Assembly: GCA_963710605.1 (NCBI GenBank)
Contig: CAVQBA010000004.1
Span: 672,001-736,000, forward strand
DNA length: 64,000 bases
Direction of reading: 5' to 3'
Source: an uncultured cyanobacterium
GTDB lineage: Bacteria; Cyanobacteriota; Cyanobacteriia; Cyanobacteriales; Cyanobacteriaceae
Shown: one piece after another, positions 1 to 64,000 of the stretch
Layout: each line of letters opens with the position of its first letter
Position numbering within the stretch: the first letter of the stretch is position 1
Translations under genes and position numbers: made by a program
Notes under the pieces: model-generated
What the model was told of the DNA's origin: nothing
Database searches by the model: none
The model's input: the letters and a program-made list of their open reading frames with translations, nothing else

Positions 1-486
1 AATAGTAATCGTTTTAAAATAAGATTTGAGATTCAGACTATCTAAAACTTGATATACACGAGTATCGAAATTAGAAATTAATCCCAATTGTATTCCTTGT
101 TGTTGCCATTGATTCAAAACATCTATTGTTTCTTCATAGATATACCAAGGTTTACTAGTTTGAAAATAATCGTACAACTCTCTAAAAAAATCATGAAAAT
201 CAGTAAACTGTTTTAAAACATTGGCTTTAGCAAAAGTACGATAAGCAATTTTTTTCCACCAAATATATTCTAATTTTCGGACAACTTCGTATTCAGTGCT
301 ATCAAAAGCTAGAGGTGAAGATTCTTTGAATGATTCGTAAAAATATTGATTAATTAATTTAGCATCTGTTTCTACGCCATATTTACTAGCTAATTTACTG
401 TAAATATACCCTACGCTATTTCTCACGCCAAAAATTGTACCAACTGCATCCAAGAAAATAACTTGAGGAGTATTATTGTTGTTCAT
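1..486 (-). CDS. HAD-superfamily hydrolase (REG-2-like), 3' end runs off the window
   Basis: Manual translation from ATG at 486: MNNNNTPQVIFLDAVGTIFGVRNSVG...GIQLGLISNFDTRV (HAD motifs I and II). Not in the ORF track. Confidence 0.85.
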   Translation of the reverse strand, partial: MNNNNTPQVIFLDAVGTIFGVRNSVGYIYSKLASKYGVETDAKLINQYFYESFKESSPLAFDSTEYEVVRKLEYIWWKKIAYRTFAKANVLKQFTDFHDFFRELYDYFQTSKPWYIYEETIDVLNQWQQQGIQLGLISNFDTRVYQVLDSLNLKSYFKTITI

Positions 487-536
487 TAATTATAAAGAGC
501 GTTTTTAATTACTTACTAATATCTAATTTTAATTTA

Positions 537-1094
537 TTAGTTCAAATTAAGGAAAGGGCGTGCCAAAAAATAACTACAAACAGTTTTTGCATCAATCTCA
601 TGACAACTAGTCTGAATTAATTCTTCAAACTCGGTAAAACTCATCAAAACAACTTCAATATCTTCATCTTCATCTTGAGTCGGAGGATTAGACAATTTTT
701 CTAAGTCTTGAGCTAAAAATGCGTAAATATATTCATCGCAATAACCCGGTGCGAGAGGAAATTTACCTAAATTACGCCACTTACTCGCTTTATATCCTGT
801 TTCTTCTTGTATTTCTCTTTTTATCGTAGTTTCTGGGTTTTCTCCTACTTCTAATGTACCCGCAGGAAATTCTAATAGTCGGCATTTAACGGCAAAACGA
901 TATTGACGAACTAGGACTAATTTACCATCATTAGTAACAGGTACGGCTAATGCACCGCCGGGATGTCTGATACATTCCCATTCACCTATCGCACCATTCG
1001 GCAGTTTTAGTTTGTTTACTTCAAATTGAAATTTTCTTCCTTGAAAAAATAAACGAGAATTTAATACTTCAGGTAATTCGGGAATTTCTGACAT
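537..1094 (-). CDS. NUDIX hydrolase (ADP-ribose pyrophosphatase-like)
   Basis: Nudix box GTLEVGENPETTIKREIQEETGY; HPGG and RQYR motifs. Confidence 0.9.
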   Translation of the reverse strand: MSEIPELPEVLNSRLFFQGRKFQFEVNKLKLPNGAIGEWECIRHPGGALAVPVTNDGKLVLVRQYRFAVKCRLLEFPAGTLEVGENPETTIKREIQEETGYKASKWRNLGKFPLAPGYCDEYIYAFLAQDLEKLSNPPTQDEDEDIEVVLMSFTEFEELIQTSCHEIDAKTVCSYFLARPFLNLN

Positions 1095-1153
1095 TATTTG
1101 ATGAATAGTATTTATCGATCGATTTTTCTTTTTATTACTAATATTTTATAGTA

Positions 1154-1497
1154 TTATAGCAATTGTCATACTTCTAAAATACAGAACGTTCCCCCTAAAT
1201 CTCCGCCCCTTCTATCCACGGCAGGGCTGTTTCATTATCGGAAGAGAAAATAGCTATCTGCTATTATTACAATACGATCGAGTTTCATTCTAGAAAGCGA
1301 AAATAGCTAGAAGCTATTATTACAATACGATACAGCGATTTGGTAACATTGTCTTTTTACTATTATAAAAAAACGGCTAAATTTACGGCTATTTCTTAGT
1401 TGTAGGAATTACAAAGATAAGACTTGAAACAGCCCTACTTATGAAGAGGGACTTGCTAATTTTAACTGTATCTCATAAATTATGATAAACGCTATAA
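1154..1497. mobile_element. TATAGC-ended MITE-like repeat interrupted by a second MITE
   Basis: Ends ttatagc...gctataa; the two halves match the uninterrupted inverted copy at 2856-2965. Confidence 0.6.
1223..1436. mobile_element. MITE with 12-bp perfect terminal inverted repeats
   Basis: agggctgtttca (1223-1234) and tgaaacagccct (1425-1436); internal direct repeat gaaaatagcta-NNN-gctattattacaatacgat twice; no ORF. Confidence 0.75.
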
Positions 1498-1517
1498 TTA
1501 ACTATTCTTAATTTGAT

Positions 1518-2774
1518 TTAATTAATATTTTCTGGTGGTTTGGCTATAATAATATTAACTGGGTTTATCGGGTTAAAACGAGTCATATTACCGATCGATA
1601 TTGATTTATTTATTTGCACGTTCATAATATTATATTGCCATTTTTTATCTTTAAACCATTGTGAAGCGATCGCTAAATTTTCGAGAGTAGCCAAGGCAAT
1701 AACTACTTTTCCTTGATAATTTATTTTGGTTTCGATAATATCTAATAAAGTAACTATTTGCCCATTACTACCACCAATAAAAACTCGATCGACATTTGGT
1801 AACTGGTTAATCATTTTCTCGGCATAATCATTAATCACTTCAATGTTATTTACCTGAAAACGCTGACAATTTTGAGTAATTAATTTAGTACCTACTGTTG
1901 TTTTTTCAATGGCATAAATTTGACTATTTTGACTGATTCTAGCAATTTCAATCGAAACACTACCCGTACCCGCTCCTATATCCCAAACAACTTGATTACT
2001 ATTTAATTCTAGCTCTCCTAATATCAACAGTCTTATCTCACGTTTAGTAATTAATCCCGGTCGATCTTCAAAGGTATAAAATAGATTATCATCAATTCCT
2101 ACTAAAGGTAATTTAGCTAAATCGAATAAAGAAGAGTTACTGTCTTTTTTTTGTTTTAAAACTAGTAAATTAAGAGAAGATAAGTTATTAATATCAATAT
2201 CTTTTTCATCTGTAATTTTCGTTGTTTTTTCGGTTGTATCTCCCAAGTTTTCACATAACCAAAAATCGTAAATAATTGGTAATTTAAGTTGTTGATATAG
2301 TTGCCAAACTACTAAAGGATTATTTTGGGTATCTGTCAAAATTGCCATGACTTCTACTCCTTTTTTCCATTCACTAAGTAAACAATTAATATCTCTACCG
2401 TGAATACTAACAATTTTAGCTAACTGCCAAGGTATTTGTAATTTATTAAAAGCTAATTGTACTGAACTAAGATGAGGATAAAATTCTAGTTTGTCTGAGC
2501 TAAATTCAGTAGTTAATAATCTACCAATTCCAAAAAATAAAGGATCTCCTGTAGCTAAGATAACGATGTTTTTTTCTTGCTGAAGATACTTTTTAATTGT
2601 CTTGATTACTTCAGTTAGATTATTAATTTTTAATTTAATACCTTGATGTTCAGGAAAATAATTCAAATGTCGATCGCCACCTACTAATACATTAGCATTA
2701 TTCACGATCGATAACACCGAAGTTGTTAAACTTTTTTTTCCTTCTAAACCAATTCCGACAACATTTATCTTCAC
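1518..2774 (-). CDS. cbiET: Bifunctional precorrin-6Y/cobalt-precorrin methyltransferase CbiE/CbiT
   Basis: LATGDPLFFGIG N-domain; ITKREIR...WDIGAGTGSVSIE C-domain. Confidence 0.9.
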   Translation of the reverse strand: MKINVVGIGLEGKKSLTTSVLSIVNNANVLVGGDRHLNYFPEHQGIKLKINNLTEVIKTIKKYLQQEKNIVILATGDPLFFGIGRLLTTEFSSDKLEFYPHLSSVQLAFNKLQIPWQLAKIVSIHGRDINCLLSEWKKGVEVMAILTDTQNNPLVVWQLYQQLKLPIIYDFWLCENLGDTTEKTTKITDEKDIDINNLSSLNLLVLKQKKDSNSSLFDLAKLPLVGIDDNLFYTFEDRPGLITKREIRLLILGELELNSNQVVWDIGAGTGSVSIEIARISQNSQIYAIEKTTVGTKLITQNCQRFQVNNIEVINDYAEKMINQLPNVDRVFIGGSNGQIVTLLDIIETKINYQGKVVIALATLENLAIASQWFKDKKWQYNIMNVQINKSISIGNMTRFNPINPVNIIIAKPPENIN

Positions 2775-2795
2775 GTCAATCTAGTCAATAGGTAG

Positions 2796-2824
2796 GTAGG
2801 GACGTTATATTATAACGTCTTTAC
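2796..2824. repeat. GTAG-type REP-like palindrome
   Basis: gtagggacgttata-t-tataacgtctttac hairpin. Confidence 0.6.
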
Positions 2825-2855
2825 GTTGTAAAGATTAGTTTTTTATTTAAAACTA

Positions 2856-2965
2856 CTATAGCGTTTCCCATCTTTATGAGGTACAGTTTATATTTGTAAG
2901 TCCCCCTTTACAAGGGGGATGAGTGGGGGATCGATATGTAATTCATAATACTAATAATTGCTATA
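2856..2965. mobile_element. TATAGC-ended MITE-like repeat with internal cccct/aggggg hairpin
   Basis: ctatagcg...ttgctata; inverted homolog of 1154-1497. Confidence 0.6.
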
Positions 2966-3001
2966 TAAATACCACAGTAGCCAATAATTAATCATTGATA
3001 A

Positions 3002-3658
3002 TTAGTTACTTGACTTACGTTTAATCATCAATTGAATAAATCGTTGCCAATTTTGAAAATCTTGCTCGCTAGGATTAGTTTTCTGCCAAGCTAAACGATT
3101 AATAATATTTTCGTGCCAGTTATCCAAACGAGAATAAAATTTTAAACTAATTCCTAATCGACAAAAAAGAGGCACAGTTGCACCGACTACAATATCAGCT
3201 AAATTAAGTCGATCGCCACCAAAATAGATATTATCATGATCTAGCTGTCGATCGAGAAATTTAAAAATAGTTTCAATCTGCTTTACTTGCTCATCATTAA
3301 AAGGTACAACCGAAGCATTGGTAAAAGATATCAGTTTTGGCACTAATTCATTCACTGTTACCATTTGAATCATCTTCGTTTTTGCTCTTTCTTGAGCTGA
3401 AGATTCTGGGCATAAACTAACAAAATGGGAATATTTCTCTTCTAAATAATCAAGAATCGCTAAAGATTCAATTAATTTAAAACCATCATCAATAATTACA
3501 GGCACATGATGAAAAGGATTTAAAGCTAAAAAATCAGGTTTATTTTGCTCTCCTCGCAGATTAACTAATACAGATTCAAAAGGTATCTGTTTTTCTAATA
3601 AACTTAACCAGACACGACGAGAAATAGGAGAAAGAGGATGATAATAAAATGTCAACAT
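3002..3658 (-). CDS. Glutathione S-transferase family protein
   Basis: NPFHHVPV...ESLAILDYL; YFGGDRLNLADI. Confidence 0.9.
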   Translation of the reverse strand: MLTFYYHPLSPISRRVWLSLLEKQIPFESVLVNLRGEQNKPDFLALNPFHHVPVIIDDGFKLIESLAILDYLEEKYSHFVSLCPESSAQERAKTKMIQMVTVNELVPKLISFTNASVVPFNDEQVKQIETIFKFLDRQLDHDNIYFGGDRLNLADIVVGATVPLFCRLGISLKFYSRLDNWHENIINRLAWQKTNPSEQDFQNWQRFIQLMIKRKSSN

Positions 3659-3677
3659 AATTTTGGTGTTTGTTGGC

Positions 3678-3695
3678 GTTACAAAATGTTAGATA
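3678..3695 (+). promoter_or_regulatory. Putative HLR1 (RpaB) site between divergent GST and USP genes
   Basis: GTTACAAA-AT-GTTAGATA direct repeat with 10-bp period. Confidence 0.45.
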
Positions 3696-3758
3696 TTAAT
3701 GTACCAAATAACTGTATTTTAAAAATAAAGGCTGTTATTTTCCATACTTTTATATAAT

Positions 3759-4601
3759 ATGTTAGATAAAATACTATACGCTGATTCTGGCAACGGTCAT
3801 ACTCAAGAAATGCTCAAGATTTTACTTGACTTACCTGCATTTCAAAAAAGTGAACTCAATATTTTGCACGTTATTCCGCCTCAAGCATCAGCCGATTCCT
3901 TAGCTCAAAAATGGGAAGAAGGAGGTCAAACACTTTCAGACATTGTCACAAATGTCAATCTTGATCCATCTAAAGTATCGACAATTTTAAAGCAAGGCGA
4001 TCCTAAACTCACAGTTTGTCAAACAGCAGAAGAAGTTAACGCTGACTTAATCTTAATGGGTTCGCGCGGTTTAAAGCGTTTAGAATCTTTCCTCGAAAAT
4101 TCGGTTAGTCAATATGTCTTTCAACTAAGTAATCGCCCCATGTTACTGGTTAAAGATGATATTTATGTTCGTAAAATCAAAAGAGTCATGTTAGCCTTAG
4201 ACAAATCAGAAGCGGCTAATTATGCTTTAGATTTAGCATTGTATTTGATGAGAGATTATCGTGAAGCTGAACTATATTTAGCTCGTGTTAACCCCGATAT
4301 GAGTTCAAATTTGGATTTATCAAGAGCGGAAATGGAAGATAATCCTGTTTTAGCACCCGCTTTACAAAAAGCAAAAAGAATGGGAATACCTACTAGATGT
4401 ATTGTTAAAGGTGGTAAACCCGCAAAACAAATTTGCCAGATAGCAGATGATTATAACATTGATTTATTATTGTTAGGCTCACCCGATCGTCGTCCTTCGA
4501 TTGCTAAAAGTTTAGTCGATCTCGATCGTTTAATTGGAACATCCTTATCTGATTATGTCAGAGTTAATGCTAATTGTCCCGTACTTTTAGTCCGCAAATA
4601 A
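3759..4601 (+). CDS. Universal stress protein, tandem USP domains
   Basis: Two USP domains: GDPK...ADLILMGSRG...SVS and GKPAKQIC...DLLLLGS...CPVLLV. Confidence 0.9.
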   Translation: MLDKILYADSGNGHTQEMLKILLDLPAFQKSELNILHVIPPQASADSLAQKWEEGGQTLSDIVTNVNLDPSKVSTILKQGDPKLTVCQTAEEVNADLILMGSRGLKRLESFLENSVSQYVFQLSNRPMLLVKDDIYVRKIKRVMLALDKSEAANYALDLALYLMRDYREAELYLARVNPDMSSNLDLSRAEMEDNPVLAPALQKAKRMGIPTRCIVKGGKPAKQICQIADDYNIDLLLLGSPDRRPSIAKSLVDLDRLIGTSLSDYVRVNANCPVLLVRK

Positions 4602-4667
4602 ACTTTGAACAATGAACAATAAACTCAATTGTTAATTCTCCTTACTCCAGATGTATTGTTTTGCAAT

Positions 4668-4737
4668 ATTAATTATTAATTATTAATTATTAATTACCGT
4701 TAACTCTTAACTCTTAACTTTTAACTTTTAACTTTAA
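4668..4737. repeat. Heptamer short tandem repeats (STRR-like), attaatt and taactct/taacttt units
   Basis: Direct tandem copies; similar tracts near 7745-7780, 12146-12180, 19368-19403, 46513-46545, 50723-50752 and 55110-55140. Confidence 0.7.
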
Positions 4738-4739
4738 TT

Positions 4740-5339
4740 ATGGCTGTTGGCGATCGTTTTAATCGGTTTGTGGGTAAAACCCGTTTTGTTGTATCTCGTA
4801 TTTTTGTTCATTTACAAGGAGAAGAGGTATCACCATTATTAGGTATTTTAAATCAAAATGCTCGTACTGCGATCGATGCAGATGGTGAAATGGATGTGAT
4901 GGGAGAAAGTTTAGTCAATATTTGTCAGGGATTATTAGAATATCAAACTTATTGGCAAAGTGCGGCTAATGAAGGCGATGTCTTTTGGCAAGAAGCAGAT
5001 GCAGGAGATTATGTTGCTGAATTATTTACTGATTCATCTTCTCGTTATCTTTCTCAACCTGATTTGATACCAGAAAATGAAGATGACGAGACATTATCGA
5101 TCGGTGTAACTGATAATATTGTCGTGATGATAACGGTGGCTTTTACAGGAGAAATACCTGAAATTGAAACCGATTTGGCAGACGTTGAAAATTTAACGAA
5201 TGCCTTAAAAGCCCTGATTAGTATTCATTATAAACAAGAATATCGAGCGATCGCTATTCATTTTTCTCCCTCTCAATTAGGAGAAACTTTAACCAACGAA
5301 CAAACTATTCTCAATTTTGCTGAATTAATACCCGTATGA
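4740..5339 (+). CDS. Conserved cyanobacterial protein (DUF1517-like)
   Basis: Recognised from memory of the family; typical coding style. Confidence 0.6.
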   Translation: MAVGDRFNRFVGKTRFVVSRIFVHLQGEEVSPLLGILNQNARTAIDADGEMDVMGESLVNICQGLLEYQTYWQSAANEGDVFWQEADAGDYVAELFTDSSSRYLSQPDLIPENEDDETLSIGVTDNIVVMITVAFTGEIPEIETDLADVENLTNALKALISIHYKQEYRAIAIHFSPSQLGETLTNEQTILNFAELIPV

Positions 5340-5502
5340 TAATTAATAATTAATAATGAAATTATGATATTAGTAAACAAATTGTCATTATAAACTTTTA
5401 ATTATCTGTTTTTGATATTTCTTAATTGAAGTAAATCTTTTTCAGGTAAGAAGTACAATTGTGACTTGTCATTTAATCAGAGTGTCTTTAGTTTGACAAA
5501 CT

Positions 5503-5856
5503 CTATTTTGCTTGATTTGGTTCAAGTAAGCTAATTAAAGTTCCATCAGGAGAACGCATTGCGGCAACTTTACCAAAAGAAGGCTCTCTAACTCTTCCTT
5601 CTAAATCAGCCCCTAAAGATTTTAGTTTTTCGATCGATTCATAAACATTTTCGACGTGAAAACTCAAAATCGGAGCTGTTGCAGTTTGCCCATTTTCATC
5701 CGCACCATGAAGAGCAATCGTTGTTTCTCCTGCTTTTAATTCTGCCCATCCAGGGGTAGAAACTTTGACTTCTAAACCTAAACCCTCTTCATAAAATTTT
5801 ACTGTTGCAGGTATATCTTTTACCATCAACATTATGTGCTTAAATATTGCAGTCAT
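5503..5856 (-). CDS. VOC/glyoxalase family protein (likely start MTAIFKH)
   Basis: HIMLMVKDI...FYEEGLGL...LSFHVENV...SPDGTLISL. Confidence 0.85.
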   Translation of the reverse strand: MTAIFKHIMLMVKDIPATVKFYEEGLGLEVKVSTPGWAELKAGETTIALHGADENGQTATAPILSFHVENVYESIEKLKSLGADLEGRVREPSFGKVAAMRSPDGTLISLLEPNQAK

Positions 5857-6098
5857 TTTGTTTATTTTATTTTTATTTTGATTGTCACGATGATTATTAC
5901 TATACTCGATCGGCAAAACTCACAGCAATATAGGTATTACGTTTATCCCATCTTTCGCATTTTGAAAATATAGTCTAAAAAACAATATTATTACTCATTA
6001 CTTAAACCCTAAGGGCTGGGTAATAATATCCGCAGAAAACCAATCGAGAGAAAATAAAAGTTAGAAGGAAAAAGAAAAATAATCAATCTATAATTTTA

Positions 6099-7556
6099 TT
6101 AATTATCAATTGTCAATTGTTTAACAGGTTTATTCAAGGATTTCAAATTTGGCTCAACTACTTCTTGATTGCCGACGACTAAAGTAACAATATCTTCAGG
6201 TTTCAAATCTGATTGAGCGACTCTGAGAATATCTTCTATTGTCGTATCTTTCACTTGTTTTTGATAATCAAAGATAAAGTCTTGAGGATAGTCGTAATAT
6301 TCATAAGTCATTAATCTAGATAAAGTTTGAGCAGGAGTCTGAAATTTGAAGACAAAAGAATTAAGAATAGAATCTTTGGCATAGTCTAATTCGGCTTCTG
6401 TGATATATTCAGTTTGTAACTTTTCAATTTCTGAAAGAGTAGATTGAATAAACTCAGCCGTAGTTTCACTTTTAGTTTGTCCACCTGCAACAAACATACC
6501 GGGATAATCAAAAGCAGGACTCCAAAATCCATAGACAGAATAAGCTAATCCTTGACGAGATCGGATATCATTGTACAAACGTCCGCCAAAGCCATTGAGA
6601 ACGCCATTAATCACACTCAATGTACTGTAGTTATCATCTTTTAATGTACCTCCTATATGACCCATTAAGATGTTACTTTGAGTCAATTGTGGTCGATCGA
6701 TTAAATAAATATCCTGCTTATTTACTTGCGTCGGTTGTGGTATTTGTTCAAAAGAAGGAAGAGGACTATCTACTTGCCAGTTAGCAAAATATTGATTGAT
6801 TAAAGACTTCATAGTTGCCGGCTCAAAATCACCTACAATACCTAACATCATATTTTCAGGGCGAATATATTGGCGGTAAAAATCAATTACATCAACACGT
6901 GTTATGTTATCAAGAGTCGAGTATTCGACTGTACGTGCATAGGGGCTATCATTACCATAAATTAACTTACCAAATTCTCGATTAGCTACATTTGAGGGGT
7001 TATCATTTCGACGGGCAATAGCACCTTTAAATTGTGTTTTAAGAAAAGCTAGTTTTTCTGGTTCAAATTGCGGTTGTTGTAAGATTTCGGCAAAAAGAGG
7101 AAAAATACTATCTAAATCATAACTAAGGGCAGAAAAACTAGCACTACCTGAAGATTGACTAATACTTGTTTCGATCGAAGCGGCTTTTAGTTCTAAAATA
7201 TCACTTAGTTCTTCTGGAGTATGTTTTTTCGTTCCACCTGTACGAATCAGATTACCAGTAATTTCGGCTAAACCAACTTGATTATTCGGTTCAAATCTAG
7301 AGCCAGTATTAATCACTGCATTAGCGCTAATTAAGGGTAAACGATGATCTTCTACCAAGTAAACTACAATCCCATTTTCGAGTTGATAACGATCGTATTC
7401 AGGTAACTGTATCCTTGGTAAAGGAGGATATTTTAAATCTTGATAGTTAGTCGTAATATCAGCAAAGGCAAAATTACGACTAGTAATAACTAGTAAGCAG
7501 ATAACTAAGCTTAGGGTTAATCCCCGAAAGATTTTAGTAATTATTTTTTTGAGCAT
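6099..7556 (-). CDS. M16 family peptidase-like protein (no HXXEH seen), with signal peptide
   Basis: LENGIVVYLVEDHRLP; GLAEITG; RLYNDIRSRQGLAYSV. Confidence 0.85.
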   Translation of the reverse strand: MLKKIITKIFRGLTLSLVICLLVITSRNFAFADITTNYQDLKYPPLPRIQLPEYDRYQLENGIVVYLVEDHRLPLISANAVINTGSRFEPNNQVGLAEITGNLIRTGGTKKHTPEELSDILELKAASIETSISQSSGSASFSALSYDLDSIFPLFAEILQQPQFEPEKLAFLKTQFKGAIARRNDNPSNVANREFGKLIYGNDSPYARTVEYSTLDNITRVDVIDFYRQYIRPENMMLGIVGDFEPATMKSLINQYFANWQVDSPLPSFEQIPQPTQVNKQDIYLIDRPQLTQSNILMGHIGGTLKDDNYSTLSVINGVLNGFGGRLYNDIRSRQGLAYSVYGFWSPAFDYPGMFVAGGQTKSETTAEFIQSTLSEIEKLQTEYITEAELDYAKDSILNSFVFKFQTPAQTLSRLMTYEYYDYPQDFIFDYQKQVKDTTIEDILRVAQSDLKPEDIVTLVVGNQEVVEPNLKSLNKPVKQLTIDN

Positions 7557-7778
7557 ATATATTATATTTTGATTACCCCTTTTAATGTTTAGTTTAAAAG
7601 TTTTTGGGCTGTAAATAGAAAGTAAAATTAAGATACTGCTACTAGATTAGCTTACTTGATATAAGCTCTCAACCTATTTAACTTACTTTTTTTCTAATCA
7701 TAAAAAATATTGAAACTTTTGCAAGATTGCCTCAAGCCTAATTACTTTAACTTTTAACTCTTAACTCTTAACTTTTAA

Positions 7779-8330
7779 CTAAATAAAACTACCATCGGGC
7801 ATCATAACACCAGAAACGATCGCATTATCCCAAGAAATACCTTGAATTTTAGCGTCTTTCAAACAAGCACCTACTAGATAACTATTATCTAAATTAACAT
7901 TAGTCAAATTTGCTCCCGTCAAATCCGCATTGATTAAATTAACATAACTCAAATCCGCATCAGTTAAATTAGCATAAGACAAATCAACTTCTCGTAAAAA
8001 ACCTGAGCGTAAAATCACCTCGCACAAATTGGCCCGCTTTAAATTAGCTTCTCGTAAAGAAATTTTATACATTAATGCTCTAGCAAAATTAGCTTCAGTT
8101 AAATCAGTATAATCAAGATAAGCTTGAGTTAAATTGACCAATTCTAAATTAGCTTGAGAAAGACTTGCCTTATTGAGATTGATGTAGCTCAAATTAGCTT
8201 CAACTAAACTTGCTCTATTTAAATTAATTTCTTCTAATTTTATATTCTGCAAATCTTGTTGATATAGATCAACTTCGGTAAAATTTCGCTCTCCTCGACT
8301 GTATTGATCTATTAAATCCTCTTTTCTCAT
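7779..8330 (-). CDS. Pentapeptide repeat protein
   Basis: A(D/N)LXX repeats; N-terminal YSRGERNF and C-terminal MPDG typical of cyanobacterial members. Confidence 0.9.
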   Translation of the reverse strand: MRKEDLIDQYSRGERNFTEVDLYQQDLQNIKLEEINLNRASLVEANLSYINLNKASLSQANLELVNLTQAYLDYTDLTEANFARALMYKISLREANLKRANLCEVILRSGFLREVDLSYANLTDADLSYVNLINADLTGANLTNVNLDNSYLVGACLKDAKIQGISWDNAIVSGVMMPDGSFI

Positions 8331-8724
8331 ATGATACGTAATTAAGAACACAAAAATATTGAGTACATATACTTAAAGGTTAACGCTAGTTAATAATCTT
8401 AGTTTATTTCTTAAAAGAAATTTAAGTTATATTAAAAGAATATAAAAATCAAACTTACAGATACAGCAAGTACTAAAAAATACAGCCCATCAGAAACTAA
8501 TCAGACTAAATTAAAAGAATGAAGCTTAATCTTTAAAACTGGCAACTTATTTTTAATCCATAAATCATCTAATTGATTTAACCAAATCAAAATTAAATTA
8601 AAAGTTATCAAGGTATAGACTTCAATCAACAAAGATAAAACTTCTGAGTAAATTAACAATTTGCACTTCTGTTTTAAAACCAGTACCTAATAACTTTTAC
8701 TAATACTCCTGCGTTGAAAAAAAT

Positions 8725-10536
8725 ATGAAATTAGAAGTAACAAGAGAAAAGCTCATGGCAGACATCGCACTTTCAATACATCAGTCTTTGAATCTGGATG
8801 ATATTCTCAACCAAACAGTTACACAAATTAGAAAAGTATTAGAATTAGATCGAGTATTAGTGTATCGTTTTGAGCCAGATTGGAGTGGTATTATCGTCGC
8901 TGAGTCGGTTGTCTTTCCTTGTAATGCTGTCTTTGGCGAACAAATAAAAGACCCCTGTTTAAGTGAACATTTACGAGAACAATATTTTCATGGTAGGGTA
9001 CAAGTAGTTGAAGATATTTATACGGCTAATTTACATCCTTGTCATCTAGATGTTTTGGTTGCTTATCAAGTTAGAGCTAATTTAGTCATGGCGATCGTCA
9101 CAGAAGGTAAATTATGGGGCTTATTAATCGCTCAAAATTGCCATCAACCTCGTCGTTGGTTATTAAAAGAAATCGAATTTCTCAAACATATTTCGAGTCA
9201 TTTGGGTATGGCGATACATCAAACCCATTTACATCATAAGATGACTTGTTTTAATAATTATTTAGAAGTAAGAATTAAAGAGCGTACTGCTAAACTTCAA
9301 CGTAGTATTGAATTTGAACAATTAATTCGATCGTTGACTGAAAAAATTAGAGACACTCTTGATGAAGCAACTATTCTGCAAACTTTAACTCAAGAATTAG
9401 CACAGCTATTACAAATAAATCATTGCAAAATTGATCTTTATAATGCTGAACAATCCTCAACCCATATTGCTTATGAATATGCTCATAATGCTCCTGTTTG
9501 TAAAGGTGTGAACATAGAATTAGAACAGTTACCTAATTTTTATGCTCACCTTTTAAATAAAGAAACTTTACAGATAGTCGCAATCAAGCCAATTTTTTCT
9601 TCTGTCAATGAACGTTCAAACCGTCTTATTTGCCCTATTTTTGACGATCAAGGGGTTTTGGGTAATTTATGGCTAATTCGCTCTTATGACCAAATTTTTA
9701 ATGATTTAGAAGTTCGTTTCGTCGAACAATTAGCCACACAATGTGCGATCGCTATTCGTCAAGCAAGATTATATCAAGCTAGCCAAAAACAAGTTAAAGA
9801 ATTAGAAAAACTAAACAGTTTGAAGGATGATTTTTTAAAGACTATTTCTCATGAATTAAAAACTCCTATGAGTAGTATCATGGTGGGAATTCAAACCCTC
9901 AACAAAATAATTAAGGAAAAAGATAAATTATGGAATAGTCAGTCTATTTTCCAAAGAGTTTTTAACATTATTGAGCAATCGAGTCAACAGCAAAAACAGT
10001 TAGTCGATGATTTATTATCTTTGTGTTACTTAGATGCCCAAAAGGAAATCGTTGATTTAAAATCTATTAATATAGAACGATTTGCTAATATATTAATACA
10101 ACCTTTTGAGCAATATACCAAAAAGCAAGAACAAACATTAACAGTTCAAGTTTCTTCAGAGTTAGATGTATTTGAATCAGACCAAAATATCCTCAAAAGA
10201 ATTTTTACCGAATTGTTAAATAATGCTTGTAAATATACCCCTGCGAACGAAAATATTACTTTATCAGTTACCACCAATCAAAAAGAGAAAACGATTTTGT
10301 TTAAAGTAGCTAATTCAGGTGTAGAAATACCCGCAGAAGAAATACCCAAAATTTTTGATAAACTTTATCGTGTTCCGAATAATGATCCTTGGCGATATGG
10401 TGGAACGGGTTTAGGATTAACTTTAGTGAAAAAATTAGTCGAACTTTTACACGGAGAAATTACGGTTAGTAGTAGCGAGAATGTAACCAATTTTATGGTT
10501 GAGTTTCCCATTCACTTACCAACAAAAGATAGTTAA
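8725..10536 (+). CDS. Cyanobacteriochrome GAF-GAF sensor histidine kinase
   Basis: GAF1 has DPCL and PCH motifs; ISHELKTP, ELLNNACKY and GTGLGL kinase boxes. Confidence 0.85.
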   Translation: MKLEVTREKLMADIALSIHQSLNLDDILNQTVTQIRKVLELDRVLVYRFEPDWSGIIVAESVVFPCNAVFGEQIKDPCLSEHLREQYFHGRVQVVEDIYTANLHPCHLDVLVAYQVRANLVMAIVTEGKLWGLLIAQNCHQPRRWLLKEIEFLKHISSHLGMAIHQTHLHHKMTCFNNYLEVRIKERTAKLQRSIEFEQLIRSLTEKIRDTLDEATILQTLTQELAQLLQINHCKIDLYNAEQSSTHIAYEYAHNAPVCKGVNIELEQLPNFYAHLLNKETLQIVAIKPIFSSVNERSNRLICPIFDDQGVLGNLWLIRSYDQIFNDLEVRFVEQLATQCAIAIRQARLYQASQKQVKELEKLNSLKDDFLKTISHELKTPMSSIMVGIQTLNKIIKEKDKLWNSQSIFQRVFNIIEQSSQQQKQLVDDLLSLCYLDAQKEIVDLKSINIERFANILIQPFEQYTKKQEQTLTVQVSSELDVFESDQNILKRIFTELLNNACKYTPANENITLSVTTNQKEKTILFKVANSGVEIPAEEIPKIFDKLYRVPNNDPWRYGGTGLGLTLVKKLVELLHGEITVSSSENVTNFMVEFPIHLPTKDS

Positions 10537-10696
10537 TCAATAATTAGTTATTCAATATAATGATTGATGCTTAGCTATTAGAATGTTTAATTATTAACTT
10601 TTTACTTTTTATTTTTACTTTAAACTTTAATAATCGCGATCGTATCTTAGTTGGTTCTAATACAATAAAAGAAGATATTAATTAAAAAAATAAATT

Positions 10697-11020
10697 ATGG
10701 ATAATAAAGATTGGTTCAAACAACTGTTAATGATCGGTGTAGGTACAACTTCTTTAGCCGCAGAGAAAATGAAAGAAGCTAGCGAGCAATTAGTCTCTGA
10801 AGGCAAATTAGATCCTGAACGAGCTAAAGGAATGGTTGATGAGTTAGTAGACAAAATACAATCTGAGCAAGGTGGTTTTCAATCACAAATGGAAAAACAA
10901 ATTAAAAATGTTTTACAAGATTTAGGTGTACCTCGTCAGTCGGAAATGGATGAACTTAGAGGTAGAATCGATCGACTCGAACGTCAGATTAGAGATTTAG
11001 AAAATAAACTGTGGCGTTGA
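10697..11020 (+). CDS. Phasin-family (PhaF/PhaI-like) protein
   Basis: LLMIGVG...LVSEGKL...DELRGRIDRLE coiled coil. Confidence 0.65.
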   Translation: MDNKDWFKQLLMIGVGTTSLAAEKMKEASEQLVSEGKLDPERAKGMVDELVDKIQSEQGGFQSQMEKQIKNVLQDLGVPRQSEMDELRGRIDRLERQIRDLENKLWR

Positions 11021-11088
11021 AGCACAAAGAAATAATTGATAGTCGATACCTAAAAATTGCTCGATTATCAAGCTCACAAGTTATTTAA

Positions 11089-12135
11089 TTAAGGTTGATA
11101 GCCTGAAGAAACTTCAGAATTCGATTTTTGTTTTTCTTCTGCTTTTAAAAGATCTAATTCACTCCATACTCTTTGTAAAAGACGATCGCAACCTTTTTTT
11201 GTCACCGCCGAAATTAAAAAGACAGGATGATTAGTAATCGCTTCAAACTGATGGGCAATTTCTACTTGAGTTTGCTCATCAACTGAATCGATTTTATTTA
11301 AAGCCACAATTTGCGGTTTTTCGCTTAAACCATGACCATAAGCAATTAATTCACCTTGTATTGTTTCGTAATCAACTAAAGGGTCTTCGGCGTTAAGATT
11401 AACTAAATGTAAAAGCAAACGAGTACGTTCAATATGACGTAAAAAATCGTACCCCAAACCAACACCATCAGATGCCCCTTCAATCAACCCCGGAATATCA
11501 GCAAAAACTGTTCCGTCACCTGTCAATTTACGTACTACACCCAAGTTAGGTACTAAAGTTGTAAAAGGATAATCGGCAATTTTGGGTTTAGCAGAAGACA
11601 ATGAAGAAATCAAAGTTGATTTACCAGCATTCGGTAAGCCAATAATCCCAACTTCAGCGATTAGTTTTAATTCTAACCGTAACATTTTAGTCTCACCTTC
11701 TAACCCCGGCAAAGCGTATTCAGGCGCACGATTACTATTACTTAAAAAATGTTGATTTCCTAATCCGCCTTTACCACCTTCGGCTATTACCGTCGTATCA
11801 TCAGGATTAACTAAATCAGCAATCAAAGCGTCAGTTTCTAAATCATAAACTAAAGTACCGCAAGGAACTTCTAAAATTCGATCTTTTCCTGATGCACCTG
11901 TACGATTACTCGAACCACCTCTTTTACCATTTTCGGCTTTAAAAAGTCGAGCATAGCGAAAATCGAGTAATGTTTGTAAATTTTCTACTGCCTTAAAAAC
12001 GATCGAGCCACCTCTACCACCTTTACCACCTGATGGGCCACCTGCGGGGACATATTTTTCCCGACGAAAGGCAACCATTCCGTCTCCGCCATCGCCTGCC
12101 TTGACTTCTATTTTAACTTGATCTATAAATTGCAT
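11089..12135 (-). CDS. obgE: GTPase ObgE
   Basis: MQFIDQVKI...FRREKYVPAGGP; GLPNAGKST; DYPFTTL; DIPG; NKID. Confidence 0.97.
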   Translation of the reverse strand: MQFIDQVKIEVKAGDGGDGMVAFRREKYVPAGGPSGGKGGRGGSIVFKAVENLQTLLDFRYARLFKAENGKRGGSSNRTGASGKDRILEVPCGTLVYDLETDALIADLVNPDDTTVIAEGGKGGLGNQHFLSNSNRAPEYALPGLEGETKMLRLELKLIAEVGIIGLPNAGKSTLISSLSSAKPKIADYPFTTLVPNLGVVRKLTGDGTVFADIPGLIEGASDGVGLGYDFLRHIERTRLLLHLVNLNAEDPLVDYETIQGELIAYGHGLSEKPQIVALNKIDSVDEQTQVEIAHQFEAITNHPVFLISAVTKKGCDRLLQRVWSELDLLKAEEKQKSNSEVSSGYQP

Positions 12136-12344
12136 AACCAAACCTAAAAGTTAAGAGTTAATAGTTAAGAGTTAAGAGTAAAACAACTAACAACTCTTAA
12201 TTTGATAGTTGAAAATTATTAATTTAATAAACTTGCACTAATCAAAAGGATAAATGATATTAATAACTAAAAATTGTTTTGTTATTTGTTAAGTGTTGAG
12301 TATTCTATCTTTATCTTTTTTAAACAATATAATTTTTTTCTAAA

Positions 12345-12414
12345 AAAAGAAAAAATCAAGACAGGAAGACAAACATTAATCATGTTAACTCAGCCGCATG
12401 CCTTCCGCCTTTGA
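12345..12414 (-). terminator. Intrinsic terminator after rpsD
   Basis: Minus-strand stem caaaggcggaaggca...tgtcttcctgtcttg followed by a U-rich tract. Confidence 0.5.
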
Positions 12415-12468
12415 TGAATTTTTATATTTATTAATCGGTAATCAACATCGTTAGTAGATGATAAAAAA

Positions 12469-13077
12469 TTACGCTTTACGAGAATAGTACTCAATTACGA
12501 GTAGTTCATTAACTGTCAAAGCAATCCATTCTCTTTCAACAATACCGTTAACTTTACCAATCAAAGTATTTTTATCAAATTCTAAATGATTAGGAAGATT
12601 AGCAAGTCCGGGGTTTAATAAATTATTTTTAACTAACGCTTGTGATTTTTCTTTGTTTCTGACTGCAACCACATCACCAGGGCGACATTGGTAACTAGAA
12701 ATATCGACAACTCTATCGTTAACTACAATGTGTCTATGATTCACTAACTGACGTGCGGCTGGAACAGTCGGTGCCATACCTAAACGAAAAATAGTATTAT
12801 CTAAACGCATTTCCAATAGTTGTAATAATACTAAACCAGTCGAACCATTAACACGACGAGCTTTTTTAATATAACGAACTAACTGCTTTTCGCTAACACC
12901 GTAGTTGTAACGAAGTTTTTGCTTTTCTTCTAAACGAATAGCATACTCAGAACGTTTACGACGACTTTGTCCATGTTGTCCGGGCGGATATTGACGACGA
13001 GCGTTTTTACGAGTCAACCCAGGTAAATCACCCAAGCGACGCACTACCCTCAAACGAGGACCTGTATATCGAGCCAT
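12469..13077 (-). CDS. rpsD: 30S ribosomal protein S4
   Basis: MARYTGPRL...PGQHG...EKQKLR...LLVIEYYSR. Confidence 0.98.
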
Positions 13078-13207
13078 AACTTAAGATTTTCTCCTTAAAT
13101 AATGAGATTTATTTTATATTTATACCCAAATATACCATTTTACACCAAACTTCGATTTTTATCATTACCTCATCGATAATTTAACGATCGTAATGAGTCT
13201 TAATCAT

Positions 13208-13230
13208 GGGTGCAAACCTTGCACCCCTAC
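13208..13230. repeat. REP-like palindrome ending CTAC
   Basis: gggtgcaa-acc-ttgcacccctac. Confidence 0.55.
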
Positions 13231-13309
13231 ATTTAAAATTTTGACCAGTCAATTCTATTAATTTAATTCTCAATTCTCAATTCTCCCCGAATAATTGCAA
13301 AGCAAGAAT

Positions 13310-14179
13310 TCATCTCCATTCTCCATTATTTACGTAGCTTCGGTAAGTATTTTGTAATAACATGGTTACAGTCATTGGTCCTACTCCACCGGGGACAGGA
13401 GTGATGTAACTAGCGATCGATTTAACTTCTTCATAAGCTACATCACCAACTAAACGCCCTTTACCATTTTCAGTCGGAATACGGTTAATTCCCACATCAA
13501 TCACTACAGCTTCAGGTTTCACCATCTCGGCGGTAATCATTTCGGGTTTACCAACGGCGGCGATGAGAATATCTGCTTGTTGAGTAATTTGGGCTAAATT
13601 TTGACTGCGAGAATGAGCGATCGTTACTGTAGCATTTTTTTCGAGTAACATCAAAGCGATCGGTTTGCCAACTAAAATACTTCTACCGACAACTACCGCA
13701 TTTTTACCCTCGATCGGGATATTATATTCATTAAGTATTTCCATTACCCCCGCAGGAGTACAACTTCTTAAACCCTCTTCACCTCTAACTAATTTACCTA
13801 AATTTTCGGGATGAAGCCCATCAGCATCTTTATGAGGAGCAATTTTGTGTAACAAGGCAACTGAGTCAAAATGATCGGGTAAAGGTAATTGTACTAAAAT
13901 ACCATCGACGCGTGAATCGTTATTTAACTCCTCTATAACGGCTTGTAATTGCTCTTGAGTTGTCGAAGAAGGGAAATGTTGCCCAAAAGATGTCATCCCT
14001 ATTTTTTGACAGGCTTTTTCTTTATTTCTCACATATACAGCACTAGCTGGATTATCTCCTACCATCAAAACAGCTAACCCCGGTGGTCTTTTTTTAAGCG
14101 GTATTTGTTCGGCAATTTGTTCTTGTAAACGAGACTGAATTTTTTGGGCTAAACCTTTACCGTCTAAAATTTTTACCAT
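13310..14179 (-). CDS. folD: Methylenetetrahydrofolate dehydrogenase/cyclohydrolase
   Basis: [34 protein letters not shown]. Confidence 0.97.
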
Positions 14180-14312
14180 GTCAATAATTGAAAACTAAAA
14201 TACAAATAAGATTGATTATATAACTCTAGTTGCTAGTTATTGATTTATCGCTCTTTAATGTTGGTGTAATGTGATTATTTCGATCGTTTATAACAAATTT
14301 CAAGCAATATCA

Positions 14313-14468
14313 AGAGCGGAATGATATTAAGAATAAAATGACGTTGAGAGCAGAATGATATTGAGGGCAGAATGATATTCTGCCCCTACGATTTAAAATT
14401 GGTTTAATTGTATTTATTTCCCGTAGGGGTTGAACAATGTTCAACCCGACAATCATTGTTCAACCCAA
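14313..14468. repeat. Cluster of REP-like hairpins with local tandem duplications
   Basis: gag(a/g)gc(a/g)gaatgatatt three times, ending in ggcagaat..attctgcccctac; then gtaggggttgaaca-a-tgttcaaccc and a second tgttcaaccc. Confidence 0.6.
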
Positions 14469-14551
14469 TTAACCGAATTAACAATTACCAGTAAGTTAGC
14501 TCAGTCAAAAACAAAGCATTAGAAAAGAGAAGTTTTTTGTTAAACTAACTA

Positions 14552-15175
14552 TTGGCATTGAGCAGGAGAAGAAAGACTATTTTTACCCCACCACTAGCTC
14601 GACTAATCGAGCAACTACAAAAATTACCAGGTATCGGCCCTAAAAACGCTCAAAGACTAGCATTTCATATCATTAAACGATCGGATAGAGACACCGAAGA
14701 ATTAGCGTCGGCGATTATGGATGCTAAGAAAAAAGTCGGCTTTTGTCAACGTTGTTTTCATTTATCTGCTGAAGCTGTCTGTGAAATTTGTCGTAACCGC
14801 AATCGTCAGCAAGATACAATTTGTGTGGTTACGGATTCTAAAGACGTTGTTGCCTTAGAAAAAACCAGAGAATATCACGGGCTTTATCACGTTATTGGTG
14901 GTGTTATTTCGCCGATGGATGGAATCGGTCCTGAGCAACTTAATATTCAATCTCTGGTGCAAAGAGTAAGTAAAGAAGATATTGCTGAGGTAATTATTGC
15001 CATTAGCCCTAGTGTGGAAGGAGAGACAACGACGTTATATATCGGTCAATTATTAAAACCCTTTACACAGGTTACTCGGATTGCTTTTGGTTTACCGATG
15101 GGTGGAGATTTGGAATATGCTGATGAGGTTACTTTGGCTAGGGCATTAGAAGGAAGGAGAGCGATCGATAATTAA
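14552..15175 (+). CDS. recR: Recombination protein RecR (start uncertain)
   Basis: [16 protein letters not shown]4 zinc finger CQRC...[24 protein letters not shown]. Confidence 0.96.
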
Positions 15176-15234
15176 GAATTGATATTAACAAAGCTACAGA
15201 ATCTTCAAATTAAAAAACGAGATAATTCACGCAC

Positions 15235-15594
15235 TTATAAATCTCTAGTGACATAATCTTGAAGAGATTCACACCGATCGATTGTATTACGGATAGTATC
15301 GGCAATTTCGGTAACAATGACTAAGTCATTACTAATCATTTCAGGTACATCTTCACCAATAAGTAATTTCCCCAAATTTTGTAAATTTGGTAAACCTTCT
15401 AAAAACAAAACTCTTTCAATAATTTTGTCCGCTTGTTTCATTAAATCGATCGAATATTTATATTCATACCCATTTAATGTATATAATCCCCAGCTTTTTG
15501 CCATTCTCGCATGGAGAAAAAATTGGTTGATTGCGGTTAGCTTCAATTTAAGAACGTTATTTAATTCTTGTCTGACTTGTTGTTGTCCTTGCAT
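15235..15594 (-). pseudogene. bfr: Bacterioferritin (BfrB-like, haem-Met type), C-terminally truncated
   Basis: [13 protein letters not shown]...WG...[13 protein letters not shown]; stops at DYVTRDL, last helices missing. Confidence 0.75.
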
Positions 15595-15682
15595 ATCAAA
15601 ATAAAAATGATTCTTTTAATACTATATATGTTCTCTAGTGGTTTTTCACCAGATTTCAACCTAAATTAATTATAAAGCTATG

Positions 15683-15712
15683 TTGACAATTATTAGCAAT
15701 AATATCTATAAT
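15683..15712 (+). promoter_or_regulatory. Sigma70 promoter for bfd overlapped by a Fur-like box
   Basis: TTGACA (15683) N18 TATAAT (15707); 7-1-7 inverted repeat TGACAAT-T-ATTAGCA at 15684-15698. Confidence 0.65.
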
Positions 15713-15744
15713 AATTGTAGATAAAAAATATGAGCCTGAAATTT

Positions 15745-15936
15745 ATGTACGTTTGTATTTGTAACGCAATCACCGAGAAAGATATTCATAATGCGGTAGG
15801 TGAAGGTATTAATTCGATTGAGAAATTATCAGAAACAACTTCTATTTCTAAGTGTTGTGGTTGTTGTACTGAGCATGCTTGTCAAGTAATCGCTCAAGCG
15901 TTAGGAAATAAAGGTTGCCCAAATAATCCTCTTTAA
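15745..15936 (+). CDS. bfd: Bacterioferritin-associated ferredoxin
   Basis: MYVCICNAIT...CCGCC; divergent from bfr. Confidence 0.9.
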   Translation: MYVCICNAITEKDIHNAVGEGINSIEKLSETTSISKCCGCCTEHACQVIAQALGNKGCPNNPL

Positions 15937-15998
15937 TCAATTTAGATAAAATAGGTTTATTGATCAAATTAGATAAAATAATAACTAGTAGTTTTTAT

Positions 15999-16676
15999 TT
16001 AGTTGTTGCCATTTATTATCAATGACAACCAATCATTCATTTGTCGATATATTTGTTCTTGACGATCGTTTAATCCGTGATTGCTATTAAGCTCAATTAG
16101 ATTAGATTGTGGATTTTGTTGGGCATAAAGACGACTAGCAACAATCGGTACAGTCTCATCATGTGTACCGTGAAAAATTAAAGTAGGTATATGGTGGCGA
16201 ATCGTTGAATCGTTATATTTTTGCAAATCTTGCCAAAAAGTATAATTAAGTAATACTTGTTTTTGCTCTCCATAATGATAAACGGGTAGTTTTCCTGTTT
16301 GTTGCCATTGCAATAAACCTTGAGCTGGAATTTTACTCGACCAAGAATCCCAAAAATTTAATGCAGGTGCAAGTAAAATCAAAGCTTTAACTCGTTCGGG
16401 TAAATCATGAGCAATCCAATTAGCAGTTAAGCCTCCAAAACTTGAACCGATTAAGACAAATTGTTGATAGGGTTTTTGTGTAAGTATTTGTTTAACTTGA
16501 TTAATTTGCCTTGTCAAAGTAAGATTAGCAAAATCAGGTAGGTTGAAATCGATCGTATCAAGTTTGATACCTAATTGTTGATATTCTTGCTTAAAGTAAG
16601 CCGCTTTACGAGACAAAGGGCTAGAGGCAAGTCCGTGTAAATAAAGATATTGATAATTGGCTAAAGAGTTATCCAT
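15999..16676 (-). CDS. YqiA/YcfP-like alpha/beta hydrolase (esterase)
   Basis: YLHGLASSP; GSSFGG nucleophile elbow; HGTHDETVP. Confidence 0.85.
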   Translation of the reverse strand: MDNSLANYQYLYLHGLASSPLSRKAAYFKQEYQQLGIKLDTIDFNLPDFANLTLTRQINQVKQILTQKPYQQFVLIGSSFGGLTANWIAHDLPERVKALILLAPALNFWDSWSSKIPAQGLLQWQQTGKLPVYHYGEQKQVLLNYTFWQDLQKYNDSTIRHHIPTLIFHGTHDETVPIVASRLYAQQNPQSNLIELNSNHGLNDRQEQIYRQMNDWLSLIINGNN

Positions 16677-17080
16677 TAAAAAAGCTGGTGAAATTTGACA
16701 TTTATACTTTATATTATTAACGCATTAGAACACAGAGTAAGTAAGAATGGAGAATGAAGAATTCATCTTAACTTTCAATGAGATTGTTCGATCCTCTATT
16801 AGATTAGTCAGGATATAGATTAGGATAAAATAAGAAGTAAGAACTCTTTAAAAAAAGAATTTATAGTTTTATTAATCTTGTTAAAATTTTCTTTATTTAT
16901 CTAATGATCAATACTGGTAAATTAGAACAAGTATTAAAAATAAAAAACTTTTAATAGTCTGCCACTCAATCAATATGGCAATTAATAGAATCAATAATTA
17001 AAAAATTTTGCGACTCTAAATTTATCGTTAGAGAAAAATTAATCATTTATTACATCATAATAATACTCAATCAATAGTCT

Positions 17081-18325
17081 ATGCCTAATCAAACACAATG
17101 GATTAATGCGTTATCAACTAATGCTTCTTTGGAAAAAGCGATTGATGAAGTTACCCAAAAGATAAAAAATCAATTAACTACAACACCTAATTTAGGAATT
17201 ATTTTTATTTCTGCGGTTTTTGCTAGTGACTATCCTCGTCTGATGCCTCTGTTGTTAGATAAATTACCATTACCTTGTGTGATTGGTTGCGGCGGTGGTG
17301 GTATCGTGGGAATGAAAAACGACTATCAAGCGATCGAAATAGAGGCGACACCAGCTTTAAGTTTGACTGTTATGAGTTTACCTGATGTAGAAGTGATTCC
17401 CTTTCATGTAGTCGCTCAAGACTTACCTGATTTGGATAGTTCTCCTGATAAATGGTGCGATATGATAGGAGTGAAGATGGAACAATCTCCTAATTTTATT
17501 TTACTTTCTGATCCTTTTTCCGCCAAAATTAATGAATTACTAGAAGGTTTAGATTTTGCTTATCCTAGTGCGGTGAAAGTTGGTGGTTTAGCTAGTGCCA
17601 CAACAATGGGTGTAGGTAGTGGCTTATTTTATTTTGATGGTAATAATCAAGAATCGATGTTGGTAAATGAAGGTACAGTCGGGATTGCTTTTACAGGTAA
17701 TCTAACGATCGAATCTATTGTTGCTCAAGGTTGTCGCTCAATTGGTGAAACCTATCAAATTACCAAAGGAGAAAAAAACGTTATTCTGGAAATGACTGAT
17801 AATAAAGGTAAAACTGATACACCTTTAAATATGTTAAGAGAATTGATTAATAGTCTTAACCCTCAAGATCAAGATTTGGCTCAATATTCTTTGTTTTTAG
17901 GTATTGCTCGGGATGAATTCAAACTAGAATTAAAACAAGGTGATTTTTTGATGCGTAATTTAGTTGGTGTTGATCCTAAATTTGGTGCGATCGCAGTTGG
18001 AGATAAAATTAGATCAGGACAAAGAATTCGTTTTCATTTACGAGATGCTAAAGCCTCAGCCGACGACTTAGAAACGCTATTAACTAATCATTGCAACGAA
18101 ACCATAGATTCTAATTCAAACACGATCGGGGCATTAATTTTTTCTTGTTTAGGTAGAGGAGAAGGATTGTATGGTAAACCCAATTTTGATTCGCAGTTGT
18201 TTTTAGACTATATCAACGATATTAATCTAGCTGGTTTTTTCTGTAATGGTGAAATAGGTCCTGTCGCAGGTAGTACTTCTTTACACGGTTATACTTCGGT
18301 CTTTGGTATTTTTTCGCAAAACTAA
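17081..18325 (+). CDS. FIST domain protein
   Basis: VIGCGGGG; VAQGCR; FSCLGRG; GFFCNGEIGP. Confidence 0.9.
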   Translation: MPNQTQWINALSTNASLEKAIDEVTQKIKNQLTTTPNLGIIFISAVFASDYPRLMPLLLDKLPLPCVIGCGGGGIVGMKNDYQAIEIEATPALSLTVMSLPDVEVIPFHVVAQDLPDLDSSPDKWCDMIGVKMEQSPNFILLSDPFSAKINELLEGLDFAYPSAVKVGGLASATTMGVGSGLFYFDGNNQESMLVNEGTVGIAFTGNLTIESIVAQGCRSIGETYQITKGEKNVILEMTDNKGKTDTPLNMLRELINSLNPQDQDLAQYSLFLGIARDEFKLELKQGDFLMRNLVGVDPKFGAIAVGDKIRSGQRIRFHLRDAKASADDLETLLTNHCNETIDSNSNTIGALIFSCLGRGEGLYGKPNFDSQLFLDYINDINLAGFFCNGEIGPVAGSTSLHGYTSVFGIFSQN

Positions 18326-18617
18326 AGTTTGAAATATCTTGTCCGATTTAATTTAGCTCTAAATTGAAGGTACAAGCTATTAGCTTTTAAAGATTATTAA
18401 TACTTACATTAAGTTTAAGTAGCTATTAGCTCTAGAATTAAAGCACAAAATCAGTTGACTCTTGACGATTAACCAGCTCTAACCCCTCTTTACCGAAGGA
18501 GGGAAACTAAAAAAAAATCAACGTTATAACTAATTTATTCATTACCATATTAATTAAAGTTAAGATAAAGACAGAGTAATTTTATTTTTCTGTTACATTT
18601 AATTTTAAAAAATCATT

Positions 18618-19370
18618 ATGCAATTAACATGGTTAGATAGCAATTCTTGGTTAATCGAGATAGCTGAGCTTCGTATTTTACTAGACCCCTGGCTCGTCGG
18701 TTCTTTAGTATTTAATAATTTAGATTGGTTATTAGAAGGGAAAAAAACAACTTCTCATCCAATACCTGAGAATATTGATTTTATTTTATTATCTCAAGGT
18801 TTAGAAGATCATGCCCATCCACCGACATTAGAAGTTTTAGATCATAATTTACCCGTTATCGCTTCAGTGAATGCGGCAAAAGTATGCAAGGATATGGGTT
18901 ATTCTGATGTCCGTGCGATCGATCATGGAGAGAGTTATGTGTTTGCCGATAAATTAGAAATAAAAGCTGTTAAAGGCTCTCGTGTTGGGCTAAATTTAGT
19001 TGAAAATGGCTATATCATCAAAGACTTAACTAGTAATGAATCTATTTATTATGAACCCCACGGTTTTCATGAGGCTAATTTAGAAAAACAAGATCCTGTC
19101 AAGGTAATTATCACTCCTTTAACTAGTATTAAAATACTAGCAGTGGCTCATGCAATCAAAGGGCAAGAATCAGCAGTCGAAGTTTGCCGTTGGTTACAAC
19201 CTGAGTATATTTTACCTACTGCTGGGGGCGGAGATGTTGAGTTTGAAGGAGTGTTAAATAAATTTTTAGTAAATGAGGGTACGATTGATCGTTTTCGAGA
19301 TTTATTACAGCAAGAAAATCTTAAGACAAAAGTAATCGAAACAAAGTCTTGGCAACCAGTAAGTATTTAA
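18618..19370 (+). CDS. Metallo-beta-lactamase-fold hydrolase
   Basis: ILLDPWLVG; LSQGLEDHAH; YYEPHG. Confidence 0.85.
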   Translation: MQLTWLDSNSWLIEIAELRILLDPWLVGSLVFNNLDWLLEGKKTTSHPIPENIDFILLSQGLEDHAHPPTLEVLDHNLPVIASVNAAKVCKDMGYSDVRAIDHGESYVFADKLEIKAVKGSRVGLNLVENGYIIKDLTSNESIYYEPHGFHEANLEKQDPVKVIITPLTSIKILAVAHAIKGQESAVEVCRWLQPEYILPTAGGGDVEFEGVLNKFLVNEGTIDRFRDLLQQENLKTKVIETKSWQPVSI

Positions 19371-20188
19371 GAGTTAAGAGTTAAGAGTTAATAGTTAAGA
19401 GTTATTTGTTAATTATCAACTTTCTTGCTATTTTGAAAAATTAATTGTATTTTTTAGAGAAAATAAAATGAATATATCTCTATGAATAGACAACAACAAA
19501 TAACGGTACGATCGTTAATTACTAAGTATGATAAAGGATTAAAAAAAACAATTTTTTGAGTCATATATAAATTTATTTCTAGTTAAAATAAACCAAATTA
19601 ACTTGTCTATTTATTTTGAAAAAGTATAAAGGTTGTTATGAAATTTAAACAGAAACTAACATATTTAATCTTAATAATTACGATTACATTTATTTGATCT
19701 TATTTTTATTTATCTTCTACTAGATTGGATTCTTTAGATAAATTTGTTGTTTTTATTTTCTCTTTTTTTTGCACTTGTTAGTCCGAGTTAGATCAGTATT
19801 TTTCTCTATCGAAGATATGATTTAACCATCCAAGGAAATCATAAAATAGTAAGTAAATTGATTAATACCAATATTGACAAGCAAGATAGTTATGGTAGAA
19901 CATTACTTCACATCGTGCGATCGTTTAACTGGTATTTTATCAAGTGTAACCAGTAAAATTGTCAAAATTTGTTCACAAATATCGTTAATTTATTCAGAAT
20001 CATCAAAAACTATTGTCATAATCTCTAAGAAAAGTTAGAATTTTTAACATAAAATATAAGGTTAAGGGGAAAATAAACTTATTTAAGCAAAGACTTAAAA
20101 AAAAATAAAACCCCTGAAAGTTATAATAGACTAGATATATTGCCAAATATAGCAAAAAAAATTAAATAAAATAGGAGGAGCGTATTCA

Positions 20189-21715
20189 ATGGGACTACCA
20201 TGGTATCGTGTACACACGGTCGTCATTAACGATCCCGGTCGTCTAATTGCTGTCCACTTAATGCACACAGCATTAGTAGCAGGTTGGGCTGGATCTATGG
20301 CTTTATATGAATTAGCTGTTTTTGATCCTAGCGACGCAGTTTTAAATCCCATGTGGAGACAAGGGATGTTCGTTTTACCTTTCATGTCTCGTTTAGGTGT
20401 CACAAGTTCTTGGGGTGGCTGGAGTGTCACTGGAGAAACTGGTATTGACCCCGGATTTTGGTCATTTGAAGGTGTAGCGATCGCGCACATCGTCTTATCT
20501 GGATTATTATTCTTAGCCGCAGTATGGCACTGGGTATATTGGGACTTAGACTTATTCACAGATCAACGTACAGGTGAACCAGCATTAGACTTACCTAAAA
20601 TGTTTGGTATTCATTTATTCCTTTCTGGATTACTCTGTTTCGGTTTTGGTGCATTCCACCTAACTGGATTATTTGGTCCTGGTATGTGGGTATCAGATGC
20701 TTACAGTCTGACAGGTCATGTACAACCCGTCGCACCAGAATGGGGTCCTGCTGGATTTAATCCGTTTAATCCCGGTGGTGTTGTAGCTCACCATATTGCC
20801 GCAGGTATCGTCGGAATTATTGCTGGTTTATTCCACCTTAGTGTTCGTCCACCCGAAAGACTATACAAAGCTTTACGGATGGGTAACATTGAAACTGTAC
20901 TTTCTAGTAGTATTGCCGCTGTTTTCTTCGCCGCATTTACCGTTGCAGGTACCATGTGGTATGGAAATGCAACGACTCCTGTTGAATTATTCGGACCTAC
21001 TCGTTATCAATGGGATGAAGGTTACTATCAAGAAGAAATTCAACGTCGTGTACAACAAAGTATCAATGGAGGAGCGACAGAAGCTCAAGCATGGGAAGCA
21101 ATTCCTGAAAAACTTGCCTTCTATGATTATGTCGGTAACAGCCCCGCTAAAGGTGGTTTATTCCGTACGGGTGCAATGGACAATGGTGATGGTATAGCCG
21201 AAGGTTGGTTAGGACACCCTACTTTTAAAGATAAAGAAGGACGTGAATTAAAAGTACGTCGTTTACCTAACTTCTTTGAAACATTCCCTGTTGTTTTAGA
21301 AGACGAAAACGGAGTTGTTCGTGGTGACATTCCTTTCCGTCGTGCTGAGTCTCAACTTAGTGTAGAACAAACTGGTATTACTGTTAGCTTCGCAGGTGGA
21401 GAATTAGATGGTCAAACATTTACTGACCCATTAGATGTTAAACGTTATGCTCGTAAAGCTCAAGGTGGTCAACCTTTTGAATTTGATACCGAAACCTTAA
21501 ATTCTGATGGTGTATTCCGTACTAGCACACGTGGTTGGTTTGCATTTGGTCATGCTTGTTTTGCATTATTGTTCTTCTTCGGTCATATCTGGCATGGTGC
21601 ACGTACATTATTCCGTGATGTATTCGCCGGTGTCGATCCAGACTTAGATCCAGAACAAGTAGAATGGGGTATGTTCCAAAAAGTTGGTGACAAATCTACC
21701 CGTACTACTTCTTAG
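20189..21715 (+). CDS. psbB: Photosystem II CP47 protein
   Basis: [19 protein letters not shown]...; AGGAGG RBS. Confidence 0.99.
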
Positions 21716-21824
21716 TCTGCAAGTCTCTTGGTTTTGATTCAAAGGAAAGAGGCAGAGTTCGTTTTCTGCTTTTCTTTCCTTGATTTAGTTCAATTAGCAA
21801 AATTTACAAAATAGAGGTAAAAAA

Positions 21825-21920
21825 ATGGAAAGTGTAGCTTATATTTTAATTTTAACTATGATGATCGCTGTTTTATTTGCGGCGGTAGCATTTCGTGAAC
21901 CCCCTAAAATTAATAAATAA
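21825..21920 (+). CDS. psbT: Photosystem II reaction centre protein T
   Basis: Manual translation MESVAYILILTMMIAVLFAAVAFREPPKINK; GAGG RBS; canonical position after psbB. Not in the ORF track. Confidence 0.95.
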   Translation: MESVAYILILTMMIAVLFAAVAFREPPKINK

Positions 21921-22360
21921 AGGGTATTACTAAACTTTTGTTTTACTGTAATACTTGATTTTAATTAATCAAAAAGTCTTTTTCATCTATCTTCATTAAA
22001 CTCATGATTTAGTAAGATAGTAAGGAAAGAGGCTTTTTTCTTTTTTATGATAACTGTTTAAAGTCTAAGAACAAACTAATTGAAGGTGAAGGTAGTCGAA
22101 AAACTAATTTGTTAATCTTTTAATTACTAATGATTAATTGTGTTATCGATACAGGGCTAATTTAAGCACGATCGTCTTGATAATAGTTAAAACTAAAACT
22201 ATACTCAAATATTGTAATTCAAATTTTAGGACAAAAAGTAAAACTTAAATTAATTTAGATGATGAAAGCCGATTTAATTAACCATACAAATAACTAATAG
22301 CTTATAGTTAAAATAACTAATTGCCGTTGATAGTTGCGATTAGTTCAAAAATCAAAAATT

Positions 22361-22856
22361 ATGCAATGTCCCTCATGTCACGTTAACAATACAAGAGTTT
22401 TAGAATCTCGTACTACCGAAAAAGGATACAGTGTACGTAGAAGACGAGAGTGTTTAAATTGTCATCATCGTTTTACTACTTATGAAAGAATCGAATTTGT
22501 GCCGATTAGAGTTGTCAAAAAAGACGGTAGCACGGAATCATTCGAATGAATCTAAAATTTTGAGAGGTATTGTTCGTGCCTGTGAAAAAACAGGAATTGA
22601 CTCGGAAAGGTTAAAGGCATTTGTCGATTCAATCGAATCAGAAATTGAAGAAAAATTTCCGCGTGAAATAACTAGTCAGCAAATAGGAGAATTAATCCTT
22701 ACCCAATTAAGTCATATTTCCCAAGTAGCCTATATTCGATTTGCTTCAGTTTACGGCAACTTTACTAGTGTGGATGATTTTGTGACAACATTAAAACAAT
22801 TAGAAAATAAACCATTACCTAATCCAATTCCAATTAATCATCAAACATCTGAGTAA
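22361..22856 (+). pseudogene. nrdR: Transcriptional repressor NrdR, split by one extra base near 22545
   Basis: MQCPSC...RRRRECLNC...RFTTYE in one frame; ATP-cone SKILRGIVRACEK...VAYIRFASVY in the next. Confidence 0.9.
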
Positions 22857-23233
22857 ATTAGAAATATTGCGTGACTATCATCTCTAACTTCTCAAAATTT
22901 GTTCAAATTCAGATTTTAATGTATGCTAATAATTCTGTATAATGATACTGTCAATCAGAAATTTTATTATTTTTGGTGTTAAAGTAGATAATTACCTATC
23001 AATTTATCAAAGCACTTTTATTATTAATGCTAGCAAAATATAACTTTAGTGGTTTTAGATTAGCTTAATATGAAAGAAAGTAGATTTTGTTTACTTTATA
23101 ACTTTATAGCTGGTAGAAATAATTAATTTTAAACTAATATCTATCTAAATCAATAAACTTTAATTACTTTTAAGTTTAGAGAGGAGGACGAAGAATTATC
23201 ACAATATTAACTGAAAAACAAATTGTAAAACAA

Positions 23234-24331
23234 ATGCCTATGGTCAATCAGACAGAAACCAAAAGTAACGGAGTTGGCTTTACTCATGAGGAGTTTGCCG
23301 CTCTTTTAGATCAGTATGACTATCACTTTAGTCCTGGTGACTTAGTTGCTGGAACAGTATTTAGTATCGAGCCTAAGGGCGCTCTGATTGATATAGGAGC
23401 GAAAACCGCCGCTTTTATTCCTGTAGCAGAATTATCAATTAACCGAGTTGATAACCCTGATGAAATTCTGCAAGCAAATGAAACCAGAGAATTTTTTATT
23501 CTGACTGATGAGAATGAAGATGGGCAACTAACTCTTTCTATTCGTCGAATTGAGTATATGCGTGCTTGGCAAAGAGTACGTCAATTACAAGAAGAAGATG
23601 CAACTGTTTATTCTAACGTTTTCGCAACTAATCGCGGTGGTGCGTTAGTTAGAGTTGAAGGTTTGAGAGGATTTATCCCTGGTTCTCATATTAGTGCTAA
23701 AGATACTAAAGAAGATTTTGTCGGTCAAGATTTACCTTTGAAATTTTTAGAAGTAGATGAAGAACGTAATCGTCTAGTCTTAAGTCATCGTCGTGCTTTA
23801 GTTGAACGTAAGATGAATGGTTTAGAAGTCGGACAAGTGGTAATAGGCTCTGTTCGTGGTATCAAACCTTATGGTGCATTTATCGATATTGGTGGTGTGA
23901 GCGGATTATTACATATATCCGAAATTTCTCACGATCATATTGATACACCTCATAGTGTGTTTAATGTCAATGATGAATTAAAAGTAATGATTATTGATTT
24001 AGATGCCGAAAGAGGACGTATTTCTCTTTCTACAAAGCAACTAGAGCCTGAACCAGGTGATATGCTCAAAAATCGTGATTTAGTTTTTGAGAAAGCTGAG
24101 GAGATGGCACAAAAATACAGAGAAAAATTACTGGCTGTAGATACTGAACAGACAGATAATTCTGAAGTTGTCACCGCAACAGATACAGAGGAAGAAGAAG
24201 AGGTAGCAGTAGTAACTGAAGCTACTGAAGAAAATTCCGATGTTGATGCAACTGATGGCGAAGTAGTCGAAACTGAAGCTTCTTCTGAAGAAGAAGAAGA
24301 ACAAGAAGAACTCACTACTTCTGTTGATTAA
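23234..24331 (+). CDS. rps1: 30S ribosomal protein S1 (cyanobacterial three-domain type)
   Basis: Three S1 domains; YGAFIDIGGVSGLLHISEISH; acidic tail. Confidence 0.95.
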   Translation: MPMVNQTETKSNGVGFTHEEFAALLDQYDYHFSPGDLVAGTVFSIEPKGALIDIGAKTAAFIPVAELSINRVDNPDEILQANETREFFILTDENEDGQLTLSIRRIEYMRAWQRVRQLQEEDATVYSNVFATNRGGALVRVEGLRGFIPGSHISAKDTKEDFVGQDLPLKFLEVDEERNRLVLSHRRALVERKMNGLEVGQVVIGSVRGIKPYGAFIDIGGVSGLLHISEISHDHIDTPHSVFNVNDELKVMIIDLDAERGRISLSTKQLEPEPGDMLKNRDLVFEKAEEMAQKYREKLLAVDTEQTDNSEVVTATDTEEEEEVAVVTEATEENSDVDATDGEVVETEASSEEEEEQEELTTSVD

Positions 24332-24415
24332 TTTAAGCTGATTTTAGTATTATTAAAGTAATATACTATCTTTACATAAATTTTTTGATATTTTCATTAT
24401 TTATATTTTGTTTTT

Positions 24416-24449
24416 GACAAGGGTTCAATTTATTTGTCCCTTGTTTTTT
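24416..24449 (+). terminator. Intrinsic terminator after rps1
   Basis: acaaggg...cccttgt followed by tttttt. Confidence 0.55.
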
Positions 24450-24502
24450 CTGTAAACGAATTAATGATCATCAACTCAACACTTTTTCTTCTTGGGCTTG
24501 GG

Positions 24503-24766
24503 TTATCCTTGCCATATTTTGACTAATTCTACTTCTTTCTCATCACCTGGTTCAAAACGAATAGCTGTACCTGCCGGAATATTCAAACGCATATTAACTG
24601 TTTTTTCTCGGTCAAAAGTTAAAGCAAAATTTACTTTACTGAATGGAAAATGTGAACCTATTTGAATCGGACGATCGCCTGTATTAGCGACTAGTATCTG
24701 ACAAGTTTCTCTACCTTTATTTAATTCAATTGTTCCTTCTAAAGTGAAAATTTCTCCAGGGATCAT
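24503..24766 (-). CDS. ureB: Urease beta subunit
   Basis: MIPGEI...[12 protein letters not shown]...[15 protein letters not shown]. Confidence 0.92.
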
Positions 24767-25013
24767 TTTTAACTCTCTACATATTAATTAATCAAATCAT
24801 ACTATAAACTTAGTTAGTTGCTCCTCAAGTTAGTGTTAAACAAATATCAAGAATTATTAAGCTTAATTGACAATTATCTACTTTTATAAATTTAAAACAA
24901 CTTAACTTAACCGAAAAATTGTTGCTCAATGGTTGTGAAATACCCTCATCTCAAGTGATAATTATAGATAACGAATAATTAGTTAGTTTTTCCTTATCAT
25001 ACAAAATATTATC

Positions 25014-25631
25014 ATGGAATTTTTTTCGTTAGAGCAAATTAAGGAATTAGCACACATTTATGGTTACTGGGCAGTTTTCGCAGGAATTACTTTAGAAAAT
25101 ACTGGCATACCTATTCCAGGAGAAACTATAACGATCGTTGGTGGATTTTTAGCAGGTAGTGGTGAGTTAGATTACAAATATGTTTTACTAGTTACTATTT
25201 TAGGTGCAGTTATAGGAGACAGTTGTGGTTACTTTATTGGACGTATTAGTGGTTGGGATTCATTTCTAAAAATTACTAAGTTTTTTCGTTTACCAGAAAA
25301 TAAAGTCCTGTTAGCCAAACAAAAGTTTATCGAAAATGCAGCTCAAGCGGTATTCTTTGGTCGTTTTATTACTTTACTAAGAATTTTTGCAGGACCGATT
25401 GCAGGGATAGTTAAGATGCCTTATACACAATTTTTGTTTTATAATTTTTTAGGTGCTACTGTTTGGGGTACTATTATCGTGACAGTAGCTTATTATGCAG
25501 GGAAATTTATCTCTTTAACTCAATTGGTTAATTTGGTTGGTCAATTTGGTTTTATTGCTCTAATTATAATTATCGGTTGGATTGTAATTCCTTGGGTATG
25601 GCAGTCTTCTCGTAAGAAAAAAACACCTTAA
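25014..25631 (+). CDS. DedA family membrane protein
   Basis: LENTGIPIPGE; GDSCGY; FFGRFI. Confidence 0.92.
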   Translation: MEFFSLEQIKELAHIYGYWAVFAGITLENTGIPIPGETITIVGGFLAGSGELDYKYVLLVTILGAVIGDSCGYFIGRISGWDSFLKITKFFRLPENKVLLAKQKFIENAAQAVFFGRFITLLRIFAGPIAGIVKMPYTQFLFYNFLGATVWGTIIVTVAYYAGKFISLTQLVNLVGQFGFIALIIIIGWIVIPWVWQSSRKKKTP

Positions 25632-25731
25632 AACAGTGAAAGACGAAGGAAGAAGAAGAAAGGATGAGGAAGCAAAGCACAGACACAAAGCTGTAAATTA
25701 AAGATTTATATTCTCAATTATTAAATATGTT

Positions 25732-28700
25732 TTATTTATGTAATAAATCAAAGGCTTGGAGAGTAGATAAAGGATGAGAAAAGAAATAACCTTGAGCGTA
25801 TCTACCTCCCATTTGCTGAATTAATTGTAACTGCATTTGTGTTTCAATACCTTCTACTACTATCTCTAATTCTAAGTCTTCTGCTAAAGAAAGAATACCT
25901 TTAATCATTTTGGCTTTGGTTGTATTAGTTTCGATGTCTTTAACAAAATAACGATCGACTTTTAAACCTTGAATTGGTAGTCGATGTAAATAACTCAAAT
26001 TGGAATAACCCGTGCCAAAATCATCAATCCATAATTGTATTTTTCGGTGAACTACTTCATTCAGGATTTCGACAACATAATCTTCTTGGAAGATAGAAGA
26101 ATTTTCGGTTAATTCTAATCGTAAATATTCAGGATTGACTTGTGTTTGGCTAATTATTTGATCTAATTTAGCGAGAAAATTCTCACTACTAAATTCTTGA
26201 CAAGAAAGATTAATGTTTAAAGTGGGTAAAATAAAAGGAGATAAATTATTGTCCAAAATACGATCGTGCCATTGTTTTAGTTGTTGGCATCCTTCTTTTA
26301 AAACCCAATAAGTCATTGGTACAATTAAACCTGTATCTTCAGCTAAACCAATAAAACAGTTAGGAGTTGTGAAGCCTAGTTGAGGATGATTCCAACGAAT
26401 CAAACTTTCAAATCCTTTAACATGATTATTATTAGCTAAATCGACTATCGGTTGATAATGAAGAACAAATTCATTTTCTTTTAATCCTTGTCGGATCTCG
26501 TTTTCAAGTTGCAAATTAGCTAAAGCTTCATTATGCATATCTCCTTGAAAAATTTGATAATAAGTTTTTCTTTGTGATTTTGCCTTATATAAAGCTGTAT
26601 CTGCACATTGCAATACTTCTGCGGCAGTTAAACGATTATACTCTTGAGGCTCAATACTGGAACTAAAAAAGATACCTATACTCACACCACAAAACAATTG
26701 ATGCTCTTTGATAGCAAAAGGTGGGCGAAAAGCTTTTTTGATATTTTCAACAATTTCAATAACATCTTTTATTTGTTCAATGTCATCAACCAGAATTGTA
26801 AATTCATCTCCTCCTAATCTAGCAAGTACATTATTTTCTTGGATACAAGTTTTAAGTCTTTCGCCGATCGCAACTAATAATAAATCGCCGATACTATGAC
26901 CTAAACTATCATTAACTGCTTTAAATCGATCGCAGTCAAGAAATAAAACACCAAACTGGTAATTAGGGTTTGAACCTTGTTTTAGTTTTTTTAAAGTACG
27001 ATTTAGATATTTAAGAAGTAAACGACGATTAGGCAAACTTGTTAGTTGATCGTAAAATGCTTGACGATGCAATTTACGTTGAGCTTTTTTGTAGTTAGTA
27101 ATATCTTCTACGGTACCTTCATAATAAAGTAAATCACCTTGATTATTTTTTACAGCCCGAGCATTTTCGCAAATCCAAATGATTTTCCCATCCTGACGAT
27201 AAACTTGAGATTCAAAACCAGTAATCGCTTCTTCTATTTTTAATAAATCGGTAAACTCTTGTCTTCTTTGGGGTTGAACGTATAAATTATTGGCAATATT
27301 ATTGACGCATTTAATTAATTGAGAAGGAGAATCATAACCGTATATCTTGACAAGAGCCTTATTCACTGATAAATAATGTCCTTCAACAGTAGTTTGAAAG
27401 ATACCTTCAACCGCATTATCAAAAAAGTTACGGTATCTATCTTCTGCTTGAGATAAAGCTTCTTCTAAACTTTTACGATCGCTTAGATCGGTGATGATAC
27501 CTTCTAATGCGGATAATTTTCCTTGAGAATCAAAAACACCTTTTCCTTTTTCCCATACCCATTTTTCTTGATTATCTTTAGTAAAAATACGGTATTCTAA
27601 ATAATAATAAGCATTTCTAGCTAAACTAGTTTTGATGGTACTTGATACTCTTTGTAAATCTAAAGGATGAATTATTTTCCGAAAATTTATTTTACCGTCT
27701 TTGAGTAACTCTTTTTTTGTATAACCAGTTAAAGATTGACAACCTTGAGTAAGATAATCAGATTTGTTTTGAGCTTGATAATTAATCCGAAAAAATATAC
27801 CTAAATTAGATTCAAAAATCGACGATAATTTTTGCTTGCTTTCATTTAATTGAGTTTCTATTTGTTTATGACAAAAAAGATGACCTAATTGATAGGCAAC
27901 AGTTTGTAACAAGCTGATGAAATCTTGGTTTTTAGGCAAAGATTGACGAGAGAAAAAGACTAAGACAGAAACAACTTCCCCTCGTGCCAAGACAGGAATA
28001 CCGAAAGCTGTTTTTAATCCACATTCCTCTACTAGTTTTCGCCGTAAAAATAATTCTTGTTGTGATAAATTACGAAACCAAACAGCTTCTTTTTTTGCCC
28101 AAACTTTTCCCGGTAAGCCTTCAGCGTAATGAAATGTATAATCAAAACTTAGTTGTTTGAAATCAGCTAAGGATAAATTGGTTTCACTTACATAATTTTC
28201 CAGGATCGGAAACCACGCTGTAAAATAGGTCAAGCTATTATTTTCCGTATCAGGTAACCATGCTTCGCCAAATTCCCAATTACCTATCGTACAAATTTTT
28301 TGTAATGTAGAAACGATTGCTGTTTCAAAATTAACAGCCGAAGAAACTATCTTAGTCAAATTTAGCAGTAAATATTCTTCGTCTTTAATACTTTTTTGTT
28401 CGGTTATATCAATTATCAATCCTTCTAAAAATAATAACTCTCCTTGTGGAGAATAAACTCCTTTACCCCTTTCCCAAACCCACTTAGTTTTTTGAGATTG
28501 ATGAACTATTCTATATTCTAAATTAAATTCTGTGTGTGATGCGATCGCTGCTTGAATTTCTGAATGCACTAGTTCTTGATCTTCTCTACAAATCAAACTA
28601 TTGTAATTAAGACGATTATTTTCGATGAAATCCCCAGCTTCATAACCAGTTAATTGCCAGCAATTTTCATTTATATAAGTCATTGTCCACTGTCGATCAT

Positions 28701-28776
28701 TACGACATTGATAAACTGTTGCTGGTAGATGATTTACTAAAGATATTAGTTTTGACGACTGAAGAGGTAAATTCAT
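25732..28776 (-). CDS. PAS-GAF-PAS-PAS-GGDEF-EAL c-di-GMP enzyme
   Basis: ARLGGDEF; ESLIRW; DDFGTGYS; PAS/PAC repeats. Confidence 0.92.
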   Translation of the reverse strand: MNLPLQSSKLISLVNHLPATVYQCRNDRQWTMTYINENCWQLTGYEAGDFIENNRLNYNSLICREDQELVHSEIQAAIASHTEFNLEYRIVHQSQKTKWVWERGKGVYSPQGELLFLEGLIIDITEQKSIKDEEYLLLNLTKIVSSAVNFETAIVSTLQKICTIGNWEFGEAWLPDTENNSLTYFTAWFPILENYVSETNLSLADFKQLSFDYTFHYAEGLPGKVWAKKEAVWFRNLSQQELFLRRKLVEECGLKTAFGIPVLARGEVVSVLVFFSRQSLPKNQDFISLLQTVAYQLGHLFCHKQIETQLNESKQKLSSIFESNLGIFFRINYQAQNKSDYLTQGCQSLTGYTKKELLKDGKINFRKIIHPLDLQRVSSTIKTSLARNAYYYLEYRIFTKDNQEKWVWEKGKGVFDSQGKLSALEGIITDLSDRKSLEEALSQAEDRYRNFFDNAVEGIFQTTVEGHYLSVNKALVKIYGYDSPSQLIKCVNNIANNLYVQPQRRQEFTDLLKIEEAITGFESQVYRQDGKIIWICENARAVKNNQGDLLYYEGTVEDITNYKKAQRKLHRQAFYDQLTSLPNRRLLLKYLNRTLKKLKQGSNPNYQFGVLFLDCDRFKAVNDSLGHSIGDLLLVAIGERLKTCIQENNVLARLGGDEFTILVDDIEQIKDVIEIVENIKKAFRPPFAIKEHQLFCGVSIGIFFSSSIEPQEYNRLTAAEVLQCADTALYKAKSQRKTYYQIFQGDMHNEALANLQLENEIRQGLKENEFVLHYQPIVDLANNNHVKGFESLIRWNHPQLGFTTPNCFIGLAEDTGLIVPMTYWVLKEGCQQLKQWHDRILDNNLSPFILPTLNINLSCQEFSSENFLAKLDQIISQTQVNPEYLRLELTENSSIFQEDYVVEILNEVVHRKIQLWIDDFGTGYSNLSYLHRLPIQGLKVDRYFVKDIETNTTKAKMIKGILSLAEDLELEIVVEGIETQMQLQLIQQMGGRYAQGYFFSHPLSTLQAFDLLHK

Positions 28777-29779
28777 TAAAGCATTAGAAAATATTTGATT
28801 AAAAACAGTAATTAAAGTTTTTTAGGATTCTAAATAACAATTGACTATTACTAATTATCTATTTTAAATGTACCATAAATTTATAATTATGATCTAAATT
28901 TTAGCAACATAAACAAACTATTAAAAACAGGTTATCAAAAATAGGAGAGCTTGCTTTTTTAGCTGATAACTTTATTAAGCTGATAAAACATAGCTTAGTT
29001 ATTTTAAGCATTTTTTATCACCAAAATTAATTAAATTATTAACCAAATGATAAAGTTGTTCTTCATGACAGGTGAGCAACTCATAGCTATCTACTTTAGA
29101 AGCTATCAATTAGTATTTTTAAATAATATGTGAGTGAATAAGTAATTAAAGCTAATTATAGCTTCTAAATAGACAATTTGGATACAATTTAGTCAAAGCT
29201 AATAAATTTAATCTGCTCTAACCTAAGCAATTAATTAGTTTTTTTTAGTTACTTTTTCAAGATGCTTTTCTCATTAATCAAGTTTATTCATTTATTAATT
29301 TTTTTAAGCTACTTAATTATTTGGTCAATGACTATTTTGATTAGGAATTAACTAAATAAGTTTCATAATCTAAAAATCTAGTTTATTTTCTGATTAAAAG
29401 TATTTTTGCAACATATGATAATTAATTAAGTAAACAATGATACAAAAAAAATAAATATTTTTATATATAGCTCAAAAAGGCAAAAACTTTATTTTTAAGT
29501 TACTCAAAAATAAAGATATTATAAAGGGTAAAATCTGTAAACCAAAATGTTAAGCGTAAAAAATTGTCTAATTTTTATTTGAAATAATTATAATCATAGG
29601 GATAAGGGATATTCACTAATTCCTTGGTAATATACCAAAAAAAATATCCTCTGAGAGAAAATTTTGATAGATCTATCAGAAGATAATTAAATTAGATTGT
29701 GACAAACGTCAATAAACTAATTTTGTAAGTACATAGAGTAGTAATCTCTAACTCAACAAAAAATGGGAGATTTAACTGA

Positions 29780-31939
29780 TTATGATTGTGCTTCCTGACG
29801 AGCATTAGCCGCTTGTTCTGGGTGAATACCTAAACGAGTAAGATTCAAACGCCCTTTATTATCAAAACCACGTATTTTGACGACAATTTCATCATTAACA
29901 GTAACCTCATCTTCTACTTTACCAACACGATGTTCTGCTAACTGAGAGATATGAATCATACCTTCTTTACCCGGTAAAACTTCGACAAAAGCACCAATAT
30001 CGATGATACGGGTTACTTTACCTAAATAAACATCTCCTTCATTAAGTTTACGAGTCATGGTTTGGATAATGCGTTTTGCTTCTTGCGCACGTTCGGCTTG
30101 GGTTGCACAAATAACGACTGTACCATCATCATTAATATCAATTTTAGAACCTGTTTGCTCTGTAATCGCCTTGATTGTTTTACCACCTGGCCCTATCACT
30201 AAACCGATCATGTCAGGATCGATTTTGAGGGTAATCAAACGAGGTGCATAAGGAGACAATTCGGGTCGAGGCTCACTAATTGATTTAAGCATTTCTGCTA
30301 AAATGTGTAAACGAGCATCTTTAGCTTGATGGACTGCTTTAGCAATTACTTCTAAATTCAAACCCGTAATTTTCATATCCATTTGTAAAGCGGTGATACC
30401 AGTATCTGTACCTGCCACTTTAAAATCCATATCGCCTAAAAAGTCTTCTATTCCTTGGATATCAGTCAGGATACGAACTTCTTCACCTTCTTTTATTAGC
30501 CCCATTGCCGCTCCACTAACTGGTTTAACGATCGGTACTCCTGCATCCATTAAAGCTAAAGTAGAACCACAAACAGAACCCATTGAGGTAGAACCATTAG
30601 ATGACAACACTTCAGAAACTACACGTATTACGTAAGGAAATTCTTCTTGAGCAGGTAAAACAGGTGTAATTGCTCTTTCGGCTAACGCTCCATGTCCAAT
30701 TTCTCTACGTCCTGGTGAACGTAAGGGTTTGGTTTCACCCACAGAGTAAGCGGGAAAATTATAATGATGGAGATAACGTTTTTCCGAGTTAGGGTGCAAA
30801 TCGTCTCCTAAATCTTGAGCATCTCCTGATGTACCCAAAGTAGCGATCGATAAAACTTGAGTTAAACCTCTTTGGAATAAACCACAACCATGTACTCTAG
30901 GAGGTAATAAACCGACACGAGATTGGATTGGACGTACTTGATCTAGTTTTCTCCCATCAACTCTGACACCGTCTTCAACTATCTGACCTCGCATCAATTT
31001 TTTAGTCAGTTTTTTGAATAGATTAGAGACTAGTTTACCGTTTTGGCTAACAGCGACTTTAATTTCATCTTCTTCAGGTAAAGCTTCGATCGCTTCATTG
31101 ATATTAGTTGCCTTGATTTGATCTAGTGCTTGATCACGAGCTTTTTTATCTAAATCAAATTGAGAAAGAATTTTTTTAATATCTTCTGTTGATTTTTCGC
31201 TGATAAAATTGACAACAGCTTCATTTGGCTCTTCTTTTGGTTCTTCGGTTACCATTTCGATGCCCAATTCTTGAATTAGATCTTTTTGAGCTTTAATTAG
31301 TTCTAAGATCGCTTCATAACCAAATTCGATCGCTTCGATGATATCTTGTTCTGGTAATTGATTAGCACTAGCTTCTACCATCACTACCCCATCAGGAGTA
31401 CCAGCAATAACAATATCTAATTCTCCTTTATCCATTTCTCTGAAAGTCGGATTAATAATAAATTCATCATTAAGTAATCCTACTCTTACTGCCGCCATTG
31501 GTCCTGCGAAGGGAATCCCAGCAATTAAAGTTGCCACAGACGCACCTGTTACTGCTAATACATCAGGAGGTACATCTTCATCCATCGATAAAGTGGTAGC
31601 GACAATTTGAATATCGTCTCTAATCCATGAAGGGAATAAAGGACGTAAAGGACGATCGATTAAACGACTAGTTAGAGTAGCTTTTTCTGGAGGTCTTCCT
31701 TCTCTACGTAAAAAACCGCCAGGAATACGACCGACGGCATATAATTTTTCTTCATAATCTACTGTTAAGGGGAGAAAATCTATTCCTTCTCTTCCTTTAC
31801 TACGAGTTGCGGTTACAAATACTGCTGTATCTCCTGCTTGAATCAATACTGAACCGCCAGCTTGAGGTGCTAGTAATCCTACTTTAATTTTGATGTCTCT
31901 TCCTTCAAAAAAAGATATCGATTTATTATATTCTTCCAT
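29780..31939 (-). CDS. pnp: Polyribonucleotide nucleotidyltransferase
   Basis: [41 protein letters not shown] and S1 domains. Confidence 0.98.
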
Positions 31940-32384
31940 TCAACTTTTCCTTATTCTTCACTTTTTATCTCTATACACTTATGTAATCCTAACATTTTGC
32001 TAGCAATTAATAATTAAGAGTTGAAACAGGGACGATCGTCAAGAATAAAGGCAGTCTGACAAAGATTAACTCCATTATCTTAAGTTAAAAAATATCATCC
32101 GTCATCGCTGATTTTTTTTAGGTGTTACAAAACAACTTAATCATAGTTTTATTCAAAATATACCCTGAGGTTAATTCAAATTTAAATTTATTGTCGTATG
32201 ATAAACATCAGTTAGAATCAATATAATTGATGAAGACAGATAAGGTTTAGTTTATATGTACTTAAAAAAAATAAGTAGTAAAAATGTTATCTGGAAACAA
32301 AAATTAATAGTTAGACTTCGTATAATTTTGATATTAGTTTAATATTTCTAATTTATTAACCAACAAAAAAAGAGGAAAGCAATC

Positions 32385-32711
32385 ATGTTAGGACAACAAA
32401 TATTCACACCACAAGCAAAAATTGATTACAGTAACCAAACTGAGCATGAGCAAAAACTAACCATGTTTATCAATGGTAGTCTTCAGCAAGATATTTTAAT
32501 TGATTTCAAGACGGTAGAATTTGTTGACAGTCATGGTTTAATGGCATTAGTAAATGCTTATAGACACGCCAAAAAAGCCGAAAAGAATTTTTATCTGCTG
32601 AATGTATCTCCTGCAGTGAGAATTATATTAGAGATTAGCCGTTTGGATCAATTTTTAGCAATTAAAGAATCCAATTTTGTTTCTTATTCTACTCAGAAAT
32701 TAGCGGCTTAA
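32385..32711 (+). CDS. STAS domain protein (anti-sigma factor antagonist-like)
   Basis: IDFKTVEFVDSHGLMALV...VRIILEISRLDQF. Confidence 0.85.
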   Translation: MLGQQIFTPQAKIDYSNQTEHEQKLTMFINGSLQQDILIDFKTVEFVDSHGLMALVNAYRHAKKAEKNFYLLNVSPAVRIILEISRLDQFLAIKESNFVSYSTQKLAA

Positions 32712-32764
32712 AAAAACCCAGCACCTAATTATGAAGGATAATAAACTGTTTAATTTTGCTATTA

Positions 32765-32845
32765 AGGGTTGAAATAGACAAAAAAAAACTGATCGATATA
32801 ATAAACGATTTTAGTTTTTTTAATTTAATTGTTCTTTTCAACCCC
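32765..32845. terminator. Long hairpin between convergent STAS and hemL genes
   Basis: agggttgaaa...tttcaaccc outer stem with inner aaaaaact...agtttttt. Confidence 0.5.
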
Positions 32846-32950
32846 TCTACAAAAGAATTAAGGGAAAAATGAGGAGATTGATTACTCTACATTGATCAAA
32901 TTTCCATTCACCTTACACTATTTAATTACTACTCTCAAATAAGATTGAAT

Positions 32951-34251
32951 CTAAATTTGATTGAGTACTTCTTTAGCTACTGCTAAGGTTTGTTTAATAT
33001 CTTCATCAGTATGAGCGATCGAAGTAAAACCTGCTTCATATTGAGAAGGAGCAAGATAAACACCTCTTTCTAACATTCCTCGATGAAAACGAGCAAACTT
33101 AGCTGTATCAGCTTTTTTCGCATCATCATAGTTATGTACTTCTTCTCCTGTAAAGAACATACCAAACATACCACTGATGTTACCACCAGAGACTTGATGT
33201 CCTGCTTGACGAGCAATATCTAGTAAACCTGTAATTAATTGGTTAGTAATTTGATCTAAATATTCATAAGTACCGGGTTTTTGTAACAACTCTAAGGTTT
33301 TAATCCCTGCTGTCATCGCTAAAGGATTACCTGAGAGAGTACCAGCTTGGTACATAGGACCTGCTGGGGCAACTAAAGACATAATTTCTTTCCTACCACC
33401 ATAAGCACCAACGGGTAAACCGCCACCGATGACTTTACCTAAAGTAGTCAAATCTGGGGTAATGCCAAATTTTTCTTGCGCACCACCATAGGAGATACGA
33501 AAACCAGTCATTACTTCATCAAAAACGAGTAAAGCGTCATTTTCTTCGGTAATAAGTCTTAAACCTTCTAAAAAGCCAGCATCAGGAGTAACAAATCCTG
33601 CATTACCAACCACAGGCTCTAAAATCACACCTGCAATTTCGCCTTCATTTTCAGCAAATAATTTTTTAACAGCTTCTAAGTCATTATAAGGAGCATTTAA
33701 TGTATCGGCGGTTACTGATTTAGGTACTCCAGGAGAATCAGGTAAACCTAAAGTGGCAACACCTGAGCCTGCTTTAACCAAAAACATATCACCATGTCCG
33801 TGGTAGCAACCTTCAAATTTAATAATTTTATTTCTTTTGGTATAAGCACGCATTAAGCGTAAAACAGAAAGACAAGCTTCAGTACCAGAATTAACAAAAC
33901 GTACCATTTCTACGCTAGGTACAGCATCTATTACCATTTCGGCTAAGACATTTTCTAAATAACAAGGTGCACCAAAACTAGTCCCTTTATCTAGTGCTTC
34001 TTTTAAAGCATTAATTACTTCTGGGTTGGCGTGTCCGCAAATAGCCGGCCCCATGTACCGACGTAATCGATGTATTTGTTACCATCTACATCCCAAATAT
34101 TGGCACCCTTAACTCGATCGAAAACGATCGGTTGTCCACCTACAGATTTGAAAGCCCGAACAGGTGAACTTACTCCACCGGGCATTAGTTTTTGGGCGGC
34201 AGAAAAAATTTCATCTGATTTTGTAGTTAAAAATGATGCAGTACTAACCAA
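32951..34251 (-). CDS. hemL: Glutamate-1-semialdehyde 2,1-aminomutase, with an apparent 1-nt frameshift at 34049-34052
   Basis: [12 protein letters not shown]...YVGTWG in one frame and PAICGHA...FDEVMTGFR...[10 protein letters not shown] in another. Confidence 0.95.
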
Positions 34252-34577
34252 AATTATCTCCTTCTTTAATTATTGATTGTGGTAATTTATTTATTTATAT
34301 TCAATATATTTTACTTAAATCTCGTAAACTATTGACTCCTTGTACTTTTATTAATAATAACGAATATTTATCCAATAACTAACGTTGTGTTAAGCATTGA
34401 AAATTTTTTGTTACTTTAGCCCAATTTATCGATATTTTTGTTAATTAATTCTTTAATTGCTTTGTAAATACTCAAATAAACAATAGTAAATACAGTAAAG
34501 AGGTATTTTTAATTCTTGATTGGTAATTTACCTTTGATAGTATATTATTCAATACTCGCTATACTTATCGTCAATTA

Positions 34578-35579
34578 TTGTCTAAGGGAAAGATTCAGAT
34601 GTTTTATATCGTGAAACGTTTACTTCAAGGGTTATTAACTTTGTTGTTGGCTTCTATGTTAAGTTTTGCCATTATTCAATTAGCCCCAGGTGATTATCTA
34701 GATGCACTCAGACAAAACCCAACAATTTCGATTGAAACGATCGAACAACTGAAAATTCGTTTTGGTTTAGATAAACCTGCTTTAGTGCAATATTGGTTAT
34801 GGCTAAGACAAGTTGTTACTCGTTTTGACTTTGGTGAAAGTTTTGTTTATTCTCGATCGGTTTCGAGTTTAATTTTAGAACGAATACCAGCTACTTTACT
34901 TTTAGCTTTTGCTTCTATTATACTCACTTGGACGATCGCTTTACCTTTAGGTATCATTAGTGCAGTTAAACAAAATACTAATACCGATCGAGCTTTAAGA
35001 GTTTTTAGTTATTTCGGGCAAGGATTTCCCAGTTTTATTACGGCTTTAATTTTTTTGATTATTGCTCAATATCTATCACCTATTTTTCCTGTCGGCGGGA
35101 TGACGAGTATCGATCATGAGCAACTATCTTTTGTCGGTAAAATATTTGATATCGGTTGGCATATGATTTTACCCACAATCGCTTTAAGTATTACTAGCTT
35201 TGCCGGATTACAACGACTAACTAGAGGACAACTATTAGACGTTTTAAAACAAGATTATATTCAAACAGCAAGGGCGAAAGGATTACCCGAAAATAAGGTT
35301 ATTTATGTTCACGCTTTACGTAATGCCATTAATCCTTTGGTGACGTTAATTGGTTTTGAATTTGCTAGTTTATTAAGTGGTTCGTTTATTGCGGAATATT
35401 TTTTTAATTGGCCGGGTTTAGGTAGATTAATTTTACAAGCTGTTCAAGCACAAGATTTGTATTTAGTAATGGCTAGTTTGATGATGGGGGCAACTATGTT
35501 AATTATTGGTAATTTATTTGCTGATATTTTACTAACTTTTATCGATCCTCGCATACAATTAGACAATATAGACAGTTAG
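34578..35579 (+). CDS. Peptide/nickel ABC transporter permease (DppB/OppB-like)
   Basis: DYIQTARAKGL...HALRNA; WPGLG; DPRI. Confidence 0.9.
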   Translation: MSKGKIQMFYIVKRLLQGLLTLLLASMLSFAIIQLAPGDYLDALRQNPTISIETIEQLKIRFGLDKPALVQYWLWLRQVVTRFDFGESFVYSRSVSSLILERIPATLLLAFASIILTWTIALPLGIISAVKQNTNTDRALRVFSYFGQGFPSFITALIFLIIAQYLSPIFPVGGMTSIDHEQLSFVGKIFDIGWHMILPTIALSITSFAGLQRLTRGQLLDVLKQDYIQTARAKGLPENKVIYVHALRNAINPLVTLIGFEFASLLSGSFIAEYFFNWPGLGRLILQAVQAQDLYLVMASLMMGATMLIIGNLFADILLTFIDPRIQLDNIDS

Positions 35580-35709
35580 GATAATTGAGAAAATTGCAGG
35601 CTTCATGCTCTTGCATTTTTGATTCAATCGTTATTTAATTGAGCGAAAAACAAAGTAAACTGCATAATTAATATTACTTAGCTACTTATCGAAGATAAAC
35701 TATAATTTT

Positions 35710-35904
35710 TTAGTTGTATGTTTTTATTGTTAGATAACCTAAAAAGCTAAAGACAAAGAGAACGATCGTAATTAAAAAAATCCATCCAGGTAAAAAACTA
35801 ACTAAACCAAAACCTCTAACTAGATACAATAGAATACTTAGAGGAAAAGATATTTTTAAGACGATTTCTAACCATCTATTCCATTTTCTTCGGTTATTTC
35901 TCAT
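35710..35904 (-). CDS. Small two-TM membrane protein
   Basis: 64-aa ORF, two hydrophobic segments, YLVRGFGLVSFLPG. Confidence 0.55.
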   Translation of the reverse strand: MRNNRRKWNRWLEIVLKISFPLSILLYLVRGFGLVSFLPGWIFLITIVLFVFSFLGYLTIKTYN

Positions 35905-35952
35905 ACTTTTAAAGATTAATTATGTTTACAGTTGTTTCTCATCAAAATAAGG

Positions 35953-36082
35953 CTATAGCAATTTTACTATTTGAGTTATGTAATTTTTTAGCGGCGAGAA
36001 TTGAGAATTAAGAATTAGTAATCTATCTAAGATTTTTGCCAATTATTTGATACACCACAAACTATTTAGTAGGATTGCTATA
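35953..36082. mobile_element. TATAGC-ended MITE-like element
   Basis: Terminal inverted repeats tatagcaattttacta / tagtaggattgctata (14 of 16 match). Confidence 0.6.
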
Positions 36083-36172
36083 TTAGTTATCTTTGATTTT
36101 AAAAACACAAAGAAAAAGCTGTATTTTATCACAATGATAATTAAATAATTCAATCACTAACTAATTTTTGAA

Positions 36173-36847
36173 TCATCGAGATAATCGATCGCTTTTAGAA
36201 AGAACAAATAAACTACCATCACCACCACGACCAATACGCATAGTCTCATCAATATAAGTAATAGTTAAGCTAGGTATTCTCCCTTCAGAAGCTTTAGCAT
36301 CAAAAACCTTAACTGGATCTAATATAGGTGTTTTAATACCTAATAGTTTTTCGATCGAAACATATCTTTTCTCAAAAAATACATTAATAGTACGATCGGG
36401 TAAAGATTGTTTTTCATCTGTTTTTGGGGCAAAGGTTGCCGTTACTTTCACGTATCCTTGAAGTAAGTTAGATGGATGTTTGACAAAAGCAATATTGTAA
36501 AACGAAGCGTCTTGGGTATTGATAATTTGGTAAACAGTCTGCAGTTGAAAATTAAATGGTAATTTATTTAGAGAACGAATTTCACGGGCTGTAGAATAAT
36601 GTAACTGCCAAATCCCGTCAAGTAAATTAGCACCATAAAATAAAGGTTTAGGAAATGGATTCTGAGCTTCTAAATTACTAGATAACTGTTCAATGATATC
36701 TGCTTGTGAAGATGAAAGTAAAACATCGGTGATGGGATAATCAGGGTTATATCCTTTATTTTTAGCATTCAGTGCGATCGTGGATAGCAATTTCTCTTTA
36801 TTAATTAAACGACTATTCAAAACTACCTTTACCTCATAATTGATCAC
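36173..36847 (-). CDS. PAP/fibrillin family protein
   Basis: LEAQNP...LLDGIWQLHYS; TYIDETMRIGRG. Confidence 0.88.
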   Translation of the reverse strand: MINYEVKVVLNSRLINKEKLLSTIALNAKNKGYNPDYPITDVLLSSSQADIIEQLSSNLEAQNPFPKPLFYGANLLDGIWQLHYSTAREIRSLNKLPFNFQLQTVYQIINTQDASFYNIAFVKHPSNLLQGYVKVTATFAPKTDEKQSLPDRTINVFFEKRYVSIEKLLGIKTPILDPVKVFDAKASEGRIPSLTITYIDETMRIGRGGDGSLFVLSKSDRLSR

Positions 36848-36982
36848 ACATCTTATATCATAATTCTAATTGAGAACTTAGAGCAATGGAGAATAAGTAT
36901 CATAACTCAATCTTAGAAATTGTAATGTAGAAACATTACTCACAGATAAAAAATGTCCATGCCTAATCTCAATTATTTTAAA

Positions 36983-37798
36983 TTATGATTGAGTATTTTC
37001 TAAACTCAAAAAGTTTTTTAATGCCATAATCATTGAAGGTGGCCAATGACGAACATTTGTTAACCAATCAATATCTTTATAACGACTATCAATTCCTACT
37101 GTTGCCACCCAATTACTTTCAGCTTCGCCTTGATTTCCTTTCTCCCACAATACAGCAGTTAAGGCCGCTCGCATATCAGGAAACATCGGATATTTACGGA
37201 CAATATTTCTCATCTGTTTAATTGCTTTATCTGTTTCACCTAATTCATACAAAGCTAAAGACTCATTCGCTCTAGCGAAAGCAAAATTAGAGGCAATTTG
37301 TGAGGCTTGATGATAATATTCAACTGCTTTATCCCATTGTTTCATCCCGGCGTAAGCATTACCGATGTTGTTATAAGCCATTGCATCACCTGCATCTAAC
37401 TCAAGTACTTTCTCGTAATCTGCGATCGCTGATTCATATTTACCCAAACCTTCATAGGCAACACCACGATTAAGATAAGGATCAGCAACATCTGGTGCAA
37501 GTTCTACTGATTTGTTATAATCACTTAGAGCTTCTGCTAATTTATTTTGACTGACTCTGGCATTACCACGATTACTCCATACTGCTGGATTAGAGGGAAA
37601 AGTTTCAATTAGTTCTGTCCAATAACCTTCTGCTGTAGGAAAATCACCTTTATTTGTGGCTTCGATCGCCGAACGGGCAATATCTTCTCCATGTTGAATT
37701 TGAGCTTCTGTGAGCGAGCTAACGCCCATATCTTCAGCTTTTACAGGATTTACCAATAAAAAAAAGCCGATCACTAAGCTGATTAATAGTTTCCACAT
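36983..37798 (-). CDS. TPR-repeat protein with N-terminal signal peptide
   Basis: Repeated WSNRG/YLNRG/YNNIG TPR units. Confidence 0.88.
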   Translation of the reverse strand: MWKLLISLVIGFFLLVNPVKAEDMGVSSLTEAQIQHGEDIARSAIEATNKGDFPTAEGYWTELIETFPSNPAVWSNRGNARVSQNKLAEALSDYNKSVELAPDVADPYLNRGVAYEGLGKYESAIADYEKVLELDAGDAMAYNNIGNAYAGMKQWDKAVEYYHQASQIASNFAFARANESLALYELGETDKAIKQMRNIVRKYPMFPDMRAALTAVLWEKGNQGEAESNWVATVGIDSRYKDIDWLTNVRHWPPSMIMALKNFLSLENTQS

Positions 37799-37845
37799 AT
37801 AAATTAAGATAACAATAATAAACGGGCTTGTAATCTATCTTAACA

Positions 37846-37975
37846 TTGAACCTCCCGTCGCTTTCGCCAGCGAGGGATTCTAGTTTCATCAACTCTTAAC
37901 TATACTTTAGATAAATCTAAAATACCCGTTAGAACGTCTCAACTAGCATTTTCTAACAAGCTAGATTTATGACTT
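37846..37975 (-). mobile_element. Orphan IS200/IS605-family right end (omegaRNA/reRNA-scaffold-like), no tnpA or tnpB
   Basis: Minus strand ends GAATCCCTCGCTGGCGAAAGCGACGGGAGGTTCAA (subterminal hairpin plus TCAA), preceded by a long stem. Confidence 0.6.
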
Positions 37976-37989
37976 AGATATCACATCAA

Positions 37990-39876
37990 TCACATTTTCA
38001 GTATTTTCATTAAATAACTAATATTTAGCGGTTTATTGAGATGATGATCAAATCCTGCTTCTAAACTTCTTTGACGGTCTTGTTCTGAAGCATAACCAGA
38101 AAGTGCGATCGCTTTTAGCTTTTTGTCTGAGTTAAACTGTTGTCGTCTAATTTTACTAATTAATTCATAACCATTCATCAGAGGCATTCCGATATCACTA
38201 ATCAAAATATTCGGTTCAAAACGATCGATTTGCGATAAAGCCTCTACAGCAGATGAAACCGCATTAACTTCAGCACCTTCAGCTTCTAATAGAAAACAAA
38301 TTAAATGTCTTGAGTCATTATTATCATCAACAACTAACACTTTGTTGCCTGAAAGATTATTAATCTGTTGTAAACTTTGCTCTTGAGCATTTTTTGCAGT
38401 GTCAGCAAATATCGGTAAAAAAATAGTAAACGTTGCCCCCTTACCTAAACCCTGACTAGTCGCCGTGATATCACCTTCATGTAGTTTTATCAGACGACGA
38501 ACGATCGCTAAACCTAATCCTAACCCACCTTCGCTTCTAGTTTTAGTCGTTTCTGCTTGACGGAAATAATCAAAAACATAAGGTAAAAATTCTGAAGTAA
38601 TTCCCTTTCCTGAATCGATTACTTGAATCTGGGCATAATTCGTCAGTTTGTCTTTTTTAGAATCAAGCTTAACCTCAACTATTCCTCCCTCAGGAGTAAA
38701 CTTGATCGCATTAGTTAGTAAATTCCAAACTACTTGTTGTATTCTAGTTGGGTCACCTTTTACTAAACCGATTTGGGCTAAATTAGTTTTGATCTGGATT
38801 GATTTATCTTGAGCGATTAGATTAACAGTTTCTAAAGCATTGTTGATGATATTAACTAAATTTACCGAACATATTTGTAATTTTAATTTACCTTGAATAA
38901 TACGAGAAATGTCTAAAATGTCACCAATTAATTGAGATTGCAACATAGCGTTGCGATAAATAATTTCTGCTCCTTGTTTTAGTTGAACTTCTGGCAGACT
39001 GCCTTTAATTAGTAATTGAGCCCAACCAACGATCGGGTTTAAAGGCGTTCTTAATTCATGAGATAAAATAGCTAAAAATTCATCTTTGGCACGATTTGCC
39101 GCTTGTGCTTCGTCTAATAACTTAACTCTTTCTTCTTCAGCTTGTTTTAATTGAGTAATATCTCGTAGCGATACCACGTAAGCTTTGATACCCTGCCATT
39201 GAATTTGACTAACTCGCATTTGAGCTACTAGTGTTTTATCTTTACCAACTGGTATATCAACTTCTAAATAGTCGCCATTGACTACAGGAAAACCTAATGC
39301 TTCACCCATCAACTCGTCACTAAATGATTTGTTTAGTAATTTTAAAGCGGCGGCATTAACGAACTTAACTATACCACGCTCATCTACAACTATAATACCG
39401 TCAGGATTTTCTAGAATTAATTTTTGTAATTGTCGATCGCTTTTAGCTTCGCATAAAGATTGAAAATAAAAATAATCTGGTTGTGATAAAGTTTTGATAA
39501 TTATTTGAGGTAGATGTGATAAAGTTTCTGAGGTGAGATAATCTACTGCCCCAGTTTTAATCGCCGCTACAGCAGTAGGAATATGGGATTTACCATTAAC
39601 TACTAGTACGGGAATTTGGAGATTATTTTGCCAAAAAAAAGTAATCGTTTTTTCTAAACTAATTCCTTTGAAATTAGCATCATAAAGAACTAAATCAATA
39701 GAAACTAGAATATCTTGATCGATGGTTAAATTAGTTGCTTGTCGTAAATTAAATTGTAAATAATCGGCTTGTTTTAAAACACAAATAATCGTGTTAAGCG
39801 AAAACGTATCAGCCAAAACAAGTATTTCGATCGTTTCGGGCATATCTTCTGTAGGGTGAAATAGCCTTGTCGTCAT
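37990..39876 (-). CDS. Hybrid histidine kinase REC-PAS-HisKA-HATPase-REC
   Basis: LSHELRTPL; NLLTNAIKFT; GLGLGL; C-terminal ISDIGMP...NKP. Confidence 0.92.
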   Translation of the reverse strand: MTTRLFHPTEDMPETIEILVLADTFSLNTIICVLKQADYLQFNLRQATNLTIDQDILVSIDLVLYDANFKGISLEKTITFFWQNNLQIPVLVVNGKSHIPTAVAAIKTGAVDYLTSETLSHLPQIIIKTLSQPDYFYFQSLCEAKSDRQLQKLILENPDGIIVVDERGIVKFVNAAALKLLNKSFSDELMGEALGFPVVNGDYLEVDIPVGKDKTLVAQMRVSQIQWQGIKAYVVSLRDITQLKQAEEERVKLLDEAQAANRAKDEFLAILSHELRTPLNPIVGWAQLLIKGSLPEVQLKQGAEIIYRNAMLQSQLIGDILDISRIIQGKLKLQICSVNLVNIINNALETVNLIAQDKSIQIKTNLAQIGLVKGDPTRIQQVVWNLLTNAIKFTPEGGIVEVKLDSKKDKLTNYAQIQVIDSGKGITSEFLPYVFDYFRQAETTKTRSEGGLGLGLAIVRRLIKLHEGDITATSQGLGKGATFTIFLPIFADTAKNAQEQSLQQINNLSGNKVLVVDDNNDSRHLICFLLEAEGAEVNAVSSAVEALSQIDRFEPNILISDIGMPLMNGYELISKIRRQQFNSDKKLKAIALSGYASEQDRQRSLEAGFDHHLNKPLNISYLMKILKM

Positions 39877-40416
39877 TGATTAGTTTTATTGTTTCTAGTC
39901 TTTACTTTTTTTTTCATTTTAATAAATATTTGGTCTTAATAACCTATTTGAGATAGTGTTAATCACAACCAATACAAGCTAAAAGGCTTTTAAAATATTA
40001 AATTAGCTTTGATGTTGGTATCCGTTAAATTTTTTTTGATCTCATAAATAAGTTAAAAATCTACTGATTCTAGCTTATTACCAAAAATTTTCTTTCTTAC
40101 TTTAAGTACATTTGTTCATAGTTTACTAATCTTTTATTTGAAAGCAAAATAAATATCTCCAATTATAAAATTAAAGTAGTTGCTTTATCTATACTTATTG
40201 TACTAGTTAGAAATATAATCGGCTTTAGTCTGTTACTAATTACTTAATCTAATTGTGCCATTGTTCGTAACTGAATTCTCAATTACGACAAACATAGCGA
40301 GAAATAACAGCCGTTACTTGTTGATTTAATTTATCGAGTTTTTGAGTATTAGTTTGTAGTAGATTCACGATCGATATTTAAAAAGGTAAAGTAAAAAAAG
40401 AGAAAATTACGCATTA

Positions 40417-40740
40417 ATGAAAAATAAAAATCTTGGCTTTAACGATCGATGCTACCAACTTTTGCAACAAATACCTACGGGTAAAGTTACCACTTACAAA
40501 GAAATTGCTCAAGCTTTAAACACCAAAGCATATCGAGCGGTAGGAAATGCAATGGCTAAAAACACCCAACTAATTGTAATTCCTTGTCGTCATTGAGTAG
40601 TTAAAAGTAATGGAGAGATTGGTAATTATCGATATTTAAAAAACCAGAAGCGAAATCTACTTGAAAAAGAGGGTGTAGTTATTAAAAACAATAAAGTTGA
40701 GAATTTGAGTACGATAATTTATCAATTTTTTGATGACTAA
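40417..40740 (+). pseudogene. MGMT/Ogt-family alkyltransferase gene with an in-frame stop
   Basis: Manual translation ...QIPTGKVTTYKEIAQAL..AYRAVGNAM...IPCRH*VVKSNGEIGNY...KRNLLEKEGV; TGA at 40594-40596. Confidence 0.85.
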
Positions 40741-40903
40741 TTGCCAATATGTTTTTGGTGACAAATAGTTTTTTCATTACTCGCTCAATAAAATAAATTA
40801 TTATTTAGGAAAATGATTAATTGTCCACAATAGAGATTATCCAGAGATAGAATCTCCTTTATACTAAAAATTAAGCGAAAAAAAATAACTAGAAACAAAA
40901 ATA

Positions 40904-41320
40904 ATGGCAGAAGAAACTAAAAAACCACCAGCAAAGAAAGCTAAACCACCCAAACTAGAGGATAAACCTTTTTTGGAGTATATGAATGAGCATTATTTAC
41001 CTAAATTAAAAGATGCTTTAAATGAGCAAGAATTATCCCAAGTTGATGTTGATTTCAAAAAAGAGAAAATCACAGTAGTGGGTTATGAATCTCTCCCTGA
41101 ATGTTGGCAAATAATTGGTAATCTAGATAATCGGACTTTTTTCCTTTACTTTTTAGACGAAGATATTAGTGGGCAAAAAGCTTTTTCTTGTACGATTAAT
41201 GATGAAAAACCAAGTACTCTAGAATCTTTTATGATTGATGAGCGTAGAGTTAATCTTGATCTTTTAGTCTTATTCTTGTTAAAACGTTTAAACGGTCAAA
41301 AATGGTTGGCTAGAAACTAA
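40904..41320 (+). CDS. ndhV: NDH-1 subunit NdhV (DUF2996)
   Basis: KAKPPKLEDKPF...STLESFMIDERRVNLDLLV...RLNGQKWL. Confidence 0.8.
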   Translation: MAEETKKPPAKKAKPPKLEDKPFLEYMNEHYLPKLKDALNEQELSQVDVDFKKEKITVVGYESLPECWQIIGNLDNRTFFLYFLDEDISGQKAFSCTINDEKPSTLESFMIDERRVNLDLLVLFLLKRLNGQKWLARN

Positions 41321-41490
41321 CGTAACAGAGAATTGAGAATTAAGATGAATTCTTGCACTGTCCGCAATTATTCGGTGAGAATTAATCTTTGCTTACTTTT
41401 TCATTTAAAGTTTAGCTTTTAACTCTTCACTCTTAACTCTCAATTCATTTTACCAGAACTTTGAGTTAGTAATTATTACTCATCCCTAGT

Positions 41491-42930
41491 TTATGCTAAT
41501 TCCAAATTATCTTCTGATGAGCCTTCATGAACTGTTTTAACCCATTTGAGTCTTTTTTGACGGATAGACATTCTTAAGGTAGTTATCGGCATCACAATCA
41601 GCCAATGAGTCATATAAATCATCCCCAACAAACTTTGGCTAAGTAATTTAATTTGTTCAAACCAGCTTAACTGCTTTGAGTTACTACTTCTTTTTAAACC
41701 ACTAAACATTCCCCAAAAACCAACACTAACGGTAATAGTAGTGAGGGGGGCAACTAATGGTAAATCATGTTTAATTATTACCATCAATAAATCGGGTATC
41801 GAGGCGGTAGGTAAGAGATATTGAATGAGAAAGAAATAAAATAAGTCAAATTTTTTCCGCCAATTGAGACTTGTACCCAAAATAAAACGCCAATAGTCTA
41901 GATAACGTTGATAGCCTCCTTCTGCCCAACGACTTCTTTGATGCCATAATGCGATCGCACCTTTGACTCCTTCTTCTTCTACTGCCGGTGCTGGTAAGAT
42001 ACCAATATCCCAATCATCAAGATGTAAACGAATAGTTAAATCCAAATCATCAGTAATTGTTTCTTCATTCCAGCCACCACAACTTTCTAAAGCTTGACGA
42101 CGAACAAATTGCCCATTACCCCTTAATTCACCTATTCCGCCACAACTAATTCTTTGTTGTTGAAAATAGCTATCTAATGCCATTTCTGCTGATTGCCCTT
42201 TCGTCCAAAAATTCTCGTTTTGATTTGAAATTGCTTTTCTAACTTGAATTGCTCCAATATTTTCGGTGGCAAATAAAGGAACAACTTGTAATAATAAGTC
42301 TTGAGAAACGATCGCATCAGCATCAAAAACACCAATCAAGTCACCGTTTGTCAAAGCTAATACTTGATTTAAAGCACCTGACTTTCCTCCACGGGCTTGA
42401 CTATCACGATGTAAAACATTTAGTTGAGGATATTTTTGGGTTAACTTATCCAGAATTTCACCTGTACGATCGTTACTATTATCATTGATTACCCAAAATT
42501 CGTAAAGTTCTTGAGGATAATCTAACTCAGACAACATTGCGACTAATTTACTAATAACGGGTGCTTCATTTTTGGCCGCTACTAATAAAGAAATTTTCGG
42601 TAAAGTATTAATCTTATTTGGCTTAACTTCAACAGAGGAAGAAATGGTTAATGGAGAAGAAAAAAGTAACCGCAATGCTTGAACGAGAATAAAGATAGCC
42701 AATAACATAACAACCAACCAACCCATAGGAATTAGGTGCAAAGTAATTGTAATCAGCCAAATTAAACTTAAAGCCAAAGCGGCTTTTTTTCTTCTTCCTT
42801 CAAAACCGAGGAAAAAATCATTTTTAAATTCTTCTTCTTCTAATTCTGGATTGGAAAATTCATCAATAATTGAAGTAATTAAATCTGATTTGGGCTTATT
42901 ATGGTAACTATCTGGATTGTTTTTTGGCAT
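41491..42930 (-). CDS. mgdA: GT2 glycosyltransferase, monoglucosyldiacylglycerol synthase-like
   Basis: FEGRRKKAA; FDADA; ELRGNGQF; TDDLD; QRSRWAEGG; WVKTVH. Confidence 0.8.
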   Translation of the reverse strand: MPKNNPDSYHNKPKSDLITSIIDEFSNPELEEEEFKNDFFLGFEGRRKKAALALSLIWLITITLHLIPMGWLVVMLLAIFILVQALRLLFSSPLTISSSVEVKPNKINTLPKISLLVAAKNEAPVISKLVAMLSELDYPQELYEFWVINDNSNDRTGEILDKLTQKYPQLNVLHRDSQARGGKSGALNQVLALTNGDLIGVFDADAIVSQDLLLQVVPLFATENIGAIQVRKAISNQNENFWTKGQSAEMALDSYFQQQRISCGGIGELRGNGQFVRRQALESCGGWNEETITDDLDLTIRLHLDDWDIGILPAPAVEEEGVKGAIALWHQRSRWAEGGYQRYLDYWRFILGTSLNWRKKFDLFYFFLIQYLLPTASIPDLLMVIIKHDLPLVAPLTTITVSVGFWGMFSGLKRSSNSKQLSWFEQIKLLSQSLLGMIYMTHWLIVMPITTLRMSIRQKRLKWVKTVHEGSSEDNLELA

Positions 42931-43500
42931 TCTCAAACTATGGTTAATTAACTAAAGATCGATCGACTACAAATGTTCTTTGTATTGACTTTATCATTTA
43001 ATGAAAAATAATCAAATTAATAATCTTATATATGAACGGCTTATTTAGACTATAATTTAAAGCGAATATCTTAATTATAAACTTAACTAAATTAATTGTA
43101 TATGACTATCATATAGTATAGTTCAAGTTATATTTAATTTAATTTTAACGGCAATTATTTATTTAAATAATTTTAACTGGAGCGTTAATTTTGATTACTA
43201 AAATATTTTTATGTCTAATCAAAAAAGAAAGTAAAAAAGAAAGTGTTTATTAGTACAAGCTTTGAGTTTTTAGTTTATTTATCATAAAATTATGTAAGTA
43301 TATTATTAATTATTTCTGATTGCTTTCTTAATGTTAACAACTATTAATTATAATTTAAGTTATCTGTAGTAATCTTATTTTGGTAAGTTAAAAAATTTAG
43401 GTAGATTAACAAAGAATTAAAAGTTAATTGATAAAATCAATCCAGAAAATTGGTAATAAAGGCGATATTTGATATTATCATTGGTTGAAATCGATCGTCT

Positions 43501-44211
43501 ATGATTATTTTCTCTTCTATGAAACCATATCAAGCTATCAAAATTATCGAATGTAATGAGCCTTTAGTGACTATTCCGCCGACAGAATTTATTTTAGAAG
43601 AGCCTTGTGCTTATGCTAAATGTGGTGCTGATTATCAAGGTAAATCAGCTTATTTTCTCAGAGAAGGAGTTTTAACTAAATTATTGCAAGCTAAAGCTCA
43701 ACTAGCTCAAATTAAACCTGATTGGCAGTTAAAAATATTTGATGCTTATCGACCAATTTCAGTTCAAAGACATATGGTTGATTATACTTTTAAGTCTTTG
43801 TGTCACGATCGACAACTTAATCCTCATCAGCTTAGTAACGAGCAAAAAGACACACTTTATCAAGAAGTATATCAAATTTGGGCAGTCCCTAGTGATAATC
43901 CGCAAACACCTCCTCCTCACAGCACAGGGGCGGCAATTGACTTAACTTTGATGACTCAACAAAAAATCGAAATTAATTTAGGTGGAGAAATAGATGAATT
44001 ATCTCCTCGCTCACATCCTGACTATTATGCTGAGGCTACTACAACGATCGAAAAACAATATCATCACGATCGTCTTCTGCTTAATCAAATTATGACTCAA
44101 GCAGGTTTTCGCCGTCATCCTCAAGAATGGTGGCATTTTTCTTATGGTGATCAATTTTATTCATGGTTAGCTAATCAAACTACAGCTAAGTATGGCAGAA
44201 TAATTCAATAA
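43501..44211 (+). CDS. D-alanyl-D-alanine dipeptidase (M15, VanX-like)
   Basis: FDAYRP; PPHSTGAAIDL; EWWHF. Confidence 0.9.
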   Translation: MIIFSSMKPYQAIKIIECNEPLVTIPPTEFILEEPCAYAKCGADYQGKSAYFLREGVLTKLLQAKAQLAQIKPDWQLKIFDAYRPISVQRHMVDYTFKSLCHDRQLNPHQLSNEQKDTLYQEVYQIWAVPSDNPQTPPPHSTGAAIDLTLMTQQKIEINLGGEIDELSPRSHPDYYAEATTTIEKQYHHDRLLLNQIMTQAGFRRHPQEWWHFSYGDQFYSWLANQTTAKYGRIIQ

Positions 44212-44461
44212 TTGATCAATCAAAAAAACTTTTTTTTATTCTTTCTTCTTCAGTCATAACCTATTATTGAGCTTGTTTATACCTCCTTACTTAGCCTCTA
44301 TTTAATCCAAAAACTATAATTTTCACTTATATTATTGATAACCAACATAAAACTATAACTACTACGAAATGTATTTTATCTACCATTATTTGGCAAATAA
44401 CAATAATAAAGTTGTGATTATGGTAAAGTATTAACGAAAAAGTTAACAAAAATTAATAATT

Positions 44462-44977
44462 ATGACTAATTTTCGATTAACGGCAGAAAAAGCATCAATG
44501 AATTGCGGTCAAACCAATCATTCGATCGTGATGACAAAAGAAAAATTTACAGCAAGTAAAAACAATTTAACTACGACTCAAGAAAAACGAGATTTAGCGT
44601 GGAAAATAGCCCCTAATCTTCTTTCTAGTTTTAAATATGCTTGGCAAGGAGTTAGATATGCTTTTACCACTCAACGTAACTTTCGGATTCATACAGCGAT
44701 GACATTCATCGCCTTGACGTGCGGTTTTGTTCTCCACGTAACTACAGTTGAAATGGCATTGATTTCTATTACTTGTGCCATGGTGATAGTTTTAGAATTA
44801 TTTAATACAGCTCTTGAATCCGTTGTGGATTTGACAGTGGAGAAAAACTTTCATGTATTGGCGAAAATAGCCAAAGATTGTGCGGCGGGTGCTGTTTTAA
44901 TCTCCGCAATCACATCTTTAATTGTTGCCGGTTTTATTTTGTTACCTCATGCGTTAGACTTAATAGTCTCAATCTAG
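44462..44977 (+). CDS. dgkA: Diacylglycerol/undecaprenol kinase family protein
   Basis: SFKYAWQG; QRNFRIH; ELFNTALESVVD; AKDCAAGAVL. Confidence 0.88.
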   Translation: MTNFRLTAEKASMNCGQTNHSIVMTKEKFTASKNNLTTTQEKRDLAWKIAPNLLSSFKYAWQGVRYAFTTQRNFRIHTAMTFIALTCGFVLHVTTVEMALISITCAMVIVLELFNTALESVVDLTVEKNFHVLAKIAKDCAAGAVLISAITSLIVAGFILLPHALDLIVSI

Positions 44978-45002
44978 TATTGATTTACGAGGAGAAAGCA
45001 GG

Positions 45003-45593
45003 TTGATTTTAGTTATCGACAACTACGACAGTTTTACCTATAACTTAGTCCAGTATTTAGGTGAATTAGGAATTGAATACGAAGTTGCTCAGGAAATTAA
45101 AGTATTTCGTAATGATCAAATTACGATCGAGCAAATAAAAGAACTTAAACCAGATGCCATTATTATTTCACCAGGTCCTGGTAATCCTGATTCTTCAGGT
45201 ATTTGCTTACAACTAGTTGAACAATTAGGTGAACAATATCCCATCTTAGGAGTTTGTCTAGGACATCAAACGATCGGTCAAGTGTACGGGGGGAAAGTAG
45301 TTGGTGCGCCAACGCTTATGCACGGTAAAACCTCACCGATTTTACATCAAAACACAGGAGTATTTGCTCAATTACCAAATCCATTAGTAGCTACTCGTTA
45401 TCATAGTTTAGTCGTCGATAAAGATTCGATACCACCAATATTAGAAATTACGGCACAAACAGAAGATGGTATCGTCATGGGTCTTAGGCATAAAAAATAT
45501 GCTCACGTTCAAGGAGTGCAATTTCATCCTGAAAGTATTCTTACTGATTGTGGGTTGAAATTATTAGGCAATTTTTTGGCAGAGTTAAATTAA
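45003..45593 (+). CDS. trpG: Anthranilate/aminodeoxychorismate synthase component II
   Basis: IDNYDSFTYNL; SPGPG; GVCLGHQ; QFHPES; TTG start with GAGGAG RBS. Confidence 0.9.
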   Translation: MILVIDNYDSFTYNLVQYLGELGIEYEVAQEIKVFRNDQITIEQIKELKPDAIIISPGPGNPDSSGICLQLVEQLGEQYPILGVCLGHQTIGQVYGGKVVGAPTLMHGKTSPILHQNTGVFAQLPNPLVATRYHSLVVDKDSIPPILEITAQTEDGIVMGLRHKKYAHVQGVQFHPESILTDCGLKLLGNFLAELN

Positions 45594-45611
45594 AAATTAA
45601 GATTAATAATT

Positions 45612-46385
45612 ATGAAACGTCGTGATTTAATTCGTTATACGGGCTATGGATTACTTAGTACACTAATCAGTAGCCGATATTTACATTCTCAACCAGCAAA
45701 TGCTCAAAATAGCCAAGGCGTAAATATTGAGTGGTTCGGACATAGTTGTTTTGTGTTTGGTAACTCACAAGCAGAAATTTTAGTTAATCCCTTCACACCT
45801 CTAGGTTGTACCGCAGGATATACTCAACCTCGTCCTGTTGTTGATATCGTCATGATTAGTAGTCGCTTGTTAGATGAAGGTTCAGCCGCAGGTTTACCTA
45901 ATAATCCTCAGTTGATGGTAGATGCGGGCGTTTATCAGGTACAAAATATCGAATTTCAAGGTATCAAAACACTTCACGATCGCAACAATGGTAGAAGATT
46001 TGGTGATAATATAGTTTGGAAATGGAATCAAGGCGGCTTAAAAATTCTTCATCTAGGTGGAATAGCTTCAAAAATAGGTATTGAAGAAAAGATACTAATG
46101 GGTTCACCTGATGTTTTATTTATCCCTGTTGGTGGTACGGCTAAAACTTATAATGCAACAGAAGCGATCGCCGCTATTGACTTTTTAAACCCCAAAATAG
46201 TTATCCCGACACAATATTTAACTACAGCCGCAGAAACTGGAAAATGCGAACTCGATTCGGTTGATACATTCGTTCAACTTGCTCAAGCTCAAGAATATAA
46301 TATTCAAAATGTTGGCGGTAGAAATTTAAGAATCACACCTCAAAATTTACCCTCAGAAGGTACTACTGTTCGCATCTTTAATTAA
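45612..46385 (+). CDS. Tat-exported MBL-fold Zn-hydrolase-like protein
   Basis: MKRRDLI twin-arginine signal; WFGHSCF; ILHLGG. Confidence 0.8.
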   Translation: MKRRDLIRYTGYGLLSTLISSRYLHSQPANAQNSQGVNIEWFGHSCFVFGNSQAEILVNPFTPLGCTAGYTQPRPVVDIVMISSRLLDEGSAAGLPNNPQLMVDAGVYQVQNIEFQGIKTLHDRNNGRRFGDNIVWKWNQGGLKILHLGGIASKIGIEEKILMGSPDVLFIPVGGTAKTYNATEAIAAIDFLNPKIVIPTQYLTTAAETGKCELDSVDTFVQLAQAQEYNIQNVGGRNLRITPQNLPSEGTTVRIFN

Positions 46386-46550
46386 AAACTAAAAGGCAAT
46401 GAAAGTGAAAACAATAAATAGTACTAAAAGTGAACAGTTGTTCTCACTCAATTTATACTGAGTTTCTGCGTAGCTGAAGTATTTATTGTCAATTCTCCAT
46501 TATTTTTACTACTTATTACTCCTTACTCCTTACTCCTTACTCATTACTTT

Positions 46551-47426
46551 ATGCGTCGTCGTTGGCACAAAATACAACCCTATCTGTTTTTATTACCAGC
46601 ATTAATAATTTTAGGCATAATTGTTTTTTATCCCGCTATTCAAGCATTTTCCTTAAGCTTTTCTCGTTACGAATATGATTTAACCCAAAATCCGACTTGG
46701 ATTGGTTGGGAAAACTTTCAACGATTATCTCAAGATGAAGTGTTTCGCCGTACTGTGGTTAATACTTTGCTGTATCTAATCGGAGTTGTACCACCATTAG
46801 TTGTTTTGCCCTTATTTTTAGCTATTTTAGTCAATCAGAAACTCAAAGGTATTAATTGGTTTCGGACGGCTTATTATACACCTGTCGTAATTTCGATGGT
46901 AGTAGCAGGTATTGCTTGGAAGGCGATTTATTGGTCTAATGGTATTCTTAATCAATTTTGGTTTAGTTTGGGTTTTACCGAGGCGATACCTTGGCTAACT
47001 GATGCTAATTGGGCTATCTGGAGTGTGATGGTGGTGACTGTCTGGAAGGGCTTAGGGTATTATATGGTAATTTATTTAGCAGGATTACAAGGGGTTTCTC
47101 CTGAACTGTATGAAGCGGCATCGATCGATGGTTCTGTAGGTTGGCGAAAACACTTTGATATTACAATTCCTTTGATGAAACCTTATATTTTTTTAGTAGC
47201 TGTTATTTCGGCTTTGAGTGCGACAAAGGTTTTTGAAGAGGTTTATTTACTTACTCAAGGTGGCCCTCGTAATAGTTCTAAAACTGTGGTTTATTATTTA
47301 TATGAGAAAGCATTTCAAGATTTTGAGATTAATTATGCTTGTACGATCGGTTTGATTTTATTTATCTTTATTTTGATACTATCGATCGTTAATTTTGTTT
47401 TATCTCGTGATGTTGAATCAAGTTAG
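46551..47426 (+). CDS. Carbohydrate ABC transporter permease
   Basis: EAA loop ELYEAASIDG; TQGGP. Confidence 0.9.
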   Translation: MRRRWHKIQPYLFLLPALIILGIIVFYPAIQAFSLSFSRYEYDLTQNPTWIGWENFQRLSQDEVFRRTVVNTLLYLIGVVPPLVVLPLFLAILVNQKLKGINWFRTAYYTPVVISMVVAGIAWKAIYWSNGILNQFWFSLGFTEAIPWLTDANWAIWSVMVVTVWKGLGYYMVIYLAGLQGVSPELYEAASIDGSVGWRKHFDITIPLMKPYIFLVAVISALSATKVFEEVYLLTQGGPRNSSKTVVYYLYEKAFQDFEINYACTIGLILFIFILILSIVNFVLSRDVESS

Positions 47427-47521
47427 AAAAATCGATCGAAATTTTACCGACAAAAATTCAAGCCCCGTTTTTACTTTAAAAAAGTGAAATATCAAATCAC
47501 ATTAAGCTATAAAAAAAAAGA

Positions 47522-49027
47522 TTAAAGAAGTTCTTTTTTGACATAAAGTCGATAGTTTTCTTTTTGTGTTTTAAGCTGATAATTTTGACTCAAAAATTCA
47601 GTTAACTCATTCCACTCAAAACGTCCTAACAAAACTTGCTCTGGCTGATATTGATTAATAACATCGACAATGTCTTGCTCCACCATAATCCCTGTTTGAA
47701 GTTGTTTGAGAGAAAGTACAGCTACAGGAGGCGGAACAGAAATACCTGAACGAAAAGCATACATTGGTAAATCTGTCAATATCCAGTTTGTTTGAGGGCT
47801 TAATTGACTAATTTCTTCAACGATACTATATCTGAGATCATCTGGAGCATTTTCGTAACCACAAGTAACCTGCCATTTTGCAACTGTACGGTATGTTTTT
47901 TTTGTTTGTTCACCGATTAAAAGTACACAACCTACAACGATCGCAAACGCAATAAAAGTAAGTATTTTTTTCTGTTTCCATTGTCGAAGAAAAGATTGCC
48001 CTGAAGTAACTTTAGTTATAATTTCTCCGATCGCATAACCTACTAAAATCAATGCAGGTATATGAATCAATATCATATGGTGATACCACACTGGTTTATG
48101 TTGTGCTAGAAGTACGAAGGCAGTTATTAACCAAGCTGTGAAATAAAAAAGACACCATTGTTTGCGTTGATAAGCGATAAATGTTGCCCAAGAAGTAAAA
48201 CATGAAAGAAATATTAGGTAATTATTTTTGAGTTCTTTTTTTAAATTAATCTCTTGAAAAACATCAACACTTCTAGCACTAGTATGATTATCAATTAAAT
48301 AATGGATGTTATCTATACCTACTAAGGTAAATAAGATTAAAAAAGTAGAGCCTAAAAATACAGCTATCCATAAAGCAGGTAATTGCCACCGTAATTTTTT
48401 ACTTTTGCTATTTTTAAAATTATGAATATTTTGCTCAATAAATATTCCGATTACAATAATCGGAGCGAGAAAAAAGGTAAATAACTTTGTTGTAATTGAT
48501 AAACTTAAAAGTAAAGCCGAAACAATCAACCAAATCTTTTTTTTACTTAAATGCCATTGTATAATTGTGGTAACTGCACCCATTGCCAAACTTAAGCAAG
48601 GCAACCCTACCATAACCCCAACGCTTAACCTTAAATAATTGGGTGAAATCAGTAATAATAGTGAGCCTATCCAAGCATGAATACTGCCCCCTAAACGATA
48701 CAATATTAACCAAGTTTGCCACAAAATAAAAGTAGAAAATAGTAATATAATAGTACGAGAAAATTCTATGTTTGGTTCAAAAACACGAAAACTAAAAGCT
48801 AATAAATGAGTTAGAATTGGTGGTTGATCGTTCCAAATTTCTTGATATAATCGATAGTCATTATTCACTAAAAAAGCTTTCATTAAATTAAATCCTTCAT
48901 CGGTATCAAATTTAAAGCAATCGAATAAATAAATAATATTTAATCCTACGATAAGTAAAAAGATTGGTAGGATAAATTGTAGCCAAATTTGATTATTATT
49001 TAATTTATTAATTGACATAAAATACAA
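47522..49027 (-). CDS. ArnT/PMT-like (GT-C) membrane glycosyltransferase
   Basis: DTDEG; WNDQPP; many TM helices; TK motif. Confidence 0.75.
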   Translation of the reverse strand: MYFMSINKLNNNQIWLQFILPIFLLIVGLNIIYLFDCFKFDTDEGFNLMKAFLVNNDYRLYQEIWNDQPPILTHLLAFSFRVFEPNIEFSRTIILLFSTFILWQTWLILYRLGGSIHAWIGSLLLLISPNYLRLSVGVMVGLPCLSLAMGAVTTIIQWHLSKKKIWLIVSALLLSLSITTKLFTFFLAPIIVIGIFIEQNIHNFKNSKSKKLRWQLPALWIAVFLGSTFLILFTLVGIDNIHYLIDNHTSARSVDVFQEINLKKELKNNYLIFLSCFTSWATFIAYQRKQWCLFYFTAWLITAFVLLAQHKPVWYHHMILIHIPALILVGYAIGEIITKVTSGQSFLRQWKQKKILTFIAFAIVVGCVLLIGEQTKKTYRTVAKWQVTCGYENAPDDLRYSIVEEISQLSPQTNWILTDLPMYAFRSGISVPPPVAVLSLKQLQTGIMVEQDIVDVINQYQPEQVLLGRFEWNELTEFLSQNYQLKTQKENYRLYVKKELL

Positions 49028-49058
49028 TGAAGAATTGAGAATTGCACATTCATTTTCG

Positions 49059-49086
49059 GTAGAGACAAGGCATGCTTTGTCTCTAC
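49059..49086. repeat. GTAG-type REP-like palindrome
   Basis: gtagagacaaggca-tgctttgtctctac. Confidence 0.7.
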
Positions 49087-49121
49087 ATTAATTATTAATT
49101 ATTCTTGCTACTTTATAACAA

Positions 49122-49910
49122 TTATATTTCACAAACTACAGGAGTATGATCGCTAGGTTTTTCTAGCTTACGAGGTTCAACATCAATATAGCAGTTAGTT
49201 GCTTGTTTATATACCCCATCGGTAAGATAAATGTGATCGATTCGCCAACCTCTATTTTTGCTAAAGCCACCATGACGATAATCCCACCAACTGTAATAAT
49301 TACCTTCGTCAGTAAATTTACGAAAAGTATCTTTTAAACCCACTACATCTAATATCTCTTTTAATGTTTCTCTTTCGGTAGTTGAAGCCATTATATGATT
49401 ATCTTTTTTAGGAGTATAAATATCTCTATCTTCTAGGGCTATATTAAAGTCTCCACAAACTAATAATTCTTCTGAATACTCGTTTTTTAAAATGGTTAAA
49501 TATTCTTTTAATAACCTAAACCAAGCCAATTTGTAATCATATTTTTCTGAGCCAACTGAGTTACCATTAGGTACATAAAGATTAACAATTCTTACGTTAT
49601 TAATAACTGCACTAATAACTCTTTTTTGGTCATCATAAATACCAACTTTTTCGGGCGGTAAAATAGCTCCAAAACCAATTTTTAAATCAGTTAAAGGATG
49701 ACGACTAAAAATAGCAACTCCATTGTAAGCTTTTTGTCCAGAAATATAAGTGTGATAATTAATATCAGTAAATGTTTCGAGAGGGAAATCTTTATCTACC
49801 ACCTTCGTTTCTTGCAGACAAACTATATCAATCTCATTATCAACCAACCATTCTTTTACGTGTGTTTGTCTCATGCGGATTGAATTGACATTCCAAGTTG
49901 CTATTTTCAT
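49122..49910 (-). CDS. xth: Exodeoxyribonuclease III
   Basis: WNVNSI; LQETK; GDFN; WWDYR; WRIDH; SDHTP. Confidence 0.96.
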   Translation of the reverse strand: MKIATWNVNSIRMRQTHVKEWLVDNEIDIVCLQETKVVDKDFPLETFTDINYHTYISGQKAYNGVAIFSRHPLTDLKIGFGAILPPEKVGIYDDQKRVISAVINNVRIVNLYVPNGNSVGSEKYDYKLAWFRLLKEYLTILKNEYSEELLVCGDFNIALEDRDIYTPKKDNHIMASTTERETLKEILDVVGLKDTFRKFTDEGNYYSWWDYRHGGFSKNRGWRIDHIYLTDGVYKQATNCYIDVEPRKLEKPSDHTPVVCEI

Positions 49911-50061
49911 ATATCGATCGATGATAATACTTCAGCTTTGGTAGAAACTGAGCGTTGTCGAAGTTAAGTATAAGTTGGTAATCGATCATTATAATAAAGC
50001 CAAATGGACATTTATGAATTGACAATCAAATATCTTTATTATCTATAATGATATTACTAAT

Positions 50062-50457
50062 TTATCGATCGGACGTTTTCGTCTTTTGAATCATTTCTTG
50101 AATTGTTTCAGTTTCGCTAATTTCGTAAAGACTAATCAAACCATCCTCAATAGTAAATATTTGCTGAATTATTGCATCCGCAAGTGTATTCCCTTGTAAA
50201 TCTTTGATAACTTGATGAACGGTAACGACGTTTCGATTATTTTCATCAGTCTCAAATTTTAGCGTCTCAAGTTCGGGTTGAATATTTTTAAATTGATTAA
50301 TCCAATATTCACGTACTGCGTCACGTCCGTAAACAAAACCACCTTCTACTCCGTTTGCCCATTTCACATCTGGACGCATAAAGGAGATAATTGTTTCAAT
50401 TTCACGGTTGTTGAAGGCATCGTATAGATTTTGCAGAAATTGTTGATTTGAACTCAT
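50062..50457 (-). CDS. NTF2/SnoaL-like family protein
   Basis: LYDAFNNRE...DVKWANG..GG...GRDAVREYW. Confidence 0.8.
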   Translation of the reverse strand: MSSNQQFLQNLYDAFNNREIETIISFMRPDVKWANGVEGGFVYGRDAVREYWINQFKNIQPELETLKFETDENNRNVVTVHQVIKDLQGNTLADAIIQQIFTIEDGLISLYEISETETIQEMIQKTKTSDR

Positions 50458-50623
50458 AAATTATTACCATAAGTAAGAGCGAGAGTTTAATTAAAACAAG
50501 ACAGCAACACAACGGCAACTTCTTCGCCATTTATTATACATTACTCCTTTTCTTTTAACTCGTGTAAGCCCACAGACTTAAAGCGTTTGGAAACATTATC
50601 TATTACGGTTTTATAGTCGTTTG

Positions 50624-50652
50624 GTAGGGACGTAGCACTGCTACGTCCCTAC
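50624..50652. repeat. GTAG-type REP-like palindrome
   Basis: gtagggacgtagca-c-tgctacgtccctac perfect hairpin. Confidence 0.75.
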
Positions 50653-50754
50653 ATTGTAATGATTGGTTTTTACTTGAAATTACTATAAGTTTGTTAAAAA
50701 GCGATCGATTGTTAGGTTTCTTTTTATCAATTATCAATTATCAATTATCAATTG

Positions 50755-51906
50755 CTAGAATATATCCGCAGGGTCAGCAGATTTAAGTTTATTAACAGCG
50801 ATCGCACCAGAAAGAAAACACATAGCCAAAGTCAGTAAATAAACAGACAAAACCAAAGACTTAGTCATGGCTACAGGTAAACCAGTTGCCGCCGCAGTTT
50901 GTGCATAGAAAAAAGCGGAAATTGCCCAACCGGGTAAAAAACCAACACAAGCCAGAATAATCGCCTGTTGAAACACCAGAATTAATAAATAGTTATTGGT
51001 ATAACCCATCGCTTTGAGAGTAGCATATTCAGGCAAATGATCGGCTACATCGGTATAAAGAATTTGATAGACAATTACAATCCCGACAATTAAACCCATA
51101 ATTGCACCAAGGGTAAAAATAAAACCGATCGCAGTACTAGTTTCCCAATAAGTACGCTCAAAATCAATAAACTCTTCCTTAGAAAAAACTAAGACATTAC
51201 CACCAGAAAATTTTTGTCTTAATGTTTCTATCACTAATTCCTGATTCGCATTTTCTTCAAGTTGAATCACACCAACATCAATTAAGCCTTGTTGCCGATT
51301 AGGAAATAAACGTAAAAAATTCAAATCACTAGTAATAAAATTACCATCAGCACCAAAAGTTGAGCCAATTTCGACTAAGCCACCGACAGTAATCTCTCGC
51401 CCATCAATTTCAGTTTTAAGCTGTTTTTGGGTTTGATAAAGTGTCGCAATATCACCAAATTCAATCCGAGATTTTTGATCGAATAAAATAACATCGGGTA
51501 ATTTTAATTTGTCTAAATTTTCTTCGATTCCGGGTAAATTTAAAATATTTTCTTTAGGGTTAAAACCGATCGCCATTATCTGTCTGGTAGTTTGATTTTC
51601 AGGATTTTTCCAAATACCAAAACCAACATACATTGGATTAACTGAAGCGACTCCTTCTACTCCTAATGATTCGTAAAGATGACGAGAAGAAAAACTTTTC
51701 ATGGCAATTAAAGCCGTTGATTGAGGATTAATTAAAAAGACATCCCCTTCTATTTCTTGGTGCAAACGAATTGAGGCGGTAAATAAAGCACTTTTAAAAC
51801 CTAACTGCATGAAGATTAGAATGTCAGCAAAACTAATTCCTGCGATCGCAATTAATAAACGGACTTTTTCTTTACTTAGTTGTAACCATGCTAAAGGAGT
51901 TTTCAT
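50755..51906 (-). CDS. devC: DevC-family ABC exporter permease
   Basis: TPLAWLQL...FADILIFMQLG; YQILYTDV; EYATLKAMG; ADPADIF. Confidence 0.9.
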   Translation of the reverse strand: MKTPLAWLQLSKEKVRLLIAIAGISFADILIFMQLGFKSALFTASIRLHQEIEGDVFLINPQSTALIAMKSFSSRHLYESLGVEGVASVNPMYVGFGIWKNPENQTTRQIMAIGFNPKENILNLPGIEENLDKLKLPDVILFDQKSRIEFGDIATLYQTQKQLKTEIDGREITVGGLVEIGSTFGADGNFITSDLNFLRLFPNRQQGLIDVGVIQLEENANQELVIETLRQKFSGGNVLVFSKEEFIDFERTYWETSTAIGFIFTLGAIMGLIVGIVIVYQILYTDVADHLPEYATLKAMGYTNNYLLILVFQQAIILACVGFLPGWAISAFFYAQTAAATGLPVAMTKSLVLSVYLLTLAMCFLSGAIAVNKLKSADPADIF

Positions 51907-53204
51907 AATAATATATCAACTATAACTTGCGAATAAATTAAATTTTCAACTATAGCATTATCTTCAGTATCGATCGCTATTTTTACCTCAACTACCCTCG
52001 CATCAACACTTGCGGCAGGATCAGTTTCTAAGACATCTTTTTTACCAATTTTACGACTAATCTCAATTACTTCTCCTGTAATACGATCGTCAAAACTATT
52101 ATTTTCACTCACAATAGTCGCACTTTGTCCTAATTTTATCTTACTAATATCACTTTCATATACCTCCGCAATCACCAGCATTTGGGATGTATTTGCCATT
52201 TCCACCACTCCTTCTTCACTTTCGATATTTTCACCAACACGAGCCATCACGTCGATGATAGTACCGTTTATGGGAGCTTTGATAACGGTTAATTCTAAAT
52301 CAATTTCAGCTTGTTTTATTAACGCCATTGCTCGATCGATTTGGGCTTGGGCTTGGGCAACATCTACTGTTCTGATTTCGGCGATTTCGTCTAATTTAGC
52401 TCTGGCTTCAGCTATTTGTTGAGTTAAGGTATTACGATTTTGGGTAGCTTCAGCTTGGGCTTGTTGAATTTCTTGCTCTAAGGTGGTAACTGTACGAGAA
52501 TAACTAGCTTGTGCTTCCTGATATTGTTGCTCGGTAGTAGCAAGGGTTAATTGCCTAGTCTCCAAATTAGATTGAGATATTACACCATCAGTTGCTAATT
52601 GACTATAACGTCGGTATTCGGCTTGAGCGTTATCTACTTCGGCTGAATATCGGGCAATAGTGGCTTGTTTTTCTTTTCTTTCGCTACTTAGTTGAGCTTG
52701 AAGTCGAGCTATTCTTGCTTTATCTGTAGCTATAACTCCTTGTAATTGAGCTTGTAAACGATCGATTGTCGCTTTTTGGGCTTCAATAGTTCCTTGTTTT
52801 GCACCTGCTTGAATAATGGCTAAGTTTGTTCGAGCTACTTCTAAGTCTTTTCTCGTACTTTCTAATTCAGCTTTTTTTAATTCGTAATCTGAAGTAATAG
52901 CAATAATATCACCTTGAGTAACAACACTTCCTTGATTAACTAATAATTGGGTTACTTTTGCACCTGAGAGACTTGGTGCGGCGGCGACTTTAATCACCTC
53001 TGATTGAGGCTCTATTCTACCTAAAGCACTAACAGAAGTGATCGCTTTTTCGTTAACTAATGGTGTTTCTACCTGCTGGGTTTGGCTTTGCCTAAATAAA
53101 TAAATTCCTGTACCCGTAACCATAACTATACCGACTATTCCAGCGACGATCGCTATTCTCTTACTATGTTTGTTTTTGTAATTAGAAGTTATTTGTTCGC
53201 CCAT
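51903..53204 (-). CDS. devB: DevB-family membrane fusion protein
   Basis: VSALGRIEP; long coiled coil; AEVYESDI; DARVVEVKI; 4-nt overlap with devC. Confidence 0.9.
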   Translation of the reverse strand: MGEQITSNYKNKHSKRIAIVAGIVGIVMVTGTGIYLFRQSQTQQVETPLVNEKAITSVSALGRIEPQSEVIKVAAAPSLSGAKVTQLLVNQGSVVTQGDIIAITSDYELKKAELESTRKDLEVARTNLAIIQAGAKQGTIEAQKATIDRLQAQLQGVIATDKARIARLQAQLSSERKEKQATIARYSAEVDNAQAEYRRYSQLATDGVISQSNLETRQLTLATTEQQYQEAQASYSRTVTTLEQEIQQAQAEATQNRNTLTQQIAEARAKLDEIAEIRTVDVAQAQAQIDRAMALIKQAEIDLELTVIKAPINGTIIDVMARVGENIESEEGVVEMANTSQMLVIAEVYESDISKIKLGQSATIVSENNSFDDRITGEVIEISRKIGKKDVLETDPAASVDARVVEVKIAIDTEDNAIVENLIYSQVIVDILL

Positions 53205-53218
53205 AGTTTGTCAACTAT

Positions 53219-53279
53219 TATACTAGACGGTTCGGTCTGATTTACCTATTAATTATATACTAGACTAGACAGTCTGGTT
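53219..53279. promoter_or_regulatory. Twin palindromic operators (likely TetR) upstream of devB
   Basis: tatactAGAC-N6-GTCTg occurs twice (53219-53239 and 53256-53276). Confidence 0.6.
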
Positions 53280-53430
53280 TAGTTAATCAAACAAATGAAT
53301 AAATAAATAAATTAAATTATTATTGAGAATTATGCAAAAAAACTAATTAATCTCAGTTTGTTACCTAATATAAATAGCAGAAAAGAAAGATTTAATTTAA
53401 TAGTTTTAAATTAGGAAATAGTAAGTATAA

Positions 53431-54051
53431 ATGAATTCTACTTATCACCAAAAAAAAGCTCAAGAGAAAACAGAGCAAATATTAACAGGGGCGTTATCGC
53501 AATTTTTAAAAGATGGCTATCTAGGTGCGAGTATGGATAGAATAGCTTCAGCGGCGGGGGTTTCTAAACAAACCTTGTATAGTTATTTTGGTGATAAGGA
53601 AAGTTTGTTTAAGGCTTTAATCAAAAAGGTAACAACTGATAAGTTTCAGTTAGTTTGGTCAAAATCATTAAAAGGAAAACCTGAAGTTGTCTTAAAAAGT
53701 TTAGCTCAAAGAATTTATCTGGAAGTAAACGATGCTCAATATCTTGCTTTTGTACAAATAGTAGTAACAGAAACAAAAAATCATCCTGAAATTGGCGAAC
53801 TTTTTTTAACTAATGTAGCTAAAAGTGCGATCGATATTTTAACTAATTATCTCAAAGAATGTCCTGAACTCAATTTAAACGATCCTCAAGCGATCGCACA
53901 CATTTTTGTTAATACAATTATTCATCATATTATGACGCAAGAGATATTACAAGGTAAAGTAGTTATTCCCCTCAAGTTCGATCGTCTAATTGATAATTTA
54001 ATTAAGATGATTATCAATCACGGTCATCATACAATTAGCAATTTATGCTGA
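53431..54051 (+). CDS. TetR/AcrR family regulator
   Basis: SMDRIASAAGVSKQTLYSYFGDKESLF. Confidence 0.93.
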   Translation: MNSTYHQKKAQEKTEQILTGALSQFLKDGYLGASMDRIASAAGVSKQTLYSYFGDKESLFKALIKKVTTDKFQLVWSKSLKGKPEVVLKSLAQRIYLEVNDAQYLAFVQIVVTETKNHPEIGELFLTNVAKSAIDILTNYLKECPELNLNDPQAIAHIFVNTIIHHIMTQEILQGKVVIPLKFDRLIDNLIKMIINHGHHTISNLC

Positions 54052-54284
54052 GCGTAGTGGTCATTGAGCGAGGTCGAAATGCCAAAGTATTAGCTATTAC
54101 TTAAGTGTATTTACTCTAAGTGTATTTATTTTCTTTACATAAGTATTTTTAATGACGAAATGATAATTCAAGCTCAAATTTGCTTGTTTATACGTAGAAT
54201 TTTGTTATAATATTTTTAAATACGAATGATTAGTTTTGTGCCTAAGTATTTTGTCAATCTGAGATAGTGAGATAGTTAACAGTA

Positions 54285-54812
54285 ATGAGCCAATTTAACA
54301 ATCGTAATCTAGCCAAAAAGATAGAAAACCTACAAAAAGAAATATCTAATTCTTCTTCATTATGGGATGCAGAAGATAGCGAAAAAGAACAACAAGATAT
54401 TAGAAGGGTTAAACAAAGCTGGCGACATAAGCAGAATCGAAAATTTAAACAGGTACAAAAAAAACATCAAGAAAATAAAAGTATTAAAAAAGTAATAGTT
54501 GTCTTAATTGGGGTTGCTACAATTCCTGTGATTTTGACGACAATACCCTCTGTTTGGCAAAGTATTAGTTTAAAAATAGCTGAATATTCTACCCCTGAAA
54601 ATAAAATTGATTCTGGGGAATTAGTTACAACTCCTTGCCCTCAATATACTACTGAGCAATGTCAAAAAACGATCGAAGTAGTTAATGATGAGCCTAAAAC
54701 CATTGGTGATGAGTTAATTAATAGTCTAGATGCTGTGAGAGATTATAATCAAGAATTAAACAAAGCTATCAAGTTATCCGATGGAGAAGATGTTAATCTA
54801 GAGGATAAATAA
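54285..54812 (+). CDS. Hypothetical single-TM protein
   Basis: 175-aa ORF with one hydrophobic segment. Confidence 0.55.
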   Translation: MSQFNNRNLAKKIENLQKEISNSSSLWDAEDSEKEQQDIRRVKQSWRHKQNRKFKQVQKKHQENKSIKKVIVVLIGVATIPVILTTIPSVWQSISLKIAEYSTPENKIDSGELVTTPCPQYTTEQCQKTIEVVNDEPKTIGDELINSLDAVRDYNQELNKAIKLSDGEDVNLEDK

Positions 54813-54849
54813 TTTATTAAGCTTGATTAAATAATAGAGGTTAAAGTTG

Positions 54850-55104
54850 ATGGTAGATTCAATCATGTACCAAGAGGACGGTTATGTTGTTTTAACCAGC
54901 GATCGACCAGAAGAGTTAATGACTAAAGAAGAGTTATTATATAAACTAGAAACTGTTTTGAAACAAACCTCTAATTTACCTGCTGATGTAAGTAAGTTAA
55001 CCACAATACCCGAACAAGCAGAATATTTGCTAGAAAATTATTGTGAATTTAATCCTAATGACGATGATTATTTGCAATGGTATGTTGTGCGTTGGAATAA
55101 ATAA
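54850..55104 (+). CDS. crr7: Chlororespiratory reduction 7 (CRR7)-like protein
   Basis: SIMYQEDGYVVL...EELL..L...YLLENYCE...YLQWYVVR. Confidence 0.75.
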   Translation: MVDSIMYQEDGYVVLTSDRPEELMTKEELLYKLETVLKQTSNLPADVSKLTTIPEQAEYLLENYCEFNPNDDDYLQWYVVRWNK

Positions 55105-55161
55105 TTAATAATTGACAATTGACAATTGACAGTTGACAATTACTTAGAAATCTATTTTCAA

Positions 55162-55650
55162 ATGAATTTAATTACTGATTTTCAGATTACTTTTGCTCCT
55201 TTAGATATAAACCAAGTTTATCAATTAGCTGATAATAGTGCTAATGGTGCGGTGGTGATAATGAGTGGTACAGTCAGAGAACAAACTGAAGGTAAGGCTG
55301 TTACTTATTTAGAATATCAGGCTTATGAGCCAATGGCTGTCAAAATATTTGAACAGATAAGCGATCGAATTTCACAAACATGGCAAGATACAACTAGCGT
55401 GATTATTCATCATCGTGTCGGTAAACTAAAAATACAAGAAATAAGTGTCTTAGTTGCCGTCGGTTGCCCTCATAGACGAGAAGCGTTTGAGGCTTGTCAA
55501 TATGCGATCGATACTTTAAAACATAATGCACCTATCTGGAAAAAAGAACATTTTGCTGATGGTGCGACAAGTTGGGTAAGTATTGGTGCTTGTGAAGAAT
55601 TGACTAATAATAATTTCGTTGCCAAAAGGACGATCGATACAGATAAATAG
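55162..55650 (+). CDS. moaE: Molybdopterin synthase catalytic subunit
   Basis: GAVVIMSGTVR; LEYQAYEPMA; HRVG; PHRREAFEAC; PIWKKE. Confidence 0.95.
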   Translation: MNLITDFQITFAPLDINQVYQLADNSANGAVVIMSGTVREQTEGKAVTYLEYQAYEPMAVKIFEQISDRISQTWQDTTSVIIHHRVGKLKIQEISVLVAVGCPHRREAFEACQYAIDTLKHNAPIWKKEHFADGATSWVSIGACEELTNNNFVAKRTIDTDK

Positions 55651-55734
55651 AGTTCGTTGACAAAATAATCGATCGACTAGTGTAGTGAGGTTTTGGCTTT
55701 TAAAAGAGATATATTCGACCTTTTGCAAAATAAC

Positions 55735-55762
55735 GGTAGTCATCTGCATGGCTTAGTTAGAA
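55735..55762 (-). other. Left half of an attC-like site (R''-spacer-L''), truncated
   Basis: Minus strand TTCTAAC-TAAGC-CATGCAGATGAC; the stop codon of the upstream reading frame lies in the TAAC. Confidence 0.45.
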
Positions 55763-55886
55763 GAAACTAAAAATTACTCTATTTCTCTTGGATTTAGAAG
55801 TCATCAAATCTTTCAAGGATAACTCCACCACATTTCTTTCCCGAGCCTTCTCTACATTGTTGATTATATCTGTTTCCATAACAAGT

Positions 55887-55918
55887 GCGATCGCGCAGCG
55901 GCAGACTTCGTCTGATCG
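55887..55918. repeat. SDR5-like small repeat at a HIP1 site
   Basis: gcgatcgc-gcagcggcagacttcgtctg-atcg. Confidence 0.55.
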
Positions 55919-55925
55919 AGATCTT

Positions 55926-56148
55926 GTAGGTTGGGTTGAAGCCTCTTCAAGTTTAATACACAAACGATACATTAAATAATAGCGAAACCCAACAACCAAA
56001 CGTTTAAAATATAAAACCCTATTCTCTTCTACAAATCTAATTTTTATTTTCATTATGTTTGCTTTCCTCACGACAAAAAATGTTGGGTTTCGTTGTTTAT
56101 ATATTTTTAGAATTAAAGATAAGTTTTTTCTAGCTCAACCCAACCTAC
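55926..56148. mobile_element. REP-doublet/MITE-like element
   Basis: Terminal inverted repeats gtaggttgggttga / tcaacccaacctac; inner cgaaacccaaca / tgttgggtttcg. Confidence 0.75.
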
Positions 56149-56160
56149 TGCTACTTTTTA

Positions 56161-56763
56161 TTAGCCATGTTTATTTCTCGATATAATGTTCTTTAGTTCG
56201 GATACTGACATTGGCGGTTGTTCTAAATGAAGTATAGAGTGACAATTTGGACAGACAGGTCTTAAATCTTCGATGGGATCGATGCGGTATTCTTTCTTAA
56301 TGTCAGAAATTGGCTTGATGTGGTGTACATGAATAAAACCTTTAGCTAAATTGCCATAAATGTCTTCCAGACTTACACCGCAGACACTACAAGAATAGCC
56401 ATAATGATTTATGCAGGCGGTTCTTGCATTTCTATCTCTTTCGTATTTGTTTACGGTAATTTTGGTAACTGAACCTTCCCTATATCCTATATCAGATACT
56501 TCTTCTGGCAAGGAGGCCAAAATGGATTTCGTTAGAACGTAACCAGGAAGGCTAGAAATTTTATGCGGTATATTTGTTCTTTTACCAATTTTTATATCGT
56601 TATTCTCAAGTTCATCCTTATCTTCAATAATGACATAACCGCACCGATCAAACAGGGCGCAAGGATATTTTGTAATCCCCGCATAGAAATTACCCCAATC
56701 ACTATAAAGTGCTTGTGCGACATTCAGCGACAAGTCTTTAGCTAGCTTATTTCCTTTGCTCAA
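56161..56763 (-). CDS. HNH endonuclease (McrA-like C-terminal domain), integron-cassette-like
   Basis: YERDRNAR...CSVCG...IHVHHIKP...DLRPVCPNCHSILH; GTTAGCC just upstream and GGCTAA at the stop. Confidence 0.85.
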   Translation of the reverse strand: MSKGNKLAKDLSLNVAQALYSDWGNFYAGITKYPCALFDRCGYVIIEDKDELENNDIKIGKRTNIPHKISSLPGYVLTKSILASLPEEVSDIGYREGSVTKITVNKYERDRNARTACINHYGYSCSVCGVSLEDIYGNLAKGFIHVHHIKPISDIKKEYRIDPIEDLRPVCPNCHSILHLEQPPMSVSELKNIISRNKHG

Positions 56764-56780
56764 CTCGTAATCCTATTTTT

Positions 56781-56847
56781 GGCTAACTTATAATTGTACC
56801 GCGACCACGGTACGATACAACCTACCGCATCTGCGGTAAGATGTCAA
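56781..56847 (-). promoter_or_regulatory. attI-like site with Pc-like promoter(s)
   Basis: Minus strand TTGACA-N17-TAGGTT, then TTGTAT-N16-TACAAT-TATAA-GTTAGCC; two TACCG-N6-CGGTA palindromes. Confidence 0.6.
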
Positions 56848-56948
56848 GCTCTTCTTATTCCATTTCTGACTCTCCTTTTCTTAATCAAGTCCGACAAACC
56901 ATTCGTCTAAAACAGATGAGTCGTCGTACTGAAGAAAGCTATGGATGA
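56841..56948 (+). pseudogene. intI: N-terminal stub of an integron integrase
   Basis: Manual translation MSSSSYSISDSPFLNQVRQTIRLKQMSRRTEESYG*, resembling the IntI N-terminus ([21 protein letters not shown] in IntI1); divergent from the cassette. Confidence 0.7.
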
Positions 56949-56989
56949 TAAAATGGGGCTAAACTTGCATAAAATAGTTTTAAAACTAG

Positions 56990-57334
56990 ATGGCAAAATT
57001 ACCAGTTGTTATACTACAATCAATTTTCGATCTTCTGCAAGATTTATCAGAACTAGTTGATGATGCTACAAACGCTGAATATTTGCTTTTTGAGCGTTTT
57101 GGTGAAACGGAAGAAACAATTAATTCTTTAGATGAATTGAAAAGTGTTGCTTTAGAATCTGCTTCTCGTTATTCTCAACTTGCTAATTTACGTCTTAGAT
57201 TAGCAGAAAATCAACCGAAATTATCGAAAGAAATGTTAGCATTACTAGAAAAAACAATTAACCAAAATCAGCAGAGGATTCCTGCGATGAAACGTAGTAT
57301 TGAAGAAATCAAAATTGAAGGGGGGTTATCATGA
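56990..57334 (+). CDS. Hypothetical helical protein
   Basis: 114-aa ORF; stop overlaps the next start (ATGA). Confidence 0.65.
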   Translation: MAKLPVVILQSIFDLLQDLSELVDDATNAEYLLFERFGETEETINSLDELKSVALESASRYSQLANLRLRLAENQPKLSKEMLALLEKTINQNQQRIPAMKRSIEEIKIEGGLS

Positions 57335-57534
57335 ATCAACAATCTTTTATTCCTAATTCAGAAACTAGAAAACGTCTTGTTACTAATTTACGTCACACTC
57401 GTTTAGATTTACAAAACTTTGGGTTACAGTTAGAAGAATTATTAGCCAGTGTTGAAAAAGAAATTCGAGAACAAAAGTTAAAAAGATTACAAAAAAATCA
57501 ATCTAATACTGAAGTATCACAAGAATTGATTTAA
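57331..57534 (+). CDS. Small coiled-coil hypothetical protein
   Basis: 67-aa ORF translationally coupled to the upstream gene. Confidence 0.55.
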   Translation: MNQQSFIPNSETRKRLVTNLRHTRLDLQNFGLQLEELLASVEKEIREQKLKRLQKNQSNTEVSQELI

Positions 57535-57614
57535 AGAGGTTAAAAAAAGTTAGGGAAGGTTAAAATATTAAGTCTTTGGAACTTATACTATTTCTTAGCT
57601 TTTATTCTTAATTT

Positions 57615-58364
57615 ATGAAACGTTGGAATCTGATTTTGTCTGGCATTATATTCTCGATCGCTTCTATTTTCTTATTAAGCTCATTTTATACTTACGAACC
57701 AATTGAAGCTCAATCTAATTCCACTTATCAATATCGAGCTTTTCATAATCCTGATGGTATCGGTAAATTTTATTTAGGTCGAGAAATAGCCAAAGTAATG
57801 GGGCATCAAGAATTTCTTTGGTTAGAGCGTCCGAGTCGAGAAGCTGAGGAAAAACCCAGTGAAGCGATCGAAGCATTGAATTTAAAGCCTACTGATGTAG
57901 TAGCTGATATCGGTGCAGGTTCGGGATATTTAAGTTTTAAGATTGCCGAGAAAGTACCTCAAGGTAAAGTATATGCAGTAGATATACAACCAGAAATGAT
58001 CGATATTCTTGATTTTTTGAGTAAAGAAAATCCTGATTTACCAGTTGTGCCTGTATTAGGTAGCGAAACTTCTCCTAATCTAAAACCAGATTCGATTGAT
58101 TTAGCGATTATGGTAGATGCTTACCACGAGTTTACTTACCCTCAAGAAATGATGGAAGCATTGGTTAAAGCCCTCAAACCCAAAGGTAGAGTCGTGTTAC
58201 TAGAATACCGTAAAGAAAACCCCTTAATTGCAATTAAGGGAGTTCATAAAATGACTGAAAAACAAGTTAAAAAAGAAATGAAAGCGATCGGTTTAGAATG
58301 GGTAACTAATGAGAAATTTTTACCAACACAACATTATTTAGTCTTTGAAAAAGGTTCAACATAA
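57615..58364 (+). CDS. Class I SAM-dependent methyltransferase
   Basis: VADIGAGSGY; AVDIQPEM; VDAYHEF. Confidence 0.9.
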   Translation: MKRWNLILSGIIFSIASIFLLSSFYTYEPIEAQSNSTYQYRAFHNPDGIGKFYLGREIAKVMGHQEFLWLERPSREAEEKPSEAIEALNLKPTDVVADIGAGSGYLSFKIAEKVPQGKVYAVDIQPEMIDILDFLSKENPDLPVVPVLGSETSPNLKPDSIDLAIMVDAYHEFTYPQEMMEALVKALKPKGRVVLLEYRKENPLIAIKGVHKMTEKQVKKEMKAIGLEWVTNEKFLPTQHYLVFEKGST

Positions 58365-58436
58365 AAATAGTTTTTCTTTAAATGCTTATCGATTGAATTG
58401 AGAAAATTCGTGATTATGTCAAGTTGATTTTAATAG

Positions 58437-58597
58437 TTATAGCGAGGCACGATTTAACAGGACATTTTTAATTTTAGGTTTGCAGTTAACTTTAGTTAAC
58501 GTACATGGTTAGCCTTGAACTTAAGTTCAAGGCTCAAAGAAAATCGTTCAATAAATTGAACTAAAATTATGTCCTAATTCTCTAGTTTTAAGCCATA
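58437..58597. mobile_element. TATAGC-ended MITE-like element with internal palindromes
   Basis: ttatagcg...aggaca / tgtcct...gccata; perfect 24-bp palindrome agccttgaacttaagttcaaggct at 58511-58534. Confidence 0.55.
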
Positions 58598-58707
58598 CAA
58601 TATGTCTTGATTTAATTGTATCGGAGTAATTCATGTACAAACCCTAATATCATTTATCACTAATTACTAGAACTTGATCTTAAAACAATTCTTTTTTTTC
58701 GATTATC

Positions 58708-60177
58708 TTAGATATTCTCCTCCATCTCAGTCTCCAAAAAACCCGTATAAGCCTCCATACCATGTTCTCCAATATCCAAACCGAGGTATTCTTCCTCTGG
58801 AGAGACTCTTAAGCCAAAGAGCGACTTTAATATTGACCAAAAAACAGTACTCAAAACAACCATCGTTAAGCCAATGCTAACAATTCCAACAATTTGGGTA
58901 ATTAGCAAATTAATATTACCAGTACTAAACAGTCCAGAGATAGCCTCATCGCCAGTAATATTTATATCTGCAAATAAACCAACGGCAATAGTACCCCAAA
59001 CACCATTAACCAAATGTACTGATATAGCACCAACAGGATCATCAATTTTAATTTTATCAAAAAAATAGACTGCTAAAACAACTAAAAATCCAGCAAAGAC
59101 ACCAATGACGATCGCACTAGAATAAGATACCATTGAACAACCTGCGGTAATAGCCACTAATCCCGATAAAATACCATTAATACTTAAAGACAGATCAGGT
59201 TTTCCTGCCAAAAACCAACTAGTTAAAGTAGCAGTAATTCCTCCAGAAGCGGCGGCTAAATTAGTCGTCACCGCAATATAAGCGATATTTTCACCCACTG
59301 CCATTGTTGAACCGGGGTTAAACCCAAACCAACCTATCCAAAGAATAAAACAACCTAAAGTTGCAATACTTAAGTTATGTCCAGGTAAGGGTAATGGCAT
59401 TCCATTAGCTTGATATTTACCGATTCTAGGACCTAAAATTATTGCTCCTGTCAATGCACACCAGCCACCGACAGAGTGGACTACTGTTGAACCAGCAAAA
59501 TCAGTAAAACCAATATTTTGTAACCATCCTCCACCCCATGTCCAATGTCCAATAATTGGATAGGCGATCGCAACTAATAAAAAACTAAACAAAATAAAAT
59601 CGATAAATTTAACTCTTTCGGCTACTGCACCAGAGACGATTGTTGCCGCCGTACCAGCGAAAGCAACCTGAAATAAAAATTTTGCCGACAAAGGTACTCC
59701 AGCCCAACTAAGGGATGTATAAACCCCCTTATAAGTAGATCCCATCATTGGACTGTTATCAGCTCCATTAAGAAAAAAACCTTGTAAACCAAACAAACTA
59801 TTACCATCACCAAACATCAAGGCAAAACCTAAAGCCCAAAAAGCGATCGTAGAAATAGCGAAAACAATTAAGTTTTTAGATAGCATATTAACCGCATTTT
59901 TCCGCCGACAAAAACCAGTTTCTAGCATTGCAAAACCAGCATTCATGGTAATAACTAATACTGAAGCTATTACTACCCATAAAGTATCTAATCCAACTTT
60001 TAATTCTGAAGTTGTAATCGTAGTTAATTCTGTCGTACTTTCTTGAGCGTAAACTGCATAACTCGAACATAACAATAGAATACAGCTTAATAAAACGCAC
60101 CCTTGCCAACTATTTGAATTTTTAATTGTATTGACAATTATTTGAATTTTTCTTCTCTGAATTCGACTTAGTGACAT
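58708..60177 (-). CDS. amt: Ammonium transporter
   Basis: [45 protein letters not shown]. Confidence 0.96.
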
Positions 60178-60206
60178 GAAAGTTATTATAATAAATGGTC
60201 TTCGAC

Positions 60207-60249
60207 ATTATATGCAGAAACATCAATTATTTAAAGCATTCAACATTAC
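60207..60249 (-). promoter_or_regulatory. NtcA-activated (class II-like) promoter of amt
   Basis: Minus strand GTA-ATGTTGAA-TGC (one mismatch to GTAN8TAC), N23, TATAAT. Confidence 0.6.
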
Positions 60250-60261
60250 AATTAGATTAAT

Positions 60262-61886
60262 TTATCCATAAATCATAATTAATTTGTCATTATAGTTATA
60301 TATTTCTACTTTAGTTTGGTATTTTACGCTCAAATATTGATAATTATTTTCAACTTGTTCTATGTGTTGTCCTAATTGTTCTTTTTTATTTGGGTTATTC
60401 AAACTAAATAAAGTACTTATTTTTGTAAAATATTCTTGAGTTAAGAAGATTTTAATTTTTTTTTATCAATTTCATAAGTACAAATTTCTTCGCTCCCTGA
60501 ACAAATATTATTTAATTCTTCCCTGATTTCTTCTTGTTTAACCGCCTCAGTTAATGATATTTCGGCTAAGACTAAATTTTTGGTTACTGTTTGTTCTAGA
60601 TTAGTCGCATCTTGACTAACTAAACTATTATTCGGCACTTGAGCTAACGATTCAAGAGCTTTTTGCCAAAACTCTACTGCTTTTGTCCACTGATTATTTT
60701 CTTCAGATTCTTGAGCTAATTTGATATTTTCTTGAGCTAATTGGAAAGAATTATCAGCTTGTTTTTCTACGGTTAGTTTTGTTTGTACATTGATTATTTC
60801 CGACAAATAACTATTTAAAAGCTCTTCTTTTTTATCCGCTGATTTAGTATCTACAGGTATTTCTTCTATTTTAGAAATCGCATTTTGCCATTGTTGTTCT
60901 GTTTGTTCTAAGTTAGATAAAGAATTGATACTTTGCTGATTTGCTTTTATCTCTTGAACAATTATTTGAGCATTAGCTAACTTTTCAATACCTGTTTTTT
61001 CAGCTTCAATACGGTTATTAACTGTATAAATTATTCCCTGATAACTTTCTATTTTTTCTTCTTTAGGAGCAATCAAATCTGGTGTGGAAACCATGTTTAG
61101 TTCTTCGATCGCTTTTTCTAAATATGATTGTACTCTTGTCCATTCTTTCAGTGAAAGTGGCAATTGTTGACGCATATTCTCAGATCGTTCAACTTGGCTA
61201 TAAGCTTCTAAAAAATAATTTAAATCATTGATAATATCACGATATGATTCAATTAATTGACTAGCTTGAACAAAAGAATCTGACCAGCGAGGAATTCTTT
61301 GTAAATCTTTAATCGCTGTTACTAATTCAGCCTTTAAATCAACTATGTTTGCCTCAGTTAAATCAGTTGTTGATTTAGTTTTTAATACATCCGAAACTGT
61401 TGCCTCAGTACTAGTAATTATTTCGCATTTTTCCATGACGCAAGGGCGAGAAAAGTAATAAACTACTCCAATCGTAATCACGGATAAAACACTGAAAATG
61501 AAAATAACAAAACCACTAGAAAAATTAGCTGAAGAGTATTTTTTTTCTGGCGGTGAAGACTTTTCTAATTCATTTTTGGCTAGATAGTCTTCTTTACTTG
61601 CCGCATAAATTTGTTGACGATCGTGACTGTTGCAAATGGTAAAATCATTAACTACACTATGATGATCAATTATTTCGGCAATTAAATCAATTAGTATTTC
61701 GATTTCATTAGCGGTAGCAGAATCATCAATTAAAAAGACTAATAAATCATCTTCTTGCTGACAAGCTATGGGTATTTTTACGGTTAAACGATTGTCAAGA
61801 GAAATTCTTTCTTGCAGTTGCTTTAACAACGTTTCCGAATCAATTGTTGTACCTATCGAGGTTTTAATCATCGAACTTTTTATCAA
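60262..61886 (-). CDS. Membrane-anchored helical-repeat hypothetical protein, frameshifted at an A9 run (60456-60464)
   Basis: 481-aa ORF stops just after the A9 run; adding one A continues the frame to TAA at 60262. Confidence 0.65.
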
Positions 61887-62071
61887 TCAGTAAATATGAC
61901 AAGATAACTATTGTATAACTTAAAACCATTTAGTTATTCAAACCAATCAACTAATATTTTTTTTAGTTATTGATAGCTTCTATTTTAATTTACCCCATCA
62001 AAAATAAAGAAGCAGGATGAATTCCAAAACAATAAGAATACCACATCCAACTTCTAATCTTGATAATTAAC

Positions 62072-62410
62072 TTAGTTTGTACCTGAAAAAACGATCGCAG
62101 GAAACTTTTCTTGTGCTTGAAACATGGTAAATTTTTTACTGTTTTCTTGCCAAAAATTAATTACTTCTGTCGCTTGATTGAGTAACTCAATTTTTTCGTT
62201 GTCGGTAATCCAAGTTTTTAAGTCTAACTCATCTTTTAACTCTTGCCAAGCATCTGTTCGTGGCCAAAAGTAATAAGGGGTTAAAGGGCTAATTCCTTTA
62301 CTAATAACATAGTCAACAGCTAAAGCCGCATTTTTTTCTAGCCAGACTACTTTTAAAACGAATCGAGAATCAATTTTATTTTCAACTTGGGTTTCTACTG
62401 TGGACTCCAA
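62072..62410 (-). CDS. ycf65: 30S ribosomal protein PSRP-3 (Ycf65)
   Basis: RFVLKVVWLEKN...SPLTPYYFWPRTDAWQELK; GGAGG RBS. Confidence 0.92.
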   Translation of the reverse strand: MESTVETQVENKIDSRFVLKVVWLEKNAALAVDYVISKGISPLTPYYFWPRTDAWQELKDELDLKTWITDNEKIELLNQATEVINFWQENSKKFTMFQAQEKFPAIVFSGTN

Positions 62411-62502
62411 TTAAACCTCCGAGAGTGATTATTAAGGTACTAAATATTATTTTACACAATATAACATTATAGCTTAATATTGATAGTTAATCTTAAGTAT
62501 AA

Positions 62503-63303
62503 GTGGAAAAAATGCCAGCGATCGTAATTTTTGATATTGATGGTGTCATCAGAGACGTAACAAATTCCTATCGTCGTGCTTTAGCCGACACAGTCGAACA
62601 CTTTACTAGCTATGCTTTTCGTCCAACGATGAGAAATATAGACAACCTCAAAGCCGAGGGAAAATGGAATAACGATTGGGAAGGCTCACAAGAATTGATT
62701 TATCGCCATTACGAAGAATATGAAAACAAATCCAGAAAAGAAATTAGTCTTGACTATGACAAAATTGTTGAGTTTTTTCAATCCCGTTATCGTGGTAATC
62801 AATTAGATAATCCTGATAAATGGGAAGGTTACATCACCACCGAGCCTTTATTAGTCGATCAAAACTATTTTGATATATTGACCGAAAATAAACTAGCTTG
62901 GGGTTTTTTTAGTGGTGCAACAACAGGCTCAGCTAAATATATTCTTGAAAAACGTTTAGGTTTAGATAACCCCGTTTTAGTAGCCATGGAAGATGCCCCC
63001 GGAAAACCTGAACCAACTGGCTTATTTTTAGCGGTGAAATTGGTTGAAGAAAGATTTTCTTTGGTTAAAGATTCCTTTCCCGTTATCTATTTAGGAGATA
63101 CTGTTGCTGATATGACAACAATTATTAAAGCACGAAAAATACAACCAGAAAGAGAATTTATGGCGATCGGTGTTTTACCTCCTCATGTCAACTATGATGA
63201 TAAAGTCAAAGATAATTATCGTCGTCAGTTATTTAAAGCAGGGGCAACTCATGTCGTTAATCAGGTTTCTGAATTTAATAGTATGGGAATTATTGATAAT
63301 TGA
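62503..63303 (+). CDS. HAD-superfamily hydrolase (TIGR01548-like)
   Basis: FDIDGVIRDV; WNNDW; KPEP; YLGDTVADM. Confidence 0.88.
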   Translation: MEKMPAIVIFDIDGVIRDVTNSYRRALADTVEHFTSYAFRPTMRNIDNLKAEGKWNNDWEGSQELIYRHYEEYENKSRKEISLDYDKIVEFFQSRYRGNQLDNPDKWEGYITTEPLLVDQNYFDILTENKLAWGFFSGATTGSAKYILEKRLGLDNPVLVAMEDAPGKPEPTGLFLAVKLVEERFSLVKDSFPVIYLGDTVADMTTIIKARKIQPEREFMAIGVLPPHVNYDDKVKDNYRRQLFKAGATHVVNQVSEFNSMGIIDN

Positions 63304-63468
63304 CAATTGATAATTAAACTACCTATTATCTGTTAGCTATAAATTGTGATAAATACTATTCTTTTATTATCTTCTTACAAGTTTGGTTAACAATCAAAAA
63401 TCGATCGTTAAAACTTAGAGAAGTTGAGGTGTAACGTCTTAATCTTCAATCAAAAAGTACAACTAAGC

Positions 63469-64000
63469 TTAAAAAGTCAAATTTAATCGGGAGGTAAGAG
63501 AAAAAATACCAAATACTAATAAAATACCTCCGCTAAGAGGATTTATCCATTGAGTGAACCCTCTCAAATTAAGAAAATTTTTAATCGTACCTGTAAAAGT
63601 ACCAGCTAAAATAAGGGGGAAAACATAACCGATCGCATAACTAAGTAAAAAGACAGAACTCAACACCGTGTTTTGGCTACTACCAACATATGCCAGTAAA
63701 GTAATCAAAACAGGGGTACTGCAAGGAGAGGCAACCAAACCAAATGTCAAACCCAATAAATAAGATTTAACACTATCAGGTAGAGTTTCTTTAATCGAAG
63801 CACCTAAATCGAAGTTAGGAAATTTTAAAGGAATAATTTCTAATAAATTCAATCCCATTATAATAGCGATCGTACTCACAAAAATAGGTAAACCAATGCC
63901 AATTTGCCCGTAAACTTTACCTAATAAAGCCGCAAAAATACCCAAAATTGCTAACGTAGTAGCTAACCCCAAGGCAAAATAAGTAGATTGTAGAAAAGAA
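63469..64000 (-). CDS. ccdA: Cytochrome c biogenesis protein CcdA, 5' end outside the window
   Basis: GLTFGLVASPCSTPVL; frame open to the window edge. Confidence 0.9.
   Translation of the reverse strand, partial: SFLQSTYFALGLATTLAILGIFAALLGKVYGQIGIGLPIFVSTIAIIMGLNLLEIIPLKFPNFDLGASIKETLPDSVKSYLLGLTFGLVASPCSTPVLITLLAYVGSSQNTVLSSVFLLSYAIGYVFPLILAGTFTGTIKNFLNLRGFTQWINPLSGGILLVFGIFSLTSRLNLTF

Follow-up and report, generated by a model that had tools for sequence, protein, structure and literature searches.

Decayed chromosomal integrons are already well known as a kind: such pseudo-integrons keep their platform and cassettes but have lost a working integrase through truncation or rearrangement. 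Nemergut et al. (2008, PMC2426708) put nearly one third of intI genes among pseudogenes and list Cyanobacteria among the integron-bearing phyla; Cury et al. (2016, PMC4889954) likewise record integrons in Cyanobacteria and discuss the loss of intI. Integrons and intI pseudogenes of this phylum are already published, which qualifies the view of an earlier note on the DNA described here, that integrons are little studied in Cyanobacteria. The classes used by IntegronFinder (complete integron, In0 and CALIN) are built on the parts that are of concern below, namely intI, attI, Pc and cassettes bounded by attC. Small defence genes are a further point of comparison, since compact nucleases occur as single-gene cassettes in sedentary chromosomal integrons. 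In a recent preprint (10.1101/2024.07.02.601686), small type II and IV restriction systems are prevalent in cassettes and HNH-related cassette defences are described; these were assayed in Vibrio arrays with a working integrase, whereas the defence function considered here is predicted and its platform is a dead cyanobacterial one.

Cyanobacterial integrons of the same order (genomes G040, G120, G113, G069 and G001) share with the present locus a GTTAG core, palindromic boxes, an intI gene divergent from the array and an identical boundary of the HNH cassette. In contrast, they keep attC sites of 62-88 nt and, in several cases, a full-length IntI, neither of which the present locus has.

Overview of the locus

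The window, i.e. the whole stretch of 64,000 nucleotides that was analysed, belongs to a cyanobacterial genome of 7 contigs, rated 85% complete and with a GC content of 33%; the contig carrying the locus is 1.42 Mb long, and the site itself lies between moaE and a 114-aa ORF. The locus (core 55847-56942) is very probably a dead chromosomal integron with one cassette, in which scraps of intI and the attI region are kept and the single captured gene is whole (Table 1). An integron integrase gene once started at position 56841. The attI region has been retained, its GTTAG crossover point coupling it to a mobile HNH gene cassette. The attC of this cassette has vanished beyond its first core, two copies of a genome-wide 64-bp repeat now standing in its place. 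Having neither integrase nor attC, the cassette should no longer be excisable or exchangeable, and the HNH gene may now be an ordinary fixed chromosomal gene. The earlier note had already proposed a decayed integron that lost its integrase and kept one intact nuclease cassette, and the comparisons of intI, attI and cassette support that proposal.

Table 1. Features of the integron relic (positions in the window)
Feature	Position	Strand	Description
intI fragment B	55847-55885	+	codons 35-47, LLYIVDYICFHNK; found by tblastn and DNA alignment
Dispersed repeat copy 1	55884-55994	+	45-nt leader and 64-bp unit (core 55930-55993); abuts fragment B
Dispersed repeat copy 2	56082-56156	-	inverted relative to copy 1; starts a few nt past the HNH stop, at the expected place of attC
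GGCTAAT	56160-56166	-	what remains of R'', the first inverse core of the cassette attC; holds the HNH stop codon
HNH nuclease gene	56161-56763	-	single cassette ORF, 200 aa, TTG start, intact
attI/cassette junction GTTAGCC	56781-56787	-	GTTAG invariant across four loci
attI region	56788-56840	.	contains palindromic boxes at 56796-56813 and at 56823-56838; conservation extends to both G001 loci and G040
Candidate cassette promoter	56819-56847	-	TTGACA (56847-56842), 17 nt, TAGGTT (56824-56819); overlaps the intI start
intI stub A	56841-56948	+	35-codon ORF including SPFLNQVRQTIRLKQMSRRTEESY; codons 1-34 (to 56942) IntI-homologous, then one foreign codon and stop

The locus fits none of the classes of complete integron, In0 or CALIN, because it has no scorable intI and no attC, hence no cluster (a CALIN has at least 2 attC sites); it becomes visible only through comparison with relatives. 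The GC content of the HNH region (0.36-0.41) equals that of the host and gives no foreign signature. A search of positions 54000-59000 with Rfam returned nothing near any gathering score.

The integrase remains

A functional intI encodes a tyrosine recombinase with an IntI-specific additional domain; here codons 1-34 and 35-47 are all that is left. The first piece, stub A, was read in the earlier note as an IntI N-terminus. Against profiles the 35-aa peptide does find PF13495 (E 0.032, 15.1 bits), but below the 27-bit cut-off, and it has no NCBIfam match, so that it reaches the curated score of neither PF13495 nor TIGR02249. Its relatives are more telling. The peptide matches two intI relics in G001, the only congeneric genome compared, with E-values of 5e-12 and 2e-11 (82% and 74% identity), and is 74% identical to a stub in G040. 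A 208-aa truncated IntI of the congener, which itself scores 222 bits with TIGR02249 over model positions 1-184, shares 71% identity with the peptide over its own first 35 residues. The peptide also aligns with full-length IntI proteins of the order (460-489 bits against a cut-off of 265). The homology of stub A can rest on its 71-82% identity to these relics because the longer ones score on TIGR02249. Judged by its sequence, stub A genuinely represents the N-terminal end of an integron integrase, as the earlier note had it.

Integrases are present in relatives: TIGR02249 finds matches at E ≤ 1e-20 in 56 of the 201 genomes of the order, 20 of which lie above the cut-off. The expectation of the earlier note that relatives might carry an integrase was correct in this respect, but none was found at the moaE-adjacent locus. 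In the source genome, TIGR02249 has no match at E ≤ 1e-20 and PF13495 none above its cut-off; tblastn yields two fragments only, and no other recognisable IntI fragment.

The second of these, fragment B, shows 56% identity over 25 aa in a tblastn search with the congener IntI. Local DNA alignment with the two G001 copies of intI gives scores of 24-25, as compared to 10.2 ± 1.6 for shuffled sequences, none of 1000 reaching the observed value. The idea that the preceding 112 nt (55735-55846) are a second, degenerate copy of codons 1-34 was dropped: no intI similarity is seen there, and 272-443 of 1000 shuffles equal the alignment score. Fragment B is the exact continuation of stub A on the same strand, yet it lies 1 kb to the left of the stub, beyond the cassette. 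The surviving intI is thus limited to its first 47 codons, cleanly split between codons 34 and 35, with zero bases lost or duplicated at the break. Two traits set this relic apart from described pseudo-integrons: 47 codons are too few for the usual pseudogene screens based on IntI or PF00589, and the break between the pieces coincides exactly with a codon boundary, their order around the cassette being permuted.

The attI region and the candidate promoter

Four loci were aligned across the attI junction: that of the window, two in the congener (G001:C13 and G001:C125) and that of G040. Common to all are CAATT..GTTAG and the palindromic boxes, and the first box displays paired changes in G040. 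Conservation covers the intI side, whereas directly past GTTAG, on the cassette side, the sequences are unrelated and lead to four different first genes: the HNH gene, a small ORF with a GGDEF protein, a nitroreductase-like gene and a LysE-like gene. Conservation of GTTAG with the adjoining 50 nt, beside the intI start, identifies an attI site with its crossover point in the GTT core; crossover is expected within the GTT of GTTAGCC. The palindromic boxes may be binding sites. GTTAGCC lies on the minus strand as proposed earlier, though 17 nt and not 20 nt ahead of the TTG start of the HNH gene.

Seven-mers of this kind are meaningful here because they are compared with other loci, and alone would be chance matches. 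It could accordingly be argued that the whole pattern is fortuitous, a short ORF and some motifs of 6-7 nt in an intergenic stretch rich in AT: taken singly, every motif is expected at random, and the Pfam match of the peptide is under the cut-off. This reading is refuted, and has practically no probability left, because the stub shows homology to IntI relics and the junctions are conserved across loci. Integron relics far under the detection limit of profiles can be recognised by comparison of attI junctions, with cassette boundaries fixed to the base. Surveys with IntI and attC models would consequently undercount past integron activity in Cyanobacteria, as such relics fall below the usual detection limit.

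The hexamer pair TTGACA-N17-TAGGTT, proposed in the earlier note as the promoter, is present over the intI start codon, but it is a weak match to the consensus: the promoter scan does not call it under the simple criteria of the tool, its second hexamer having 3 of 6 matches. Promoter-like sites number 3 in the region, as compared to 5.3 ± 2.7 in shuffles. A better-matching pair is found at the equivalent place in G001:C13. The HNH gene is probably transcribed from a promoter in this attI/intI-5' region.

The HNH gene cassette

At the 5' side, GTTAGCC stands 7-17 nt ahead of the start of the HNH gene in the window, in G040 and in L112, L115, L192 and L194, i.e. the same gene follows the same crossover sequence, with the 5' boundary of a cassette (TTRRRY past the crossover), in different arrays and contexts. 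The TTG start of the window gene recurs in L192, L193 and L194. The most instructive case is L192, whose HNH homolog is the closest relative (77% aa identity) and belongs to a same-strand array with 5 attC-like matches. There, the preceding attC-like match ends in GTTAGCC, after which come a leader of 16 nt, nearly identical to that in the window, and the TTG start codon, and the HNH stop is inside the GGCTAAC that opens an 88-nt attC-like site (3593-3680, 11.5 bits). The stop codon of the L194 homolog is similarly found inside AGCTAAC. In the window, the HNH stop does lie within GGCTAA, as noted earlier, but the seventh base is a T, giving GGCTAAT and not GGCTAAC; G040 carries an identical GGCTAAT. 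In that genome, the HNH homolog, with 52-54% identity, occupies the position of second cassette; ahead of it stands an attC of 87 nt (86.8 bits), whose terminal GTTAGCC is separated from the start by 14 nt. L205 combines the HNH gene with an attC of 49.8 bits and a fragment of the IntI C-terminus.

An attC directly follows the HNH homolog in L192, L040, L087, L106 and L107. Overall, attC sites were detected beside HNH homologs in 5 of 29 loci of the same order and in 5 of 80 loci GTDB-wide, so that most HNH-domain relatives (24 of 29 and 75 of 80 loci) have no detectable adjacent attC; around the full-length homolog of G357 (L117), no integron context was seen. The same HNH cassette is found in cyanobacterial, proteobacterial and unclassified metagenome arrays. 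These comparisons of sequence identify the HNH gene as a real, recurrent gene cassette, found in attC arrays of other bacteria, and the association of HNH homologs with attC, raised by the earlier note, is confirmed by these counts and by the five-site array of the closest relative.

HNH nucleases are also common as homing enzymes, with matches in PHROGs, and a stub and an HNH gene stand together in two distant genomes, that of the window and G040. On this view the HNH gene would encode a selfish nuclease of the homing type, which entered the region of integrase and attI by invasion. This origin is nevertheless extremely unlikely: a LysE-like cassette and a full attC separate the stub from the HNH gene in G040, attC sites flank the homologs on both sides in L087 and L192, the HNH gene lies outside the intI reading frame, and the closest solved relative is a restriction enzyme and not a homing enzyme. 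Capture as a cassette is the reading retained below.

Loss of attC and the dispersed repeats

A covariance model of attC was seeded with 6 clean sites adjacent to intI in related genomes, and double changes occur at 6 of its 17 pairs; the seeds were picked with regular-expression and folding scans, which were too noisy for further use in the AT-rich source genome. Next to intI genes, the model finds its sites on the opposite strand to intI, with the exception of two weak echoes (19.8 bits) that strong sites give on their reverse strand and of a marginal match (E 0.74). With filters off, no attC was found in the window, the best score being 7.7 bits and located elsewhere in it. Likewise, none was detected in the whole genome with this model of related cyanobacteria (150 of 912 first-look candidates scored), which derives from genomes of about 50% GC and may miss sites in one of 33% GC. 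Elsewhere between the HNH stop and moaE no attC remnant was found; of the R''-L''...L'-R' hairpin expected at the 3' side, GGCTAAT alone remains. As an attC is not demonstrable here, the 3' boundary of the cassette rests on this 6-7-nt remnant and on comparison with the other loci.

About 45 full units of the 64-bp repeat are scattered over all 7 contigs of the genome. The repeats were considered as attC sites proper to the genus and rejected: their core order is reversed on either strand (GTTGGGT ... ACCCAAC) with respect to an attC, which opens with RYYYAAC and closes with GTTRRRY, they form no hairpin, and they are dispersed. Folding of the repeat gave no attC-like hairpin (z -1.16 to +0.29), only the 8-bp ends pairing. 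Moreover, the integron of the congener has an attC match of the classical type, which bears against such a role. The GC-rich leader of copy 1 (55884-55929) was similarly discarded as an attC 3' half, since it recurs with other copies of the repeat (C7:6380-6490 and C1:184411-184522). A full-text search with 11-mers of the 64-bp repeat gave no description of it among the 20 listed of 272 matches, all of them unrelated papers on primers and viruses.

The earlier note had seen a cassette remnant in a second frame, 104 codons long on the minus strand (55757-56071). Its stop is indeed inside TTCTAAC, followed by TAAGCCATGCAG, but the frame is spurious as a gene or cassette remnant: it runs antisense through the intI fragment and the dispersed repeat, and has no family match. 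Fragment B and the repeats that replaced attC had gone unnoticed.

The permuted order of the intI pieces

Simple decay in place does not account for the permuted order of the two intI pieces. One explanation is that the 1.1-kb block (55847-56942) never functioned as an integron here and arrived as a piece, either as a circle carrying attI, the cassette and the intI 5' end that was opened inside intI, or as foreign DNA through illegitimate recombination. The left edge of the block is formed by codons 35-47 and its right edge by codons 1-34, both in one orientation and with no base lost or duplicated at the break. This is the order to be expected if a circle whose intI 5' end was still intact had been opened at the boundary of codons 34 and 35. 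The absence of any other IntI fragment in the genome agrees with such an arrival. So does the surrounding context: the moaE-adjacent locus of the congener has no integron, and nothing in 20 relatives matches either flank. Synteny is uninformative, since relatives with matches to both the CRR7-moaE pair and the methyltransferase have them in differing places. However, neither junction displays a recombination site, a direct repeat or a shared core, and neither a circle nor an empty site nor a second copy was encountered. In GC content the block equals the host, the dispersed host repeats inside it imply a long residence, and two successive rearrangements in place would give an identical order. 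Arrival of the block is, on balance, rather unlikely. The more specific proposal, that the rotated, loss-free halves of intI record a circular intermediate which re-entered the chromosome at a site that was no integron, is doubtful; this intermediate would carry a partial platform, i.e. attI, the intI 5' end and one cassette. If true, it would mean that pieces of the platform, and not cassettes alone, can move as circles.

The permutation could also have been introduced by the assembly, for instance if a tandem repeat was collapsed or a small circle wrongly joined; the real locus would then be a truncated integron of simpler structure. An assembly of 7 contigs at 85% completeness leaves room for such an error, and the two copies of a multi-copy repeat within the block could mislead an assembler. 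Yet the junctions with the unique flanks (55846/55847 and 56942/56943) are outside the repeats and the contig is long, which leaves this explanation with little probability. The permuted split, if real, bears on how integron platforms break up. A dead integron remains the preferred reading of the locus. To note, three observations that the earlier note had set against its own proposal, namely a lack of IntI likeness, of HNH-attC association and of integrases in relatives, all failed to appear when examined.

The HNH nuclease

The cassette protein matches the HNH family PF01844 (E 2e-7, 31.5 bits, cut-off 21.4) and has all 23 columns that are invariant in 48 homologs. Among them are C125, C128, C171, C174, H147, H148, N173 and H179, i.e. 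the zinc cysteines and the H-N-H residues, so that both the HNH motif and the zinc-binding cysteine pairs are in place. EcoKMcrA (PDB ID 6GHC), a type IV, modification-dependent enzyme, has a C-terminal HNH domain with similar zinc-binding cysteine pairs. It is found by sequence (E 0.005) as well as by fold (E 2.9e-3, probability 1.00), and the PADLOC family mREase_IV is also matched (E 2.5e-4). The AF2 model of the protein has a mean pLDDT of 87. In sequence and predicted fold, the protein resembles McrA-type (type IV) restriction nucleases. The two differ in size, 200 aa as compared to 277-287 for EcoKMcrA, and their N-terminal domains are unrelated; the N-terminal domain of the cassette protein (~85 residues) has no family or fold match.

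By analogy with McrA, over about 80-118 residues, and with mREase_IV, the nuclease may be modification-dependent, its ~85-residue N-terminal domain possibly acting as the sensor. It has probably been kept for protection against phage or other foreign DNA. The locus would then clearly illustrate how a nuclease cassette of the defence type outlived its platform as an ordinary chromosomal gene.

An integrase remnant beside moaE

The locus between moaE and a methyltransferase gene represents a familiar type of element: it is a chromosomal integron in decay, from a phylum with integrons already on record. All strings quoted in the earlier note occur in the sequence at the positions it gave, and its reading as a decayed integron is right at the core and wrong in one component, a supposed cassette remnant.

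Layout of the locus (window positions)
Feature	Position	Strand	Remark
End of moaE	55126-55650		PF02391, E 1e-39
Non-coding DNA, ~510 nt	between moaE and HNH gene		
Second intI fragment	55847-55885	+	codons 35-47
64-bp repeat copies	55884-55994 and 56082-56156		mutually inverted
HNH gene, 200 codons	56161-56763	minus	PF01844, E 2e-7
Spacer, 77 nt	between HNH gene and stub		
Palindromic boxes of attI	56796-56813 and 56823-56838		
Stub ORF, 35 codons	56841-56948	+	
Two small conserved ORFs	56990-57534		right of stub
Methyltransferase gene	right of the two small ORFs		

The 35-codon stub, as the earlier note held, is by its sequence likeness the N-terminus of an integron integrase (IntI). Its peptide reaches 15.1 bits against the Pfam profile PF13495 (cut-off 27), aligning to the first 22 profile positions, and has no match in the NCBIfam profile search. 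In a search of 61 related genomes, the sole congener, G001, has two matching places (82% identity, E 5e-12; 74%, E 2e-11), and G040, which belongs to a different family within the order, has one with 74% identity. One of the G001 places is a 208-residue open frame scoring 222 bits on the integron integrase profile TIGR02249 (model positions 1-184). Full-length IntI proteins of the relative G031 (460 and 489 bits, cut-off 265) can be aligned to the stub, beginning at the first of their conserved helices.

In the order, TIGR02249 is matched at E <= 1e-20 in 56 of 201 sampled genomes and over its cut-off in 20 of the 201; many of the matches below the cut-off are fragments. This fragment-rich picture fits published reports: Cyanobacteria are listed among integron-bearing phyla, with nearly one third of intI genes being pseudogenes (PMC2426708), and cyanobacterial integrons are also recorded in PMC4889954. 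The relic lies far below the reach of standard integron detectors.

The congener carries two separate integron relics, on G001:C13 (locus L026, 4070-5388) and G001:C125 (locus L027, 7843-8098), whose first cassettes differ. The intI with the 208-residue frame is truncated near residue 205, next to an IS1-type InsA-like ORF; the other relic has ATA where the start codon is expected, and an in-frame TGA. Since the G040 stub breaks at codon ~41 and that of the window at 34, the two were truncated independently. The G040 locus (L041, G040:C103) also holds two different small perfect palindromic inserts, at about 1021-1090 and 2455-2505, one disrupting the HNH frame and the other sitting after the break point of the intI stub.

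The attI junction

The window, G001:C13, G001:C125 and G040:C103 were compared in an alignment of the cassette-bearing strand (alignment A7; also A2). These four loci are alike from the intI start up to an invariant GTTAG and unrelated right beyond it. The shared attI stretch holds two palindromic boxes, the first of which displays paired changes in G040. The first genes beyond GTTAG are the HNH gene in the window, a small ORF and a GGDEF protein gene in G001:C13, a nitroreductase-like gene in G001:C125 and a LysE-like gene in G040. Recombination at attI is known to leave a constant site linked, always at one base, to genes that vary; the four-locus pattern, with its fixed joint base and exchangeable genes, is on this comparison the product to be expected from it.

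At 56957-56964, 15 nt past the end of the stub homology, GGCTAAAC is followed by CTTGCATAAAA; the loose likeness to GGCTAAC TTATAA, the core of attI plus the adjoining bases, may be due to chance.

The HNH gene as a cassette

Judged by its boundaries, the HNH gene is an integron cassette, and the boundary evidence at this locus is unusually clean. GTTAGCC precedes its start by 17 nt, instead of the approximately 20 nt first described, and its stop codon does lie in GGCTAA, the full motif reading GGCTAAT.

In G040, the HNH homolog (52-54% identity), whose frame a small palindromic insert disrupts, comes second among the genes that follow the stub. Between it and the LysE-like gene lies an 87-nt hairpin site that starts with AGCTAAC and ends with GTTAGCC, 14 nt before the HNH start. 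This site and five similar ones, all beside intI genes in the relatives G120, G113 and G069, form an attC covariance model with both-sided changes in 6 of 17 pairs. The model finds further sites beside the intI of other relatives (23 matches, 36 sources, some loci overlapping), on the strand opposite intI; the exceptions are one marginal match and two weak matches on the reverse strand that echo strong sites.

HNH homologs beside attC sites, a check suggested in the earlier note, do occur: the model has matches at 5 of 29 loci with HNH-domain relatives in the order and at 5 of 80 from all GTDB species. In four of the five order loci the attC lies 10-20 nt after the gene, and one locus has an attC before the gene too. 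Most HNH-domain relatives are without attC by this model, and many have only the C-terminal nuclease domain in common; the closest full-length relatives are metagenomic. At one such locus, L192, a homolog with 77% amino-acid identity stands in a same-strand row of five attC-like matches (30.0, 20.8, 18.7, 11.5 and 10.2 bits, filters off). The site before this gene ends with GTTAGCC, followed by a leader almost identical to that of the window and a TTG start, and the site after it opens with GGCTAAC, which holds the stop codon. L194 (66%) agrees in GTTAGCC and in the TTG start; its leader is similar and its stop falls within AGCTAAC. GTTAGCC also lies 7-17 nt upstream of the start in L112 (a proteobacterial MAG) and L115, and the order in L205 is IntI C-terminal fragment, attC (49.8 bits), HNH gene. 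By this comparison, the HNH gene of the window has the 5' boundary of the cassette and the first core of its attC.

Parts of a group II intron (RF01998 at 43.6 bits, above its gathering score; RF00029 at 36.2 bits, just under it) occur in G040:C103 (locus L083, 422-747, + strand). Their end coincides exactly with the stop codon/GGCTAA of the HNH cassette, which is on the other strand. This position matches the published account of group IIC-attC introns, whose insertion target is the attC bottom strand (PMC3001079).

A dispersed repeat and the loss of attC

One copy of a 64-bp repeat starts a few nt past the HNH stop; an inverted second copy, 86 nt further, has a 45-nt leader adjoining the intI fragment. 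Full copies number about 45 in the genome and are spread over all seven contigs. The repeat ends form an integron-core-like 8-bp inverted repeat, GTTGGGTT ... AACCCAAC (the ends of the 64-bp element are also given as GTAGGTTGGGTTGAGC ... GCGAAACCCAACA). As an attC the repeat was rejected: its core order is reversed relative to attC on either strand and its interior is unpaired (z -1.16 to +0.29). Among 42 copies examined, three have no neighbouring ORF of at least 90 codons on the side concerned; in 29 of the other 39 the same repeat end is turned towards the 3' end of an ORF on the same strand, in many cases with the stop no more than 40 nt away. A limited literature search found no description of it. 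It is regarded here as an independent small element, mobile or of a 3'-end type, that overwrote the attC. Examples elsewhere in the genome (G000) are at C2:29604-31560 and C6:565196-566819. Some inverted pairs enclose 85-650 bp, and a 30-nt short form occurs at C4:434357 and C4:590148.

Between moaE and the stub, the attC model with filters off finds no site; the best score in 54500-58500, 7.7 bits, falls outside the moaE-stub interval. Nor is any attC found in the whole genome, for which 150 of 912 first-look candidates were scored with a model from ~50% GC genomes, against 33% here. In G001, a single 62-nt match (19.5 bits) after the GGDEF gene of the C13 integron suggests that classical attC sites exist in the genus. 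Three IntI proteins searched against the window genome by tblastn recover the stub and one further fragment only, the remaining matches being ordinary tyrosine recombinases (27% identity). The integron platform is dead.

A rotated gene order

The further fragment reads LLYIVDYICFHNK; the G001 copies read LYYIVDYIRFHNK and LHYIVNYICFHNK at codons 35-47. Locally aligned to these at the DNA level, it scores 24-25; shuffled sequences average 10.2 (sd 1.6), and not one of 1000 comes as high. The 112 nt to the left of the fragment are without intI likeness by DNA alignment against shuffles. The stub homology stops with codon 34 (56942) and the fragment opens with codon 35, with zero bases lost or duplicated. 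It lies 1 kb left of the stub, beyond the cassette and on the same strand. Read along the + strand, codons 35-47 come first, left of the cassette; then follow repeat, spacer, repeat, HNH (reversed) and attI, with codons 1-34 last. The order is therefore a rotation of the expected one. Insertion here of a circle opened at the boundary of codons 34 and 35 would produce precisely this arrangement; two rearrangements in succession at the site would do the same, as would an error of assembly. At either junction of the rotated block, no recombination site, repeat or shared core is seen in the sequence. The rotation of the two intI scraps is one of the points of interest of this locus.

The second reading frame that had been taken for a cassette remnant (104 codons, minus strand, 55757-56071) is rejected as a chance frame: it has no family match and runs antisense through the intI fragment and the dispersed repeat.

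The HNH protein and its expression

The 200-residue HNH family has many full-length members at 40-78% identity (best 120 of 2019 proteins at E <= 1e-5), the few named ones among these 120 being cyanobacterial or from Desulfatirhabdium and Abditibacteriaceae. Across 48 aligned members, no variation is seen in the two cysteine pairs or in the HNH-motif histidines and asparagine. The AlphaFold model (mean pLDDT 87) is confident except for a linker, residues 85-92. EcoKMcrA (6GHC) is the only solved relative by sequence (E 0.005). The fold search also ranks it first (E 2.9e-3, prob 1.00, about 110 columns), ahead of the HNH domains of Cap5 and Cas5-HNH. In PADLOC, the best model describes a methyl-directed restriction enzyme of type IV (E 2.5e-4). 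No match was obtained for the N-terminal domain, and relatives combine the same nuclease domain with other N-terminal domains in proteins of 250-450 residues. A nuclease domain joined to varied N-terminal domains is the usual build of modification-dependent nucleases. In Vibrio arrays, small type II and IV restriction systems are reported to be prevalent among cassettes, some cassette defences being HNH-related (preprint 10.1101/2024.07.02.601686). Based on the likeness to EcoKMcrA and the PADLOC model, the domain build of the relatives and the Vibrio report, we propose that the HNH protein is a defence nuclease, putatively modification-dependent.

The TTGACA-N17-TAGGTT pair, earlier named as the promoter, is present and overlaps the intI start; its second hexamer matches 3/6, the promoter scan made no call there, and promoter-like sites in the region are fewer than in shuffles. 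A better-matching pair is found at the equivalent place in G001:C13. The GC content of the HNH gene (0.36-0.41) is that of the neighbouring genes.

Flanking sequences

Upstream of moaE, a tandem TTGACAA heptamer run (55107-55140) matches dozens of places in this genome and its relatives. The two small ORFs right of the stub overlap and encode 114 and 67 aa, coiled-coil-like and without family match. The pair recurs with 79-93% nucleotide identity at unrelated places in the relatives G026 and G005, in G026 between a PIN/antitoxin pair and rpmI-rplT.
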